Origin: an uncultured delta proteobacterium
Lineage (GTDB): Bacteria; Desulfobacterota; Desulfobaccia; Desulfobaccales; 0-14-0-80-60-11
NCBI GenBank assembly: GCA_963812015.1
Contig: CAWETI010000002.1
Coordinates: forward strand, 160,001-224,000
Length of the DNA stretch: 64,000 bases
Reading direction: 5' to 3'
The position numbers and the translations under genes are program-made. Below, piece by piece: positions 1 through 64,000 of the stretch (its first letter is position 1; each line of letters opens with the position of its first letter). The notes beneath the pieces were generated by a model. The model saw nothing but the letters and a program-made list of their open reading frames with translations, was not told where the DNA came from and searched no databases.

Positions 1-1
1 C

Positions 2-733
2 AGCAATCAAGAAAACCCAACCAAGAATATTGTTACCCTCCAAATACTTATTGACGCTATTTCTCGCGCAATAGACGCAAGCGCCGAGAAAGCTAAGGCT
101 TACCAAAATCCTCCCCCACCAGATAATTCGTCGTGGTGGTTTTCCTTCTTTCTTGTGACGTTCACCGGAGTACTGGCCGCTGTTGCAATATTCCAATTCT
201 TTGTCTTGAGAAACACTCTCAGAGAAACCCATAAAGCAGCTAGTGCCGCTAAAGACAGCGCCGATGCTCTTCCAATTATGGAAAGAGCTTATATCTTCTC
301 CAAAGTTAAGCCTAATAGGGAAATTAACATTGCAGATAGCAGATTTGAGCCGGGTAATGGATTTGAAGCACGCCTTTATTTGAAAAATTACGGGAAAACA
401 CCGGCTATTATAAAAGAAATTGCTTTCCAGGGGTATAGATATGATTCTCCTGTTAATGGTAAATTGGTCGTGATAAACGTTCATTATCCTCTCAAATCTT
501 TTATAGGAAGCGGTGAAGAATTTTATGAAGATAGCCAACCCATCCCATTGACAATAGACAAGTGGATGGGTCTTATAACCATCGACCCTGAACTTTTTAT
601 TTATTGTATTGGTTATATTAAATATGTTACGATTTTTGGTCAAGAACATTGTCATGGTTTTTGTTGGGAGTTCGACGGTCCCTCTGGCACTTTTGTATTG
701 TCCCCAAATAATGATTTGAATTACAACATATAA
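2..733 (+). CDS. Hypothetical membrane-anchored protein, 5'-truncated by the window edge
   Basis: The frame of ORF 155..733 is open back to position 2 (SNQENPTKNIV...SWWFSFFLVTFTGVLAAVAIFQFFVL). One TM segment, then AAKDSADA...ERAY. Visibly more AT-rich than the rest of the window. Confidence 0.7.
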   Translation, partial: SNQENPTKNIVTLQILIDAISRAIDASAEKAKAYQNPPPPDNSSWWFSFFLVTFTGVLAAVAIFQFFVLRNTLRETHKAASAAKDSADALPIMERAYIFSKVKPNREINIADSRFEPGNGFEARLYLKNYGKTPAIIKEIAFQGYRYDSPVNGKLVVINVHYPLKSFIGSGEEFYEDSQPIPLTIDKWMGLITIDPELFIYCIGYIKYVTIFGQEHCHGFCWEFDGPSGTFVLSPNNDLNYNI

Positions 734-1133
734 AAAAAATAGAGAGTAGGCGCAGGCTTGTTTCCAGCCAAAGGGAGGGAGTGAAAATTTGCGCGGAAAC
801 CGGCGGGAGATTTTTTTAGGGAGGGAATTGAGAAAATCCCGAAGTTTTCGGAAACAAATTAGGACAGTACCCCCGACCCCCCTGACTGAGAGATGGCCGT
901 TAAAAGAAATTGGATGAATTTTCCTTGCTTCCTTGATATTATCGGGGCTAATTTGGTTATGATCAGAAGACCGCGGTTAAAACCCTATCAGGGTGTTGAA
1001 AAATGGGTTTTCTATCATCCTGAACGGAACGCATCTGTAATCTATTGATATAACGATGTTCTTTTCTTTGCTCGGAATGACCATGTGAAGAAATCGCTGA
1101 TTTTATGATCCTTACATAAAAGGAGGGGGGGAT

Positions 1134-2597
1134 ATGGTTCTTTGGGCCCGGATAGGGGGAGCATTGTTGGGCCTGGTCTTCTTGCTGGCGCCCTTGGCGG
1201 CCAGCGGCGCCGAGTCTCCGGTGCTGACCCTGAAACAACTTATCGACATGGCCTTGCGATACAGCCCTGCGGTCAAGGCTAGCTCCAGCGCCGTCACCCT
1301 GGCGACTGAGCAAAAGAATGAAGCCAACAGCTACCGTTGGCCACAATTCGATGCCACCGCCACCGGCGGGGTGGTCCCCAATGCCCGGCGGGGTGAGGTG
1401 CTCCAAGTCGGCCCAGATAAAACCCTCTTCTATCCTGACCCCAAAGATAAGCTCCACGGCGTGAACATCTTTGGCAACCTGACCTTCGCTCTCTATCAGC
1501 CTCTCTACACCTTCGGCAAAATCGCTTTCCGGGAAGAAGCTGCGGCCAAAAACATCGAGGTCAAAAGAGCCGGGGTGGATCTCAAGAAGGGCGAGGTCAT
1601 GATGCAGGTGGCTCAGGCGTACTACGGTCTGATCCTGGCCACCCAGGGCAAGGATGCGGTGCAGGACGCCCGTACCTACCTGGGGGATGCCCGGGAACGG
1701 ATTACCCGCCTCCTCCGCGCCAACTCGCCCAACGTCAGGGAGAGCGACCAGTATCGCCTGGCCATGTATGAGGGCGGGGTGGAAAAATTTGCCGCCCAGG
1801 CGGAAGAAGGCTCCAAGGTGGCCTACCAGGCCTTGAAGGCCCTGGTCGGCTATAACCCCAACCAGGATTTCCGGGTGCCCCAGGACCTTCCGGCCCCCAC
1901 CGCTCCGGCCGGCGGCCTGGACCACTACATCCGCCTGGCCCTGGAGCAGCGGCCCGAATTCACCCAGCTCAAACAGGGCCTGGTGGCCCGGCAATTGCTG
2001 GTGGACGCGGCCAAGGCCGACCGCTATCCGTCGTTCTTCCTGGCGGTGGTGGGCCAAGTGGCCGGGGCCCCGGGCCGGGAGTATAACCCAGACCCTTATG
2101 TTAACGACTTCTTTAATGGTGTTGGGGCCATGCCCATGGCGGGGGCCAAGTGGCACTTCGATTTCGGCATCCTGAATGCGAAAGTCGGCCAAGCCCGGGC
2201 AGAACTCGACCAACTGCGGTACACCGAAAAGCAGGCCCTCATGGGCATCCCGGTGGAAGTGGCCAGGGATTACGGCAAGGTCAAGGAAAATTACCAGGCT
2301 TCCCTGGGCATGCAGAAGGCTTATGTCAATGCCCGGCGCTGGCTGGTCACCTCATTCAGCAACTTCGACATGGGGCTGGGCAAAATGGAAGACATCTTCC
2401 AGGCCTTTGAACGGTACGGGTCCTTCCGGGGCGACTACCTCACGACCCTCTATGAATACAACCTGGCGGTGGCCCAGCTGGACAAGTCCTCCGGCGCCTT
2501 CCGGCAGAATCTGCCGGCTGATGACAAACCGGCAAAAGACATCACGCCGAGCCGGGTCCAGCCCGTGAGCGCCCCGGCCCCTGCTACGGCCAAATAG
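1134..2597 (+). CDS. TolC-family outer membrane efflux protein
   Basis: Signal peptide; LTLKQLIDMAL, QPLYTFGK, VAQAYY and RPE motifs of the two OEP repeats; SD aggaggg upstream. Confidence 0.9.
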   Translation: MVLWARIGGALLGLVFLLAPLAASGAESPVLTLKQLIDMALRYSPAVKASSSAVTLATEQKNEANSYRWPQFDATATGGVVPNARRGEVLQVGPDKTLFYPDPKDKLHGVNIFGNLTFALYQPLYTFGKIAFREEAAAKNIEVKRAGVDLKKGEVMMQVAQAYYGLILATQGKDAVQDARTYLGDARERITRLLRANSPNVRESDQYRLAMYEGGVEKFAAQAEEGSKVAYQALKALVGYNPNQDFRVPQDLPAPTAPAGGLDHYIRLALEQRPEFTQLKQGLVARQLLVDAAKADRYPSFFLAVVGQVAGAPGREYNPDPYVNDFFNGVGAMPMAGAKWHFDFGILNAKVGQARAELDQLRYTEKQALMGIPVEVARDYGKVKENYQASLGMQKAYVNARRWLVTSFSNFDMGLGKMEDIFQAFERYGSFRGDYLTTLYEYNLAVAQLDKSSGAFRQNLPADDKPAKDITPSRVQPVSAPAPATAK

Positions 2598-2624
2598 CCT
2601 TGCGTCCTTGCGGATAAGCAAACC

Positions 2625-2653
2625 AGGGCAGGCCTCCGAGCCTGCCCTTTTTT
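2625..2653 (+). terminator. Rho-independent terminator after the TolC gene
   Basis: AGGGCAGGC-CTCCGA-GCCTGCCCT perfect stem followed by a T run. Confidence 0.85.
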
Positions 2654-2693
2654 ATTAATAATACCGTTTTCGGTTTTCAGTTTTCGGAAAAAA

Positions 2694-2877
2694 TATCGCG
2701 TTTGCCAAAAATTCCTCCTGATTGCTGGTTTTTTAAATCCCCCTAAATCCCCCTTTTTCAAAGGGGGATTTTCAACGGAATTTCGCTAAGTTCCCCCCTT
2801 TGGAAAAGGGGGGCTAGGGGGGATTTGGGTTCTTGGAGCATGTGGCATAACGGGAAAAACTTTCGGCATTCGATAGA
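2694..2877. mobile_element. MITE-like element, copy 1 (inverted relative to 37922-38103)
   Basis: Its reverse complement aligns end to end with 37922-38103. Imperfect terminal inverted repeats around TTGCCAAAA and internal CCCCCTTT..AAAGGGGG hairpins. No transposase. Confidence 0.75.
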
Positions 2878-2880
2878 GAT

Positions 2881-2906
2881 GCAGGGGCGGACCTGCGTGT
2901 CCGCCC
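2881..2906. repeat. REP-like palindrome
   Basis: GCAG-GGGCGGAC-CTGCGT-GTCCGCCC (8-bp stem), resembling GTAG-type REPs. Related remnants near 29990-30045 and 39690-39713. Confidence 0.55.
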
Positions 2907-3000
2907 GAACTGGGCCCAGCCCTTGTGCGTCCCGAAAAATGTAAGAGGTTGGCGGGGCCGTGAGCTTTGGCGCATGGCCCCGCCCGCTTGGCAAAGAACC

Positions 3001-3825
3001 TTACCAGCCGAGGAGGAAGAGGCGGATGTAGACCAGGGCGGGGGCGGCGAAGAGGAGGCTGTCCAGCCGGTCCAACATGCCGCCGTGGCCCGGGAGGAGT
3101 TCCGAGGTGTCTTTGACCTGCACCTGGCGCTTGAGCATGGATTCGAAGAGGTCCCCCAGGAGCCCCACCAGGGCCAGGAGCAACGCCAGTCCGGCCAGGC
3201 CCGGCAAGCTTAGCCTGGGGATGGCCCAGCGGCCCAGGGCGACGCCGACGAGCCCTGCCGAGGCCATGCCGCCCACGACCCCGGCCCAGGTCTTCCCCGG
3301 GCTCACTTCAGGATAGAGCTTGGTCTTGCCCCAGGTCCGGCCAACGTAAAACGCCCCGGTATCCCCAGCCATGATCACCATCAGGAGCCAGAAGATCCAC
3401 CACTGGCCGTCGCCCAGGTAGCGCAGCCAGACGAAGTGCCCCAGGAGCAGGGGGATATAGAGGAGGCCCAAGATATTGACCATCAAATCCCGGGTCGGGT
3501 CGGGAATGTGGCTGTAGGCGATGAGGTAGAAGAGAAAGAGAATGAAGAGTATCCCCACCAGCACGAAGATGGGGCCGGAGGGGTTGCACAGGGTGGTGGC
3601 CCGCTGGGCGGTGCAGAAGCTCAAAAGGAGCACCGAACCCAGGGTAATGGCTTTCACCCGGCGGAAGACGTCGGCTTCGGGCTGGAACATGCCCAAAAAC
3701 TCCCATTGCGCCAACCCGCTGATCACCAGGAGCAGCAGGACAAAAAAGAAGTGCCCGCCTTTAAAGAGCACCAGCAGCAGTAACGGCAGGAGAATCAGGG
3801 CGGTCAGCCAGCGGCGTGCGTGCAA
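3001..3825 (-). CDS. cdsA: Phosphatidate cytidylyltransferase
   Basis: SPGKTWAG, GDLFESMLKR...KD...LPGHGGMLDRLDS signature; multiple TM helices. Confidence 0.95.
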   Translation of the reverse strand: MHARRWLTALILLPLLLLVLFKGGHFFFVLLLLVISGLAQWEFLGMFQPEADVFRRVKAITLGSVLLLSFCTAQRATTLCNPSGPIFVLVGILFILFLFYLIAYSHIPDPTRDLMVNILGLLYIPLLLGHFVWLRYLGDGQWWIFWLLMVIMAGDTGAFYVGRTWGKTKLYPEVSPGKTWAGVVGGMASAGLVGVALGRWAIPRLSLPGLAGLALLLALVGLLGDLFESMLKRQVQVKDTSELLPGHGGMLDRLDSLLFAAPALVYIRLFLLGW

Positions 3826-3979
3826 TGGTCACCCCCTCGGGGAACTGGCGGAGAACCTGGTTTGCGAGGGCGCCGGCCCAGGAAGCCAGGTTCTCCCGTC
3901 ATGTCATAACGCTGAGGCCCCAGGGCCCGCCTTCCCCGATTCTGGCGGCCAAGGCTTGAGCCGGCGGTTCCGGCCCCCG

Positions 3980-4768
3980 TCAATGCTGCGCCGGGGCCCG
4001 GGGTTGGCACCGGGAGCCCCAGAAGAGCAGCAGGCCGCCGCTGACCAAACACAGGCCCAGGGCCATGAGCTGGGTCAAGGGCATCCAGCCGAAAAAGACC
4101 GGGCCCCGGTAGTCCACCGGGCTCCGGAAAAATTCCACCACAAAGCGCACCAGGCCGGCGAGGCAAAAGTACATCAGGATCATCTGGCCAGCGAAGCGCT
4201 TGCGGGGTCGGAACCAATAGAGGAACCCGAAGACCCCCAGGGCCAAAAAGGCCTCGTAAAGCTGGGCGGGATGCAAGGGCACCCGCAGGGGACAGAGGGT
4301 ATTGGGGTTGTTAAAGACCACGGCCCAGGGCAGATCGGATGGAGAGCCATAGCAGCATCCGGCCATAAAGCAGCCGAGGCGCCCGAAAAATTGCCCCAGG
4401 GGCAGGCCTATGGCCAGGGCGTCCAGGGTGAGGCGCCAGGGCAGTTGGTGGCGGCGGATATAAAGGAAGGCCACGATGAGGGCCAGGATGACCCCCCCGT
4501 GGAAGACCAGGCCCCCTTCCCACAGGGCGAAGATTTTCAGGGGATGGGCCGCGAAGGTGCGCAGCTCCAATAAAACATAGAGGAGCCGTGAACCCACCAG
4601 GGCCGCCAGGATAAGATAGAAACAGAGATCAAAAAATTTCCCCGGAGGTAACCCCAGGCGCTTGGCTTCCCGACCGGCCACGAAGATGGCGCTCAAAAAG
4701 GCCAGGGCCAGGAGGAAGCCATAGGTAAAAATCTTGATCGGCCCGATTTCAAACAGGATTGGATGCAT
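3980..4768 (-). CDS. lgt: Prolipoprotein diacylglyceryl transferase
   Basis: WEGGLVFHGG, GRLGCFMAGCCYG, HPAQLYE and RFVVEFFR motifs. Confidence 0.95.
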   Translation of the reverse strand: MHPILFEIGPIKIFTYGFLLALAFLSAIFVAGREAKRLGLPPGKFFDLCFYLILAALVGSRLLYVLLELRTFAAHPLKIFALWEGGLVFHGGVILALIVAFLYIRRHQLPWRLTLDALAIGLPLGQFFGRLGCFMAGCCYGSPSDLPWAVVFNNPNTLCPLRVPLHPAQLYEAFLALGVFGFLYWFRPRKRFAGQMILMYFCLAGLVRFVVEFFRSPVDYRGPVFFGWMPLTQLMALGLCLVSGGLLLFWGSRCQPRAPAQH

Positions 4769-5249
4769 CAGCAGGGTTCTCTTCTCGGATAATGACCCAC
4801 ACCAGGACTGCGGCTCCCAGGCACACCAGGCTGTCGGCCACGTTGAAGGCCGGCCAGTGGTAGCGCCCCCAATAGACGTCGATAAAATCCACTACTTTTC
4901 CCAAGCGGACCCGGTCAATCAGGTTGCCCAGGGCCCCGGTCAGAACCAGGCTGTAGCCCAGGGTCGCCGGCCAGTGGTCTTCGGGCAGCCGCCATAACAT
5001 ATAACCCAGGACCACCAGCACCAAAGCGGTGGTGATCACAAAGAACAGCCAGGCGAATTGCGTCGACCAGCCGGACAACAGCCCAAAAGCCGCGCCCTTG
5101 TTGTGGATGTGCACCAGGTTGAGAAGGTCCGGGATGAGGGGCGCCTGGCTTCCCAGGGGCAGCTTTTGCATGACCAGAACCTTGGTCACCTGATCCAGGG
5201 CCAGCCCCCCCACCAGGATCGGCAGGAGGATGCTTAATTTTCGGGACAC
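4749..5249 (-). CDS. lspA: Lipoprotein signal peptidase II
   Basis: DQVTK, NKGAAFG, GALGNLIDR, VVDFID, FNVAD; directly downstream of ileS. Confidence 0.96.
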   Translation of the reverse strand: MSRKLSILLPILVGGLALDQVTKVLVMQKLPLGSQAPLIPDLLNLVHIHNKGAAFGLLSGWSTQFAWLFFVITTALVLVVLGYMLWRLPEDHWPATLGYSLVLTGALGNLIDRVRLGKVVDFIDVYWGRYHWPAFNVADSLVCLGAAVLVWVIIREENPADASNPV

Positions 5250-5252
5250 GTC

Positions 5253-8030
5253 TTATTCCTCCAAGACCTGGCGGCAGCGGGCGCACACTTGAGGATGACG
5301 GGGATCTTCCCCTACCCCTGGGTAACGGAACCAGCAGCGGATGCATTTCTCCCCGGCCGCCGGCGCCACGGTTAGCGAGAGCCCCGGAATCTCTTGCGAT
5401 TCCTGGCCCCCCAGGGTTTGGGCCTCCACCCGGAGTTCCGCCACCTGGGCCAGGGTTTTAAGTTCTGCCGTCTGAGACTTTAGCTTAGCATAAAGTTGGT
5501 CATCCATCGTCCCCAAAATGACCGCGGCCTCCTGGGCCGTGGCCAGGCGCTTCTCCTTCCGGCCCTCTTCCAGCCCCCGGTTGATTTCGCCCCGCACTTT
5601 GAGTAAAAAGTCGTACTTGGCCAGCAAGGCCTCGTCGGGAAAGCCCGGGGGCGGCGAGGGCAAGGCCCCCAGATGCACGCTCTCAGGGCGGCCGGCCCCG
5701 GGGATATGCTCCCAGATCTCGTCGGCGGTAAAGGAAAGGATGGGGGCCATGGCCAGGGTGAGGCCCTGAAGCAGATCGTGTAACGTGCTCTGGGCGCTGC
5801 GGCGTTCCCTGGAATCAGCTTTCGAAATGTAGAGGCGGTCCTTCAAGATGTCCAGATAGATGGCGCTGAGCTCCACCGCGCAGAACTGGTGGAGGCGGTG
5901 GAAGGCCTGGTGGAATTCGTAATCCTCGTAGGCCTTTTTGACCCGGGCCAGCAACTGGGCCAGCCAGGACAGGGCCAGGCGGTCCAGCTCCTCCCGGGAG
6001 CCTGGCTCCAACCAGTGCCGCTCCGGGTCGAAGTCGGAGAGGTTGCCCAGCATGAAACGGGCGGTATTGCGGAAACGCCGGTAGGCGTCGGCCAGTTGCT
6101 TCAGGATGTCAGGCGACAGCCGAACGTCATCCCGATAGTCCTCCGCCGCCACCCAGAGCCGCAGGATCTCGGCGCCGTATTTATCCATGACTTCCTGGGG
6201 GGCGATGACGTTGCCCAGGGACTTGGACATCTTGCGGCCGTCGCCGTCCACCACGAAGCCATGGGTCAGCACCCCTTTATAAGGGGAGTGGCCCCGGGTG
6301 CCCACACAGGTCAGGAGGCTGCTGTGAAACCAGCCCCGGTGCTGGTCCGAGCCCTCCAGGTAGAGATCGGCGGGCAGCGCCAGGTCCGGGTCGGGTTCCA
6401 CCACCGCGGCCCAACTCACCCCGGAATCGAACCAGACGTCCAGGATGTCCGTCTCTTTTTTGAAGTCGGAGGCGCCGCAGGCGCACACCGTTCCCGGAGG
6501 CAGCAGGTCGGAGGCGGGAGTGTCGAACCAAAAATCCGCGCCCTCATGGCGTACCCGCTGGATAATACCCTGAAGAATCTCGGGCGTCAGCAGCACCTTG
6601 CCACATTCCCGGCAGTGAAAGGCCACAATGGGCACGCCCCAGGCCCGCTGGCGGGAGATGCACCAGTCCGGGCGCCGTTCCACCATCTGGTAGATGCGCT
6701 CCCGGCCCCAGCGGGGAATCCAGGTGACCCGGTCGATGGCCGCCAGGGCCTTCTGTCTGAGATCGTTGGCCTCCATGGAGATGAACCACTGCTCCGTGGC
6801 CCTAAAGATGATGGGCTGCTTGCAGCGCCAGCAGTGGGGGTAGCTGTGGGTCAGGTCCGCCGCCGCCAGGAGCTTGCCGCGCTCTTTGAGGAGTGCGATG
6901 ATGCCGGCGTTGGCGTCCAAGACCTTTTGTCCGGCAAATTCCGGCACTTCCTGGGTGAACCGGCCGCCGTCGTCCACCGGCGAATAGGGGGCAAGGTTGT
7001 ACTTGCGACCGCTGTCATAGTCCTCCTGGCCGTGCCCCGGGGCGATGTGCACCAGGCCGGTACCCGCCTCCAGGGTAACGTAGTTCGCCAGGATGACCTG
7101 GGAGTCCCGGTCCAGCCAGGGGTGGCGGCAGACCGCGCCCTCCAGTTGACGCCCCTTGACCTGGAGGATTTCTTGCCCCTTAAGCCCCCAAAGGCTCAGC
7201 AAACCCGGGGCCAAATCCCCGGCCACCACCAAAACTTCGGTCCCCAGGTCCACGGCGACGTACTCCAGGTCCGGGTGGGCCGCGATGGCCAGATTCGCCG
7301 GCAACGTCCAGGGCGTGGTGGTCCAGATCACCAGTGAGATTTTTTCGTAAGTGTCCAACTCCGGCACTTGCTCGGGGGCTTTAGATAGAGGAAACTTGAC
7401 GTAGATGGTGGGGGTGCGGTGGTCCTCATATTCCACCTCGGCCTCGGCCAGGGCAGTGCGGCAGGTGGCGCACCAGTGAATCGGTTTTTTGCTCCGGTGG
7501 ATGGCGCCGCTGAAGAAGAACTGGCCATATTCTTCCAGGATTTCGGCTACGTAGGCGTGGCGCATGGTGAGGTAGGGATGGTCCCAGTTGCCCAGCACCC
7601 CCAGGCGCTTGAATTCGGCGCGCTGGATGTCGACGAACTTTTCGGCGTAGGCCCGGCAGCGCTGACGGACCTCCACTTTGGACAATCTCACGCCTTTGGC
7701 CTTCAGTTCCTTGTCCACCTGGTGCTCGATGGGCAGGCCGTGGCAATCCCACCCCGGCACATAGGGGCTATCGAAGCCCGTCATCTGACGGGACTTGACG
7801 ATGATGTCCTTGAGGATCTTGTTTAAGGCGTGCCCCAGGTGAATGTGGCCGTTGGCATAGGGGGGGCCGTCGTGAAGGATAAACTTGGGGCGCCCCTTAC
7901 TCTGGGCCCTGATCTTGCCGTATAGGTCCATCTCGGCCCAGCGTTTCAGGAACAACGGTTCCCGCCGGGGCAGATCGGCTTTCATGGGAAAATCGGTGCG
8001 GGGCAGGTTTAGGGTCGCTTTATAATCCAT
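5253..8030 (-). CDS. ileS: Isoleucine--tRNA ligase (bacterial type 1)
   Basis: [38 protein letters not shown]-terminal CxxC...CxxC zinc finger. Confidence 0.98.
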
Positions 8031-8251
8031 CTAACAGCCTCCGAAACACAATTTTATATGTTATCACATCCCATCCCGCCAAGAAATCAATAAGACACGG
8101 GGACGCCGCCCCAAGCCCCAAAGCTGCCGCCGGCCCGCCCCCGAAAAGCCGAGGGAAGGCCGAGATTGCGGGGGCAAGACCGCCCCAGAAAAGCCTCTGC
8201 CGACGCTTCCGCCTCCTTGACCGGAGGGCAGGCTTTGGGATAAGATGAGGC

Positions 8252-8593
8252 ATGCGGCAAGGGCTCAAGGCTTTTCTCCTTTCGGCTTTCGTCTTCCCCG
8301 GGTTGGGGCAACTCTATAAGCAGGACCGCCGGAAGGGCGTCTTTCTGGTGCTGGGGACCAACCTGGTGTTGGGGGTGCTGCTGCTGGCGGGCATGGTGCT
8401 CTTCTCCCAAGAATACCTGTCGGTCTTTTACCCCCGCCCTCTGACCTGGGAACTGGTCAAAGTCCTGCTCATCGATACCATCTCGCATCCGTTGTTCTGG
8501 ATTCCCTTTGGACTGCTCATGGCCCTGTGGGGCTTCGCCATGGTGGACGCGGTTCGGAGCCCCGGGCGGCAAGTGCCGCCGGCGGACCACTAA
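8252..8593 (+). CDS. Small membrane protein of unknown function
   Basis: LLSAFVFPGLGQLY...KG motif, 2-3 TM segments, SD gagg. Confidence 0.75.
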   Translation: MRQGLKAFLLSAFVFPGLGQLYKQDRRKGVFLVLGTNLVLGVLLLAGMVLFSQEYLSVFYPRPLTWELVKVLLIDTISHPLFWIPFGLLMALWGFAMVDAVRSPGRQVPPADH

Positions 8594-8717
8594 CAGTCAG
8601 CAGTCAGCTTTCAGCCAGGAGCTGTGGATTTGCCGAGGCGAAGCCCTGAGAGGGTGGCGCCGCTCACCATTCCCGGCTTATGGACCCCCTGCGGATAGGC
8701 TTCTGAGGAAAGGCTCT

Positions 8718-9050
8718 ATGAGACAATACCTGCTGGATGAAATCGCCCGGAACGATATCCCCCGGGTCCGGGATTATCTCAACCAACACGCCGTGGCCGC
8801 AAGCCTCGCGGGTATCTGGTGGGTGGATTTGCAAGAGGATTTGCTGAGCCCGGAGCAGTTCTCCCACCGGGACTGCCGGCCCTTCCGGTTCGCCGTGGAG
8901 CTGGGGGACGACTTCGTGCGCTTCGAGTTACTGATTCGCAGCCGTGAGACCATGCGCTGCGCCTGCATCGTCTACGCCACCCGGCAGCAGCGGGACTTCA
9001 TCCTGGCCTTCGCCGACCGGCTGGTGGAGGACCTGGCGCTGAGAACCTGA
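8718..9050 (+). CDS. Hypothetical protein (110 aa)
   Basis: ATG 8718 after gaggaaagg (MRQYLLDEI...); host-like codon usage; C-terminal part of ORF 8508..9050. Confidence 0.7.
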   Translation: MRQYLLDEIARNDIPRVRDYLNQHAVAASLAGIWWVDLQEDLLSPEQFSHRDCRPFRFAVELGDDFVRFELLIRSRETMRCACIVYATRQQRDFILAFADRLVEDLALRT

Positions 9051-9244
9051 TGATGGCCTCATCAGACCACGGTATGGTTTAAGCTTCCCGAAAAGCGATT
9101 ATTCACCCATCCCTTCCCTTGATAATTCACTCAGCCGATATTTTTTCGAATAATTTTTATCCGCCCCGAGAGCCTTAACATTTTCCTTAGGGGAAACTCT
9201 AAATAATCAAGCAAGGCAAGCAATCCTCAGGGGAGGGAAAAACT

Positions 9245-9634
9245 GTGAACATCTCGAAAAAATTCCTGGGCTTGGGTCTGGGGAAAAAGTTGGTAGTTGT
9301 GACGGTAATGGCCTTGAGTCTGGTAATGGGATGCGCCAGTTCCCAGCCAACTCCCAGTCCTTATATGCTACCCGGTGCAGGTCTGGGCGCGGCCTTGGGG
9401 GCCGGTCTGGGGGCCGCCATCAATAACCGCAATCCCTGGAAGGGTGCGGCCATCGGCGGGTTGCTGGGCGCGGCTGGGGGTGGTGTAGCCGGGGAGGCTT
9501 ACGGACAAGCGAGAGCGCCCTATCAACCGCAAGGCCCGCCGCCGCAACAACAAGGTTATTACCAGCCCCAGCCGCAGCAGCAACAGCAGGGCTATGGTCA
9601 GCAACAGCCCGCTTATGGGCAACCCCCCGGTTGA
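9245..9634 (+). CDS. Glycine-zipper lipoprotein with Q/P/Y-rich tail
   Basis: Lipobox LVMG-C; GAGLGAALGAGLGAAI and GAAIGGLLGAAGG glycine zippers; SD ggaggg. Confidence 0.85.
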   Translation: MNISKKFLGLGLGKKLVVVTVMALSLVMGCASSQPTPSPYMLPGAGLGAALGAGLGAAINNRNPWKGAAIGGLLGAAGGGVAGEAYGQARAPYQPQGPPPQQQGYYQPQPQQQQQGYGQQQPAYGQPPG

Positions 9635-9687
9635 CCGGTGGGCGGTTAATCAATCCTGATTCCCGTGGCGGCCAGGTTCACGGATAA

Positions 9688-9722
9688 GCCCCGGTGAGGG
9701 ATCTCACCGGGGCGATTTTTTT
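9688..9722 (+). terminator. Rho-independent terminator
   Basis: GCCCCGGTGAG-GGAT-CTCACCGGGGC 11-bp stem, then GA and a T run. Confidence 0.8.
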
Positions 9723-9819
9723 GAGCACCCGGCATAACTCGACGTCTTGCCAGGCGCAGGGCCTGGAGCTATCGCCGCGATTCCCGGAAACCCGCTTAAA
9801 TTTTGTGAACCGGACCTCA

Positions 9820-11622
9820 CTAGGGGTTCATGGTGTACTTCTGTTCCCCCTTGGGGACGTACCATTTAATGAAGTCATAGTCGATGCCGGCTGGCGCCGG
9901 TTTGATGCCCCGGAAGCGCCGGGAGATGGCAGGCAGGGCGTCGGGCACGAAGAGGAAGGTGTAGGGCTGGTCCTCGGCCAGGATTTGCTGGAAACGGAAG
10001 TAAGCCTGGCGCCGTTTTTCCCGGTCGAAGGTGTGGCGACCCTCGGCCAACAAGGCGTCCACTTCGGGGTTCTTATAGCCGATGACATTGAGCTCGCCGG
10101 GCTTGGTCTTGGTGGAACTCCAGATGTCGAACTGGTCCGGGTCCAGGCCGGTGTTCCAGCCCAACAGGATCGCCTCGAACCGCCCCTTTTGGATGAATTC
10201 CTTGATGAAGGCGGCCCACTCTACGGTGCGGATCTTCACCACGATACCGATCTGCCGCAGACGGCGCTGGATGATTTCGGCGGTGCGCTGCCGGATGTCG
10301 TTGCCCTGGTTGGTGAGGATGGTGAACTCAAAGGGGCGGCCGTCTTTAGTGAGGATCCCCTCGGCATTAGGCTGCCAGCCGACTGCGGCCAGGAGGGCCT
10401 TGGCCCTGGCCGGATCGTAGGCAAATTTGGGCACGTCGGGATTGTAGTACCAGATGCCGGGCTTATAAGGACCATAGGCTTCCTCGCCCAGGCCCATGAG
10501 CACTCCCTCGATGATCTCCTTTTTGTTGATGGCCAGGGTCATGGCCTGGCGCACCCGCCGGTCGGCGAACCGCGAATCGTTCAGGTTGTATCCCAGATAG
10601 ATGTAAGAGAAGGGCATGTAGCGATACTTTTTAAACAGACGATGGAACTTGGGATACTCCGTCTGCCGGGAATATTGCAGGGGGGCGAGGTTCATGCGGT
10701 CGAGGTTGCCGGCCTTCAACTCCAGAAACATGGTGGCCAGGTCGGGCTTCACCAGATAGAGGTAGCCGTTGAGATAGGGGCGGCCTTCGAAGTAGTTGGG
10801 GTTGTAAGCCAGGGCGATCTTCTCTCCGGCCCGCCACTCCTTGAAGATATAGGGGCCGGTGCCGACCGGGTGCCGCCCCAGGGGGGACTTGGTGATGTCC
10901 TGGCCCGCTAACAGGTGCTGGGGCAGGATGGACAGGCCCCAGGAGCCCAGGGCGGGGGCGAAGGGCTGGGGATAGGTGACCCGGAAGGTATAGTCGTCCG
11001 GGGCCTCAGCCTTTTTCACCTGGAGATAGTCTCCGGAATAGGCGGTGGGGGTTTTGGGGTCCACCATCACCTGGTAGGTGAACAACACGTCTTTGGCCGT
11101 GAAGGGGGCGCCGTCGTGCCATTTGACCCCATGGCGCAGGTGGAAGGTGATGGTGAGCCCGTCCGGGGAGATGTCCCAGCTCTCGGCCAGGTCTCCCACC
11201 AGGTTGAGGTCGCCGTCATATTTGACCAGACCGTTGTAGATCAGGCCGATGATGCTGGCCGAGGACGAATCCATGGCCAGGGGCGGGATTAAGGTGCTGG
11301 CGTCGCCGATGGAGGCGTCAAGAAAGAGGTCGCCGTAAGCCGGGCCGGTGTCCGGGCCGCCGTAGATCGGTTCGTCTTTCTCGGACTTGCAGCCGGCGGA
11401 TAGCAGGGCGAAGACGATCAGGCAGATGATGAGATATCGCCAATCGAGATACGGCGACTGGCTGATTCGGGTTGACCTGATGGTGCGGCATGCGGGAAGC
11501 CTCCCCCTCCCCTCGGTGGGAGGGGGTTGGGGGGAGGGGGATTCTTTCTTCAGACAATTCCATGCCAATTTTGTTTCACCCCCACCCTGACTCTCCCCCA
11601 TCCAGGGGGAGGGAATGGTCAC
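9820..11622 (-). CDS. Peptide/nickel ABC transporter substrate-binding lipoprotein (SBP family 5); start uncertain
   Basis: Lipobox LSAG-C; LAESWDISPDGLTITFHLRHGVKWHDG; PVGTGPY. The ORF-track start at 11700 overlaps the tRNA. In-frame starts are GTG 11622, ATG 11601 and TTG 11568. Confidence 0.88.
   Translation of the reverse strand: MTIPSPWMGESQGGGETKLAWNCLKKESPSPQPPPTEGRGRLPACRTIRSTRISQSPYLDWRYLIICLIVFALLSAGCKSEKDEPIYGGPDTGPAYGDLFLDASIGDASTLIPPLAMDSSSASIIGLIYNGLVKYDGDLNLVGDLAESWDISPDGLTITFHLRHGVKWHDGAPFTAKDVLFTYQVMVDPKTPTAYSGDYLQVKKAEAPDDYTFRVTYPQPFAPALGSWGLSILPQHLLAGQDITKSPLGRHPVGTGPYIFKEWRAGEKIALAYNPNYFEGRPYLNGYLYLVKPDLATMFLELKAGNLDRMNLAPLQYSRQTEYPKFHRLFKKYRYMPFSYIYLGYNLNDSRFADRRVRQAMTLAINKKEIIEGVLMGLGEEAYGPYKPGIWYYNPDVPKFAYDPARAKALLAAVGWQPNAEGILTKDGRPFEFTILTNQGNDIRQRTAEIIQRRLRQIGIVVKIRTVEWAAFIKEFIQKGRFEAILLGWNTGLDPDQFDIWSSTKTKPGELNVIGYKNPEVDALLAEGRHTFDREKRRQAYFRFQQILAEDQPYTFLFVPDALPAISRRFRGIKPAPAGIDYDFIKWYVPKGEQKYTMNP
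11498..11615. repeat. Pair of CCCTCCCC..GGGGAGGG palindromic repeats
   Basis: cctccccctcccctcggtgggagggggttggggggaggggg and cacccccaccctgactctcccccatccagggggaggg; related copy at ~52752-52790. Confidence 0.6.
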
Positions 11623-11635
11623 GTTGTCTTTTCTC

Positions 11636-11664
11636 TTGCCCCGGCTGTCGGTTTTGGATACATT
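11636..11664 (+). promoter_or_regulatory. Putative sigma70 promoter of tRNA-Pro
   Basis: TTGCCC-17 nt-TACATT, 8 nt upstream of the tRNA. Confidence 0.5.
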
Positions 11665-11672
11665 TAACAAGT

Positions 11673-11749
11673 CGGGACGTGGCTCAGCCTGGTAGAGCAC
11701 AGCGTTCGGGACGCTGGGGTCGGAGGTTCAAATCCTCTCGTCCCGACCA
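11673..11749 (+). tRNA. tRNA-Pro (anticodon CGG)
   Basis: 77 nt; acceptor stem CGGGACG/CGTCCCG; D-loop AGCCTGGTA; anticodon arm CAGCG-TTCGGGA-CGCTG; GGTTCAAATCC T-arm; encoded CCA. Confidence 0.97.
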
Positions 11750-11823
11750 TCTTCCCGGGGCGGTAAGCAAAAAATTACCACTCAATCCTCCCTGAAACCA
11801 GCTTTTTCCCCCAGCCGGAGCCT

Positions 11824-12069
11824 TCATCTCAGAATATCCTGTTTCATCCGCTCGAACTCGTCTTGGCTGATCTCCCCTTTGGCATAGCGCTTTTTCAGGA
11901 TATCCAGGGCGGTCTCGTTCTCAGGACCGGGGCCGGGTGGCCAGGTGCGACCGGAGCGATTGCGGCCGAAGATGCGGTAGAGGACGAAGATAATGACCCC
12001 GAGCCAGAAGATGGGCATGATGATGGGGAAGAACCACAGGTGCCATTGCCAGTAATGTTCGGGGTACAT
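11824..12069 (-). CDS. SHOCT-domain small membrane protein
   Basis: One TM helix then ALDILKKRYAKGEISQDEFERMKQDI; SD agagg. Confidence 0.88.
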   Translation of the reverse strand: MYPEHYWQWHLWFFPIIMPIFWLGVIIFVLYRIFGRNRSGRTWPPGPGPENETALDILKKRYAKGEISQDEFERMKQDILR

Positions 12070-12115
12070 GACTGACCTCTTATGGCCACAGGCGAGACGC
12101 CTATGCTACCATTCT

Positions 12116-12177
12116 TAAAGGGTTGGGAGGGGGTGCGGGGGAGGGCAGGGACTCGCGTCCCTGGCCCTTCCCCGCAA
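12116..12177. repeat. Intergenic G-rich repeat family (copy)
   Basis: taaagggttgggaggggg...gagggcaggg...ccctggccc; related copies at 17821-17900 (inverted), 24517-24568, 30125-30204 and 37872-37921 (truncated). Confidence 0.6.
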
Positions 12178-12194
12178 TCACCCTGATCTTCCCC

Positions 12195-14507
12195 TCAACT
12201 CCGCCGGCGCCAGCGGGGGCCCCCGGGGGAATCGGTGATATCGATGCCCCGGGCGGCCAGTTCATTCCGGATCTGATCCGCGGTCTGCCAGTCCCGGCCC
12301 CTCCGGGCCTCTTCCCGGGCCCGCAGCGCCGCCTCGATGGTCTCATCCCCGGCCTCCGCCGCCGGCGCCAGGTTCATGATCCCCAAGACTTCGTCCAGTT
12401 CCTGGAAGCGGGCCAGGATGGCGGCCGCGCCGGCATGCCCCAGCTGGCCGTGGTCGAGGTCGGTGTGAAATTCCCCCACCGCCCCAAAGAGGGCCGACAG
12501 GGCCCGGGAGATGTTGAGGTCGTCGTCCAGGGCGGTGATAAACTCTTTTTTCAGCAGGAAGAGACGTTCTTCCACGGCCGGGGTGACGGGGGCCTCGCCG
12601 GTTGCCAGGGCGAGGCGTTCCAGGAAGTGGTCCAGGCGGGCCCGGGCCACGGCTGCGGCCTTGAGGTTGGTGTCGCTGAGGGCCAGGGGCTTGCGGTAGT
12701 GGGCCGCCAGCAGGAAGTGGCGCACCTCTTCCCCCTGGTAGCCCTGGGACATCAGGTCCCGCACCGTCACGACGCCCGCCTCTTTCAAGGGCCGGCCGTC
12801 CCTCAGGACCCGCTCGCAGTGGAGCCAGACGTTGGCCATGGGTTTGCCCGTGGCCGCGGTGAAGATGGCGTTTTCGTTCTCATCGTGGGGAAAGAGCGAT
12901 TCCACGCTGCCCACGTGGAAATCCACGGAGGTGCCCGGGTGTTTCAGGGCCATGGCGGCGGACTCCAGGTGCCAGCTGGGGCGCACCTGACCCCAGGGGG
13001 TGGTGTAGTAGAGCCCTTTTTTCAGTTCCGCCAGCTTGGCGCGTTTCAACAGGGTGAAATCCCGGGGATTGTCCTTGGCGTACTCGTCCAGGTCCACGGT
13101 TTTGCCCACCCGGATCTTGCTCAGGTCCACCCCGGAGAGACGCCCGTAGTCCTTGAAGCGGGAGATGTCGAAATAAACGGAGCGCAGTTTTTCATAGGCG
13201 TAGCCCCGCTCCAGGAGCTTCCGGGTGAGGTCGACCATGTCGTCGATGTGTTCGGACGCCAGGGGATAGAGGACGCCCCCCTGGAGGCGCAGGTCTTCGG
13301 CGTCCCGGAAGAATTCCTGCCGGAAGTGCCCGGTGAAGGCTGCCAAGTCCTGGCCCGCGGCCGCGGCCCCGGCCAGGGCCCGGTCGTCCAGGTCGATGAG
13401 GCTCACCACCTGGCGGACCTTGAAGCCCCGGAAGTTGAGGTAGCGGTGGAGCAGGTCGGCCACCACCAGGCGGCGGGCCACCCCCAGGGAGAGATGGCCG
13501 TAGAGGGCCGGACCGTCGGCGAAAATCGCAGCCTCACCAACGCGCCGGGGCTCGAAGGCCTCCTTGCTCCGGGCCAGGGTGTTGTAAAAGCGGAGGGTGG
13601 GGGCCTCCTTTTCGGTGAACAGGGTAGTGGAGAGGTAGCGTTCGCCGCCATCAGGGGCGATAACCACGATGAGGCCGCTTTCTAACTCCCGGGCCTTGCG
13701 GATGGCCACGGCCACCGCGGCGCCGGAGCTCATGCCCAGGAACAGGCCTTCCTGGCGGGCCAGGCGCCGTGCGGTCTCGTAACCCTCTTCGTCCTCGATG
13801 TTGACAATCTCGTCGGCCTTGGTCTTGTCGAAGATCCCCGGCTTATAGGACTCCTTCATATTTTTCAGGCCCTGGAGGGCATGGCCCAGGAACGGCTCCA
13901 CGCCCACGATGCGGATGTCGGCATTGAACCGCTTCATGCCCGCATACAGGCCCATGAGGGTGCCGGTGGTGCCCATGGTGGCCACCACCATGGTGACCTT
14001 GCCTTCGGTCTGGTCCCAGATCTCCCGGCAGGTGGACTCGTGGGACCGGGGGTTGACGGGGTTGTTGAACTGGTCCGCCAGGAAATACTTGTCCGGATGT
14101 TCCCGGGCCATCCGGTAGACCTCTTCGATGGCGCCGTCGGTGCCCAGGTGGGCCGGGGTCAGGAGGAGTTCAGCCCCCATGCCCTTGAGGATGCGTTTCC
14201 GCTCCAGGCTGGCGGACTCGGGCATGGTCAGGAGCAGGCGGTAGCCCTTGACCGCGCAGACCATGGCCAGACCGATGCCGGTATTGCCGCTGGTGGCCTC
14301 GATGATGGTCTTCTCCGGGGTCAGTTCCCCGGAGGCTTCCGCGGCCTCGATCATGGCCAGGGCCGGGCGATCCTTGACGGAGCCCCCAGGATTGAAATAC
14401 TCCAGTTTGAGGTAAATCTTCACCTGGGGATGGGGGTTGAGACGGTTCAGGCGGACAATGGGGGTCTGCCCGACGAGCTCCAGTATGTTATTGGCCTTGC
14501 GTGACAT
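12195..14507 (-). CDS. Fusion of cysteine synthase (CysK/CysM family) and a degenerate cysteinyl-tRNA synthetase-like domain
   Basis: N-terminal ~300 aa: KLEYFNPGGSVKDR, EATSGNTG, DQFNNP, GTTGT, GMSSGAA, PDGGERYLS. C-terminal ~470 aa: LRFYNTL, RDFTLLK, RPSWHLE, FPHDENE, ALDDDLN, ARRGRDWQTADQIR. Alternative start TTG 14519. Confidence 0.92.
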   Translation of the reverse strand: MSRKANNILELVGQTPIVRLNRLNPHPQVKIYLKLEYFNPGGSVKDRPALAMIEAAEASGELTPEKTIIEATSGNTGIGLAMVCAVKGYRLLLTMPESASLERKRILKGMGAELLLTPAHLGTDGAIEEVYRMAREHPDKYFLADQFNNPVNPRSHESTCREIWDQTEGKVTMVVATMGTTGTLMGLYAGMKRFNADIRIVGVEPFLGHALQGLKNMKESYKPGIFDKTKADEIVNIEDEEGYETARRLARQEGLFLGMSSGAAVAVAIRKARELESGLIVVIAPDGGERYLSTTLFTEKEAPTLRFYNTLARSKEAFEPRRVGEAAIFADGPALYGHLSLGVARRLVVADLLHRYLNFRGFKVRQVVSLIDLDDRALAGAAAAGQDLAAFTGHFRQEFFRDAEDLRLQGGVLYPLASEHIDDMVDLTRKLLERGYAYEKLRSVYFDISRFKDYGRLSGVDLSKIRVGKTVDLDEYAKDNPRDFTLLKRAKLAELKKGLYYTTPWGQVRPSWHLESAAMALKHPGTSVDFHVGSVESLFPHDENENAIFTAATGKPMANVWLHCERVLRDGRPLKEAGVVTVRDLMSQGYQGEEVRHFLLAAHYRKPLALSDTNLKAAAVARARLDHFLERLALATGEAPVTPAVEERLFLLKKEFITALDDDLNISRALSALFGAVGEFHTDLDHGQLGHAGAAAILARFQELDEVLGIMNLAPAAEAGDETIEAALRAREEARRGRDWQTADQIRNELAARGIDITDSPGGPRWRRRS

Positions 14508-14548
14508 AGCGGCATCCAAACTCCTGGCTTTGGCGGTGAAGCAAAGGA

Positions 14549-14839
14549 TTAAGCCCCTTCCTCCTTACCCGTGGCGCCGCACTCCTCCTGGTTCTCCATT
14601 TCTTCGGCCAGGTAATTATTGATCAGGTTAATCAGGGTGAGGACGAAAAACCGGCGGGCCTCGGGCTCGTCATGCATCACTTCCATGAGGCGGTAAACCA
14701 GGGACAGGACTACCAGCCCCGCCTGGGAAGGTGACACATCTTCCTGGTTGAAGCGCTCCAGAATCTCATTCACCAGGGGACGGACGCTCTCCTCCAACGC
14801 GGCATCGCTGGTGAAGGCGGCGGTATCGATTTTGGTCAT
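14549..14839 (-). CDS. Hypothetical helical protein (96 aa)
   Basis: ATG with aagga SD; host-like codons; ends just upstream of the cysteine synthase fusion on the same strand. Confidence 0.7.
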   Translation of the reverse strand: MTKIDTAAFTSDAALEESVRPLVNEILERFNQEDVSPSQAGLVVLSLVYRLMEVMHDEPEARRFFVLTLINLINNYLAEEMENQEECGATGKEEGA

Positions 14840-15119
14840 GGCTTGATCCTTGGGGTTTCCTAAAACTCTTTAATTATAAGGAAAAACCTACCATATTCCC
14901 CGGCGGTTTGCAAACTTCGGGGGCAGGGTCCGGCGCGGGAAGCCGGGGCAGAGGGCGCAGGGCGAGGACCACCCACCTGCCAGACCGGCCAGGGGCCAAA
15001 ATGCTGTTTAATTTTCCCGCCAGGACGTTTATCAATCTTTACCCGCGTTCATAAAAAAATAATGCAAGTTAAATAATAAGAGCCTTAATTAATTAGATTA
15101 ATGTGAACAATTCTCTCAA

Positions 15120-15135
15120 TGGTACGGTCTTTGCT
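15120..15135 (+). promoter_or_regulatory. Putative sigma54 (-24/-12) promoter
   Basis: TGGTACGGTCTTTGCT has exact GG-N10-GC spacing and follows an AT-rich tract. Confidence 0.65.
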
Positions 15136-15243
15136 TTTATTAATAACGTGAGTCGCGCCCGGTGGGGCGCCTGGCTGTCTGTCACGAAACCGGAACGACC
15201 ACAATGCTTTTGCGAGCCCCCCAATTGATCATGTTGAGGTTTG

Positions 15244-15510
15244 ATGATGAAAGATAAATCGGACACCCCCCCGAGTTTTCTCAAGATGGAGCAGGCCCGG
15301 AAGTTGATGGATCAAGGTCATCATCATGAGTCCCTGGTCCTGGCTTTGGAGGTGCTGCTACAAGAATTGGACTCCCTGCGGGATTCTCTCCTGGCCCTGC
15401 AGATGGCGACCCGGTCGGAATACCAGACCTTTACCCCAGATATCCCGGAAGAACATCCCCAACCCGACCATTACTGGCTGCCGGCAGTCAAACCTCGAGT
15501 TTTGCATTGA
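15244..15510 (+). CDS. Hypothetical protein (~88 aa, coiled-coil-like)
   Basis: SD gaggt before TTG/ATG/ATG; downstream of the sigma54 site. Confidence 0.65.
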   Translation: MMKDKSDTPPSFLKMEQARKLMDQGHHHESLVLALEVLLQELDSLRDSLLALQMATRSEYQTFTPDIPEEHPQPDHYWLPAVKPRVLH

Positions 15511-15877
15511 GTCAGGGCAGTGATCACGGCTCTTGCGCCTGCCTCGGCCAAGCTCCCGCCCCGGATTATTTTCAAGAAAATAGGACTGTTGCTCTCCCCC
15601 GGGAGGCGCCTCGGGGTTAGTTGATGGTCGGGGCCACCGCGGCGGGGGGAACAGCCCCGGACCGCCGGCATGGCCAGGCCGCCCCACCCGGATCACGGGA
15701 GCCGGTACCACCCGCCTTATCAGGCCAGCATCACCCTGCAAGGGATGGCGGGGCTCTGAACTCCTCTCAGTGCCGCGGGCTCCGGAGATTGCCTCCCGCT
15801 TCCCTTTTTGTTAAACTAAAACGGCCTGCCGTTCCTGTCGGGGCGGAAGGCCTAATTTCTTTTCGGGACCCCTGGCC

Positions 15878-17095
15878 TTGTCTCCTGATCTCGAGAAACT
15901 CCGCATTCAACGCCCGGAGGGAGAGCGCCCAGTGGCGTCCTCCTCCCGAAGCCGGATTATCATCATGGTCCTGGGGGCAGCCCTCTTGGGCTTCGTAGGG
16001 CTCTACCTCTGGGGTCCACTCCAACCGGCGGCGGAAATTACCACCGCGGTGGCGGCCCGCCTCTATCCGGCCCAGGCCTACACGGTTTTAAACGCCAGCG
16101 GCTATGTGGTGGCCCAACGCAAGGCGGCGGTTTCCTCCAAGAGCACCGGCCGGTTATCTTTCCTGGGGGTGGAGGAAGGCAGCCGGGTCAAGAAGGGGCA
16201 GATTCTGGCCTCCCTGGAGAATGAGGACCTGATCGCCTCCCGGAACCAAGCCATCGCCCAGGTGAAGCAGGCCGAGGCCGACCTGGGCACCGCCCAGGCG
16301 GAGCTGGTGGACGCCGCCCTCCAGTATCGCCGTTATAAAACCCTGGTGGCTCAGGACCTCATTCCCAAGCAGGACTTTGACTCCGCCGACGCCCGGGACA
16401 AGAAGGCCAAGGCCGGGGTGGCCGCGGCCCAGGCCCGGATCAAGGTGGCCCGGGCCGGCCTGGCCAATACCCAGGCGGGCCTGGAATACACCTACATCCG
16501 CGGCCCCTTCGACGGGGTGGTGACCACCAAATATGCCGAGGTGGGGGAAGTGGTGGCCCCCTTCGGCGCCGCGGCCAATGCCCGGGCCGCGGTGGTGACC
16601 ATGGCCGACCTGAACTCCCTGATGGTGGAAGTGGATGTGGCGGAGTCCAACCTGGATAAGGTGCGCCTGGGTCAACCCGGTGAAATCTCCCTGGACGCCA
16701 TTCCCGACCGGCGCTTTGCCGGCGAGGTGCACATGATTGTGCCCACCGCCGACCGGACCAAGGCCACTGTGCTCACCAAGGTGAAATTTCTGGAGACGGA
16801 TGACCGCATCCTCCCGGAAATGAGCGCCAAGGTGGCCTTTCTCAGCAAATCCCTGGAGCCTGGGGCCCGCCAGCCCCGCCTGACCATCCCCAAGGGCGCC
16901 CTCCTCACCCGGGACGGCCGCGCCGAGACCTCCCTGGTGGCCGGCAACCGGGTGAAACTGGTCCCCATTACCCCGGGCCTCACCATGAACGACCTGGTGG
17001 AGGTCGCCGGCGGCCTCAAGGAAGGGGACCGGGTGGTCTTGAACCCGCCCGCCTCCTTGAAGGACGGCTCTCGGGTGAAAGTCAAAGAGTCATGA
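15878..17095 (+). CDS. Efflux transporter periplasmic adaptor (MacA-like MFP)
   Basis: N-terminal TM; ASGYVVAQRKAAVSSK, VEEGSRVKKGQILASL, IRGPFDGVV, ILPEMSAKV, GLKEGDRVV. Confidence 0.92.
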   Translation: MSPDLEKLRIQRPEGERPVASSSRSRIIIMVLGAALLGFVGLYLWGPLQPAAEITTAVAARLYPAQAYTVLNASGYVVAQRKAAVSSKSTGRLSFLGVEEGSRVKKGQILASLENEDLIASRNQAIAQVKQAEADLGTAQAELVDAALQYRRYKTLVAQDLIPKQDFDSADARDKKAKAGVAAAQARIKVARAGLANTQAGLEYTYIRGPFDGVVTTKYAEVGEVVAPFGAAANARAAVVTMADLNSLMVEVDVAESNLDKVRLGQPGEISLDAIPDRRFAGEVHMIVPTADRTKATVLTKVKFLETDDRILPEMSAKVAFLSKSLEPGARQPRLTIPKGALLTRDGRAETSLVAGNRVKLVPITPGLTMNDLVEVAGGLKEGDRVVLNPPASLKDGSRVKVKES

Positions 17096-17811
17096 GCGAC
17101 AATTCGGTCCTCGCCCCGGCCCCGGTGGTGGAGATCACCCACCTGAATAAATCCTATCGCCGGGGCGGCCAGGTGCTGCCGGTCCTCCAGGACATCAACC
17201 TCACCATCCAGACCGGGGAATTTTTGGCCCTCATGGGCCCTTCCGGCTCCGGGAAAACCACCCTCCTCAACCTCATTGCCGGATTGGACCGCCCGGACTC
17301 CGGCCGCCTCACGGTGCACGGCATCGACCTGCCGAGCCTCACCGAAGCCCAACTGGCGGATTGGCGGGCCGCCAACGTGGGCTTCGTCTTCCAGTTCTAT
17401 CACCTCATCCCGGTGCTCACGGCCTTTGAAAACGTGGAACTGCCCCTCCTCCTCACCAAGCTGCGCCGCCGGGAGCGCCGGGAGCATGTGGACCTGGTCC
17501 TGGAGTTGGTGGACCTGAGCGATCGCCAGCACCACTACCCGGGCCAGCTCTCCGGCGGCCAGCAGCAGCGGGTGGCCATCGCCCGGGCCCTGGTCACCGA
17601 CCCCACCCTGATCGCCGCGGATGAGCCCACCGGTGACCTGGACAAGAAATCCGCCGGATAAATCATGGACCTGTTGACCCGGCTGAACGAAGCGTATCGG
17701 AAGACCATCATCATCGTCACCCACGACCCGGAGGCGACGCACCACGCCGGCCATATCCGCCGCCTGATCAAGGGGCAGCTCTTGAACAACCAGGAGCGGC
17801 AGGCGGATTGA
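17092..17811 (+). pseudogene. MacB/LolD-type ABC ATPase interrupted by an in-frame TAA at 17659-17661
   Basis: GPSGSGKT, LSGGQQQRV and ADEPTGDLD precede the stop. The same frame continues IMDLLTRLNEAYRKTIIIVTHDP...LIKGQL to TGA 17809-17811. Confidence 0.85.
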
Positions 17812-17991
17812 TTGAACAGAAATTTTCAGGGGGCAGGGGCCGGGGATGCGCGCCCCTGCCCTCACAAAAGACTTCCCCTGAACCCCCTCCCCCAATCGCT
17901 TATGCGAGATGGGTGGAAAGCGTAGGGGCGGTTCTTTTCTCAGATCAGTGGCCTAATGGGCCCAGGAAATCGAGCTAAGCAGGGCGGTGAT

Positions 17992-18804
17992 ATGGACATC
18001 AGCAGTCCCATTCCGAAAAATGCTCAAGGCCGCTTTTATCATATCGATTGCGCCCCCGGGGACCTGGCCCCCTACATCCTGACCTGCGGCGATCCCTTCC
18101 GGGCCAAAAGGATTGCCCGGCTTCTTGACCGGGTGGAGATGCGCCGCAAAAACCGGGAGTTTCTCACCTATACCGGCATCTATCAAAACATCCCGATCTC
18201 GGTCATGGCCACCGGCATCGGCGCCGCGGCCAGCGCCATCGCCATCGTGGAAGCGGCCAACTGCGTCACCCCCGTGACCTTTATCCGCCTGGGCACCTGC
18301 GGGGCGCTTCAAGAGTATATCGAGGTGGGGGACCTGGTCATCACCGAGTCGGCCCGGTGCGGTGAGTGCACCAGCCAGTGCTATATTCCAGACGGCATTG
18401 TCCCCCGGGCCGCCCCCGGGATCGTGGCGGCCCTGACAGAGGCGGCCGAGGCTTTGAAAGTGCGCCATCACCTGGGCCTCACCCTCACCACGGCGGATTT
18501 TTACGCCGGCCAGGGCCGGTCGGCGCCGGGCTTTCCCAACCCGGACCCCGAAATGCTGGAAGCCCTGAGCCAAAGCGGCGTCCTCAACCTGGAGATGGAG
18601 ATGTCCACCTACCTGGCCCTGGCCGCGGTCTCCACCTTGCCGATCAGGGCCGGGGGCGTCTGCCTGGTCCTCAACAACCGGGTGACCGGCCGGGGCCTCA
18701 CTGCCGCCCAGGCCCGGCGCCGGGCGGAGCGCCGCCTCATCGACGTGGGTTTGCGGGCCTTGGAAATTCTGGCGGCCGGAGATCAGCAAGAGCAAAAATT
18801 CTAG
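17992..18804 (+). CDS. udp: Uridine phosphorylase-family nucleoside phosphorylase
   Basis: YHI, GDPFR, REF, GIG, IRLGTCG, FYAGQGR, EME motifs. Alternative start 17956. Confidence 0.85.
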   Translation: MDISSPIPKNAQGRFYHIDCAPGDLAPYILTCGDPFRAKRIARLLDRVEMRRKNREFLTYTGIYQNIPISVMATGIGAAASAIAIVEAANCVTPVTFIRLGTCGALQEYIEVGDLVITESARCGECTSQCYIPDGIVPRAAPGIVAALTEAAEALKVRHHLGLTLTTADFYAGQGRSAPGFPNPDPEMLEALSQSGVLNLEMEMSTYLALAAVSTLPIRAGGVCLVLNNRVTGRGLTAAQARRRAERRLIDVGLRALEILAAGDQQEQKF

Positions 18805-18941
18805 GGGCACAGGCGTCTCGCCGATGATCTCCCAGGCTGAAAGCTACGGCTACCAAGACCTTTGGTTCCCCGGCGGAGTCGGGGGACCGAATGAGATAAA
18901 GCCGCCATCGACTGACCCCTGACCACTGGGAACTGGCAACT

Positions 18942-20093
18942 GTGTTAAAATTCACCTGGCGCAATACCGTCCGGCACCCTCTCCGGGCCACCCTCACCAT
19001 CCTGGGGATGGCGGTGGCGGTGCTGGCCTTCTGTCTGCTGCGCACCGTGGTGGCGGCCTGGTATTCCGGGGTGACCGCCGCCTCCCCGACCCGCCTGATA
19101 ACCCGCAACGCCATCTCTTTTATCAATCCCCTGCCCATGGCCTATCTGCCCAAGATCCAGGCCGTGCCCGGCATCACCAATGTGGCTTATTGCAACTGGT
19201 TCGGCGGCATCTATATTGACGAACGGCACTTCTTCCCCACGTTCGCCGTGAATGCGCGCCGCTATCTCCCTATCTATCCGGAGTATGTCCTGCCCGAGGA
19301 CCAAAAACTGGCGTTTATTCAGGATCGCCGGGGGGTCGCGGTGGGCCGGACCCTGGCGGCCCGGTACGGCTGGAAGATGGGGGACCCCATCGTCCTCAAA
19401 GGCAATATCTATCCAGGGGAGTGGCAGTTCATCATCCGGGCCATTTATACCGGCGCCGAACCTACCACCGACGAGTCCCGGTTTTTGCTCCATTGGGATT
19501 ATCTGAATGAGAGCCTGAAGAAGAGCGCCCCCAGCCGGGCCGATAGCGTGGGCTGGTACGTCATCAAGGTGGCCCGGCCGGAGTTGGCCCCCCTGGTGGC
19601 GGACCAGGTGGATGCCCTGTTTAAAAACAGCCTGGCCGAGACCCTGACCGAGACGGAAAAAGCCTTTTTCCTGGGCTTCGTCTCCATGACCTCAGCCATT
19701 CTCCTGGCCATCCAGGTGGTGTCCTGGGTGGTCATCGGGGTGATCCTGATGGTGCTGGCCAACACCATGGCCATGACCGCCCGGGAGCGCCAGGGGGAAT
19801 ATGCCGTCCTCAAGACCATGGGGTTCAAAGCCCGGCACCTGGTGGGCCTCATTTTGGGGGAATCCCTGATCCTGGCCCTGGCCGGGGGCCTGGTGGGGGA
19901 GGCCCTGACCTTCCCGGCGGTGCATTTCTTCAAGACCACTCTGGGGCAATATTTCCGGGTCTTTCCCCTCACCCGGGCCACCCTGGCCCTGGGGCTGGCG
20001 GTGGCCCTGCTGGTGGGCTTTCTGGCGGCGTTGCTGCCGTCCTGGCGGGCTGCCCGGGTGAGCATCGCCGAGGCGCTACGGAAAGTTGGCTGA
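18942..20093 (+). CDS. ABC exporter permease (MacB/FtsX family), subunit 1
   Basis: RNTVRHPLRATLT, periplasmic domain, ER..EYAVLKTMGF, PSWRAARVSIAEALR. Confidence 0.9.
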   Translation: MLKFTWRNTVRHPLRATLTILGMAVAVLAFCLLRTVVAAWYSGVTAASPTRLITRNAISFINPLPMAYLPKIQAVPGITNVAYCNWFGGIYIDERHFFPTFAVNARRYLPIYPEYVLPEDQKLAFIQDRRGVAVGRTLAARYGWKMGDPIVLKGNIYPGEWQFIIRAIYTGAEPTTDESRFLLHWDYLNESLKKSAPSRADSVGWYVIKVARPELAPLVADQVDALFKNSLAETLTETEKAFFLGFVSMTSAILLAIQVVSWVVIGVILMVLANTMAMTARERQGEYAVLKTMGFKARHLVGLILGESLILALAGGLVGEALTFPAVHFFKTTLGQYFRVFPLTRATLALGLAVALLVGFLAALLPSWRAARVSIAEALRKVG

Positions 20094-20267
20094 GTTCTTT
20101 AATTAAATTGAATAATTGACCTTGGCAGCTCAGGTTTTTATTTTCAAGACCTTGACAGAGAAATAATGTTGTAAAATTGGCAAACATCTTTATAAATGCT
20201 TATTAAAAGGTGCGAGAGGAAATTTTAATCTGCTGGAACACCCATCTCTTGGGGAGAGGATCAAGAC

Positions 20268-21623
20268 ATGGCTAAGGACAAGAAATATATCGTAACCGCC
20301 AGCAGTGAGCTCAATATCCGCTCCGGTCCGGGAACCGATTACGAGAGCGTGGGAACCGTGCCACACGGGGAGAAGATCATATCTCCCGACACCGAGGGTT
20401 GGGTGCCCATTCTTTTGGAAGACGACACCATCGGGTGGGTATCCGCTGACTATCTTCAGGAGGCCCCGGCAGGGGAGCCCGAGCCGGAACCGGAGATAGG
20501 TGCACCCAAAGTCCCCCAGGTCGGTTTTCCCATCTTTCAAAAGGACCTGACCGATACTTTTGGAATCCCCGACTACCAACAGTTTGCCCGGAAAAATCTG
20601 ACCACGATTGACCTGAGCGAGTTTGCCGGCCCCCTGGCTCATGTGCGGAGCTTTGACGGCAAGCCCTTCACCTCAATTTATGGCCATAAGCTCCTGGCAG
20701 GGCCGCTCAAAATGGCCCTGCGTCTAATCTGTGAACGGGGTCTGGCCTGGGAATTGAAGACCTATGACGGCTGTTTTAACATCCGCCCGATGAAATCCGG
20801 TAGCTCCCCTTCGGTGCATTCCTGGGGATTGGCCCTGGATTTTAATTGTGCCACGAACCCTTTTCAATCTGAAAATTCTCGGACCTGGCCGGATTTGGTT
20901 ACCGATTTCTCGGATGACTTTATCAAGTGTTTCGCAGAGGCCGGCTTTGAATGGGGCGGCCTCTGGACCTCGGTCCATGATGCCATGCATTTCCAGTTGC
21001 CCTGGACCCAGGATTGGCGGGAATCATCGGCACCATTGCGGCCTAAGGTTTATTCCCAGGAGGCGCCGGCGGCAGAGGAACCTAAACCGGAAAAGACCCC
21101 TTCGGTTCCTGGTGAGTTCGATTTTTCCACCAAGGACGGCACGATCGCCGCGATCAAAGCCGAGTGCCAAAAACAAGGCATTGGCCTGCCCCCCCAGAGC
21201 GCCTACGTTCTGGCCACGGTGGATTGGGAGACGGGCCATACCTTCAAGCCAATCCCAGAGGAGGGGCCGGACTCCTACTTTGACAGATATGAGGGGCGTG
21301 AGGACTTGGGAAATGTCCAACCGGGAGAAGGCCTGCGTTTTAAGGGCCGGGGCTTCGTGCAAATCACCGGCAGGGATAACTACCAGCATTATGCAAGGCT
21401 CCTGGGTATCGACTTGGTGAACCACCCTGACCTGGCCCTGGAGCCCCAAAACGCCTTGTTCATCCTGGTGGATGGGTTCAAGACCGGGGCATTCACCGGC
21501 AAAAAGATTACCGATTATATCAACGCCGGAGAGACCGATTTCATTAATGCCCGGCGCTGTATCAATGCTTTAGACAAGGCTGAGGAAATCGCCGCAATTG
21601 CGGAGAAATTCCTTAAGGCCTGA
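20268..21623 (+). CDS. Multidomain peptidoglycan hydrolase: SH3b + M15 peptidase + GH19-like glycosidase
   Basis: LNIRSGPGTDY...GWVSADYL (SH3b); FNIR...SVHSWGLALD...WGG..DAMHFQ (M15); AYVLATVDWET...FKGRGFVQITGRDNY...ARRCIN (GH19). No signal peptide. Confidence 0.88.
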   Translation: MAKDKKYIVTASSELNIRSGPGTDYESVGTVPHGEKIISPDTEGWVPILLEDDTIGWVSADYLQEAPAGEPEPEPEIGAPKVPQVGFPIFQKDLTDTFGIPDYQQFARKNLTTIDLSEFAGPLAHVRSFDGKPFTSIYGHKLLAGPLKMALRLICERGLAWELKTYDGCFNIRPMKSGSSPSVHSWGLALDFNCATNPFQSENSRTWPDLVTDFSDDFIKCFAEAGFEWGGLWTSVHDAMHFQLPWTQDWRESSAPLRPKVYSQEAPAAEEPKPEKTPSVPGEFDFSTKDGTIAAIKAECQKQGIGLPPQSAYVLATVDWETGHTFKPIPEEGPDSYFDRYEGREDLGNVQPGEGLRFKGRGFVQITGRDNYQHYARLLGIDLVNHPDLALEPQNALFILVDGFKTGAFTGKKITDYINAGETDFINARRCINALDKAEEIAAIAEKFLKA

Positions 21624-21740
21624 TAGACTGGCTGCGTAAATTCTTCTCGGCCGACCATGCGGAGATTGACCTCAAGCCCGGGTTGTCGGCCGGGGCCTGT
21701 ATCATAATCAATCCAGTTACCAGATCACTGTTGAACCCTA

Positions 21741-22895
21741 TTGCCCATTCCGATTTCCTATAGCTACCGCAACCTCCTGGCCCGGCGGCTGACCACGTTC
21801 TTGACCGCCGGAGGCATGGCCCTGGTGGTGTTCGTCTTTGCGGCGGTGCTCATGCTTTCCGAGGGCTTGCGGCGCACCCTGGTGGCCACCGGCTCCTTTG
21901 ACAACGTGGTGGTGCTCCGGGCCGGCTCCGAGTCCGAGGTCCAGAGCGCCGTGGACTGTACCCAGGCCGGGATCATCAATGCCCAGCCCGAAGTGGCCCT
22001 GGACCAGGAGGGCCGCCGCCTGGTGGCGGACGAGGCCATCGTGCTCATCAACCTGCCCAAGCGGGGCAGCGGCATGCCGGGCAATGTCATCATCCGGGGG
22101 GTGCAGTCGCTGTCGCCGGAGTTAAGGCGGGAGGTGCGCCTGGGCGCCGGACGGTTCCTGAAGCCCGGCTCCACCGAAATCGTGGCCGGGGCCCAGATCG
22201 CCCGGCGGTTTCAAGGGGCGGGGCTGGGGGAGACCCTGCGCTTCGCCATGCGTCAGTGGCAGGTGGTGGGTATTCTGGAGGCGGGCAACACCGGCTTTTC
22301 CTCCGAGCTCTGGGGCGACGTGGAAACTCTCCTCGCCGCCTTCCGGCGCACGGGGTTTTCCTCGGTGACCCTGCGCCTCAGGGAACCCGGGGCCTTCGAC
22401 GCCCTCAAGACCCGCCTGGAGAGCGACCCCCGCCTGCCGGTGCAGGTGCTCCGGGAGGTGGAATTCTACGAAAACCAGTCCCGACGCCTGGCCACCTTCA
22501 TCCGCCTCCTGGGGCTGGTGCTCACCGGCATCTTCGGCCTGGGGGCCATGGTCACCATGTACGCCCAGGTGGGGGCCCGGGTCTCGGAGATCGGCACCCT
22601 CCGGGCCCTGGGGTTCAAGCGACATCACATCCTGGCCGCTTTTCTGCTGGAGTCCATGTTTCTGGGGTTTCTGGGCTGGCTTCTGGGCCTGGCGCCGGCC
22701 TCCCTCCTCAACTTCTTTACGCTCTCCACCATCAACTGGTCCAGCTTCGCCGAACTCACCTTCAAGTTCGCCCTGACCCCGGGGATCGTGCTCAAAAGCC
22801 TGCTCTTCGGGGTGGGCATGGGCCTGGTGGGGGGCTTTCTCCCCTCCCTCAAGGCGGCCCGCCTGCCCCTGCTGGAAGCCCTGCGGGCGGCTTAA
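21741..22895 (+). CDS. ABC exporter permease (MacB/FtsX family), subunit 2
   Basis: YSYRNLLARRLTT, SEVQS, SELWGD, EIGTLRALGF, GGFLPSLKAARLPLLEALRAA. Confidence 0.9.
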   Translation: MPIPISYSYRNLLARRLTTFLTAGGMALVVFVFAAVLMLSEGLRRTLVATGSFDNVVVLRAGSESEVQSAVDCTQAGIINAQPEVALDQEGRRLVADEAIVLINLPKRGSGMPGNVIIRGVQSLSPELRREVRLGAGRFLKPGSTEIVAGAQIARRFQGAGLGETLRFAMRQWQVVGILEAGNTGFSSELWGDVETLLAAFRRTGFSSVTLRLREPGAFDALKTRLESDPRLPVQVLREVEFYENQSRRLATFIRLLGLVLTGIFGLGAMVTMYAQVGARVSEIGTLRALGFKRHHILAAFLLESMFLGFLGWLLGLAPASLLNFFTLSTINWSSFAELTFKFALTPGIVLKSLLFGVGMGLVGGFLPSLKAARLPLLEALRAA

Positions 22896-22999
22896 GGTAT
22901 CGACGGGAGGAGACAGGTAACTCCCGCTCCTACGCCTCATTCCTGGCCCAAATCTAGACTTAATAAAAAAGGCGGCCCGGGCCTCCCCGGGGACGCGGG

Positions 23000-23590
23000 T
23001 CACGGCTCGACTTTGTCGGCAAAGCCGCTGGGGGAGGTCTTTTTCAAGCCCGGGGGCAGGTTGAACAGCCGGTCGGGGACCTTTTCCTCTTTGATGCTCT
23101 TGTATTCCAGGGAAAAATGCCGCTCGCGGCATTCCATCTTGATGGGGAGATCCAATTTAGACGCCACCCAGAAGGTCTGTCTTTCCCGGCCGCCACCCAC
23201 GGGCACGCTGACCTCATACTTTTCGGTGTCGTAGCCGTTCAGCGGTTCTTTGCCCACCAGGCGCTTTTCCAGAGCCGAGAGGGGCATCTGGATGAACTGC
23301 CCGGGCAGCTTTTTCGTAAAGGGCATCTCCATGTAGATCCCCTCCCGGGGGAGGATCACCCAGACCACTTTCAGGTCCGAGCGCACGATAGTAATGGTCT
23401 GCCCCCTCTCATCCACAAATTCCTGGCGCATTTTGCCATCCTGGACATAAATCTTCCCCGGCATGACTTTGGCGTCATCCTTGACCATCATCTGGGCGGA
23501 AAACTCCGCCCCCCCAGCCAGGCCCGGGACCAGCGCCAGCCAACACCAGAGTCCCAGCAGGGTTCCAACGGTCTTTCTGGATCGTTCCAT
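23000..23590 (-). CDS. Secreted DUF4412-like (LolA-fold-like) protein
   Basis: ATG 23590 with ggagg SD; signal peptide then AEFSAQM, GKIY, GKEPLNGYDTEKY, LFNLPPG. Confidence 0.8.
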   Translation of the reverse strand: MERSRKTVGTLLGLWCWLALVPGLAGGAEFSAQMMVKDDAKVMPGKIYVQDGKMRQEFVDERGQTITIVRSDLKVVWVILPREGIYMEMPFTKKLPGQFIQMPLSALEKRLVGKEPLNGYDTEKYEVSVPVGGGRERQTFWVASKLDLPIKMECRERHFSLEYKSIKEEKVPDRLFNLPPGLKKTSPSGFADKVEP

Positions 23591-23782
23591 AACTGCACCT
23601 CCACCTGGAGCGATTGCTTGAGGATTAGATGCTGATGCCGGGCTGCAGGTTAAGCACATGGCGGCTCGCTCCCTGCCGGGGCGCAAGGTATGGCCCCGCC
23701 GGGGCGGAATACCTCACGACCCGACCAGAAGCACATACTCCCTGGAAGGCAACTGCGGAGTATGGAACCGGCGGCGCCGGTC

Positions 23783-24490
23783 TCAAATTTCCCGGCTAAT
23801 GCCGATCCCCTGGCCGGTGAGTTGATAGTATTCCTCCCCGGCGCAGGCCAGGCAGACCTTCTGGCCGGCCTGCACCCGGATGCGGGGTTCCATCACCCCC
23901 TCACCGCAACGGGCGCATACCTCCGTGGCAAAAATCGGGGCATAGGTCGGCATGTGGATGGTGAGGGTCTCGATCAGGAACTGCTCCGCCAGGTCCACCT
24001 CTTCCAACTCCCGCCGGGCCACGGCCCCCCACAGGTGGTGGAAGCGGTGGTGGTCCTCGGCGTTCCCCTGGCGCTGCACCACCACTTTCTCAAACAACGG
24101 CCCCGCGGCCGGATAGCGGGCAAACATGCGCTCCCGGAAATCGGCCTGCACCACCAGGCGCACCGCGGAGCCGTCATGGCGCCGGGCCACGGTGACCGCG
24201 GTCTTGCCCAGGTCTTTATAAATCAGGCCGTTGTTGCCGAAGGTGCAGCCGGTCACCGCCTGGATGCCGTCGGTGAAGCAGTTGTTGCACTCCACGATGG
24301 CCACCACCTCCTCCATGCCGGTGTTCTCCTGGTCCAGGTAGGCCATGGCGTACTGCCCGGCCTTGACCCCCAGGGTGAGGCCGGGACAGAGGTGCCCGTG
24401 CAGGATCTCGGCATGGCGCAACAACCCTTGCAGGTCCTTACTGCGAATCATGGTTTCCACGGCCTGACGGGCCGACGCGTGTTCGTGCAT
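23783..24490 (-). CDS. FmdE-family protein with C-terminal zinc finger
   Basis: HGHLCPG, ECNNCFTDGIQ, GCTFGN, CARCGEGVME...CLAC. Confidence 0.88.
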   Translation of the reverse strand: MHEHASARQAVETMIRSKDLQGLLRHAEILHGHLCPGLTLGVKAGQYAMAYLDQENTGMEEVVAIVECNNCFTDGIQAVTGCTFGNNGLIYKDLGKTAVTVARRHDGSAVRLVVQADFRERMFARYPAAGPLFEKVVVQRQGNAEDHHRFHHLWGAVARRELEEVDLAEQFLIETLTIHMPTYAPIFATEVCARCGEGVMEPRIRVQAGQKVCLACAGEEYYQLTGQGIGISREI

Positions 24491-24584
24491 GAAGGCGGTC
24501 CTCTCTTTAGGCAGTAATTTGGGGGAAAGGGGCCAGGGGCTTTTTCGTCAGTGGCCCCCTACCCTCAACGCCTCTTGCTTCACT

Positions 24585-26384
24585 TTACCAGATAATCCGC
24601 ACTCCCCCCAGGTCTTGAATGGAAAAGCTCTGGGTATACGTCAACGAGCCCATGAACATCATGTTGTGAGGGATGTCCAATTCCCGGGACAGGGCGTCCA
24701 CGGTCGCAGGGTTGAACTGGCCTTTCCGGGCCTGGTACTCGATTTTCAGGTCCGGATGCAATTCCCGGATGATTCCCAGGTTTCGGTGAATGTTTAATTC
24801 AGCCGTGGGGTCGTCTTCGGTGTAGAGACGGAAAATTAAGACATTCTGACAGTCTTCATTGCGGCTCAAGTAATTGAAGGCCTTGATCATGCGGTTCAGG
24901 CTGCCCAGACCCACGAACACCACGGCCCGGATATTGGCGATCGCCGCGATTTTCTTTTCCACCCCTAGCCGCCAATTCGAAAAGCGCGTCAGGACCCGGT
25001 CGATGAGGGTCAGAATCCATTTGAGGATGGGGATGCGCATGTACATGGCGATGCCGCCCAGCACCGCGGGGATGAAGTAGATGGCAAAATACCCCAGGAA
25101 GACGAAATTGATGGCCAGGTTTCCCAGGATTCCCAGGGAGGTGGCGATCACTCCAAGGATAACCACCACCCACCCGGCCCTGTAGGTGCGCTTCAATTCG
25201 GGCCGGTTGACCTTGAGCAAAATATTGCCGATGCCGAACAGGGTCATGACCCCGAGGAAGGAGATGGTGTAAACCCCCGCCAGGGACAAGAGCTCCCCCT
25301 TGGTGAGGTAGAGGATGGAGATGCACAGGATCATGAACCCCACGATGATCAGGGGAAAGCTGCCCCGCCGGGTCTGCTTGAGGAGGAACTGGGGAAAACA
25401 CTGGTCCAGGGTCATGCGGTGCACCAGGCCGCTCACGCCCACGTAACTGGTGAGCACCGCGCCGGAGAGCACCAGGAAGGCGTCCACCACGATGAGGGTG
25501 TGCAGTGGTTCGCCGCCCACCATCAACCCCATGCGGCTCACCAGGTCGTTCTGGGCCCCGACGATCTCCGGCACCGGCAGGAGCCCCAGGGCCAGCAGCG
25601 CGATGAGGGGATTAAAAATGGCCACCGCCAGCCACATGTTGCGCAGGGTAAGGCGGAACACCCCGGGCCGCTGCTGCTCCACGTAATTGGCGGAGCTCTC
25701 GAAGCCGCTCACCCCCAGCATGGCCGCGGAAAAACCCAGGAACAGGGCCTTGGGCCAATAGACTTCCTGGTGCAGGAGAGAGAAATTGGACCACCACAGG
25801 GTGGTGAGATTGGTGGTGGAAAAAATCCAGACGACGAACAGGCTCAGGGTCACCAGGTGAAGAATAAAAATAGCCAGGGCCACCCGGGCCGAATCCGTGA
25901 TTCCCAGGATGGTCAGCCCCGCGAAGACCAGGAGCACCACTGCCGTGGCCTCCATGGACGGCAGGATCGGCACCAGGGTTTTTAGATATTCCACCGCGGT
26001 CTTGGCCGAGATTACCGCGGTGGCCAGGTAGGATAGCAGGGTAAGGCAGGCGGCGAAGGAGGCGTCGAACTTCCGGGTGCAGTTGAGCAGGCAGTTGTAG
26101 GCGCCGCCGTCCAGGGGCAGGGCCTCCACCACCTCGGTATAGATCCGGCGATAGAGGTAGAGCACCCCGGCGGCCAGGAGCAGGGCCAGGGGCGCCAGGG
26201 CGTGGGCATAGACGATGGCGATGGCCGACACATAGAGGCAGGAGGAGGTAATGTCATTGCCGCAGATGGCCGTGGCATACCAGGGGCCCAGGCGTTCCTT
26301 TTTCTTGACCGCCCCTTCCAGGAGCTCCTCCGGGGTAGGTCCTCTTTGGTTAATTGTGAAGCCTGCTGAAGAATCCTCGCTCAT
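24585..26384 (-). CDS. APC-superfamily permease with C-terminal soluble domain (possible KimA-like K+ transporter)
   Basis: About 12 TMs; GNDITSSCLY, GGAY, SGFESSAN; ~120-aa cytoplasmic tail. Confidence 0.85.
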   Translation of the reverse strand: MSEDSSAGFTINQRGPTPEELLEGAVKKKERLGPWYATAICGNDITSSCLYVSAIAIVYAHALAPLALLLAAGVLYLYRRIYTEVVEALPLDGGAYNCLLNCTRKFDASFAACLTLLSYLATAVISAKTAVEYLKTLVPILPSMEATAVVLLVFAGLTILGITDSARVALAIFILHLVTLSLFVVWIFSTTNLTTLWWSNFSLLHQEVYWPKALFLGFSAAMLGVSGFESSANYVEQQRPGVFRLTLRNMWLAVAIFNPLIALLALGLLPVPEIVGAQNDLVSRMGLMVGGEPLHTLIVVDAFLVLSGAVLTSYVGVSGLVHRMTLDQCFPQFLLKQTRRGSFPLIIVGFMILCISILYLTKGELLSLAGVYTISFLGVMTLFGIGNILLKVNRPELKRTYRAGWVVVILGVIATSLGILGNLAINFVFLGYFAIYFIPAVLGGIAMYMRIPILKWILTLIDRVLTRFSNWRLGVEKKIAAIANIRAVVFVGLGSLNRMIKAFNYLSRNEDCQNVLIFRLYTEDDPTAELNIHRNLGIIRELHPDLKIEYQARKGQFNPATVDALSRELDIPHNMMFMGSLTYTQSFSIQDLGGVRIIW

Positions 26385-26501
26385 GTGGCTTTATCCCGTT
26401 GAATTATTCTGTGGGTATCGCTGGTAACTTTATCATCTTTGGGGGTGGTCACCGGAAAAAACCGGATGATGAACTAACCGGAAGCCGATAGCGCCTTAAC
26501 G

Positions 26502-28370
26502 TCAAAACTCCATCTGCACCCCGATTTCCAGGACCTGGGCCGGCGGGATGCCCAAATAGGTCGACCCGCTCACCGCGTTCCGGAGCATAAACGTGAACAA
26601 AAACCTGCGCCATCGGGGCAGGCTTCTCTGGCGCGCCGGCACCAGGGAAATCCGGCCCAGGTAATAGGTGATGTTGTCAAGGTCGATGTCCAGGCCTTGT
26701 CGCCGGGCTTGGGACAATACTTGCGGCACATCCGGGGTTTCCATGAACCCGGTATGGACGGTCAGCCGGTACACCCCGTGTCCCATTGCTATGGTTTCAA
26801 ACCGCTGCGACTCCTCGACTTCCGGGACATCGGCGGTTAGGACCGAGAGGATCACCAACCGCTCGGGCAAAGCGCTGGTCTGGGTGAGGAAGCGGAGCAG
26901 CATGGGCGGCACTTCCTTGTGGAAGGTGGAGAGAAATATCCCGGTGCCGGGAGAGCGTAGCGGTTTTTCGGCCGCCACCCTTTCGATGAACTTGTCACTG
27001 GACATGGTCATGCCCATCACCTTCAGGGCCAGCCTCTTCCAGCCATCCCACCAGGTGACCATCACGAACACGATAACCAGGGCGATGGCCAGAGGAAACC
27101 AGCCGCCGGTGGTGATTTTTCCCAGGCAGGCCCCGAAGTAGGTCAGGTCCAGGCCCCAAAACAACAGGCAGAGGGGCACGGTTTTTACCAGACTCCAGCC
27201 CCAGATTCGCCGGGTGATGAAATAAAACACCACCGAGGTGATGAACATGGTGCCGGTAACCGCGATGCCGTAAGCATCGGCCAGATTATCCGAGGCCTTG
27301 AAGTAAAGGGTAAGGGCGATGGCGGCCAACAGCATCATCAGGTTGACGTCCGGGGCGTACACCTGCCCTTCGGCCATTTTAGAGGTGTGCAGGACCCGCA
27401 TGCGCGGCAGGAAACCCAGTTGAATGGCCTGCCGGGTCAAGGAAAAGACGCCGGAAATAATCGCCTGGGAGGCGATGATGGTGGCCAGCGTGGCGAGCCC
27501 CACCATGGGATAAAGCAGGCTGTGGGGGACCAGATGGTAAAAGGAATCGGTGGCGGTTTTGGGATCTTGCAAAACCAGGGCGCCCTGGCCGAAGTAGTTG
27601 CAGAGGAGAGCCGGCAACGCCACCAGATACCAGGAGATGCGGATGGACTTCACCCCGAAATGCCCCATGTCCGCATAGAGGGCTTCGCAGCCGGTGATGC
27701 AGAGCACTACGGCCCCCAGGATGAAAAAGCCGTGCAAACCGTTATGGAGGAAAAATTGCTCGGCGTGCACCGGATTGACCGCGGTCAGAATCTCGGGGTT
27801 TTTGGCAATGGCCATGAGGCCGAGCCAGGCAATGACCCCGAACCAGACAATCATGACGGGCCCGAACAGTTTGCCCATGAAGCCGGTGCCATGGCTTTGG
27901 GCCGCAAACAGGAGAAACAGGACCACGCAGGTCAAGGGCAGGACCAGGGGCTTGGCCTGGGTGGTGGCCACTTCCAGCCCCTCCAGGGCGGAGAGGACGG
28001 AAATGACCGGGGTGATGAGGCCATCCCCGTAGAGCAGGGCGGAGCCGAAGAGCCCCCCCAGGACCAGTCCCCGGCTCAAGCCGGGGCCCAGGTTTTTATG
28101 GAGCGAGGCCAGCATGGCGAAGACACCGCCTTCGCCTGCGTCGTCGGCGCGCATGATGAAAAGGGCGTACTTGAAGCTGACCACCAACATCAATGACCAA
28201 AAAATCAGGGAAACCACCCCGAGGACGTTTGCGGGCGAAGGGGTAATGGAGGATTGGCCGGAAAAGCATACCTTGATGGCATACAGGGGGCTGGTGCCGA
28301 TGTCGCCGAAGACAACTCCCAGGGCGCCGATCACCAGGATATGGGTTTTTTCTTTGAGCTTGTGGCTCAT
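26502..28370 (-). CDS. kup: KUP/HAK/KT potassium transporter
   Basis: GVVFGDIGTSPLY, GEGG, YGDGLITP, TGCEALYADMGHF, AYGIAVT, GFMETPDVP. Confidence 0.95.
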   Translation of the reverse strand: MSHKLKEKTHILVIGALGVVFGDIGTSPLYAIKVCFSGQSSITPSPANVLGVVSLIFWSLMLVVSFKYALFIMRADDAGEGGVFAMLASLHKNLGPGLSRGLVLGGLFGSALLYGDGLITPVISVLSALEGLEVATTQAKPLVLPLTCVVLFLLFAAQSHGTGFMGKLFGPVMIVWFGVIAWLGLMAIAKNPEILTAVNPVHAEQFFLHNGLHGFFILGAVVLCITGCEALYADMGHFGVKSIRISWYLVALPALLCNYFGQGALVLQDPKTATDSFYHLVPHSLLYPMVGLATLATIIASQAIISGVFSLTRQAIQLGFLPRMRVLHTSKMAEGQVYAPDVNLMMLLAAIALTLYFKASDNLADAYGIAVTGTMFITSVVFYFITRRIWGWSLVKTVPLCLLFWGLDLTYFGACLGKITTGGWFPLAIALVIVFVMVTWWDGWKRLALKVMGMTMSSDKFIERVAAEKPLRSPGTGIFLSTFHKEVPPMLLRFLTQTSALPERLVILSVLTADVPEVEESQRFETIAMGHGVYRLTVHTGFMETPDVPQVLSQARRQGLDIDLDNITYYLGRISLVPARQRSLPRWRRFLFTFMLRNAVSGSTYLGIPPAQVLEIGVQMEF

Positions 28371-28417
28371 GCGGTGCTATTCCTTGGCGGGCTCATAAAC
28401 CGCGTCACAACCCACGA

Positions 28418-29080
28418 TCATTTCTGTTTATTGGAACCCTCCCACCACACCGGGGTCATCTCCATCCGCGCCGCTTCCACCAGGCTGTCGATGGCCTCCT
28501 GGGATTGGGGCGTGGTTTGGAAACCCGGTATTTCCAGGGCATGGCTGATGAGGCTCACCGCGTCGTCCACCGAGATGGTTTTAAGGTGGATGACCAGGTC
28601 ATACAGGGTGGCATCCCAGGCGTCGGCCCCATACAGATAGAGGGCCCATTTGCGGCGCTCCTCATCATCCCGCGTGATGATCTCCCGGGCTTTGTCGGCG
28701 GAGATGCCCTCGCGCTTCACTTCGTCCGCCACCCGGGCCTCCAGGTCGCCCACGATGCGCACCTTGAGCACATGCGGGATGTCCTGGAGAAAAAAATGCC
28801 CGAACAAGCCATGGTAGACCACGTTGTCTTTCTGAACATGCCTCAACAAGGCAGCCCGGATGAACGCTACGTACTTTTCTTTCTGGCGGGTGAACCGCTC
28901 CAGGATGGAGGGGGCGTCTTGAATGGCCCGGATCAGCTTGATCTCCGGGATATTGAATTCTGCCGAGGCCTCCAGGAGAATTTCCCGGGAGATACACTGA
29001 TACCCGAGCTTTTGGGCCAATTTTTCCGCCACTTCCTTGCCACGATAATAGGAGCCCCTGGAAATAGTGATAATGGCCAT
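28418..29080 (-). CDS. Cytidylate kinase-like family protein
   Basis: ATG 29080 (MAIITISRGSYYRGKEVAEKLA) with aagga SD; NVVYHG, LKVRIV, DEERRKW, YDLVI. Confidence 0.85.
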   Translation of the reverse strand: MAIITISRGSYYRGKEVAEKLAQKLGYQCISREILLEASAEFNIPEIKLIRAIQDAPSILERFTRQKEKYVAFIRAALLRHVQKDNVVYHGLFGHFFLQDIPHVLKVRIVGDLEARVADEVKREGISADKAREIITRDDEERRKWALYLYGADAWDATLYDLVIHLKTISVDDAVSLISHALEIPGFQTTPQSQEAIDSLVEAARMEMTPVWWEGSNKQK

Positions 29081-29287
29081 CTCTGATCCTTTCTTGGTTG
29101 GGTCAGTTGGGCCCCTTCCCCCTGGCCAAGGCACGCCAGGCTGAGTGGGACGCCAAGCCACAGACGCATGGCCAGGCGCGCCTCCGGAAGGAGTCCTTTC
29201 GTTTGCCGGTGATAGAGGTTAACACAGTTACCTGAGATTTCAAGATTTTCCGATGCGGCCTGACCACGGGCGGCCCAGCCTGACGGG

Positions 29288-29962
29288 TCATGGCCGCCAC
29301 AGGAGAAACGGCGCGCCGGTGCGGTTCAGCCACCGGCGGCGGGCGGCGTAGTCCGGCAAGACCTTGGCCACCTGGCCCCAGAAGCGGGGGTTGTGCCCCG
29401 GGACCTTAAGGTGCGCCAGTTCATGGACGATCACGTAGTCGATGACCTCCGGGGGGCACATGATCAGGCGCCAGTTGAATTTGAGGGTGCCGTCGGGATG
29501 GCATTCGCCCCAGCGCCGCTTCCACTCCTTGAGCGTAACCGGGCCCGGCGTCAGGCCCATGGAGGTCCCGAAATGGCTTACCCGCTCCTGAAGCAGCCGA
29601 AAGGCGCGCTCCGCGTACCAGGCGACCAAACGGGACCAGAGATCGGCCCCTTCCGGCAGAGGCACCCGGATCTCTTTACCGTTTAAGGTCACGGCTCCCT
29701 GCCCGCCCCTAAGTACCGTGAGCCGGAACGGCTGTCCCAGGAAGTAGGCCTCCCCCTCCTTGAGGCGGTTCCAGGCCGCTTGCCTTTCCGCCACCTTGGC
29801 CTCGATCCAGGCCCGGTGTTTGGAGAGGGCTAGGGCGAGGCTCTCTTGGGAGGTTCCCCGGGGTAGGCTGACCACCACCCGGCCCTCGTTGGTGACCATG
29901 AGGCCGATGCTTTTCCGCCGGGGGCTGAGGCGGTATTCGATGTCCAGGTCGTCGAATTTCAT
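29288..29962 (-). CDS. YgjP/DUF45-like HEXXH metallohydrolase
   Basis: SPRRKSI, RRWGEC, FNWRL, YVIVHELAH, HNPRFW. Confidence 0.88.
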   Translation of the reverse strand: MKFDDLDIEYRLSPRRKSIGLMVTNEGRVVVSLPRGTSQESLALALSKHRAWIEAKVAERQAAWNRLKEGEAYFLGQPFRLTVLRGGQGAVTLNGKEIRVPLPEGADLWSRLVAWYAERAFRLLQERVSHFGTSMGLTPGPVTLKEWKRRWGECHPDGTLKFNWRLIMCPPEVIDYVIVHELAHLKVPGHNPRFWGQVAKVLPDYAARRRWLNRTGAPFLLWRP

Positions 29963-30070
29963 TATTTTATTATCGCATAGAAAGTTATCGCAGGGGCGAA
30001 CCCAGGTGGGCCCATTTTACGGCGGACACGCTTAAATCCGCCCCTTCATCCCTAATCCCGTCGAACAGCC

Positions 30071-30122
30071 AAATAAAAAGGGCGGATTCAGTCTGGGCTG
30101 AAAGCCCGGGCTCAATCCGCCC
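30071..30122 (-). terminator. Rho-independent terminator downstream of the oxidoreductase gene
   Basis: Long hairpin GGGCGGATT..AATCCGCCC followed by TTTTTATTT on the minus strand. Confidence 0.75.
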
Positions 30123-30215
30123 CGTAAGGGGTTGGGAGGGGGGCTAAGAGGGGGGCAGGGACACTTACGAAAAATACGAAAAACTCCCTGGCCCTCCCCC
30201 TTAATCTCTTCGCTC

Positions 30216-33200
30216 TTACAACCTATACCGCTCCTCCACGATCTTTTCCACTTCCTCTTCCGAGGGCATGTTGTCCCGGTAGCCAGCCATGTACTGGTTC
30301 CGGAGCCACCGGAAGAGGCTGACGGTTTCGTTGATCCGGACGATCTCCGGGATGTCGCCGCTTTTCACGGTCTTGATGTGCTGGTTGTACTGGCCCAGCA
30401 TAGACACCACGTCGTAGAAGGTGGCGGCCTCCCGCTTGATGCCCCGCTTGAAGGACTTGCCCTCCTTGGGATAGATCAGGTCGGGGGCCGGGTTGCCCGA
30501 GATGTCGATGCGCTGGAAGGGCCGCCGCACCGCCACCTGCCATTTCCGGGACTCCACCATCATCCGGGAGATCATCGGCCCGGCCCAGTCGCTGGTCACA
30601 TGGCCCGTGGGGCAGGCGGAGAAGAACTCCACCAGGGAGGGGCCGTTGTAGGCGATGGCTTCCTTGAGGATCTTGATGGCGTAGAAGGGGTTGTCGATGG
30701 TGAGCTTGGCGGCGTAAACGTGGGAGATGGCCATGGCCTGGCTGATGATCCGGCGGTGGAGGGTAGTCTTGCCGGCTAACTTCCTGCCGATGGGGGAGGT
30801 GGAGCGGTCGGTCCCGAAACGGGTGGCCCCGGACTTCTGCATCCCGGTGTTCATGTAGCCTTCGTTGTTGAAGATGACCCAGGTGATGTCGAAATTTTCC
30901 CCCAGGGCATGGTTGAAGGGACCGTTGCCGATGTCGTAGATGGCGCCATCCCCGGCAAAGACGATGATCTTGGTCAGCACGCTGTTGTAGCGGTTCTGGT
31001 AGGCCTGGTCCAGGCTGAACTTGGCCCCCAGGGCGGCGGCGGAGGCGGTGCCGAAGCCGTAGTGGCCCGAGGGGTACATCCGGGTATTGAAGGGGTTCAC
31101 CAGTTCGGACACCTGGTCGCAGCCGGTGGCGTTGATGGAATAGATATTGAAGCCGTGGTCCAGCATGTGTTCGATGGCCCGCTTGTTCTTTTCCGACAGG
31201 ATCTTCAGGCCCTGGTAGAAGGTGGCGATGCCCTGGGGATTGTTGCGCAGGGACTCCGCCGCAAAGAAGGTCAGGAGGTTGATGACCCCCTCGGAGCAGC
31301 CCGGGCACAGGGTGTGCTTGCCGGGGAAGAGCTTGGAAAAAACGAAGAGCACCTGGTGGTTGAGGGAGAGCTTGTCCACGTAGGGAGCCAGGTTGACCGT
31401 GTTGTCCCACTCCCGGCAAGCCTGGGGGAGAAAGTCCTCGTCTTGCACCGCGTGTTTGTCCGCCATTTTCAAGGCGTCGGTGGGGCAGACCTGGGCGCAC
31501 ACGCCGCAGCCCTTGCAGGCGGCGGGATCGGCGTTGATATTCAAGGCGAAGCGCTCCCAGGGGATGCCCTTAGGCGGGTTCTTAAACTTCTTGAAATACC
31601 GGGCCGCCTCGTCCACCGGCCGGTCGGTGACCGTGGAAATGAGGGCCGAATCGGGGCACGAGGCGGTGCACACCCCGCAGGCGATGCACTTGGCGGCGTC
31701 ATAAACCGGCAGTTGGGCGCCGATAAAGCTCATATCCCGGTAGCGGCTGGTGCCGGCGGGCACGATGGGCAGGAAATGGTCCCAGGGGACCTTCTTGCCA
31801 TCCAGGATGGGCTTGATCATATCCTGGTAGAAGACCTCCTGGTAGTTCTCCGTCATATTCACCGGCCGGATGATGCCCATTTGGTCTTTGTCGCTGAGGA
31901 CCACCGGCAGCCCTGCGGTCCTGGGGCCCTGGCCGAAGTTCTCCGGCAGCGGCGGGGTGTAGGCCGGGGTGGTGGCGTCCAGGGCTAGGGCTCCGGGGGC
32001 TTTTTCCATGGCCTGACCGGAGGCCTGGTCAGCGCCGTACTTGACCAGGGAGACGTTGGACTCCAGCATTTCCCGCTTCTTGGTGCCCAGTTTCTTTTCC
32101 AGGATTTTTTTGAAGCGCTGCTCGAATTCGCGCTCCGGCAGGATGCCCATCTCCCGGTTGATGAGGCCCAGGAAGGCGGCGCCGGGCAGGTTCCGGTTCA
32201 GGTGCTGGAGGGCGGCCCGGGTGCCGTCGATGGTCATGAGCTTGATCTGCCGGTACTTGATCAAAGATTGCACCTGGGCCGGAAAGGTGGCCATGACATC
32301 GTAGCAGCTTTTGGGGGTGTTAATCACCAAAAGGCCGTTTTCTTTCAAACCGCCCACGTATTCCCGGAGGATCTGGTCCGAAAGGAATTTCTCGTTGAAG
32401 AAGGCCAGGACGTCCCGTTCGGTGAGTTCCGATGAGTTGCGGATGGGCTGCGCCGAGATGCGCAGGTTCATGAAGACCGGGGCGCCTTTCCGGGCGGCGC
32501 CGTAGCGGGCCCCGGATTGAATGTACTTTTTCCCCGTACCGCTTTCCTGGGCATAGATGAGGGCCGCGGACTCCAGCGCGGTCTTGACGCCCTCGGCGCC
32601 CACCCCGATGAAGGTCATACCCAACTCCCGCTCCAGGTAGCCGGGCAGGGGGGTGGGGCGGAGCGTCATGGGGCCTTCGATGCCCACGTAAAAATCCCGT
32701 TGAAAGCGCCGCTTCTTTTCGTAAAAAGAGAGCATGTTTTCCACCACCGCGGCGGCGTCGTATTTATTGAAGTCCTTGCTGCCCAGGCCGTAGACCCCGT
32801 GGAACAGGGTGGGCATGTCTTCCCGCCCATAGATGCGGTGCTCTTTCTTACCTTCCCGGCCGGCCCGGATGGAGATTTGCAGGGAGGCCTGCACGTCGGC
32901 CAGGAGGAGCTGGTTGTGGGCGGTGCCCGCCCGCTCCATAACGGAGATTACCTTGGCCTTGCGCATGCCGTAGGCCAGCTCTTCGTAGCAGGGCGGGTTG
33001 AACAGCACCGGCCGCACCACCCCGATCTTGTAGCCCTTCACGTCCCGGTAGTAGTCCACCACGTCCTTGATCACGCCGGCGGCGGAGCCCAGGATGACCA
33101 CCACCATGTCGGCGTCTTCGGTGCGGTAGCAATCCACCACCTTGAGGTTGGAGCCCAGGATCTGGTTCATGATATTCATGGCCAGGGTGAAGCCCCGCCG

Positions 33201-34091
33201 GAAAAAGCGGTACGCCAGGTCCTGAGCCACCTGGCCTTCCATGGTCAGATCCGTGTCGGTAAAGGTGCCGGTGAGGGTGCCGTGCTCGAAGTTGGGCTGG
33301 TAAATGCGGTTGGGCGGCCCCACGTAATACTCCAGGAAGGCGTTGGAGAGTTCCTTGATGTTCTCGATGGCGTGGCTCTTGATGAAGCCGTCGCCGATGA
33401 CCATGGTGGGCAGCATCACCTGTTTGAGCTCACTCACCTTGTAAGCCACGGGCAACAGGTCGTGCAGTTCCTGGTTGTCCTCGCTGACTAACTGGGCCCA
33501 GCCGGCATTGCGCACCGCGTAGAAGTCGGTGTGGCCGCAGTGGATGCTCAACGAGCCCTTGTTGACCTCCCGGGCCATGACGGTCATCACCACTGGCAGA
33601 CGCTTGCCCGCCACGGAAAAGAGGTTCTTGGTCTTGAGGAGCAGGCCCTGGGACGAAGTGTTGTCGGCGTAGCGGCCGCCCTGCACCGCCATGGCCTCCA
33701 CCGCGGCAATGGCCGAGAGTTCGTCGCTGGGCTGAAAATACATCAGCTCGTTGCCGAAGAGGTTCTTTTGGCCGTTGGCCGCCACCCGGGCGAAGGTTTC
33801 GGCGATGGGGGTGGAAGGGGTGATGGGATAGCCGCAGAGACCGTCGACTAGGCGGGTCAGCACCGAAATGGCCGCCTGGTTGCCATCCATCAGGAGCTCC
33901 TGGCGTTTCTGCATATTCTCGAGCAGAGTGGGGGGGATAGAGGCCAGATCGAAGGCGAAGAGTTCGTTGGCGTCAAAGCGCTCCCATTCGGTGGGCCAGT
34001 CGATGGGCAGCACTTTGCCCTTCCTGACTTGCCGGAGCCGGTGGTAGGGGAGCTGCTGGCGCAAGGTATCGATTTCGGTGCTGGGTCGCAT
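30216..34091 (-). CDS. Single-chain 2-oxoacid (probably pyruvate):ferredoxin oxidoreductase, alpha-gamma-delta-beta fused
   Basis: YPITPS, TSSQGLLL, two CxxCxxCxxxCP motifs, CPGC, ATGC, GDGAIYDIG...NNEGYMNTG TPP motif. Confidence 0.92.
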   Translation of the reverse strand: MRPSTEIDTLRQQLPYHRLRQVRKGKVLPIDWPTEWERFDANELFAFDLASIPPTLLENMQKRQELLMDGNQAAISVLTRLVDGLCGYPITPSTPIAETFARVAANGQKNLFGNELMYFQPSDELSAIAAVEAMAVQGGRYADNTSSQGLLLKTKNLFSVAGKRLPVVMTVMAREVNKGSLSIHCGHTDFYAVRNAGWAQLVSEDNQELHDLLPVAYKVSELKQVMLPTMVIGDGFIKSHAIENIKELSNAFLEYYVGPPNRIYQPNFEHGTLTGTFTDTDLTMEGQVAQDLAYRFFRRGFTLAMNIMNQILGSNLKVVDCYRTEDADMVVVILGSAAGVIKDVVDYYRDVKGYKIGVVRPVLFNPPCYEELAYGMRKAKVISVMERAGTAHNQLLLADVQASLQISIRAGREGKKEHRIYGREDMPTLFHGVYGLGSKDFNKYDAAAVVENMLSFYEKKRRFQRDFYVGIEGPMTLRPTPLPGYLERELGMTFIGVGAEGVKTALESAALIYAQESGTGKKYIQSGARYGAARKGAPVFMNLRISAQPIRNSSELTERDVLAFFNEKFLSDQILREYVGGLKENGLLVINTPKSCYDVMATFPAQVQSLIKYRQIKLMTIDGTRAALQHLNRNLPGAAFLGLINREMGILPEREFEQRFKKILEKKLGTKKREMLESNVSLVKYGADQASGQAMEKAPGALALDATTPAYTPPLPENFGQGPRTAGLPVVLSDKDQMGIIRPVNMTENYQEVFYQDMIKPILDGKKVPWDHFLPIVPAGTSRYRDMSFIGAQLPVYDAAKCIACGVCTASCPDSALISTVTDRPVDEAARYFKKFKNPPKGIPWERFALNINADPAACKGCGVCAQVCPTDALKMADKHAVQDEDFLPQACREWDNTVNLAPYVDKLSLNHQVLFVFSKLFPGKHTLCPGCSEGVINLLTFFAAESLRNNPQGIATFYQGLKILSEKNKRAIEHMLDHGFNIYSINATGCDQVSELVNPFNTRMYPSGHYGFGTASAAALGAKFSLDQAYQNRYNSVLTKIIVFAGDGAIYDIGNGPFNHALGENFDITWVIFNNEGYMNTGMQKSGATRFGTDRSTSPIGRKLAGKTTLHRRIISQAMAISHVYAAKLTIDNPFYAIKILKEAIAYNGPSLVEFFSACPTGHVTSDWAGPMISRMMVESRKWQVAVRRPFQRIDISGNPAPDLIYPKEGKSFKRGIKREAATFYDVVSMLGQYNQHIKTVKSGDIPEIVRINETVSLFRWLRNQYMAGYRDNMPSEEEVEKIVEERYRL

Positions 34092-34220
34092 ATCGGCAAT
34101 CTCCTTAACAAGAATCTAGTCATTTCTTTATCGCAAATAAATCTAAGCTTGGCAATTAATTTTCAAGTTCCCATTGAATTATCCTTCAATAAATTGTAAA
34201 AATATTTTTGAAGGATAAAG

Positions 34221-35264
34221 ATGGCAGCCGATTATTCTTTTCGCGAATTTCAGGAAAGCCAGCAGCGCACCCTGGACCGGGCCGTCCGGGCGCATCAGGC
34301 CTATCGGGAAGCTGTGCAGGCCAGCCGGCCCTTCAAGGGGGGCATGCACTGGAAGAAGATCGCGGGCCGGGAATACTTATATAAATATCGGGATCGCTAC
34401 GGCCACGGCCGCAGCCTGGGGGCCCGCTCTCCGGACACGGAAGGCATGTGGGCCGACTTTACGGCCCAGCGCCGGGAGGCGGCTGCCCGCCTGGGCAAGC
34501 AACGGCAACTCCTGGCGGAGGCGGCCAGGTTCTGCCGGGCGGCCTTGATTCACCGAGTTCCCGACCCGGTCACCCGGATTTTGCGATATCTTACGGAGGG
34601 CGACCTGTCGGGAGGGCCGGTCATGGTGATCGGCACCCAGGCCTTGGCGGCCTATGAGTTTGCCGCGGGGGTTTTTATCGAGGCTCCCAAAGCCTCACCT
34701 TTCTGGTCGGGGGCCGGCAGCCGGCTCACCCTGGCGGCCCCGGCGGCGATCCCCCCGGCCGAACTCCTGGCCCGGCTGCGCCGGGCGGACCGCTCCTTTC
34801 AGGCCCTCCCCGGCCCAGGGTTTGTCGCCGTCAATAAAACCGGCTTTCGGGTCAGTTTTTTGACCCCACCCACGGTACGGCCCCCGCACCGGATCAGGGT
34901 CAAGGACGCCTCGAGCCCCCCCGTGCCCGCCGCCGCCGGCGATCTGGCCGCCCTGGTGCACTCCCCCAAGTTTTCCCAGGTGGTCATCGGCCGCCGGGGC
35001 GACCCGGTAACCATGGTGGTGCCCGACCCCCGGGCCCTGGCCCTCCACAAGCTCTGGCTGAGCCAGCAGGAGGACCGGGAGCCCGCCGCCAGAAGCCGGG
35101 ACCGCAGCCAGGCATCAGCCCTGGTGGAACTGATCCTGCGCTATCTGCCCCAGTATTATTTCTTTTCGGCCGAACTGCATCTGTTTCCGGCTGAGGCGAT
35201 CCGGCAGGCCGAAGGGTTGGTGGAAGGCTATGAGGTGGATGGGGACCTGGAAGGGGACTATTGA
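34221..35264 (+). CDS. GSU2403-family nucleotidyltransferase-fold protein
   Basis: GGMHWK..GREYLY, SLGARSPDTE, VIGTQALAAYE, PDPRALALHKLWLS...RD..QA. Confidence 0.75.
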   Translation: MAADYSFREFQESQQRTLDRAVRAHQAYREAVQASRPFKGGMHWKKIAGREYLYKYRDRYGHGRSLGARSPDTEGMWADFTAQRREAAARLGKQRQLLAEAARFCRAALIHRVPDPVTRILRYLTEGDLSGGPVMVIGTQALAAYEFAAGVFIEAPKASPFWSGAGSRLTLAAPAAIPPAELLARLRRADRSFQALPGPGFVAVNKTGFRVSFLTPPTVRPPHRIRVKDASSPPVPAAAGDLAALVHSPKFSQVVIGRRGDPVTMVVPDPRALALHKLWLSQQEDREPAARSRDRSQASALVELILRYLPQYYFFSAELHLFPAEAIRQAEGLVEGYEVDGDLEGDY

Positions 35265-35448
35265 GCTGCTGGCGCGCTGTCCGAGCTTCGGCTGCCCTAG
35301 CCGGCCACGCCACGGGGCCCCCCCTCGAAACCTGGAGGCGGGCCTTTTGGGGGCCAGCCGTTCACCGGGAGGAAGCCCAGGGGAAGGTTTGCACCCGCCG
35401 ATTTCCTCCTTATATTTGAACCAAGGCAGATGCTTTGGAGGTGGATGA

Positions 35449-36849
35449 ATGGATGGTACGGCCCATATCGTGCTCTCCCGGTTACAGTTCGCCCTGACCA
35501 CCATGTTTCACATCACCTGGGCGGCAACCTCCGTCGGCCTTAGCGCCCTGTTGGTGGTGATGGAGGGCCTGTGGCTGAAGATCGGAGATGACGCCTACTA
35601 TCATCATACCCGGTTCTGGGGGAAGCTGTTTCTCCTCAACTTCACGGTGGGGGTAGTCAGCGGCGTGCCCCTGGAGTTCCAGTTCGGCACCAACTGGGGG
35701 CCGTTCGCCGCGGCCACCGGCGGTTTTTTCGGCAACATCCTGGGCTTTGAAACGGTGATGGCCTTCATGCTGGAAGCCGGTTTCCTGGGCATCATGCTGT
35801 TCGGCTGGAACCGGGTGCGCCCCCAGGTCCACTTTTTGGCCACCTGTATGGTGGCCCTGGGGGCGTCTTTGAGCGCCTTCTGGATCCTGGTGGCTAATTC
35901 CTGGATGCAGACCCCCGCCGGCGGGCACTGGGAAGCCGGGCGCTATGTCTCCACCAGCTTCTGGGGCAGCCTGTTTAGCCCCGACATGCCCTGGGGGGTG
36001 TCTCATATGTGGGTGGCCTGCATTGAGTCCACCCTGTTCATGGTGGGCGGTATCAGCGCCTGGTACATCCTGAAAAAGCGCCACGTGGACTTCTTTACCA
36101 AGTCCTTCAAGGTGGCCGTGATGGCCGCGGTGGTCATGGCCCCCCTGCAAGTCTGGCTGGGAGACGGCTCGGGGCGCAGCGTGGCCCACACCCAGCCCAC
36201 CAAGCTGGCCGCCATGGAAGCCCACTGGCGGACCAATCCCCCGGGCCACGGCGCCGACTGGAAGCTCCTGGCCTGGCCCAATAAGGCCAAACAGGACAAC
36301 GACTGGACCTTTCTCACCATCCCCGACGGCTTGAGCCTGCTCATCACCCGCTCCTTTACCGGCCAGGTGAAGGGGCTCCGGGATTTCCCCCCGGAGGACC
36401 AACCGCCAATCGTCCTGCCGTTTTACACCTTCCGGATTATGATCGGCGTGGGGTTCGGCCTGTTCGGCCTCATGCTCTGGACCTTGTGGGGCTGGCGCCA
36501 AGGCTGGTTGACCCCGGTGCATATCGGCCGACAAAAATGGCTGCTCTCCGCCTGGGTGGCCGCCATTCCGGCCGGGATGGTGGCCATTGAGGCGGGCTGG
36601 ATCACCCGGGAGGTGGGCCGCCAGCCCTGGGTGATCTATGGGTTGCTGCGCACCTCTGAAGGGGCCTCTCGCCTGCCTGTCGCTGCGGTGGGCACCTCCC
36701 TTTTGGTCTACGGCGTCGTCTATACCATTCTGTTTACCGCCCTCATGATGTTTTTCTGGCGCATCCTGAAAACGGGGCCGGATCTCACCCGGCCGGCGCC
36801 CCAGCCGGGTAAGACGAGGGCGGAGCAAGGAGCCTGGCCATGGCAATGA
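35449..36849 (+). CDS. cydA: Cytochrome bd terminal oxidase subunit I
   Basis: LSRLQF..FH, EFQFGTNW, ANSWMQTP, QPTKLAAME, FRIM, EAGW..REVGRQPW. Confidence 0.95.
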   Translation: MDGTAHIVLSRLQFALTTMFHITWAATSVGLSALLVVMEGLWLKIGDDAYYHHTRFWGKLFLLNFTVGVVSGVPLEFQFGTNWGPFAAATGGFFGNILGFETVMAFMLEAGFLGIMLFGWNRVRPQVHFLATCMVALGASLSAFWILVANSWMQTPAGGHWEAGRYVSTSFWGSLFSPDMPWGVSHMWVACIESTLFMVGGISAWYILKKRHVDFFTKSFKVAVMAAVVMAPLQVWLGDGSGRSVAHTQPTKLAAMEAHWRTNPPGHGADWKLLAWPNKAKQDNDWTFLTIPDGLSLLITRSFTGQVKGLRDFPPEDQPPIVLPFYTFRIMIGVGFGLFGLMLWTLWGWRQGWLTPVHIGRQKWLLSAWVAAIPAGMVAIEAGWITREVGRQPWVIYGLLRTSEGASRLPVAAVGTSLLVYGVVYTILFTALMMFFWRILKTGPDLTRPAPQPGKTRAEQGAWPWQ

Positions 36850-37850
36850 TCCTCCCAGACCTCTGGTTCGCCCTGGTGGGCTTCATTCTCTTCCTGGCCG
36901 TGGTCTCGGACGGGTTTGACCTGGGCATCGGCATCCTCTCCCTCTTGACCCGGGATGAGCACCGCCGCAGCATGCTCATGGGCAGCATCGGCCCCGTCTG
37001 GCATGCCAACCTCACCTGGCTGGTGGTCCTGGGCGGGGTGTTCTTCGGGGCCTTTCCCGTGGCCTACGCCCTGATCTTTTCCGCCCTCTACATTCCGGTG
37101 ATCGTGATGCTAGTCGCCCTGGCTTTTCGGGGGGTGTCCTTCGACTTTCGGGAGGAAGCCCGGGACCAGGGCCCCTGGAATCTCGCCTTCGGCCTGGGGA
37201 GCCTGGCGGCCGCCCTGGCCCAGGGCTTTGCGGTGGGCGCCTTCCTCGGCGGCCTCAACCTGGCGGGCGATAAATTCGCCGGAGGCGTGTGGGACTGGCT
37301 CAACCCCTTTGCGGCCCTGGTGGCCCTGGGCCTGGTCTGCGGCTATGTGCTCCTGGGGGCCGCCTACCTCATCATGAAGACCGAGGGCGATCTCCAGCAC
37401 GACAATTACCGCTATGCCCAGGCCACGGTTTGGTCGCTACTCATCGTTACCGGGGCGGTGGGCTTGTGGGCCAGCGTCAAGTATTCTTTTCTGGCCCGCA
37501 AGTGGTTTAGCTGGCCGGAGGCGATGCTTACCACCGGTCCCACCTGCCTGGGGGTGGTGGCCTTCATCCTGGTCATCCGCAGCCTCCTGAAACTCCGGGA
37601 GACCGCCCCCTTTGTCTGGAGCCTGGTCGGGTTCGCCCTCATGATGTTTGCCGCCGCCGCCAGCCTCTATCCCTACGTGATCCCGCCGATCCTCACCCTC
37701 AAGGCGGCCGCGGCCCCCACCCTGACCCTGATGACTATGCTCGTTTTTGTCGGGATTTTGCTGCCGGTCATGCTGCTGTATAACGCCTATCAGTACCGGG
37801 TTTTCCGGGGCAAGACCACCGGACGTGGCTACGGCGCCTACGAGGAGTGA
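36840..37850 (+). CDS. cydB: Cytochrome bd terminal oxidase subunit II
   Basis: DGFDLGIG, IGPVWHANLTWLV, FGAFP, FRGVSFDFR, YRVFRGK; overlaps the end of cydA. Confidence 0.93.
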   Translation: MAMILPDLWFALVGFILFLAVVSDGFDLGIGILSLLTRDEHRRSMLMGSIGPVWHANLTWLVVLGGVFFGAFPVAYALIFSALYIPVIVMLVALAFRGVSFDFREEARDQGPWNLAFGLGSLAAALAQGFAVGAFLGGLNLAGDKFAGGVWDWLNPFAALVALGLVCGYVLLGAAYLIMKTEGDLQHDNYRYAQATVWSLLIVTGAVGLWASVKYSFLARKWFSWPEAMLTTGPTCLGVVAFILVIRSLLKLRETAPFVWSLVGFALMMFAAAASLYPYVIPPILTLKAAAAPTLTLMTMLVFVGILLPVMLLYNAYQYRVFRGKTTGRGYGAYEE

Positions 37851-37921
37851 GTCGAGACGGGACGACGGTGGGCGGGGTATTTGGGGGGGAGGGAGGGCGG
37901 GGGTACTTACAAAAAATTAAT

Positions 37922-38103
37922 TATAGCAATTGCCAAAAGTTTTTTCCGTTATGGCACATGCTCCAAGAACCTGAATCCCCCCTCCCCCCCTTTTACAAAG
38001 GGGGGAACTTAGCGGAATTCCTTTTAAAGTCCCCCTTTGAAAAAGGGGGATTTAGGGGGATTTAAAAACTATCACCGAGAGGGAATTTTTGGCAAACGCT
38101 CTA
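37922..38103. mobile_element. MITE-like element, copy 2
   Basis: Ends TATAGCAATTGCCAAAA and TTTTGGCAAACGCTCTA are imperfect TIRs bounded by TA; homologous to 2694-2877. Confidence 0.78.
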
Positions 38104-38697
38104 ATCCTTCTTGACGACCACCGCCAGGATACCGAACATTTTTTGTTCCAGGCGGCCCTGGAGGGTAAAGCCCGTCTCCTGGAGGGCCCGGTGCAGGTCA
38201 TGGCTGTAAAAGCGGTCGTGTTCCGGGTGCAGGAAGATGCGCCGGGCCAGGAAATTCTGATAAAACTGGGGGTAAAACTCCTCCAGGAAGTAGATGCCCC
38301 CGGGTTTGAGCACCCGGGCGATTTCCCCCAGGCCCCCCCGCCAATCCGGCAGATGGTGGAGCACCCCGAAGCCGAAGACGGCGTCCAGAACCCCGTCCCG
38401 GTAAGGCAGCCTCAGGGCATCCCCCACGTAGAGCGAAATCTTGTCCTTGAACTCCGGTTTCAGGTACCTCCCGGCCATAAGGATCATCCGGAGGTCCAGG
38501 TCGAAGGCGTGGAGGGTGGCGGGGTGAAACGCCTCCTGGATGAGGCAGGCTCCGGCCCCCCGGCCGCAGCCGATCTCCAGCACCCGGGCCTGGGGTGTAA
38601 TCCGGGTCACGCTTTTAATCCACTTGATGATGCGGCGCTGGATCATGACCCGTACCGGGTTATTGACCACCAGCCGCTCGGCCCAGTTGAGCTTCAT
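38101..38697 (-). CDS. Class I SAM-dependent methyltransferase
   Basis: VLEIGCGRG, GDALRLPY, VLHHL, RVLKPGG. Confidence 0.9.
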   Translation of the reverse strand: MKLNWAERLVVNNPVRVMIQRRIIKWIKSVTRITPQARVLEIGCGRGAGACLIQEAFHPATLHAFDLDLRMILMAGRYLKPEFKDKISLYVGDALRLPYRDGVLDAVFGFGVLHHLPDWRGGLGEIARVLKPGGIYFLEEFYPQFYQNFLARRIFLHPEHDRFYSHDLHRALQETGFTLQGRLEQKMFGILAVVVKKD

Positions 38698-39476
38698 GGC
38701 TTTACCCCCAGATGGATCACCGCGATGCCGTTGGTGAGGCGGCGGTATCTGACCCGGGTAAAGCCGATTTCGGTGAGGACTGCCGACAATTCTTCAGGTT
38801 GGGAGAACATCCGGATGGATTCGGGGAGATAGGTGTAAGCGTCCCAGGACCCCACCATGATCTTGCCCACGGCGGGCATGAGGTAAAAGGAGTAAAAGTC
38901 ATAGAGCCGGCGGAACCAGGCGGTCTTGGGCTTGGAGAACTCCAGACACATCATCTGGCCGCCAGGCTTCAACACCCGGAACATTTCCTGAAAGCCCACC
39001 TCGGGGTGAGTCAGGTTGCGAATCCCGAAACCCACCATGGCCGCGTCGAAGCTGGCATCCGGGCAGGGGAGGCGCTCTGCGTCCCCCTGGATATAGGCGA
39101 TGCGGGGGGCCAGGGAGGCGCGGACCACTTTGGGCCATCCCGCCGCCATCATGGCCCAGTTGATGTCATAGACCACCACCCGGCCGGCGCTGCCGATGGC
39201 CCGGGCGGCCCGGATGGCCAGGTCGGCGGTGCCGCCGCACACGTCCAGGACCCGGTCTCCCGGCTTTAACTCCAACCGGCGCACCGCGGCAAACTTCCAC
39301 AGGTGGTGGAGGCCGAAGCTCAAAAGGGTGTTCATCAAGTCGTATTTCCGGGCCACCGTGTCGAAGTGGTGGTGCACCAGCTTCTCTTTTTCCGCCTCGG
39401 CCACCTGTTGATAACCGAAATAGGTGGTGCGGGGTTCGGGACCCGTAAGGTCCTGGGACTCGCGGTCAAACTTCAT
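38694..39476 (-). CDS. ubiE: Demethylmenaquinone methyltransferase (UbiE/MenG)
   Basis: FDTVARKYDLMNTLLSFGLHHLWK, LDVCGGTAD, FGIRN, YTYLPESI. Confidence 0.92.
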   Translation of the reverse strand: MKFDRESQDLTGPEPRTTYFGYQQVAEAEKEKLVHHHFDTVARKYDLMNTLLSFGLHHLWKFAAVRRLELKPGDRVLDVCGGTADLAIRAARAIGSAGRVVVYDINWAMMAAGWPKVVRASLAPRIAYIQGDAERLPCPDASFDAAMVGFGIRNLTHPEVGFQEMFRVLKPGGQMMCLEFSKPKTAWFRRLYDFYSFYLMPAVGKIMVGSWDAYTYLPESIRMFSQPEELSAVLTEIGFTRVRYRRLTNGIAVIHLGVKP

Positions 39477-39689
39477 GGTGGGGCCTTTCCTGGGTTGGCG
39501 GCTTGGCCCATCTCCCGGCGCCGAACCCGGAGATGAGGCGTTTCAGGTCAGTTTTTATTCTATCAAGTCAGGCCTTGAGGCGGCAGGAAAATCTTCCGCC
39601 CTGAACGCGGACCGCCAAGGTGCGGTTATCAGGAGGATAGTCGGCCAGGTTACTAGCTCATAAGGGCTCATAAAGCCGGGGGAAATGAC

Positions 39690-39713
39690 CAGGGCGACCC
39701 GGAGGTCGCCCTG
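39690..39713. repeat. REP-like hairpin downstream of hmcF
   Basis: CAGGGCGACC-CGGA-GGTCGCCCTG perfect 10-bp stem. Confidence 0.55.
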
Positions 39714-39774
39714 TCTGTGGTCGATGGGTAAAGCGGCTTGTGAGAAAGGCTGTGGTCACAGGTCCTGGCTAACC

Positions 39775-41175
39775 TTACTCTTCCTCTTCTTCCTTGGGCT
39801 TGAGATGCTCGGGCACGATGGCCATCTTGATGAGCAGAGGTTTCAAAAAGGTCTGCTTAATGCCCTGTTCGTACACCTCTTCCAGGTCCCGGATGGCGTC
39901 CCAGCAGTTGTGGCAGGGGGTGACCACCAGGTTGGCGCCGGTGGCCAGGATCTGGTCGCGCTTGACCTTCAGGCCCATGTTGCGCTGCTGCCGGTAGATG
40001 CCCAAACCGTTGATGCCGCCGCCGCCCCCGCAACAGAAGTTGTACTCCCGGTTGGGCGACATCTCCACGAAGTAGCCGGGCTCCACCAGGTAGCTCATGA
40101 TCTCCCGGGTGATGTCGGCCAGCCCGTAGTTGCGGATGTAGTTGCAGGAGTCTTGTAAAGTGACCAGCTCCTTGATCCGCTTAGTCGGGTCGATCTTGAT
40201 CTTGCCGGTGCGGAGGGCCTCGGCGACCCACTCCACGTAATGGAAATAAGGCGCCGGCGGCCTGCCGTCCGGGCGGCCGGCCCAGTAAGGCCCCTCGATG
40301 ACCGTGGCCCGGTGCGCGTGGCCGCATTCCGTGCCCAGAACCCGCTTGGGCTTGAGCCGCTCAATGGCCGCATAGACGCTGTCGACCTGCATCTTGCAAC
40401 CTTCCCAGTCCCCGGCAAACATCGTCAAAGAAGTCTGTTCCCAACCCTCGCTGGTGACGGTCCAGTTTTCGCCGGCCAGGTGGAAGAGGATGGCGGCGTC
40501 GGCAATGTCCTCGGGATAGTGTTTGGGCTCCCGGGCGTTACAGGTGTAGAGGATATCCGCCCCGACTTTGTCCACGGGGATCTCGAGGCCCGGCCACTCA
40601 TCCTGCTGTTCATCGGCCATCCATTCGACGGTTTCAACCCAGTCCTCAGAGGTCACGTCCATCTGGGCGCGGTAGATGCGGTGCATGCCCGAGCCGATCT
40701 TGAGCTCCCAAGGCACAAAGCCCTGGGAGAAGCACAGGCCCCTGAGGTAGCCGAACATGACGCCCATGTCGATGCCGTAAGGGCAGAAGCTGCCGCAACG
40801 GTTGCAGCAGGTGCATTTGCCCCAGGCCACATCCATGCAGTAGCGCATGTGGGCATTGTCCACGTTGCCCTTCTGTTTGACAATTTTGCCCAGGGTGGAA
40901 ATGATTTTGTGCGACGGCACCTGGGTGGGATCCCTGTGGTTGGCCAGATAAAAGAAGCAGGTGTCACCGCAGAGGCCGCAGTGGGCGCATAATTCCAGCC
41001 AGGCCTGCATGCGGGATTTAAAGGTGGCCTCCAGGGATTTGCGAAGCTTCTCGGTGTCGACATCGAGATGCTTCATCTCTTCATAATATTTTTTGCCGCC
41101 CTTGTCACCGAGCACCAAATCGAGCTGCTCTTTGGTATTAATGGGGGTTTTGTTGCAATAGATTCCTTCCGGCAT
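39775..41175 (-). CDS. hmcF: Hmc complex Fe-S/CCG-domain subunit (HdrD/DsrK-like)
   Basis: [41 protein letters not shown]; last gene of the operon. Confidence 0.88.
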
Positions 41176-41278
41176 AATTTTTACTCCTTTGCTTGCCGGT
41201 CTTGTCGGGGGCCAACGCCTCTCGACGGGTCATGGCAGAGAAATTCTCTACACATTATTTGTTATAGTATATCACACC

Positions 41279-41956
41279 TTACCAGGCAAAGCCTCCCTTG
41301 GCCTTGTAGGCGCGCTTGATGCCGAAGTCGGCTCCAATCTGGCCCCGGGAGAGGAAGAAGCCCACAATATGATAGAGCTTGGTGAACGGAATGGCGATGA
41401 GCAGGAGTTCACCGCTCAAAATGTGCGTATACAGCCAGAACTCGTAATCCCCGAACTGGTGCACGGCCAGAAAGCCGGAGACGAAGGGGGTCACGGTGAT
41501 CAGGAGCAGGAAGTAATCGTAAAGCGTCGTGACGATCCTCACCTCCGGCAAGCCGATGCGGCGCAGGGCGATGCACACCGTGGTGACGATGACGGTAATG
41601 GTCAGGACGTCGGCCAGGGCCATGGAGATGGACGGCCAATGGATGCCCCAGCGCTGCTGGATGATGATCGCATGGCCTTGCAGGAACAGCGGGGTGACCA
41701 CCAGCCCCACATGGAAGGCGAAGAATATGGTGGTGTAGAGGGGCTTGGCGCGCCAGCCATGAGACCCGTAAGGGATGAGCCAGTGGATGATGGAGCTGAG
41801 GGCGCCCTTGAGGCCCTGGAGGGGATGCGCCTTGTAGGCCACCCGGTCGAGCTTCCAGTCCAGGCCCTGGATGTAGCGCACCACCCGCACGATCAGCCCG
41901 ACGAAACAGACCCCGAAGGACAGCCAGAGTAGGGGACCGGTGATGAATTGATACAT
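41279..41956 (-). CDS. hmcE: Hmc complex membrane cytochrome b subunit (NarI/TmcC-like)
   Basis: MYQFITGPL, FAFH...GH, THILSGELLLIAIPFTKLYH. Confidence 0.88.
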   Translation of the reverse strand: MYQFITGPLLWLSFGVCFVGLIVRVVRYIQGLDWKLDRVAYKAHPLQGLKGALSSIIHWLIPYGSHGWRAKPLYTTIFFAFHVGLVVTPLFLQGHAIIIQQRWGIHWPSISMALADVLTITVIVTTVCIALRRIGLPEVRIVTTLYDYFLLLITVTPFVSGFLAVHQFGDYEFWLYTHILSGELLLIAIPFTKLYHIVGFFLSRGQIGADFGIKRAYKAKGGFAW

Positions 41957-41995
41957 ATGCGACTCCTCCGCAAGGCCGCCAGGCGGCCTGCAGCG

Positions 41996-42139
41996 CTATT
42001 TGATGTCCTTCTCCTCGTCCCTGCCGGTGAGGTAAAGCCAGAAGCCGAGTACGCCAAGGACCATCGCACCCATCAGGTAATAGGCCGCGCCTTTGGTGTA
42101 GACCAGGAAAGTATGCAGCGTGAAAAAATGGTTTTCCAT
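41996..42139 (-). CDS. hmcD: Hmc complex small membrane subunit (47 aa; below ORF-track cut-off)
   Basis: MENHFFTLHTFLVYTKGAAYYLMGAMVLGVLGFWLYLTGRDEEKDIK*; SD ggaaggga; sits between hmcC and hmcE. Confidence 0.85.
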   Translation of the reverse strand: MENHFFTLHTFLVYTKGAAYYLMGAMVLGVLGFWLYLTGRDEEKDIK

Positions 42140-42150
42140 GGTTCCCTTCC

Positions 42151-43377
42151 TTAATGTCCGAAGGTTTGGGGGTGGTGTTTGAGCTTGTGTTCGTGCAACT
42201 CAGCGGGCTCGTGTTCCTTGAACTTGGGATGCTCGTAGAAGATGGGCATTTTCCTGGCGATGAAGGTGAAAATCGTCAGCCCCAGCGTGACGATATACAG
42301 GGAGATGGCGATCTCCATCCAGCTCGGGAAGTAGCGTTCGGCCGCCGGCAGTTGCCAGTTGAAGGCCACGAGGGAGACGTTGAAGCGGTTGAGCACAATA
42401 CCGAGTACGGTGAGCACCGCCGCCCCGCGGACCAGCTTGACGTTCTTCTCGCGCACGCCCATGGCGTAGATGAAACAGGGCAAGGCCACAAAGCCCAGGA
42501 GTTCGAGGAGGAACCAGGCCCCGTAGCCGGTAAAGAGGTAGTGCCAGTTGTTATCTATGGTAATCCCCACGACCTTGATCAGGAAATAGCCCGCCAGCAC
42601 CATGGCCGCGCCTTTGCCGAAGCCCAAGGTCACCTCGTCGTGCTCCCGCAGGTAGGTTTCGTCCATCTTATCGTGCAGGTACTTGTGTGAGAGCGTACCC
42701 TCGAAGATGACCATGGACAGGCCGGCGGCGATGCTCGAGACGAAGAAAAAGACCGGCAAATAGCTCGAGTACCAGAGGGGGTGAAGTTTGGAGGGCGCAA
42801 TGAGGTACAGGGCCCCCAGAGAACTCTGGTGCATGGTGGAGAGGATGACGCCTAAGATGGTCAAGGCCAGGGTCATTTTGAGGACGATGTTGCGTATCCT
42901 GGGGAGGCGCAGCCATTCTAAGGCGGCCGGGGTCCACTCGACGAAGAGCACGTGCAGGTAGATCATGACACACAAGCCCACTTCGAAGAGCACCGAGGTG
43001 GTGCCGGACTGCACCAAGAACGGATACGGCAGCCGCCAGGGACGGCCCACGTCGTAGAGCAGCGCGAAGACCACCAGGGAGTAGCCCAGGAAGGCGGTGA
43101 GGATCGCAGGCCTGACCGCAGAGTGGTAGCGCTTCAGTCCGAAGACATACACCGCCGTGGAGGTGGTGTAGCCGCCGGCGGCCAAAGCGACGCCGCACAG
43201 CAGGTCGAAGGAGATCCAGATGCCCCAAGGGTTATTGTCTGAGAGATTGGTGACCGCGCCGAGCCCCTTGGTGAAGCGCAGGGCCGTGATCACCGCGCCG
43301 GTCAAGATAATGACCCCGACTACGATGTTGAAGGGCGTCAGCCAGGATTGCTTGGCGCCGGGTTGTTCGATGGACAT
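42151..43377 (-). CDS. hmcC: Hmc complex NrfD/HybB-family membrane subunit
   Basis: GLGAVTNL...PWGIWI.FD, GVALAAGG, DVGRPWR, MHQSSLG, LHPLW. Confidence 0.9.
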   Translation of the reverse strand: MSIEQPGAKQSWLTPFNIVVGVIILTGAVITALRFTKGLGAVTNLSDNNPWGIWISFDLLCGVALAAGGYTTSTAVYVFGLKRYHSAVRPAILTAFLGYSLVVFALLYDVGRPWRLPYPFLVQSGTTSVLFEVGLCVMIYLHVLFVEWTPAALEWLRLPRIRNIVLKMTLALTILGVILSTMHQSSLGALYLIAPSKLHPLWYSSYLPVFFFVSSIAAGLSMVIFEGTLSHKYLHDKMDETYLREHDEVTLGFGKGAAMVLAGYFLIKVVGITIDNNWHYLFTGYGAWFLLELLGFVALPCFIYAMGVREKNVKLVRGAAVLTVLGIVLNRFNVSLVAFNWQLPAAERYFPSWMEIAISLYIVTLGLTIFTFIARKMPIFYEHPKFKEHEPAELHEHKLKHHPQTFGH

Positions 43378-43378
43378 G

Positions 43379-44437
43379 TTATTCGCCCTCCTGGGTCTGA
43401 GCCTTGGCAGCCTCTTCCAGGGCCTTTTTGACTTCGCTCTCGATGGCGGCCTTTTTCTCGGACTCGGCTTTGGCCATGGCCCGGTGCAGCTTGGCGTCGG
43501 CCTTTTCCTGGGCCTTGGCCACGGCCTCGCTTACGGCCATCACCTTCTCTTCGTGGGCGATCTTGTCCTTGCGTTTGGACACGGCGTAGATGCCGACCAA
43601 AAGCACCGGCCAGAGACCAGCCACGATGGGCACGGCGCCCAGCGCCCCGGCAGTCAGCTCCGGCGCCGGCACGATGCCCAGGTCCTCCCGCAGGCCGATG
43701 GCCTTGAAGGGCACGCCTGAGACGTAGAGCCAGCTTGTCCCGCCCATCTCGTGTTCGCCGTAGATGTGGTTCAGGTAGCGCCCCGGGAAGGCGCGTATCC
43801 GCTCCCGGGCGATCATGATTAGATCCTCGCGTTTGCCGTAGACCAGGGCCTCGACGGGGCAGGCGCCAACGCAGCCCGGCACCGTCAACTTGCCCGTGGT
43901 GATCAGCGGCTGGCACATGGTGCACTTCATGATCCGGGGGGTCAGAGCCTCGTTGTACTCAAAAGTCGGGATATCGAAGGGGCAGGCGATCATGCAATAA
44001 CGGCAGCCCACGCAGGTTGAGGCGTCCCAAATTACCCCGCCTTGCGGCGTTTTCGTATAGGCATTCACGAAGCAGGACGAGGCGCAGGCCGGCTCCAGGC
44101 AGTGTTGGCACTGGTTCTTGCGAAAGACCGGGCCCGCGGCCCCCGGGATGCTGTCGTAGCGGTTGACTATGGTGTAGGTCTTGGCGTCGGTTCGCCGCTT
44201 CCCATCCAGGACGCTCAGATCATCGAAAGGCTTGGCCGGGGCCGGCAGGTCGTTGACCTTGTTGCAACCGGCTTCGCATCTGCGGCAGCCAATGCAACGG
44301 GTGGCGTCGAACAGCACGCCGAAGCTCCCGGGATACCCGGCGAACTGTTGGTGTCCAGCGGCGTGGGCCGACTTACCAAGAGCAGCACCCACTCCTGCGG
44401 CTCCGAGCAGGCCAAGAAACGTTCTTCGTAACATCAT
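43379..44437 (-). CDS. hmcB: Hmc complex periplasmic Fe-S subunit (HybA-like)
   Basis: Tat signal [53 protein letters not shown]-terminal TM and charged helical tail. Confidence 0.9.
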
Positions 44438-44466
44438 ACACTCCTCTTCCTACAGCCCAAGGCCGG

Positions 44467-46134
44467 TTACTGCTGCTTTTCCTTGTGACACTCGATGCAC
44501 GCCGTGGCGGCAGGCTTCTCAACCTTCATGTCCTTGTGGCAGCTCATGCACTGCCCATGGAACGCCGCCAGCAACTCCGGACGGTTCGACTCCTTGGCGC
44601 CGAAGTGCTTGCCGTGGCAACTGCTGCAGTTGGGCGGCTGCTTGGCGGGCGGGCTGTTGTGGTGGCAGCCCTGGCAGATCGTGCCCGGATCGCGATGGAA
44701 GTACTCGGCGAGCGGATTGCCCTGCATGCCCTTCATGAGCGAGGTGACATGGGCGCGGTGATTCATCTCCACCGGCTCGTACTTGTCGGACAAGGTCTTA
44801 ATCACCACTTTGTCCGGAATGTCGCCTTCGGCATAAGCGCCCGGGTGCATTTTCCGGTTCTTCAGCATGACCTCGGCGATGCCGGACTTCTGTTGCGGGT
44901 TGGAAAGGAGGCTGGCGCGCAGCGCCTCGATGCCCTCGGGCAACTGCATGTGGCACTGCTTGCAGGTGGCGTCATCCGGCCGCTGGGACTTGTTCATCTG
45001 CTTATGGCAGCCGGCGCAGTTGGCGGCGGCCTGCTTGGCGGCATGGCAGCCGATGCAGCTCTGTTGGCTGGTCTTGAGGTGCATGGCCTGCTCGTAGGTC
45101 ACGAACTTGCCTTTCTTAGACCCGGCCAGGGTGTGGCACGTATCGCACGACTCGATCCCGGCGTGATGGCAGACCCGGCAGCTGTCGTTGTATTTCTCGT
45201 GGGCCTTGTGGTCGAAGGCCACCGGATTCATCAAGACGGGCTTCTCACCTTTGCTGATCTCGACCTTGGCATTGTAAGCGATCAGGGCCGCGTCCGGCTG
45301 GCCGCGCTGGAGGCGCGGGACTTCCTTATTGGGGAGCTTGGCCACCATCTCCTGGTTTTTCTTCGCCACTAGGGCCAGACCCTGGGCGCTGTGACAGCCG
45401 GCGCAGAGGTAAGGGCCGTTCTGCTTCACGCCCTTGTTGGCGAGATCGAGATGGCAAAGCACACACTGCTGGTGGGAGGCCTGCTCCAGGCTCATCACGC
45501 CATTTTGAGGCTTGGCCCCGTGGCAGGAGCGGCAAGAATCCTCTTTGCGCTTGGCATAAAAGGTTTTCTTGGTCTGTTTATCGTAGTCATGGTGGCAGCT
45601 GCCGCAGTTGCCCTGGCCGGCAGGGTCCGAGGCGATGTCCTTAGAGTCCACGTGCCTGAAGTGCAGGACCTTGTCCAGCCCCAGGTCCACTTTGGCAGAG
45701 ACGACCTGCGGCTTGGCATCGTGGCAGGAGCGGCAGAAACCGTCCTGCGGGCCGGTCTTTTTGCCCGCCGCGGCCATCTCGTCGTGGCAGCCGATGCAGC
45801 TCGCATGGTAGATGTCTTTGATCTCCGCCGGCTTCGTCGTCTTCTGGCGCTTATAGGCCAGGGACAGCTTATGGTTCTCAACGAAGTGGCAGGTCTCACA
45901 GTTCTTTTTCTCCTTGAGCAGCACATCGGTGTGCTTGTCATGGAAGAACGTGACCGCCGGCAACTCAAGCTCACCAAACGCGGCCAGGGTATTGATCTTG
46001 ATGAGGTCCGGCCGCTTCGACTCGGGGGCCTTCGCCGACTCCGTTTCACTCTGGGCCTCGATGCAGAGGAATGAGATCGAGGCACACGCCAACAGGATCC
46101 CAGCCCATCGAAGCAGTGGTCTTCCTTTCACCAT
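44467..46134 (-). CDS. hmcA: High-molecular-mass hexadecaheme cytochrome c
   Basis: Signal peptide; 16 CxxCH motifs counted; c3-like FFHDKH and FDHKAH motifs. Confidence 0.93.
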   Translation of the reverse strand: MVKGRPLLRWAGILLACASISFLCIEAQSETESAKAPESKRPDLIKINTLAAFGELELPAVTFFHDKHTDVLLKEKKNCETCHFVENHKLSLAYKRQKTTKPAEIKDIYHASCIGCHDEMAAAGKKTGPQDGFCRSCHDAKPQVVSAKVDLGLDKVLHFRHVDSKDIASDPAGQGNCGSCHHDYDKQTKKTFYAKRKEDSCRSCHGAKPQNGVMSLEQASHQQCVLCHLDLANKGVKQNGPYLCAGCHSAQGLALVAKKNQEMVAKLPNKEVPRLQRGQPDAALIAYNAKVEISKGEKPVLMNPVAFDHKAHEKYNDSCRVCHHAGIESCDTCHTLAGSKKGKFVTYEQAMHLKTSQQSCIGCHAAKQAAANCAGCHKQMNKSQRPDDATCKQCHMQLPEGIEALRASLLSNPQQKSGIAEVMLKNRKMHPGAYAEGDIPDKVVIKTLSDKYEPVEMNHRAHVTSLMKGMQGNPLAEYFHRDPGTICQGCHHNSPPAKQPPNCSSCHGKHFGAKESNRPELLAAFHGQCMSCHKDMKVEKPAATACIECHKEKQQ

Positions 46135-46801
46135 AACTCAATTCCTTAGCTGATTATGATAGCTGACAAGAAACTGACAAGATATCCCGTTCCGGGAAGT
46201 TTTGAGCATGAGAAAATCATCACAATACAAGTTTATGCCAATTTTTTGTACCTGTCCAAAAAAAATTGGCAGCGGGAGCCATTTTTTTTGCGTTATAGTG
46301 GGCTGGACTGCGCCTCGTGGGCCAGCGGGTCACTATCGCGAGTATTGCCTTTGGGCTTTATAGTGCACGCGGGTTCCTTACGTCAAGCAAAATCGGTTTT
46401 TAAGTTGATTTTTCAACGCATTGGCCCTTCGGTGTCGATTAAAAACATTAGTGCAAAATGTCGGCCTGAATGATGAGCGCTTCAGTGCAAAAGTGAATAT
46501 TTTCGCAAGCGATATTTTACCATTAAAAAATATATATATAATAAAATAAGTTAATAGTTTTCCCCATGGATTTTTGCTCGTTAGCTGATAGAATGTAAAA
46601 AAATTCCCGGACCATCGCCGCGCCTGGTTTTGACCTTTCCTGATCCTTTGGGTATGAGACGCCGATATCTAAGGAACATTTGTGGCTGGGCCCCGCGCCT
46701 CGGCGCCCCGGGAAGGAAAAAATTTTACCAATCCCCCGATCGTGCCCGGCTCTGACTTTAATGGGGCCGACGCTTGCCTGAGCGAAGGATAGCTCACCGC
46801 C

Positions 46802-49534
46802 GTGGAAAAACATCACAGTTTCCTCAATACCCGGGCCATCATCGAGTATTTCGATGAACACTTGCCGGAAACGCTTCCTGCCTTATTAGAGGGGCTCGGC
46901 CCAGAAATCGCCGTGCTTCCCGACCCCCGGGAATTCCTCATGGAGATCAACAACTGGGTCTCCAGTGAGGTCATTATCAAAATGTTCGATAATGCCAGGC
47001 GCATTACCGGCCGGGAGGAAATCGCCTTCGACCTGGGCTTTCAGTCGGTGGCCCGGAAAAAATTGGGGTATGTCCAGCGGATTCTCTTGTTCGCCTTGAA
47101 GAATCCCCGGCGCAGCCTGAAACGGGCACAGTCCATCAATGACCAGTTCAATAAGAATAAAACCATTGAGATCGTCAAGACCACCCGGGACCGAGGGGTC
47201 ATCAGACTGCACTGGCTCCCGCACATTCCCGGGGTCATTGATTTCTGCCGGTTTAACCAGGGCATTTACTCCGGCATCCCCACGATCTGGAACATGCCGC
47301 AGGCTCAGGTGGTGGAAACCCGGTGTTTCTTCAAAGGGGATGAGTATTGCGAATATCACTTGAAATGGGAAAGAAAGTCTTTCTTCCGGGATTTCTGGCT
47401 GCGCCTGTTGGTGCCCTGGTCCTTGCTCAAGTCCACCATCGAGGAGCTGGAGCAGGACAAAGAGCTGCTGAAACATAAGTTTAACGAGATTCACACCCTG
47501 AACCTGCAATTGCGGGAGAAAATCGACCATCTCCTGTGCCTCCACCAAACCAGCACCGCGGCCATGTCACTATTCCATCTGGAAGATATGGTGCGGGCTT
47601 GCTTGGAACTCCTCATCCAATTTACCAAGCTGGACCGGGTGATTATCTTCCGCCTGGATGACAATGATCTGACGCTTTGTCTCCAGGAGGCCGTCGGCCT
47701 CGACCCCGAACTGGCGGATCGGGTGGGGGACTGCCGAATATCGTTGTTTGAGGCGGATCACCTCATTGCCCGGGCGGCGCGGGAAGGCAACCTGACGGTT
47801 TTCCCCCAAGGTCCCCTGGGAGAACCCGGCCAGTCGGACCCGTTGCTCACCGCCCTGCAATTCCCGGCCGGCGTGGTTGCCCCCCTCATGGTGCGCCAGA
47901 AAATTATCGGGGTGCTCCTGGCCGGGGTCCAGCCCGGAGGCACGATCAGCGACGCGGATCAGGCCTTCGTGGACAGCTTTGCCAACCAGTTGGCCATCGC
48001 CCTGGAGAACGCCGGGCTCTATGGCAGGTTGGAAAAGTCGGAACGCCAATACCGAGGCCTGGTGGAAAACGCCCATGAGGGCATTTGGATTGTGGAAGCC
48101 GACGGCATCATCAAGTTCGCCAATCGGCGGATGGAGGAAATCACCGGCGGGGTAAATTTGGCCGGCAAAAACCTGGCGGATTTCTGGGACCCGGAAAACT
48201 ACCGGATAGTGGAAACGGTTTTGGCTCAAAACCGGCAAGGCCAGGTGGTGCAAAGAGAATTGGAGATTATTTCCGGAGACCGCGGCCCGGTGGCGGTGAT
48301 TATGAGCTCCGTGCCCCTGATGGAAAATGGCCGATTCCTGGGCACGTTTGCCATGTTCAGCGACATCAGTGAACAGAAGACGATGGAAAAACAGCTCCAG
48401 CAGCATCAGAAAATGGAGGCCATCGGCACCCTGGCCGGCGGCATTGCCCATAATTTTAACAACCTCCTCATGAATATCATGGGCTTGACCGGATTGATCC
48501 TGGCCGGCACGGACCCCGACCACCCGGCTCTCGCCGACCTGAAGCTCATCGAGCAGGAAGTGGTGAAAGGCTCGGCCCTCACCAAGCAGTTGCTGACCCT
48601 GGGCCGGAGCGGCAGATTCGCCCCCAAGCCCACCGACCTCAACGCCTTCCTGGATAAGTCCGCCGGGCTGTTTTGCCGCACCCGGAGGGATATTACCATC
48701 ACCCGGGAGCTGGCTGCCGATCTGCCCCCCGTGGAAGTGGACCAGGGTCAGATGGAGCAGGTAATGCTCAATCTGTTCGTCAATGCCTGGCACGCCATGT
48801 CCCGGCAGGGAGAAATGACCCTGACGAGCCGGGCGGAGACCCTCTCCGAGACTTTTTGTGAACCCTACGGGCAGCCGCCGGGGCGCTATGTCCATCTCAG
48901 CCTGACTGATACCGGCAAGGGCATGGATGAGCCGACGTTGGCCCGGATTTTTGAACCCTTTTTCACCACCAAGGACGTGGGCCAGGGCACCGGATTGGGA
49001 CTGGCCACCGTGTATGCCATTATCAAGAATCACCACGGCATCATCAGGGTTGACAGTCAGCCGGGCCAGGGCGCCACGATCCACATCTTTCTGCCGGTGT
49101 CCGCCAACCCGGTGGTTTCCAAGCCAGTCCGGGATGAGGCATTCATCCCCGGGGCCGGGGCCATTCTCCTGGTGGATGACGAGGAGGGCGTCAGGATGGT
49201 GGCCGGAAGGATGCTGGAGCAACTGGGCTACCAACCCCTGTTGGCCCCCAGCGGGTCCCAGGCCCTGGAGATTTACCGCCAGGAAGGGCACCGCATCAAT
49301 CTGGTAATTCTGGATATGGTTATGCCCGGCATGGGCGGCGTCGAAACTTACCAGAAATTGAACGAGCTCGACCCAGGCGTCAAAGTCCTGCTATCCAGCG
49401 GCTACTGCCTGGATGGGGAGTCCCAACAGCTCATGGAGGCCGGGGCCCGGGGGTTCATCCAAAAGCCCTATCGCATCGCGGCCCTGTCTCACCAGGTAGC
49501 GGAAATCCTGGCCGGGTCTGCCTCGGCATCATAG
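46802..49534 (+). CDS. Hybrid sensor histidine kinase (V4R-like N-terminus, GAF, PAS, HisKA, HATPase, REC)
   Basis: ETRCFFKGDEYCEYHLKW; FANQLAIALENA; LAGGIAHNFNN; FEPFFTTK..GTGLGL; LLVDDE...LDMVMP...KP. Confidence 0.92.
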   Translation: MEKHHSFLNTRAIIEYFDEHLPETLPALLEGLGPEIAVLPDPREFLMEINNWVSSEVIIKMFDNARRITGREEIAFDLGFQSVARKKLGYVQRILLFALKNPRRSLKRAQSINDQFNKNKTIEIVKTTRDRGVIRLHWLPHIPGVIDFCRFNQGIYSGIPTIWNMPQAQVVETRCFFKGDEYCEYHLKWERKSFFRDFWLRLLVPWSLLKSTIEELEQDKELLKHKFNEIHTLNLQLREKIDHLLCLHQTSTAAMSLFHLEDMVRACLELLIQFTKLDRVIIFRLDDNDLTLCLQEAVGLDPELADRVGDCRISLFEADHLIARAAREGNLTVFPQGPLGEPGQSDPLLTALQFPAGVVAPLMVRQKIIGVLLAGVQPGGTISDADQAFVDSFANQLAIALENAGLYGRLEKSERQYRGLVENAHEGIWIVEADGIIKFANRRMEEITGGVNLAGKNLADFWDPENYRIVETVLAQNRQGQVVQRELEIISGDRGPVAVIMSSVPLMENGRFLGTFAMFSDISEQKTMEKQLQQHQKMEAIGTLAGGIAHNFNNLLMNIMGLTGLILAGTDPDHPALADLKLIEQEVVKGSALTKQLLTLGRSGRFAPKPTDLNAFLDKSAGLFCRTRRDITITRELAADLPPVEVDQGQMEQVMLNLFVNAWHAMSRQGEMTLTSRAETLSETFCEPYGQPPGRYVHLSLTDTGKGMDEPTLARIFEPFFTTKDVGQGTGLGLATVYAIIKNHHGIIRVDSQPGQGATIHIFLPVSANPVVSKPVRDEAFIPGAGAILLVDDEEGVRMVAGRMLEQLGYQPLLAPSGSQALEIYRQEGHRINLVILDMVMPGMGGVETYQKLNELDPGVKVLLSSGYCLDGESQQLMEAGARGFIQKPYRIAALSHQVAEILAGSASAS

Positions 49535-49629
49535 AATGCCTCGCCAAAAAAAGGGGCGGGGGAACCCCGGGAAAGTCCGAGGCCCAGAGATTAAAGACCC
49601 GCCGGGGACAGGGATTGGCAGGAGCGCGC

Positions 49630-49658
49630 TTGCAACTCCCTAAAATGGTGGTTAAATT
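49630..49658 (+). promoter_or_regulatory. Putative sigma70 promoter of the USP-gap cluster
   Basis: TTGCAA-17 nt-TAAATT, 37 nt upstream of the USP start. Confidence 0.55.
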
Positions 49659-49695
49659 AAAAACCGGTAAATGACCGAAGGGAGATACACGCCTC

Positions 49696-50166
49696 ATGTT
49701 GCCTTTTAAAAGGATTCTTTGTCCCACTGACTTCAGTGAACCAGCTTTGACCGCCTTGCATCGCGCCCAGGAACTGGTCCGGCATTTTGGGGCGGAACTG
49801 CTGGTGGCGCATGTCATTCCGCCGATGCCCGGCCCGCATGCGTTCCCCGACCCCCAGATGGTCTCCACCTTCGACGTGCCCCTGTATCAGCAGGAGCTGG
49901 CTATTTATGCGGAAAAAATGCTCAAAGACCTGGTGTCCCATCAGGTGTCTCCGGAAGTGCGGAGCCGGGACCTGGTGACTACCGGGGAGGCAGCCCCGGA
50001 GATCCTGCGGATCGCCCATCAGGAGCACGTGGACCTCATCGTCATCGCCTCCCACGGGCTGACGGGCTGGCGGCGGCTGGTCTTTGGGTCCGTGGCCGAA
50101 AAAGTGGTGCGCCAGGCCCCTTGTCCGGTGCTGACCATCGTGGCGCCGCCGGAAGAGGGCAAGTAA
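49696..50166 (+). CDS. Universal stress protein
   Basis: KRILCPTDFS, DLIVIASHG..G...FGSVAEKVVRQAPCPVLTI. Confidence 0.93.
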   Translation: MLPFKRILCPTDFSEPALTALHRAQELVRHFGAELLVAHVIPPMPGPHAFPDPQMVSTFDVPLYQQELAIYAEKMLKDLVSHQVSPEVRSRDLVTTGEAAPEILRIAHQEHVDLIVIASHGLTGWRRLVFGSVAEKVVRQAPCPVLTIVAPPEEGK

Positions 50167-50244
50167 GCCGGCAAATGGTCGGTTGCGAATCCTGAGGACA
50201 TGGGACATAATGGGCCATTATGAACTTTGTGGAGGAGGTTGGTT

Positions 50245-51240
50245 ATGACCAAGGTAGCGATTAACGGTATGGGACGGATTGGCCGGGCGGCTTTCAAAAT
50301 CGTCATGGACCAGCCCGAATTGGAGCTGGTGGCGGTCAACGATCTGATGGAGCTGGGAAACCTGGTCTACTTGCTGAATTATGACACGGTGTATGGAGTA
50401 TATAAGCATCGGGTGTCCGCCAATGGCGGCAACCTGGAGGTTGCTGGCAAGATCATAAAATTTTTGAGTGTCAAGGATCCGGCCCAACTGCCCTGGAAGG
50501 ACCTGGGGGTGGAGATCGCCCTGGAGTGCACCGGGCTGTTCACCCAGGCGGAGGGGCTGAGTAAGCATATTGCCGCCGGGGCCAAGTACGCCATGCTGTC
50601 GGCGCCGCCCAAAGGGCCGGAGGTCTGTTGCATCGTCCACGGCGTGACGAAGCCGGGGGCCGACGACCGGATGATCTCCTGCGCGTCCTGCACCACCAAC
50701 TGTATCACCCCGGTGGTGGAGATCATGGGACGGCGGATCGGCATCAAGAAAGCGGTCATGACCACTATCCACGCCTATACCTCCTCCCAGGCCATGGTGG
50801 ACGGCCCCAATAAGAAATGGCGGCGTGGCCGGGCCGGCGCGGCCAACCTGGTGCCCACCTCCACGGGCGCGGCGGTGGCCACCACCAACACTTTGCCCCA
50901 GTATAAGGGCAAATTCGACGGGGTCTCGGTGCGCTGTCCCGTGCCCTGCGGCTCCCTGGCGGATTTGGTGTTCGTGACCGAGCGGGCCACCACGGTGGAA
51001 GAAATTAACAAGATTTTTCAGGAAGAGTCAGAGGGGCGCTATAAGGGTATTTTAGAGTATGCCCAAGACCCCATTGTGTCGTCCGATATCATCATGAACC
51101 CCCATGCGTCCATTTTTGACCCCAGCATGACCCAGGTGGTGGACGGCGACCTGGTCAAGGTCTTTAGCTGGTACGACAACGAATGGGGTTATACCAATCA
51201 GATGGTCAGGGAGACCGTGCGGCTCGCCAAACAAGGGTAA
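50245..51240 (+). CDS. gap: Type I glyceraldehyde-3-phosphate dehydrogenase
   Basis: ATG 50245 after ggaggagg; INGMGRIGR, ASCTTNC, PTSTGAA, WYDNEWGY. Confidence 0.95.
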   Translation: MTKVAINGMGRIGRAAFKIVMDQPELELVAVNDLMELGNLVYLLNYDTVYGVYKHRVSANGGNLEVAGKIIKFLSVKDPAQLPWKDLGVEIALECTGLFTQAEGLSKHIAAGAKYAMLSAPPKGPEVCCIVHGVTKPGADDRMISCASCTTNCITPVVEIMGRRIGIKKAVMTTIHAYTSSQAMVDGPNKKWRRGRAGAANLVPTSTGAAVATTNTLPQYKGKFDGVSVRCPVPCGSLADLVFVTERATTVEEINKIFQEESEGRYKGILEYAQDPIVSSDIIMNPHASIFDPSMTQVVDGDLVKVFSWYDNEWGYTNQMVRETVRLAKQG

Positions 51241-51518
51241 GCCGTGGCCGGGTTCTTTCCCTGGCCTTGCCATCGGCTCCCCCTCCCCCGGTGAGGCGGG
51301 GGTGGAGGGAGTCGAGTTACCGGGAACCCCTGGGGGTTGCCAACCCGTTTCCACTGCCCGCCTGGTCCAGGAGACCGGAACGGTTTCCCGGCCTGTGGCG
51401 ATGGGACCCGGAGCCTGCCTCGGGAGCGGGCCTCCAGGCCAACCCTCGTTACCCGTCGGAAGAGTCTCCATTGACTGAGCTTCCCTGACCCCAAACCCAT
51501 TATGGAAGGAGGGGGTTT

Positions 51519-52670
51519 ATGAAAATATTCACCCGAGAAGAGCTGCGTACTCTCACCGTGCCGCCCCAGGCGCCGTGTGTGTCCATCTATATGCCCACCC
51601 ACCGCGTTGCCACGGAAAATCAGCAAGACCGCACCAGGCTGAAGAATCTGATCCGCCAGGCCCAGGAATCCCTCCAGGCCTTTGGCTTGCGTCCGGCCGA
51701 GGCGGAGTCCTTTCTGGAACCGGTCACCGACCTTTTGGGAGCCATCCCTTTCTGGAAAGACAAGCGGGACGGGCTGGCTCTGTTCATCTCCCCCGGGATG
51801 TTTCGCCAATACCAGCTGCCCACCGCCTTCGAGCCCCTGGTAGTGGTGGCCCACCGGTTCCACGTCAAACCGCTCCTGGGTTTCCTGGGCGGCAATGAAT
51901 TCTTCGTCCTGGCCTTGAGCCAAAATGCGGTCCGGCTCTTCGAGGGGTCCCGCCTAGGACTGAGCGCCATCGATGACCTGGAAGGGGTGCCCAAAAGCCT
52001 GGCCGACGCCCTGAAATACGATGAATTGATCAAACAGGTGCAATTCCGCACCGGCACCGCGGTGGGGGGCGCCAGAGGCGAGCGGGCCGCCATGTTTCAC
52101 GGCCAGAGCGCCGATGATGCGAAAGATAAAATCCTGCGGTACTTCCGCCAGATCGACCAGGGGCTGCAAGACTTCCTCCGGGAGGAACAGGCCCCCTTAG
52201 TCCTGGCCGGAGTGGAGTATCTTCTGCCCATTTACCGGGAAGTAAACACCTATCAGCACCTGTTGGACGAGGGCATCACCGGCAACCCCGAGGGGGTGAG
52301 CCCCGAGGACCTGCACCGGCAGGCCTGGACCCTGGTGGGGCCTTACTTTAAGCGGGAGCAGGAGAAGGCAGCGGCCCGCTACCGGCAGTTGGCCGGCACC
52401 GGCAGGACCGCCAATGATCCCCGGGAGATCGTCCCCGGGGCCTATCATGGCCGGGTGGAGTTCCTGTTTGTGGCGGTGGGCCGCCAGCAGTGGGGGGATT
52501 ACGATCCGGGTGAAAGCCGGGTCGACGTCCATCTGGAAGCCCAGCCCGGCAGCTTCGATCTCCTGGACCTGGCCGCGACCCAAACCCTGTTGCACGGCGG
52601 GGCGGTCTATGCCGTCGAGGCCGCCGAGGTGCCGGATGCGGCGCTACTGGCGGCCGTCTTCCGCTATTAA
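51519..52670 (+). CDS. Bacterial aeRF1-like (baeRF3/7-type) protein
   Basis: CVSIYMPTH, RLKNL, FHVKPLL, LALSQNAVRLF, PLVLAGV, GRVEFL, AAVFRY C-terminus. Confidence 0.82.
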   Translation: MKIFTREELRTLTVPPQAPCVSIYMPTHRVATENQQDRTRLKNLIRQAQESLQAFGLRPAEAESFLEPVTDLLGAIPFWKDKRDGLALFISPGMFRQYQLPTAFEPLVVVAHRFHVKPLLGFLGGNEFFVLALSQNAVRLFEGSRLGLSAIDDLEGVPKSLADALKYDELIKQVQFRTGTAVGGARGERAAMFHGQSADDAKDKILRYFRQIDQGLQDFLREEQAPLVLAGVEYLLPIYREVNTYQHLLDEGITGNPEGVSPEDLHRQAWTLVGPYFKREQEKAAARYRQLAGTGRTANDPREIVPGAYHGRVEFLFVAVGRQQWGDYDPGESRVDVHLEAQPGSFDLLDLAATQTLLHGGAVYAVEAAEVPDAALLAAVFRY

Positions 52671-52894
52671 GGCTGAGGCGGGGCTGGCCGGGGACGGCAA
52701 ACCGAGGGGGGCCGCAGGGGGAGAAATAACCTGGAATTCCTCATTAATTATTCACTTCCCACTCTGACCCTCCTCCCTCAAGGGGGAGGGCAATAATCGC
52801 CCCTCATCCCTAAAGGCACTTCGGAAACGCCGCGTTAGGTCCTAAGGTCTTGAATCCCGACAACTGCCGGCGGACCAAGGAGGATTGGCTGGAT

Positions 52895-53632
52895 ATGGGC
52901 GGCCCGGCCCCCATCCACATCGGCACCTCGGGCTGGCACTACGGGCACTGGCGGGGCCCCTTTTATCCTGAGGGCCTGAGCGCCGACCAGTTTCTCTCCC
53001 ATTATGCCGTCCGCTTCCAAACGGTGGAAATCAACAATTCCTTCTACCAACTGCCTTCGGAGCGGGCCCTCACGACCTGGCGGGACACCGCGCCCCCGGG
53101 CTTCATCTTTGCCGTCAAGGCCAGCCGCTTCATCACCCACATGAAAAAGCTGAAGGACCCGGAGCATTCCCTGCCGCCGTTCCTGGAAAGGGTGGCGCGG
53201 CTGGGTGAGAAGCTGGGCCCCATCCTCTTGCAGTTGCCCCCCCGCTGGCATTTTGATGCGGCCCGGCTGGCCGCCTTCCTTAGGGCGCTGCCGGGAGAGT
53301 ATCGCTATACCCTGGAACTGCGGGATCAGACCTGGATCAATGCCAAGGCTTTGGAGCTCCTGGCCGCCCATGGCGCGGCCTTCTGCATCTATGAGTTGGC
53401 CGGCTATCTGTCCCCCCGGGAGGTCACCGCGGATTTTGTCTATATCCGCCTCCACGGCCCCGGCGGCCCCTATCAGGGCCGTTACGACGACCGGACCCTG
53501 ACGGCCTGGGCCGGGGCCATCGCCGCCTGGAGCCGGCAAGGCCGGGAGGTTTTCTGCTACTTCGACAACGACGAAGCGGGCTACGCCGCCCAAAACGCCT
53601 TGCAGTTGCAGGATATGCTCTTAAAAGGGTGA
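52895..53632 (+). CDS. DUF72 (YecE-like) protein
   Basis: IGTSGWHYGHW..FYP, VEINNSFY, QLPP, YIRLHG, YFDND; ATG 52895 with aggagg SD. Confidence 0.92.
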   Translation: MGGPAPIHIGTSGWHYGHWRGPFYPEGLSADQFLSHYAVRFQTVEINNSFYQLPSERALTTWRDTAPPGFIFAVKASRFITHMKKLKDPEHSLPPFLERVARLGEKLGPILLQLPPRWHFDAARLAAFLRALPGEYRYTLELRDQTWINAKALELLAAHGAAFCIYELAGYLSPREVTADFVYIRLHGPGGPYQGRYDDRTLTAWAGAIAAWSRQGREVFCYFDNDEAGYAAQNALQLQDMLLKG

Positions 53633-53998
53633 GCGGCCCCCTGCCACCCGCACGTCCTCGCCGCAGTCTGCCCCCGGAAGGGAGAGGAGTGGCAAGATTC
53701 TTTGCACAGATAACGAAAAATTATCACGACATAATGATGCGGTTTGCTAGCGGCAGGCCACCATCTACGTCCTCCGGCCTCGGGAGATGCAGTCAAATGA
53801 TCCAGAGGCTTACCCGCATCGGATGGAAATCCAAATAGACATTAGCCCTTCATTCATGCTATCCTTCCTTTGCCCTAAGCTCCATGATTCCTTAACCATT
53901 CCCGGCTTGGGGCGCTCTCCGCATCGGGCCGACTGCCCCGGCGGCAGGGGTCTTTTTCCTGACACCAACCGCTCAAGGTGCTCGCCTGGAGGTGATGC

Positions 53999-54790
53999 AT
54001 GCCCATGAAGCAAGTCGGCTTGGCGCTGGGCGGGGGCGGAGCCAAGGGGCTCAGCCACATCGCCTTTCTCAAGGCTCTGGATGAACTGGGGGTACGGCCG
54101 GCGGTCATCGCCGGCACCAGCATCGGGGCCGTCATCGGCGGCCTCTATGCCGCCGGGGTTTCCGGGGCCGGGCTGGAGGTACTGCTCAAGACCATCGGCT
54201 TCATGGAACTCTACAAGATTGTCCTGGACTTCTCCATCCTGAGCAATTCCGCTATCTTCACCGGCAAGATGGTGGAAGAGTTTCTCGCCCGGCAGATGCC
54301 GTGCCAGACCTTCGAAGAAGTTGAGATTCCCCTTAAAGTCGTCGCCACGGATTTCTGGAACCGCCGGGAGGTGGTATTCGAAAGCGGCAGCCTCATCACC
54401 GCCATCCGGGCCTCCATGGCCCTGCCGGCAATTTTCGAACCGGTACTCCTCAACGACAAGGTCCTCATAGATGGCGGCGCCGTAAATCCCTTGCCGTATG
54501 ATCTCATCCGGCAGGAGTGCGAGCTTTTGATCGCCATCGACGTCTCCGGCGAAAAGACTTATGCCCCCGAGTCGCCGGTCCCCAATATGGTGGAAAGCAT
54601 CCTGTCCACCTTCCAGATCATGCAAGCTTCCATTGTGGAGGCCAAGAAGAGACTTTCCCCGCCTGATATCTATGTAAAACCGGCCCTGACCAATATCCGG
54701 GTGCTGGACTTTTACCGATATAAGGAAATCCTGGCGGGTGTGGAGGATGAGGTGCAAGGGTTTAAGGAAACCTTGCAAAATCTCCTCTAA
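53999..54790 (+). CDS. Patatin-like phospholipase
   Basis: GGGGAKG, GTSIG, DGG motifs. Confidence 0.92.
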   Translation: MPMKQVGLALGGGGAKGLSHIAFLKALDELGVRPAVIAGTSIGAVIGGLYAAGVSGAGLEVLLKTIGFMELYKIVLDFSILSNSAIFTGKMVEEFLARQMPCQTFEEVEIPLKVVATDFWNRREVVFESGSLITAIRASMALPAIFEPVLLNDKVLIDGGAVNPLPYDLIRQECELLIAIDVSGEKTYAPESPVPNMVESILSTFQIMQASIVEAKKRLSPPDIYVKPALTNIRVLDFYRYKEILAGVEDEVQGFKETLQNLL

Positions 54791-55105
54791 ACAGAATTCG
54801 GCTGGAAACCATAGAGGATTGGGCCACACGGTAATCGCCGGTCCAGGCGCGTCAATCTGCCGGTCACTGGGGTTAACTCATGCGGATTACGTTTTAGGGC
54901 ACTTTTTAGGAATAGAATGTTAACACACGATTAAATCTGAAGGTTTCTGCTCTAGATCAGCTATTTTAGGTCGGCAAATTTTCTTTGATATGTTCCCATT
55001 ATCATCAAAGTAAACTGAGCCGAAATTGCCGAGATACCTCAAACATCAATCCTTTCCCAGCTCAATTCGGCCAGGTTCAACCACCCTCCCGGTCAGCTCC
55101 GATGA

Positions 55106-57628
55106 TTACAGGATCGACAGGCGTTCGTCGTAGATGAATTCCCGGGTATGGCGGGCCACCCGTTCCGGTTCTATGTGGATTCTGGCGGTGCCCGTTGCCA
55201 TGGCGGCCCGGGCCACGGCCTCGGCCACCACCGGGGGCACGCGGAAATCCATGGCTTCCGGCAGGATATAGCCCGGGCTGAGTTTGTCGCCCACCAGGCC
55301 GGCGATGGCGTGGGCCGCGGCAATGTTCATGGCATCGTTGATGCCCCGGGCCCGGATGTCCAGGGCCCCCCGAAAAATGCCGGGGAAGGCCAGGCAGTTG
55401 TTCACCTGGTTAGGGAAATCCGAGCGGCCCGTGGCCACTACCAGGGCCCCGGCCGCCCGGGCGGCCTCGGGGTGAATTTCCGGGTCCGGATTGGCGAGGG
55501 CGAAGACGATGGGGTTATCGGCCATGGATCTCACCATGTCCTGGGAAAGGACGTTGGGGCCCGAAAGCCCGATGAAGACCTCGGCGCCCCGCAAGGCATC
55601 GGCCAGGCAGCCCTGCTGCCGGTCCGGGTTGGTGATGGCCGCCAACTCCTCCTTGATGGGGTTCATGCCCTTGCCGCGACCCTGGTAAATGACCCCGGTG
55701 GTGTCGCACACCGTGATGTTTTTGGCGCCGGCCTGGATCAACAGCTTGGTCACGGAAATGGCCGAGGCCCCGGCCCCGTTGAAAACGATCTTGACCTCGC
55801 CAAGTTTCCGGTCAGTGATCTTCAAGGCATTGACCATGGCGGCCAGGGACACCACCGCAGTGCCATGCTGGTCGTCGTGGAAGACCGGGATATCCAGTCG
55901 GGCGCATAATCTTTGCTCGATGTCGAAGCACCGGGGCGAGGAAATGTCTTCCAGGTTAATGCCGGCAAAAACGGGAGAGATATTCTCCACCACCTCCACG
56001 ATCCGGTCGGGTTCCTGGGTGCTGATGCAGATGGGAAAGGCCTCTACCCCCCCGAAGGTTTTAAACAAGATGGCCTTGCCTTCCATCACCGGCAGGGCCG
56101 CCCGGGGGCCGATATTCCCCAGGCCCAGGACCGCGCTGCCATCCGTGACGATGGCCACTAGATTATTCTTGCAGGTATAGTCATAGGCGCCCATGGGGTC
56201 CTGGAGGATTTTGGTACAGACCTCGGCAATCGGCCCCGGGGCATACAACCGGTTATAAATGACCTCATCCTTGATGGGCACCTTGGCATAAACCTGGATG
56301 CACCCCTGGTAGCGGCGGTGCAGCTCCACTGCCTCTTCATCGATACTCAACGACCCGTAGTCCTGGCCTTTCGAGGGTAGCCAGGCCAGCTCCCCTTCAT
56401 AAATATAACTTTCGGTCCGCTCGTGAATCCTTTCTGGCGTGACGACCTCACGAGTCATCTGGGCCACCCCGGTTTCTTGAGCCGCCCGGGCCACCGCCTC
56501 GGCAATTACCGGGGAAATGTGCCAGTCCATTTGCCGGGGAATGATGTTTTGGGGCGACAGCTTGGCTTCCGGAATCATGTCAGCCAGGGCTCGGGCTGCC
56601 GCCAGGTACATGTCGATGTTGACCCGGTGGGCCCCAACGTCCAGGCACCCCCGGAAAAATCCGGGTGTCACCAGGGATGAACGTATCTGGTTCTCACTGT
56701 CCGCCTGGCCCGTGGCCACCACCGCGGCGCCCCCGGCCTTGGCTGCCGCTTCGCTGATCTCGGGCTCCGGCAGGGCCAGGGCGAAGACGATGGGGTCTTT
56801 GGCCATGCTGGCCACCATTTCCCGGCTGACCAACCCGCCGGCGGAGAGGCCGATGAACACATCCGCCCCCTTGATGACCTCGGCCAGGCTGCCCTCGACG
56901 TCCTGGGGACCCACCAGTCGCGCGATCTCCGATTTGGCCCAGTCCATCCCCACGGTGCGGTAAACCCGGAGAGCCCCATGTCGGTCGCAAATGACGATGT
57001 TATTGTTACCGGCCACCACCAGCCCTTTGGCCACGCCGGTACCCGCGGCACCGACGCCGTTAATGACAATGCGCACGTCGCTCAGGCTCTTGCCCACCAC
57101 CTTGAGGGCGTTATAGAGGGCCGCCAGGACGATAATTCCTGAAGCGTGGTTTTCGTGGTGGAGCACCGACACCCGGACGGCGTTCCTGATCCGGTTTTCA
57201 ATGGTAAAGCATTTGGGCGCGGCGATACTTTCTAGGCAAAATCCTCCGAAGGACGGGGCCAGGACCCGGACGATCTCGATAATTTCATATGGATCCTGGG
57301 TTTTCAGGGCGATGGGGACCGCGTCCACGTTGGCAAAAGTCTTATAGAGAACTGACTTGGCCTCTAATTTGGGCAAGACCGCCGCGGCCCCGATATTGCC
57401 GAACTCATAAACCTGGCTGCCGTCAGAGATGAGGGCAATGGAATTGCCCCGGCAGGTATATTGGTAGGAAGAGGCGGGATTCCTGGCGATTTCTTTGCAC
57501 ACCGCCCCCACCCCGGGGGTGTAAATGCGGCTCAAAACCGAGACATCCCGGATGGGCATTTTGCTCCTGACCCCGATTAAACCACGATATCGCCGCCGAT
57601 AATCCAGAGCATCCGATTCGTTATCCAT
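55106..57628 (-). CDS. Tandem-duplicated NAD(P)-dependent malic enzyme (two ME units in one chain)
   Basis: Two ~420-aa homologous halves. C-half: TDGSAVLGLGNIG, MEGK, NLEDI, HDDQHGT, GAGAS, ANPDPE, NQVNN. Confidence 0.92.
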   Translation of the reverse strand: MDNESDALDYRRRYRGLIGVRSKMPIRDVSVLSRIYTPGVGAVCKEIARNPASSYQYTCRGNSIALISDGSQVYEFGNIGAAAVLPKLEAKSVLYKTFANVDAVPIALKTQDPYEIIEIVRVLAPSFGGFCLESIAAPKCFTIENRIRNAVRVSVLHHENHASGIIVLAALYNALKVVGKSLSDVRIVINGVGAAGTGVAKGLVVAGNNNIVICDRHGALRVYRTVGMDWAKSEIARLVGPQDVEGSLAEVIKGADVFIGLSAGGLVSREMVASMAKDPIVFALALPEPEISEAAAKAGGAAVVATGQADSENQIRSSLVTPGFFRGCLDVGAHRVNIDMYLAAARALADMIPEAKLSPQNIIPRQMDWHISPVIAEAVARAAQETGVAQMTREVVTPERIHERTESYIYEGELAWLPSKGQDYGSLSIDEEAVELHRRYQGCIQVYAKVPIKDEVIYNRLYAPGPIAEVCTKILQDPMGAYDYTCKNNLVAIVTDGSAVLGLGNIGPRAALPVMEGKAILFKTFGGVEAFPICISTQEPDRIVEVVENISPVFAGINLEDISSPRCFDIEQRLCARLDIPVFHDDQHGTAVVSLAAMVNALKITDRKLGEVKIVFNGAGASAISVTKLLIQAGAKNITVCDTTGVIYQGRGKGMNPIKEELAAITNPDRQQGCLADALRGAEVFIGLSGPNVLSQDMVRSMADNPIVFALANPDPEIHPEAARAAGALVVATGRSDFPNQVNNCLAFPGIFRGALDIRARGINDAMNIAAAHAIAGLVGDKLSPGYILPEAMDFRVPPVVAEAVARAAMATGTARIHIEPERVARHTREFIYDERLSIL

Positions 57629-57849
57629 ATATCCCTACCTTGCGTGGCGATCAGCCATAAATCTTCAGATGAATTCCTTATGTGTATAATGGAGTTTAAA
57701 CCTCAGGCTGGCAAGGTCATTTTGACGTTGACCTGAAATACTCGCTTTACCGACACCTGCACCCCGGGCCCCTGGGCTTGGCGCCGCCGGGGGTTCCGGC
57801 GAGCTTCTCAGCCGCACGATCCCCCGCCCGTGGAGGCCGGCAGGCTTTA

Positions 57850-60474
57850 TCAGGATGCGGCATGATCGGCCCGGCGGCGGGGCAGGGAGAAATAAAAGGT
57901 GGCCCCGCCGTCGACCTGGCCTTCGGCCCAGACGCGGCCGCCATGCCGTTGGACGATGCGCTGCACCAGGGCCAGCCCCACCCCGGTCCCTTCAAATTCC
58001 TCATAGCGGTGCAACCGCTGAAACACCCCGAATAACTTATGGGCATATTGCGCATCGAAGCCCACGCCGTTGTCCTTGACGTAATAGACCTCCTCGTCTC
58101 CGGCGCTCCGGCAACCCACCTCGATGACCGCCGCTTCCCGGGGACGGGTAAATTTGAGGGCATTGTCCAGAAGATTGACCCAGACCTGGTGCATCAAGGC
58201 CCGGTCAGCCCGGGTGGCGGAGAGGGGCTTGAGGTCCCACTCCACCGCCCGGCTCCCCAGGGTGTCTTTGAGCTCCCCCACCACGTCCCGGACCAGCCGC
58301 TCCATGTCCAGGGCGGCGACCTTCACCGCCCGGCGGCCCAACCGGGAAAAGGCCAGGAGGTCGTCGATGAGCTGGGCCATTTTCCCGGTATTGACCCGGA
58401 TGATATCCAACAACCGATGCCCTTCGGCATTCAGGCCGACGGCATGGTCTTTCAGGAGAATCCGGGAGAAACCGTCAATGGCCCGGAGGGGCGCCCGCAG
58501 GTCATGGGAGACGGAATAGGAAAAACTTTCCAGCTCCCGGTTGGCCGCCTCCAGTTGGGCCGTGCGCCTTTGCACCCGCTGTTCCAGCTCCTCATTGAGT
58601 TGGTGGATCTCTTGCTCGGCTTTTTTCCGGTCCGTGACGTCATTGAGGGCAAAGACCAGAAAATCCACCTCACCCGCGTCAGCCAATATCGGCACCAGGG
58701 TCCAATCCCAGTAAGTCACGCCCCATTCCGGGTGATCGGGAAAGATAAAGGGTTTGGCCACGGCCTGGTAAGGCAGCTTGGTCCTTACCACCCGGGTGAA
58801 GATGGCCTGGTTTTCCTCGCCGGGATATAAGGCGAAATGATTGTGGCCCGGGAACTCCGAGACGTCTCGCTGGCAGGCGTGGGCATAAGCCGCATTCACC
58901 CGGATGAAGTTGAACTCCTTATCCAGGAACACCAGGGGGGTGATGGTGTGGGCAAAGAAGGCCTCCAGGCTGCGGGTCTTTTCCTTGAGGATTTCTTCGG
59001 CCCGCTTGCGCTCGGTGATGTCTATGCCCAACTCCAGGACCAGTGGGGAACCGTCGCTGTCGGCAAAGGGATAGTCATAGGTATGGTAGGTCCTCTCCCC
59101 CCGGTGGGTCCACTCCCGCTCCTGGGGTTCGTGGGTGTCCAAGACCATCATGACCCGGCAATCTTCGCAAGGAGTATCATGCCCGTGCATAACTTGGTAA
59201 CACGGGCGGCCGCCGGGGTCCCCGAACCGTTCCCGGAAAAAGCGGTTGGCAAACTTGATGGAATAATCCGGTGCCTTCAGGTTCACGTAGGCGGGCAGCT
59301 CCTCCAGGAGGGACATGAGGCGCCGGCGTTCCGCCTCCAGGGCCGTTTCGGCCCAACGCAGGGCCGTAATGTCCCGGATCACCCCGATGACCCCCAGGGG
59401 CCCGCCTGAGGGATCGGTTATGAGGGAAGCATTGATCAATACCGGGACCTCGTGCCGGTCTTTGGTTAAGAGGCTGCACTCCAGGTCCCGTTTGTAGCCC
59501 TCCTCCAGACAGGCGGTAAGACCGGCTAGGGCCTTGAGGCCATCCCGGTCTGCCACCAGCTTGGTGGCCAGTTCTCCCAAGACTTCCCGGCCCCAGCCGA
59601 AATATTCCGTCAGGGCTTTGTTAATGTGGGTAATGCGTCCCCTGAGGTCGGTGATGATCACCCCGTCCAGCATGCCGTCAACGGTCTGAACCGCCATGCC
59701 GGCGGCCGCCGCGGCTTCCTGGGCTCGCATGGTTTCCTCGGCGCTCATGCCAATTTGCCGCCCCGCCATGACGATTCCCACCACCCCCAGCATCCAGAGC
59801 ATCAGGTGCCCCAGGATGAGAGACCAGGTATGCCAGCCCGTCGTCATTATGGGATTCATGGGCACCGACACGCTGATGCCCCCCCGGATGTCGCCCACCT
59901 TGTATCCCTGCTCCTCATGGCAGGTAAGGCAGCTGGGATCGATGCGGAAGGGACGCATCAGACGCATATGGTCCTTGCCATCGATGAGGACCACTTCGCT
60001 GACTTCCTCGCGGCCGTGTTCAAAAGCCTCCAGGGCCTTTCGTTCCCATGGATCAGGGGCGTTTTGGGGGCGGAGGGGCTTCAAACTGGTAAGGTGCCCT
60101 TGGGGAAGACCGGACTGTTGGGCCAATTCATATACCTGGCGGGTCACATAGGCCGGGTTCAGCAAAGTGAGCCGGCGGCCCGAGGGCGTGACGATATCCC
60201 GCTCCGGCAGCTGGGCCAGGTAGGGAGTGGGAGGCGTGTTGGGAGTCACCCAGACATAAACGCCCCCGTGGGCCGCGGCCCAGCGCCGGTAGAGCACGTC
60301 CCGCTCATAATTGGTCAACGCAATATGACGGGCCACCCGTAAATCCTCTTCCCTGTCTTGAAACAGATTCCACCCCAGTGACGCCGCCGCCACCAGGGTC
60401 CATACCCCTACCACGATCCAGCCATAGTGCTTTAGGGGGATCGAGTGCCTCTTGCTTTTCGCGTCTGCGTGCAT
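57850..60474 (-). CDS. Membrane sensor histidine kinase with periplasmic DUF3365/Tll0287-like c-heme domain and three PAS domains
   Basis: HGGVY, LNPA, TSLKPLRPQNAPDPWE, CLTCH, GDIRGGISV; SYSVSHDLRAPL; NLLDNALKF; GTGVGL. Confidence 0.92.
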   Translation of the reverse strand: MHADAKSKRHSIPLKHYGWIVVGVWTLVAAASLGWNLFQDREEDLRVARHIALTNYERDVLYRRWAAAHGGVYVWVTPNTPPTPYLAQLPERDIVTPSGRRLTLLNPAYVTRQVYELAQQSGLPQGHLTSLKPLRPQNAPDPWERKALEAFEHGREEVSEVVLIDGKDHMRLMRPFRIDPSCLTCHEEQGYKVGDIRGGISVSVPMNPIMTTGWHTWSLILGHLMLWMLGVVGIVMAGRQIGMSAEETMRAQEAAAAAGMAVQTVDGMLDGVIITDLRGRITHINKALTEYFGWGREVLGELATKLVADRDGLKALAGLTACLEEGYKRDLECSLLTKDRHEVPVLINASLITDPSGGPLGVIGVIRDITALRWAETALEAERRRLMSLLEELPAYVNLKAPDYSIKFANRFFRERFGDPGGRPCYQVMHGHDTPCEDCRVMMVLDTHEPQEREWTHRGERTYHTYDYPFADSDGSPLVLELGIDITERKRAEEILKEKTRSLEAFFAHTITPLVFLDKEFNFIRVNAAYAHACQRDVSEFPGHNHFALYPGEENQAIFTRVVRTKLPYQAVAKPFIFPDHPEWGVTYWDWTLVPILADAGEVDFLVFALNDVTDRKKAEQEIHQLNEELEQRVQRRTAQLEAANRELESFSYSVSHDLRAPLRAIDGFSRILLKDHAVGLNAEGHRLLDIIRVNTGKMAQLIDDLLAFSRLGRRAVKVAALDMERLVRDVVGELKDTLGSRAVEWDLKPLSATRADRALMHQVWVNLLDNALKFTRPREAAVIEVGCRSAGDEEVYYVKDNGVGFDAQYAHKLFGVFQRLHRYEEFEGTGVGLALVQRIVQRHGGRVWAEGQVDGGATFYFSLPRRRADHAAS

Positions 60475-61011
60475 AACGGCTCCGTTATACCAGCATCTTC
60501 ACAGATCCCGGTCGAGACCCCGTAGTCAGGCCGCCGTCCTGTGCTTCCCGTTAGTGCATCCTTCCGGCCGGATATCATGGCTCCGACGCCTAATCTCAGT
60601 ATATCAATAAATTATAAAATTTTTTGCCCAGATATAAAGGACCGGATAAATAGCTGCTTCTGGACCTTGGAGCGAGGGACGGCGGGAATGATTGCCGCCG
60701 CTGGACCGTGAACCTTAAACCATTTTCACGTGTCCCGTTAAAGACCCAGGTCCCAGGGCGAGGCGAACCGGAAGGATAACGCCGCGGCGGAACTTCTGGA
60801 AGCGACAGCCAAACTAAAACAATTAAGCGCCAAACTCATGGAACTCTCGGAAGTGATGAAAAAAGTAGAAGCAGGGCAAGGCCGGCTGCAGAAAGTGGAA
60901 GAAAAACTGTTTCTCGAAAGTTTTAGTCAAAAGTCGTTTTTTGACCGCATCGGTAACGGAAAAGATTAGCAGGGCTCGAAAGTGGCGTAACCTAGGGGCA
61001 GGCATTCACGG

Positions 61012-62670
61012 TCATTTATCCTGGATAGCGCTGGAGGAAGAGGGTTCCAGGGGGGCTTCCGCTAACCTGCCCTGGAGCGCCGCGGGACCCTCTATCTTCC
61101 GATCCCTGATGATGCCCGTGGCCTTTTCCCGCACTATCTTTCTCATGTCGAAAAGGTCCTCGCCCTCGACGCAGGTCACGAAATATTGCTTGAACCGTGT
61201 CGGGTTTTGTCTCCACATGCCCAGCAACTGGGTCCAGACCTGACGCCGGTATGATGGCCGCAACCCTTGCCACCAGAGGATTTTGAAAAAAGCCTTGATA
61301 TCGATTAATATCCTGCGCCAAGTCATGCCCTGATCAGGGACGCGGTCCTCCGGCAAAGTCCCCCCGGCGGCGACCGCCTGGGCCTTGCGAGCCGGCCGCA
61401 TGGCCAGATAATAGCGGTAGGCCCTTGCCAGGTAACGGGAAGGTTCGTACAGGTAGTCCCAGGCATCGACGTATTCCTGCATGATGTCGGCTTCCGGCCG
61501 ATCCGGTTCGTAGTTCAAGGCTGAGAAGGTCCCCAGGTTATCTCCCACATCGGCTCGCAGCCGCCCTTCTTTCCCCAGTCGATGCCACAGGCTGGTATGC
61601 GGTGCGGCCTGCAGGACCCCAAGCATGGTCACGGGTATGGCGGTCTGTTCTATAAAGGCGCAGATGCGCTCGCCGGCCCCTTTTGTTTCCCCGTCCAGAC
61701 CGATGATGAAACTGCCGATAACCTCCATGCCATTCTTCTTGAGGGTGTACAGCGATTCTATGAGCGGGTTCTTGATGTTGTGAAATTTGTGGCTGGTATG
61801 CAGCACATTCTCATCCGGAGACTCGATCCCGATAAAAACTTCCCTCAGGTTGGCCGCGGTCATGAGGTCGATCATTTCCGGATCCTGCCCCAGGTTCACC
61901 GAGGCCTGGGTCAAGAAGCTGAAGGGTTCGCCTCGACTCCTCATCCAGGGGGTGAGTTCTTCCAGGAAGGCCCGGGCGCGCTTCTTACTGCCGATGAAGT
62001 TGTCATCGCAGATGAACACGGAACCCCTGGCCCCGAGCCGGTGGAGGGCCTCCAGTTCGGCGATGACCTGCTTCGGGGTTTTGTAACGGGGTATGCGTCC
62101 GAAAAGGTTCACCACATCGCAAAATTCGCAGTCAAACGGGCATCCCCGGGAAGTCTGAATCGTCATAGTGGCGTAATCGCTCAGCCGCAACAGATCAAAC
62201 CGCGGGACCGGCGAGGTGGTCATGTCCGGCTTCTCTACGCTATTTTCGATTATCCCGGTCTTGCCGAGTCTCATCGCCTCCAGGAGCAAAGGAATCGTAT
62301 TCTCGCCCTCGCCCCGCACCACAAAATCACAACCGGCCTCCAGAACGGCCTCAGGGAGTGAAGTGGGGTGGGGTCCCCCGGCTACGACGGTTTTCCCCCG
62401 GCGCTTGGCTTCTCGCACCAGGGCCAACAAGCCCGCCCTTTGAATGTACATGGCCGATATCAAAACCAGATCGGCCCACTGCCAATCTTCCTCCGTCAGG
62501 CTCCTGGTGTTGAGATCGGCCAGACGCAGTTCCCATTCAGCGGGCAGCAAGGCTGCCACCGTAATCAAACCCAACGGTGGATTAACCGTTTTATTACCCT
62601 GGAGCCGGCAAGATTTCTGGAAACTCCAAAAGGAAAGGGGGAATTGGGGACATACCAACAAAGCCCGCAT
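61012..62670 (-). CDS. B12-binding radical SAM protein (DUF4070/HpnP-like family)
   Basis: PPLGLITVAALLP, GGPH, GEGE, RGCPFDCEFC, DDNFIG; ATG 62670 with gaggag SD. Confidence 0.9.
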   Translation of the reverse strand: MRALLVCPQFPLSFWSFQKSCRLQGNKTVNPPLGLITVAALLPAEWELRLADLNTRSLTEEDWQWADLVLISAMYIQRAGLLALVREAKRRGKTVVAGGPHPTSLPEAVLEAGCDFVVRGEGENTIPLLLEAMRLGKTGIIENSVEKPDMTTSPVPRFDLLRLSDYATMTIQTSRGCPFDCEFCDVVNLFGRIPRYKTPKQVIAELEALHRLGARGSVFICDDNFIGSKKRARAFLEELTPWMRSRGEPFSFLTQASVNLGQDPEMIDLMTAANLREVFIGIESPDENVLHTSHKFHNIKNPLIESLYTLKKNGMEVIGSFIIGLDGETKGAGERICAFIEQTAIPVTMLGVLQAAPHTSLWHRLGKEGRLRADVGDNLGTFSALNYEPDRPEADIMQEYVDAWDYLYEPSRYLARAYRYYLAMRPARKAQAVAAGGTLPEDRVPDQGMTWRRILIDIKAFFKILWWQGLRPSYRRQVWTQLLGMWRQNPTRFKQYFVTCVEGEDLFDMRKIVREKATGIIRDRKIEGPAALQGRLAEAPLEPSSSSAIQDK

Positions 62671-63114
62671 AGCTATAAAACTCCTCACTAATCGATAGTC
62701 GGCGGCAACCAGGCGATGGCTGCCTTAACCAGGTGATCTGAACTCTTTTTGAACCTCGCAACCATCCTCTTTGCGAAAGTAACCCGACTCGTGAGGAGCA
62801 TATTATCACAAAACTCTCCCAAAACCTCTCTCCGCGGTTGTTAGACCTGGAAAAGATCGGTCCAGAGCTGACTTCCTGCCTCAGAACTCAGGATAGCTCC
62901 GACTGATAATGATGAACAAAGAAAGGCGAGGAAAAATGAACCTATCACGTCTTAGGTCGCATGGAGGCATCGACTCTGCCCTCAATCCTAATATCTGGTG
63001 GGGCGGGTATTTTGCTAAGTGAGGCCGGATCTTCTTCCCATACGCCGGCAAGCTGGACCGACGCGCCGGGGCGCACCCGGCTCGGGGTGAAAGCGGGGGT
63101 TTGATCAGGGACCT

Positions 63115-63999
63115 TCAGGCGGCGGATTCATTCCAGGCCAGGAATTTTTTCAAAAAGACTTCCACCACGGTGGGGTCGAGCTGGACGCCGGCCTGTTCCT
63201 GCAAATATGCCCTGACCCTGTCTTGGGGCCAGGCCGGACGGTAGGGGCGGTCGCTGCTCAAGGCATCCCAAACGTCCACTACCGCGAAGATGCGGGCGGC
63301 CAGAGGTATCTCTTCACCTTTCAAGCCCCTGGGGTAACCGCTGCCGTTCCAGCGCTCGTGATGGCAGAAAGGGATGTCCAGGGCCGGGCGCAGATAGGTA
63401 ATGGGGGAGAGCAGTTCATAGGCGTATATGGGGTGCTGCCGCATGAGCACCCACTCTTCCGGGTTTAACGGACCCGGTTTGAGCAGGATGCTGTCAGGGA
63501 CCGCGATCTTGCCGATGTCGTGTAGCAAGGCCCCCCGATAGAGATGGGTGAGATCTCGATCCTCGACCCCCAGGGTCCGGGCCAGTTTCAAGGTTAAGGT
63601 CGTGACCCGCTGGGAGTGCCCCTTGGTTTCAAAGTCCCGCAGTTCCAAGGCCTTGGCCCAGCCCTCCAGGGTGGCCTCGTAGGCCAGGGTGAGTTCCGCA
63701 TGGGAGCGCTGGAGCTCATTAACCAAGGTGGCGTTATCGATGGCGATGGCGGCCTGACCGGCCATGGACTCCAGAAATTCTCGCAGTTCTTCGTCCGCCT
63801 CCAACCTGGTGCGGTGGAAAATTTCTATCACTCCTTTGACCTGTCCCTTATTGATGAGGGGCTCGGCATAGTAGCTGACAAAATCCTCTGAAGGAAACAA
63901 GTTTTGCCCTTGGCCGGCAGTCAGGTCGGGAATAAAGAGAGGCTCGCGGTCCAGGGCCACCGCCCCGGCGTAGCCCTTGCCCATCGGCGCCCGGGCCTG
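63115..63999 (-). CDS. GAF + HD-GYP phosphodiesterase, 5'-truncated by the window edge
   Basis: ETKGHSQRV, LHDIGK, HHERWNGSGYP, RPYR; frame open to the edge. Confidence 0.92.
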   Translation of the reverse strand, partial: QARAPMGKGYAGAVALDREPLFIPDLTAGQGQNLFPSEDFVSYYAEPLINKGQVKGVIEIFHRTRLEADEELREFLESMAGQAAIAIDNATLVNELQRSHAELTLAYEATLEGWAKALELRDFETKGHSQRVTTLTLKLARTLGVEDRDLTHLYRGALLHDIGKIAVPDSILLKPGPLNPEEWVLMRQHPIYAYELLSPITYLRPALDIPFCHHERWNGSGYPRGLKGEEIPLAARIFAVVDVWDALSSDRPYRPAWPQDRVRAYLQEQAGVQLDPTVVEVFLKKFLAWNESAA

Positions 64000-64000
64000 C

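Follow-up and report, generated by a model that had tools for sequence, protein, structure and literature searches.

The window that we analyzed, a stretch of 64,000 nucleotides from an uncultured delta proteobacterium, contains a reverse-strand gene whose product joins a cysteine synthase to a body resembling cysteinyl-tRNA synthetase (CysRS). The open frame (12195..14519) encodes 774 amino acids when counted from a TTG codon, while the ATG at 14507 gives 770 amino acids and is the start that fits homologues of 767 to 772 amino acids. Pfam matches on the product are PALP (residues 9-286), tRNA-synt_1e (320-618), DALR_2 (655-711), and CysS_C (721-767), and a linker of only about 4 residues separates the PLP domain from the CysRS-like body. 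The AF2 model of the fusion has a mean pLDDT of 86.2 and a pTM of 0.66. The stop codon of a small gene, which we call u96, lies 41 nt ahead of the fusion ATG, and RNA-library contigs from close relatives span both genes, with one bridging their junction and two extending past the predicted -35 box. A strong GC-rich hairpin at the 3' end of the fusion (folding energy of -57.1 kcal/mol, z = -3.39) is a possible terminator; the terminator scan made no call there, and weak Rfam matches to several microRNA-precursor models indicate a long hairpin. Between 11000 and 16500, an Rfam search at E<=1 gave nothing beyond a tRNA-Pro and hairpin-like noise, with neither a riboswitch nor a T-box among the matches.

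Table 1. Features of the fusion locus, in window coordinates.
Feature	Position	Strand	Details
Fusion CDS	12195..14507	(-)	770 aa + stop; frame, translation, Pfam
CysM-type PLP cysteine synthase domain	13608..14507	(-)	residues 1-300
CysRS-like Rossmann/CP core without ATP chemistry (predicted)	12648..13595	(-)	residues 305-620
Helical part (stem-contact fold + DALR bundle)	12363..12647	(-)	residues 621-715
CysRS anticodon-binding domain	12198..12362	(-)	residues 716-770; CysS_C match
Small partner gene u96	14549..14839	(-)	96 aa; predicted three-helix bundle
Conserved upstream box	14885..14913	(-)	TTGCAA 14913-14908, 17 nt, TAGGTT 14890-14885 with TGn before
GC-rich hairpin, possible terminator	12119..12200	(-)	overlaps fusion stop codon and extends beyond

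The N-terminal half looks like a catalytically intact, CysM-type PLP cysteine synthase. It contains the PLP lysine K45 (in SVKDR), TSGNTG at residues 72-77, GTTGT at 179-183, and a substrate loop of the form H209..QGLKN216..E219.Y221.P223, and we found that K45, both motifs, and the listed loop residues do not vary across 29 fusions, even in the most eroded ones. Like CysM, this half has a PLP lysine and an Asn loop. Its substrate-loop segment has the CysM length and aligns without gaps to the E. coli and Salmonella enzymes, and in the AF2 model the half fits 2bhs and 2jc3 best (TMt 0.94). It scores 362.6 bits against the cysKM subfamily model TIGR01136 (cut-off, 344.15), whereas its scores fall below the cut-offs of the CysM equivalog models TIGR01138 (354.8 versus 394.2) and NF008735 (327.9 versus 413). 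The fusion also differs from CysM (O-acetylserine sulfhydrylase B; 2bhs, 2jc3, and 2v03) in its 470-aa C-terminal extension and in the loop itself, which reads QGLKNMKESY compared to PGIRRWPTEY in E. coli CysM. The loop may resemble that of Mycobacterium tuberculosis CysM, which would bear on a possible O-phosphoserine specificity; 3dwg/3dki matched the N-terminal half only weakly (E 0.11). The dN/dS of the synthase domain in same-genus comparisons is 0.097.

Apart from the fusion, no CysK/M in this genome (G000; 3.96 Mb, 99.86% complete) scores above cut-off, and we found no serine acetyltransferase (CysE) in it. Since CysE was not detected, the acceptor substrate of the synthase may differ from O-acetylserine, and O-phosphoserine is our guess. 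CysE and the fusion are not strictly anti-correlated, as families f10, f18, and f25 carry both, and we rejected the idea that the fusion replaces CysE because the association across genomes is loose.

We aligned each position of the C-terminal half with E. coli CysRS (1LI5/1U0B). In this alignment, C28 is replaced by D331, HIGH by S340-L-G-V343, T68 by I371, K73 and K76 by R376 and A379, C209 by S516, and K266-M-S-K269 by P573-L-K-E576, so that the class I ATP signatures read SLGV and PLKE at the aligned positions. We take the zinc ligands of E. coli CysRS to be C28, C209, H234, and E238, of which two of four are kept (H234 and E238, as H541 and E545); W205, H234, and FPH.ENE are also retained. 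Excerpts of PMC10655014 likewise describe two conserved zinc cysteines in CysRS. By this alignment, both ATP signatures and both zinc cysteines are gone from this copy. In the close family, all of the rows listed have D at the C28 position and I at the T68 position, and position 209 varies among S, C, and G; the recurrence of the same substitutions argues that the motif pattern did not arise by chance. The initial annotation had described an intact cysteine synthase fused to a CysRS lacking its ATP motifs and zinc cysteines; Pfam and the alignment confirm this description, and all of the motifs it quoted (SVKDR, TSGNT, GTTGT, DGPALY..SLGV, SWHLES, VGSVESLFPHDENE, RPLKEA, ALDDDLN, and REEARRGRDWQTADQIRNEL) are present.

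Loss of the ATP motifs, the two zinc cysteines, and T68 suggests that the C-terminal half no longer activates cysteine. Its score against the cysteine--tRNA ligase equivalog TIGR00435 is 296.8 bits (298.7 in the genome search), below the cut-off of 340. Database entries for these fusions are labeled "cysteine--tRNA ligase" or "cysteine synthase"; the former label is wrong for this lineage, and mislabeled fusions can mislead reconstructions of metabolism and of the translation system. The body nevertheless keeps the architecture of canonical CysRS (E. coli CysS), with a Rossmann core, CP insertion, helical bundle, and C-terminal anticodon domain, and the AF2 model matches 8qhp with a TMt of 0.91 and aligns over 477 columns to tRNA-bound 1u0b_B. 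It differs from canonical CysRS in sitting behind a cysteine synthase and in coexisting with a true cysS, which is found elsewhere in this genome (541.9 bits against TIGR00435) and in 18 of the 18 genomes of the genus. The canonical clade and the fusion C-terminal half are separated by a 100*-supported branch, and the latter is an old paralogue of CysRS.

We estimated dN/dS from same-genus comparisons, with the real cysS measured alongside for the same parts. The whole CysRS-like half has a dN/dS of 0.195 compared to 0.142 in real cysS, with values of 0.150 versus 0.096 for the Rossmann/CP core, 0.217 versus 0.215 for the helical part, and 0.387 versus 0.177 for the anticodon segment, the last being the highest in the protein and covering 55 codons, variable hinge included. 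The dN per domain is similar between the fusion half and real cysS. Across 152 family members, 75 of 316 core columns are invariant (24%), compared to 16% in the anticodon domain and 4% in the helical part, and the frame is intact in all 32 of the full-length loci used. The CysRS-like half is therefore under purifying selection and is not decaying, in agreement with the earlier proposal of a retained and selected, noncanonical CysRS paralogue. The selective erosion of the core that had also been proposed is not supported in that form, since the core is the best-conserved part of this half.

We found the fusion in 160 of the 401 sampled genomes of the phylum. Within the order, 80 of 83 genomes contain fusion-type matches, with 61-90% identity where these are full-length, and at least two CysRS-type matches occur in 150 of the 160 fusion-bearing phylum genomes when two result tables are compared by eye. 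Catalytic motifs across the family range from near-intact, as in relatives L067, L068, L076, and L104 (HLGN, KMSRS, and all zinc ligands), through fully eroded. On the tree, both ATP motifs have been lost at least six times independently, on well-supported branches, and the CysRS-like domain has been retained in every lineage despite those losses. A CysK joined independently to a canonical CysRS is present in a Nanoarchaeota metagenome-assembled genome (MAG). The source names given for relatives include Desulfobacca acetoxidans and Desulfovibrio ferrophilus. No recurrent operon partner was found phylum-wide, the largest neighbor cluster being present in 8 of 59 loci, and a literature search found no paper on a CysM-CysRS fusion.

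The anticodon domain retains R735, W740, D744, and R747 (codons within 12267-12305), the equivalents of E. coli R427, W432, D436, and R439, which are anticodon contacts of CysRS (PMC13449415). In the 152 close family members, R427, D436, and R439 are each conserved in 152 of 152, and the W432 position is aromatic in all (W in 139, F in 10, and Y in 3). Among 59 diverse fusions from across the phylum, each of the four contacts is kept in 58, compared to 34 that keep the first histidine of HIGH, 11 that keep its fourth position, and 4 that keep the second lysine of KMSKS; the zinc cysteines are mostly retained in the same set (C28 in 50 and C209 in 51). That the four anticodon-contact residues are essentially invariant suggests that a role involving RNA is hard to avoid. 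A repurposed tRNA-binding module, as the initial annotation proposed, is thus still the best reading because of these contacts, while the accompanying pattern of a decaying core next to a preserved anticodon domain is not supported.

In the order, 31 of 31 loci have u96 as the immediate upstream neighbor of the fusion, in the same orientation. The next-best neighbors reach 15 and 14 of the 31, and u96 was found at none of 60 fusion loci outside the order. The residues N24, I26, L27, F30, N31, A40, G41, L47, R50, N74, and L77 are invariant in the u96 alignment (A1). We found no Pfam match for u96; a search for homologues returned 656 at E<=0.001, and the 120 listed are all unnamed or "hypothetical." Its AF2 model contains helices at residues 12-32, 37-57, and 59-87, with a core pLDDT of about 90. 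Foldseek gave no match to this fold at E<=0.001, the best VIA-align matches (2jr2, Z 7.3, and 2juz, Z 6.1) are under the level that is meaningful for helical bundles, and the nearest Pfam-bearing Atlas cluster, DUF1414 at 0.81, is a weak lead. Thus, u96 is a conserved partner gene that is new here and belongs to no known family.

Upstream of u96, the sequence [CT]TGCA[AG]N is present in 26 of 30 loci of the order, at -71 to -75 in several genera, and it stands at a fixed spacing to TAnnnT. Across the 3.96-Mb genome, the composite TTGCAA-N10-13-TATG[GA]TA has a single occurrence, at this locus. We infer from these patterns that the box is a -35/extended -10 promoter of the two-gene unit; a consensus promoter scanner made no call there. 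Its core, TTTGCAAA, is a palindrome, so the box may also be an operator. We rejected tRNA-anticodon mimicry in the leader, of the kind used in ThrRS-style autoregulation, because the conserved UUGCAAA does not lie in a conserved hairpin loop and stands at a fixed spacing to TGnTAnnnT; a -35 box or an operator is the better interpretation. Neither Rfam nor leader conservation revealed a tRNA-like element in the leader.

Together, these data are most likely explained by the C-terminal half being a non-charging, tRNA-Cys-binding module on CysM that couples the synthase to the tRNA-Cys pool, a proposal that we rank first and regard as evenly balanced; the role of the module is probably regulatory. 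On this proposal, the C-terminal half would bind tRNA-Cys without charging it, as the four residues and the fold suggest, and the state of the bound tRNA-Cys would be coupled allosterically to the fused synthase. Cysteine synthesis might, for instance, be turned on by uncharged tRNA-Cys, in the manner of HisZ with HisG or of the HisRS-like domain of GCN2, and such an uncharged-tRNA-Cys sensor is the mechanism that we prefer. The role of u96 and the substrate of the synthase half are both putative here. A fuller version, in which the pseudo-CysRS reads the GCA anticodon and switches CysM so that output tracks translational demand, with u96 as part of the switch in this order, is tentative and, as a whole, somewhat doubtful. 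Weighing against the tRNA-binding reading are that it draws on four conserved residues and fold retention, that the anticodon segment has the highest dN/dS, that the conserved core would suit ligand binding or protein contacts no less well than a function with tRNA, that no second, dedicated tRNA-Cys is conserved, that the leader has no tRNA-like element, and that CysE occurs together with the fusion in the three families named above.

The conserved core leads to an alternative without any role for tRNA, namely, a HisZ-like allosteric or structural domain whose core binds a small molecule (cysteine, O-acetylserine/O-phosphoserine, or a nucleotide) or a protein such as u96 and thereby controls the CysM dimer or acts as its scaffold, with folding or contacts as the reason for retaining the anticodon domain. 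In favor of it, conservation within the C-terminal half peaks in the former catalytic core, new residues are fixed at old active-site positions in the rows listed (D at C28 and I at T68), W205, H234, and FPH.ENE are kept, and most fusions in the phylum keep the zinc cysteines; there is also the precedent of HisZ, a non-adenylating synthetase paralogue that controls how its own amino acid is made, as given in excerpts of PMC9437257. However, near-invariant, base-contacting anticodon residues across diverse fusions are hard to explain without RNA, and this order has lost both zinc cysteines and T68, yet the domain stays under selection, so we consider this alternative unlikely. Since an order without zinc cysteines keeps the selected domain, a Zn-thiolate cysteine sensor is not the family-wide function. 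It is improbable that the PLP domain acts instead on the aminoacyl group of tRNA-Cys held by the C-terminal half, either by beta-replacement on a seryl-type tRNA-Cys, as SepCysS would do, or by passing newly made cysteine to the real CysRS, with one tRNA shared between them. The short linker between a PLP beta-replacement enzyme and a tRNA-Cys-reading body, the lack of a detected CysE, and the Nanoarchaeota fusion, which implies that the pairing was favored more than once, would all fit such chemistry. Against it, neither SepRS nor SepCysS was found in this genome (best scores of 24.6 and 36 bits versus cut-offs of 380.65 and 365.25), which also deprives the tRNA-dependent cysteine formation offered by the initial annotation of the partners it would need; moreover, no enzyme is known here to load a seryl-type residue on tRNA-Cys, and the pseudo-CysRS and real CysRS would be expected to be rivals for one tRNA surface.

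A remaining or changed ligase activity, with noncanonical activation of cysteine or another acid, might be expected from the near-intact relatives and from MshC, which, in excerpts of PMC2922099 and PMC9437257, exemplifies new ligase roles for CysRS paralogues. It is very improbable for this copy, in which HIGH, KMSKS, C28, C209, and T68 are all replaced; MshC (TIGR03447) is a CysRS-derived, active ATP-dependent ligase, and the fusion scores 130 bits against its cut-off of 485.1. A persulfide relay through the CysRS body, another earlier suggestion, also fails: persulfide activity of CARS depends on the lysines of 73-KIIK-76 and 266-KMSK-269 according to excerpts of PMC10655014, and all four are replaced in the fusion (R376, A379, P573, and E576). 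The redundant cysS could have allowed neutral decay into a pseudogenized half, but this explanation is refuted by the intact frames, by the dN/dS of 0.195, and by the presence of the fusion type in most genomes of the order and in 160 genomes of the phylum.

Among known systems, the HisRS paralogue HisZ is the regulatory subunit of HisG, the short-form ATP phosphoribosyltransferase. Excerpts of PMC9437257 and PMC9734150 describe HisZ as a non-adenylating synthetase paralogue that is tied to the enzyme making its own amino acid and mediates feedback. The C-terminal half of the fusion resembles it in being, as judged by motif loss, a non-adenylating paralogue covalently coupled to the cognate biosynthetic enzyme, CysM. 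HisZ, which we take to lack an anticodon-binding domain, is in contrast a separate, class II subunit, whereas the fusion half is class I, covalently attached, and keeps its anticodon readers. In GCN2, a HisRS-like domain detects uncharged tRNA without charging it, but this domain is attached to a eukaryotic kinase and is not restricted to a single tRNA. The CysRS paralogue CysRS* occurs in Desulfobacterales, which belong to the phylum of the fusion, and excerpts of PMC9437257 describe it as an active, SelC*-charging synthetase lacking an anticodon-binding domain; the fusion is the reverse, with an anticodon domain and no ATP motifs.

The family in 160 of 401 genomes forms a natural series whose cores grade from near-intact into fully eroded while the anticodon reader is always kept, and it is an unusually clean system for studying the retention of dead synthetases. 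If tRNA-Cys binding does control the synthase, this would be a new bacterial way of matching amino acid synthesis to tRNA charging, and the first case in bacteria of a biosynthetic enzyme that responds, via a fused dead synthetase, to how far its cognate tRNA is charged. It would also explain how cysteine, which is reactive and toxic, is controlled in anaerobes without CysE, with tRNA gating replacing or supplementing CysE-based feedback in sulfide-rich anaerobes.

The genome contains two tRNA-Cys(GCA) genes that are identical at 65 of 75 positions. The C2 type is conserved across the order, with 92-100% identity among the full-length matches listed, and the divergent copy is found in G000 and perhaps in G030; a second tRNA-Cys dedicated to the fusion was rejected because no type other than C2 shows such order-wide conservation. 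The acceptor stem of an odd 96-nt tRNA-like call (C3:1704362-1704457) is mismatched, and the call is probably false. We also found that several genomes carry 3'-half fragments that resemble integration scars.

Read from its ATG at 14507, the fusion gene encodes 770 amino acids (homologues, 767 to 772) with the Pfam domains listed in the table. Its N-half passes the NCBIfam cut-off for cysKM (362.6 versus 344.15), and the C-half is under that for cysS (296.8 versus 340). In alignment to E. coli CysRS, C28 is replaced by D, T68 by I, C209 by S, K73/K76 by R/A, HIGH by SLGV, and KMSK by PLKE, while H234 and E238 are retained. All of the motifs quoted in the initial annotation, which described an eroded CysRS with a kept anticodon domain, were found in the protein, confirming that observation. 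The AF2 model is confident (mean pLDDT, 86.2; pTM, 0.66) and weak only in the CysM substrate loop, a 4-residue linker, residues 467-470, and the hinge preceding the anticodon domain. The closest structural fit of the N-half is CysM (0.94); it is collinear with E. coli/Salmonella CysM, with no gaps, across the substrate-loop segment, and its loop H..QGLKN..E.Y.P is unchanged in 29 fusions compared. The C-half model matches CysRS structures (8qhp, TMt 0.91) and aligns over 477 columns to tRNA-bound 1u0b.

Positions of the fusion, its neighbors, and other loci mentioned in the text (window positions unless a contig is named)
Feature	Position	Strand	Remark
Fusion open frame	12195..14519	-	
PLP-enzyme domain	residues 9-286 of fusion		Pfam
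Class I CysRS catalytic domain	residues 320-618 of fusion		Pfam
DALR_2	residues 655-711 of fusion		Pfam
CysRS anticodon-binding domain	residues 721-767 of fusion		Pfam
Small partner	14549..14839	-	96 aa; stop 41 nt before fusion ATG
RNA-library contig across partner/fusion junction	14403-14637		DNA carry-over possible
SHOCT-domain protein	11824-12069	-	81 aa
tRNA-Pro(CGG)	11673-11749	+	
ileS-lspA-lgt	3980-8030	-	IleS 925 aa, with zinc finger
Second tRNA-Cys(GCA)	G000:C3:882330-882404		outside window
tRNA-like gene	G000:C3:1704362-1704457		96 nt (ARAGORN)
cysE-like/cysK pairs	G051:C10:506666-508159; G025:C8:108-1598		examples
L045	G022:C21, 5413-8307		964-aa frame
L118	G247:C12:120587-122917		fusion within 1403-aa frame
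L119	G267:C318:30293-32602		fusion within 1181-aa frame
L077	G223:C100:11524-13797		fusion within 929-aa frame

A check for a separate canonical cysS had been proposed from the sequence, and the genome carrying the window (G000; 3.96 Mb, 99.86% complete, 5.72% contamination) has one on another contig (541.9 bits), which keeps C..HLGH, T68, C209, HH..E, and KMSKS. Canonical cysS is present in 18 of 18 genomes of the genus at 84 to 90% identity. We compared Nei-Gojobori dN/dS between same-genus pairs for the fusion (12 genomes, 66 pairs) and the real cysS (17 genomes). The CysM half gave 0.097; values for the fusion and cysS, respectively, were 0.150 and 0.096 in the Rossmann/CP core, 0.217 and 0.215 in the helical part, and 0.387 and 0.177 in the anticodon segment. 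Absolute dN was nearly equal per domain (core, 0.064 and 0.049; helical, 0.070 and 0.091; anticodon, 0.180 and 0.172), so the whole C-half is under purifying selection. The fusion is neither the cell's CysRS nor decaying. The initial annotation had expected decay of the core against a kept anticodon domain; instead, no part of the C-half is better conserved than the former catalytic core, both by dN/dS and by the share of columns that do not vary across 152 family members (75 of 316 columns, versus 4 of 95 in the helical part and 9 of 55 in the anticodon domain).

PMC13449415 places R427, W432, D436, and R439 of E. coli CysRS at the anticodon interface in 1U0B, where R427 bonds G34. These correspond to R735, W740, D744, and R747 of the fusion. 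Across 152 close fusions, both arginines and the aspartate are invariant, and position 740 is W in 139, F in 10, and Y in 3; three of the four contacts fall among the nine invariant columns of this 55-column domain (hypergeometric p of ~0.012). Of 59 fusions taken phylum-wide, 58 have the same residue or a conservative substitute at each contact, the single miss being a locus unaligned at these positions. Among these 59, 34 retain the first H of HIGH and 11 its fourth position; the second lysine of KMSKS is found in 4 and is Arg in 25. Both ATP motifs are recognizable in 6 and neither in 24. The corresponding counts for the zinc ligands are C28, 50; C209, 51; H234, 58; and E238, 41. The ATP motifs range from near-intact C..HLGN..KMSRS in four loci (L067, L068, L076, and L104) to fully eroded VTGP, WHIAAA, and FPHLENV.

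There are at least 120 close homologues; those listed all show 72 to 97% identity, are named "cysteine synthase" or "cysteine--tRNA ligase" at source, and come from Desulfobaccales, Desulfobacca acetoxidans, or Thermodesulfobacteriota bins. By manual count, fusion-type matches occur in 80 of 83 genomes of the order, including some with only fragments at contig ends, and full-length ones are 61 to 90% identical; none was found in G004 (72% complete), G074 (73%), or G082 (99%). When the phylum was sampled evenly, full-length fusions turned up in 160 of 401 genomes and 98 of 254 genera, nearly all-or-none within families. Three loci (L118, L119, and L077) have much longer frames and may contain further fused domains.

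In a quick IQ-TREE analysis (SH-aLRT support only, midpoint root), canonical CysRS forms a supported clade (100*), and all Thermodesulfobacteriota fusions lie across the branch from it. The signature DF[TA]L[LF]KR plus RR after the HIGH site is common to 59 of 59 fusions and absent from canonical CysRS. Both ATP motifs were lost wholly at least six times on starred branches (nine on the tree as drawn). A manual cross-tally found at least two CysRS-type matches (E<=1e-60) in 150 of 160 fusion-bearing phylum genomes. Three of the other ten (G123, G160, and G391) have a clear canonical cysS and a fusion-type gene apparently under threshold (strongly eroded in G123 and G160; without a single ORF holding both halves in G391), three (G086, G090, and G167) are 62 to 79% complete, and four (G122, G151, G235, and G432) are ambiguous. 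A separate cysS accompanies near-intact fusions too: above-cut-off matches are listed on other contigs in G240, G089, and G298, and G085 has two matches (best E, 9.1e-160). The fused domain is therefore an ancient paralogue with the real cysS always alongside. Family f52 (G182, G214, G273, G330, G357, G405, G428, and G451) is without a full-length fusion yet has two CysRS-type matches (E<=1e-60) per genome and may possess a stand-alone paralogue or CysRS*; the comparison proteins P0136 to P0138 carry the fusion-clade signature. P0125, a 768-aa CysK-CysRS fusion from a Nanoarchaeota MAG (by source name), has fully canonical C..HIGN..KMSKS and lies inside the canonical clade, indicating that an archaeon joined these two activities independently.

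Three features are constant across the family: a CysM half that is intact, the CysRS body together with its CP region, and the anticodon readers. ATP chemistry can be dispensed with and has been repeatedly lost. The order is informative because both zinc cysteines and T68 are also lost while the domain remains under selection, so the common function cannot depend on a Zn-thiolate cysteine pocket. The best-supported reading, to which we give an even chance, is that the C-half is a module of the cysteine synthase that binds tRNA-Cys without charging it; within this reading, sensing of uncharged tRNA-Cys would be the most likely mechanism. Strong conservation of the old CysRS core favors the main rival, a HisZ-like role (allosteric or scaffolding) that does not involve tRNA, which we consider unlikely overall.

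Two earlier proposals fared less well. tRNA-dependent cysteine formation would have to proceed without any loading enzyme, neither SepRS nor SepCysS being found in G000, and such chemistry by the fusion is improbable. The suggested persulfide relay fails as a CARS-like role because the four required lysines are gone (K73/K76 and those of KMSK).

The fusion is the only G000 match above the cysKM cut-off (next, 83.7 bits), and CysE was not found there (best, 24.8 bits). From gene content, the fusion can be the sole CysK-type enzyme in a genome without the acetyltransferase. CysE-like genes (E<=1e-30) occur in 46 of 83 order genomes by manual count, scoring 134 to 169 bits, under the strict cut-off of 210.65. 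They adjoin a stand-alone, 46 to 48%-identical cysK in 16 of 16 order genomes with both listed; this pair is patchy in the order and absent from G000. Fusion-bearing families include some with a CysE-like gene (f10, 4/4; f17, 5/6; f18, 12/12; f25, 7/7) and some without (f2, 0/2; f20, 0/8; f5, f6, f9, and f26, 0/1 each), so the fusion is not simply a CysE substitute.

Full-text searches of the non-subscription literature listed no paper on a CysM/CysK-CysRS fusion. Passages of PMC2922099, PMC5424206, and PMC8762117 describe none, those of the last containing neither "cysteine synthase" nor "CysK," and the CysRS paralogues in the duplicated-aaRS table of PMC9437257 are limited to MshC and CysRS*.

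The small partner directly 5' of the fusion occupies the same position in 31 of 31 order loci, but none was detected next to 60 fusions from elsewhere in the phylum. Pfam gave no match to it, and it has 656 homologues at E<=0.001, the best 120 of which are unnamed or "hypothetical." It is predicted to be a three-helix bundle, for which structure comparison found no convincing relative. In L045, its frame reads into the fusion ORF through a 291-nt spacer, which could reflect either chance or a triple fusion. Upstream of the partner is a conserved TTGCAA-17 nt-TAGGTT element with TGn and a palindromic core, a putative promoter on which a promoter scanner made no call. RNA-library contigs from four wetland metatranscriptomes cover partner and fusion, one spanning their junction; at 90 to 99% identity, they derive from relatives, and they may include DNA carry-over.

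Fifteen of the 31 order loci have the SHOCT-domain gene, which in the window lies immediately 3' of the fusion. The tRNA-Pro gene overlaps the 5' end of a long minus-strand SBP_bac_5 open frame, and the ileS cluster is ordinary. The second tRNA-Cys is divergent (65/75 identical to the housekeeping copy), and several relatives have 3'-half tRNA-Cys fragments (positions 31-75), which look like integration at tRNA-Cys. The tRNA-like gene is probably a false positive, as its anticodon has four bases ("ggtg") and its acceptor stem is mismatched.
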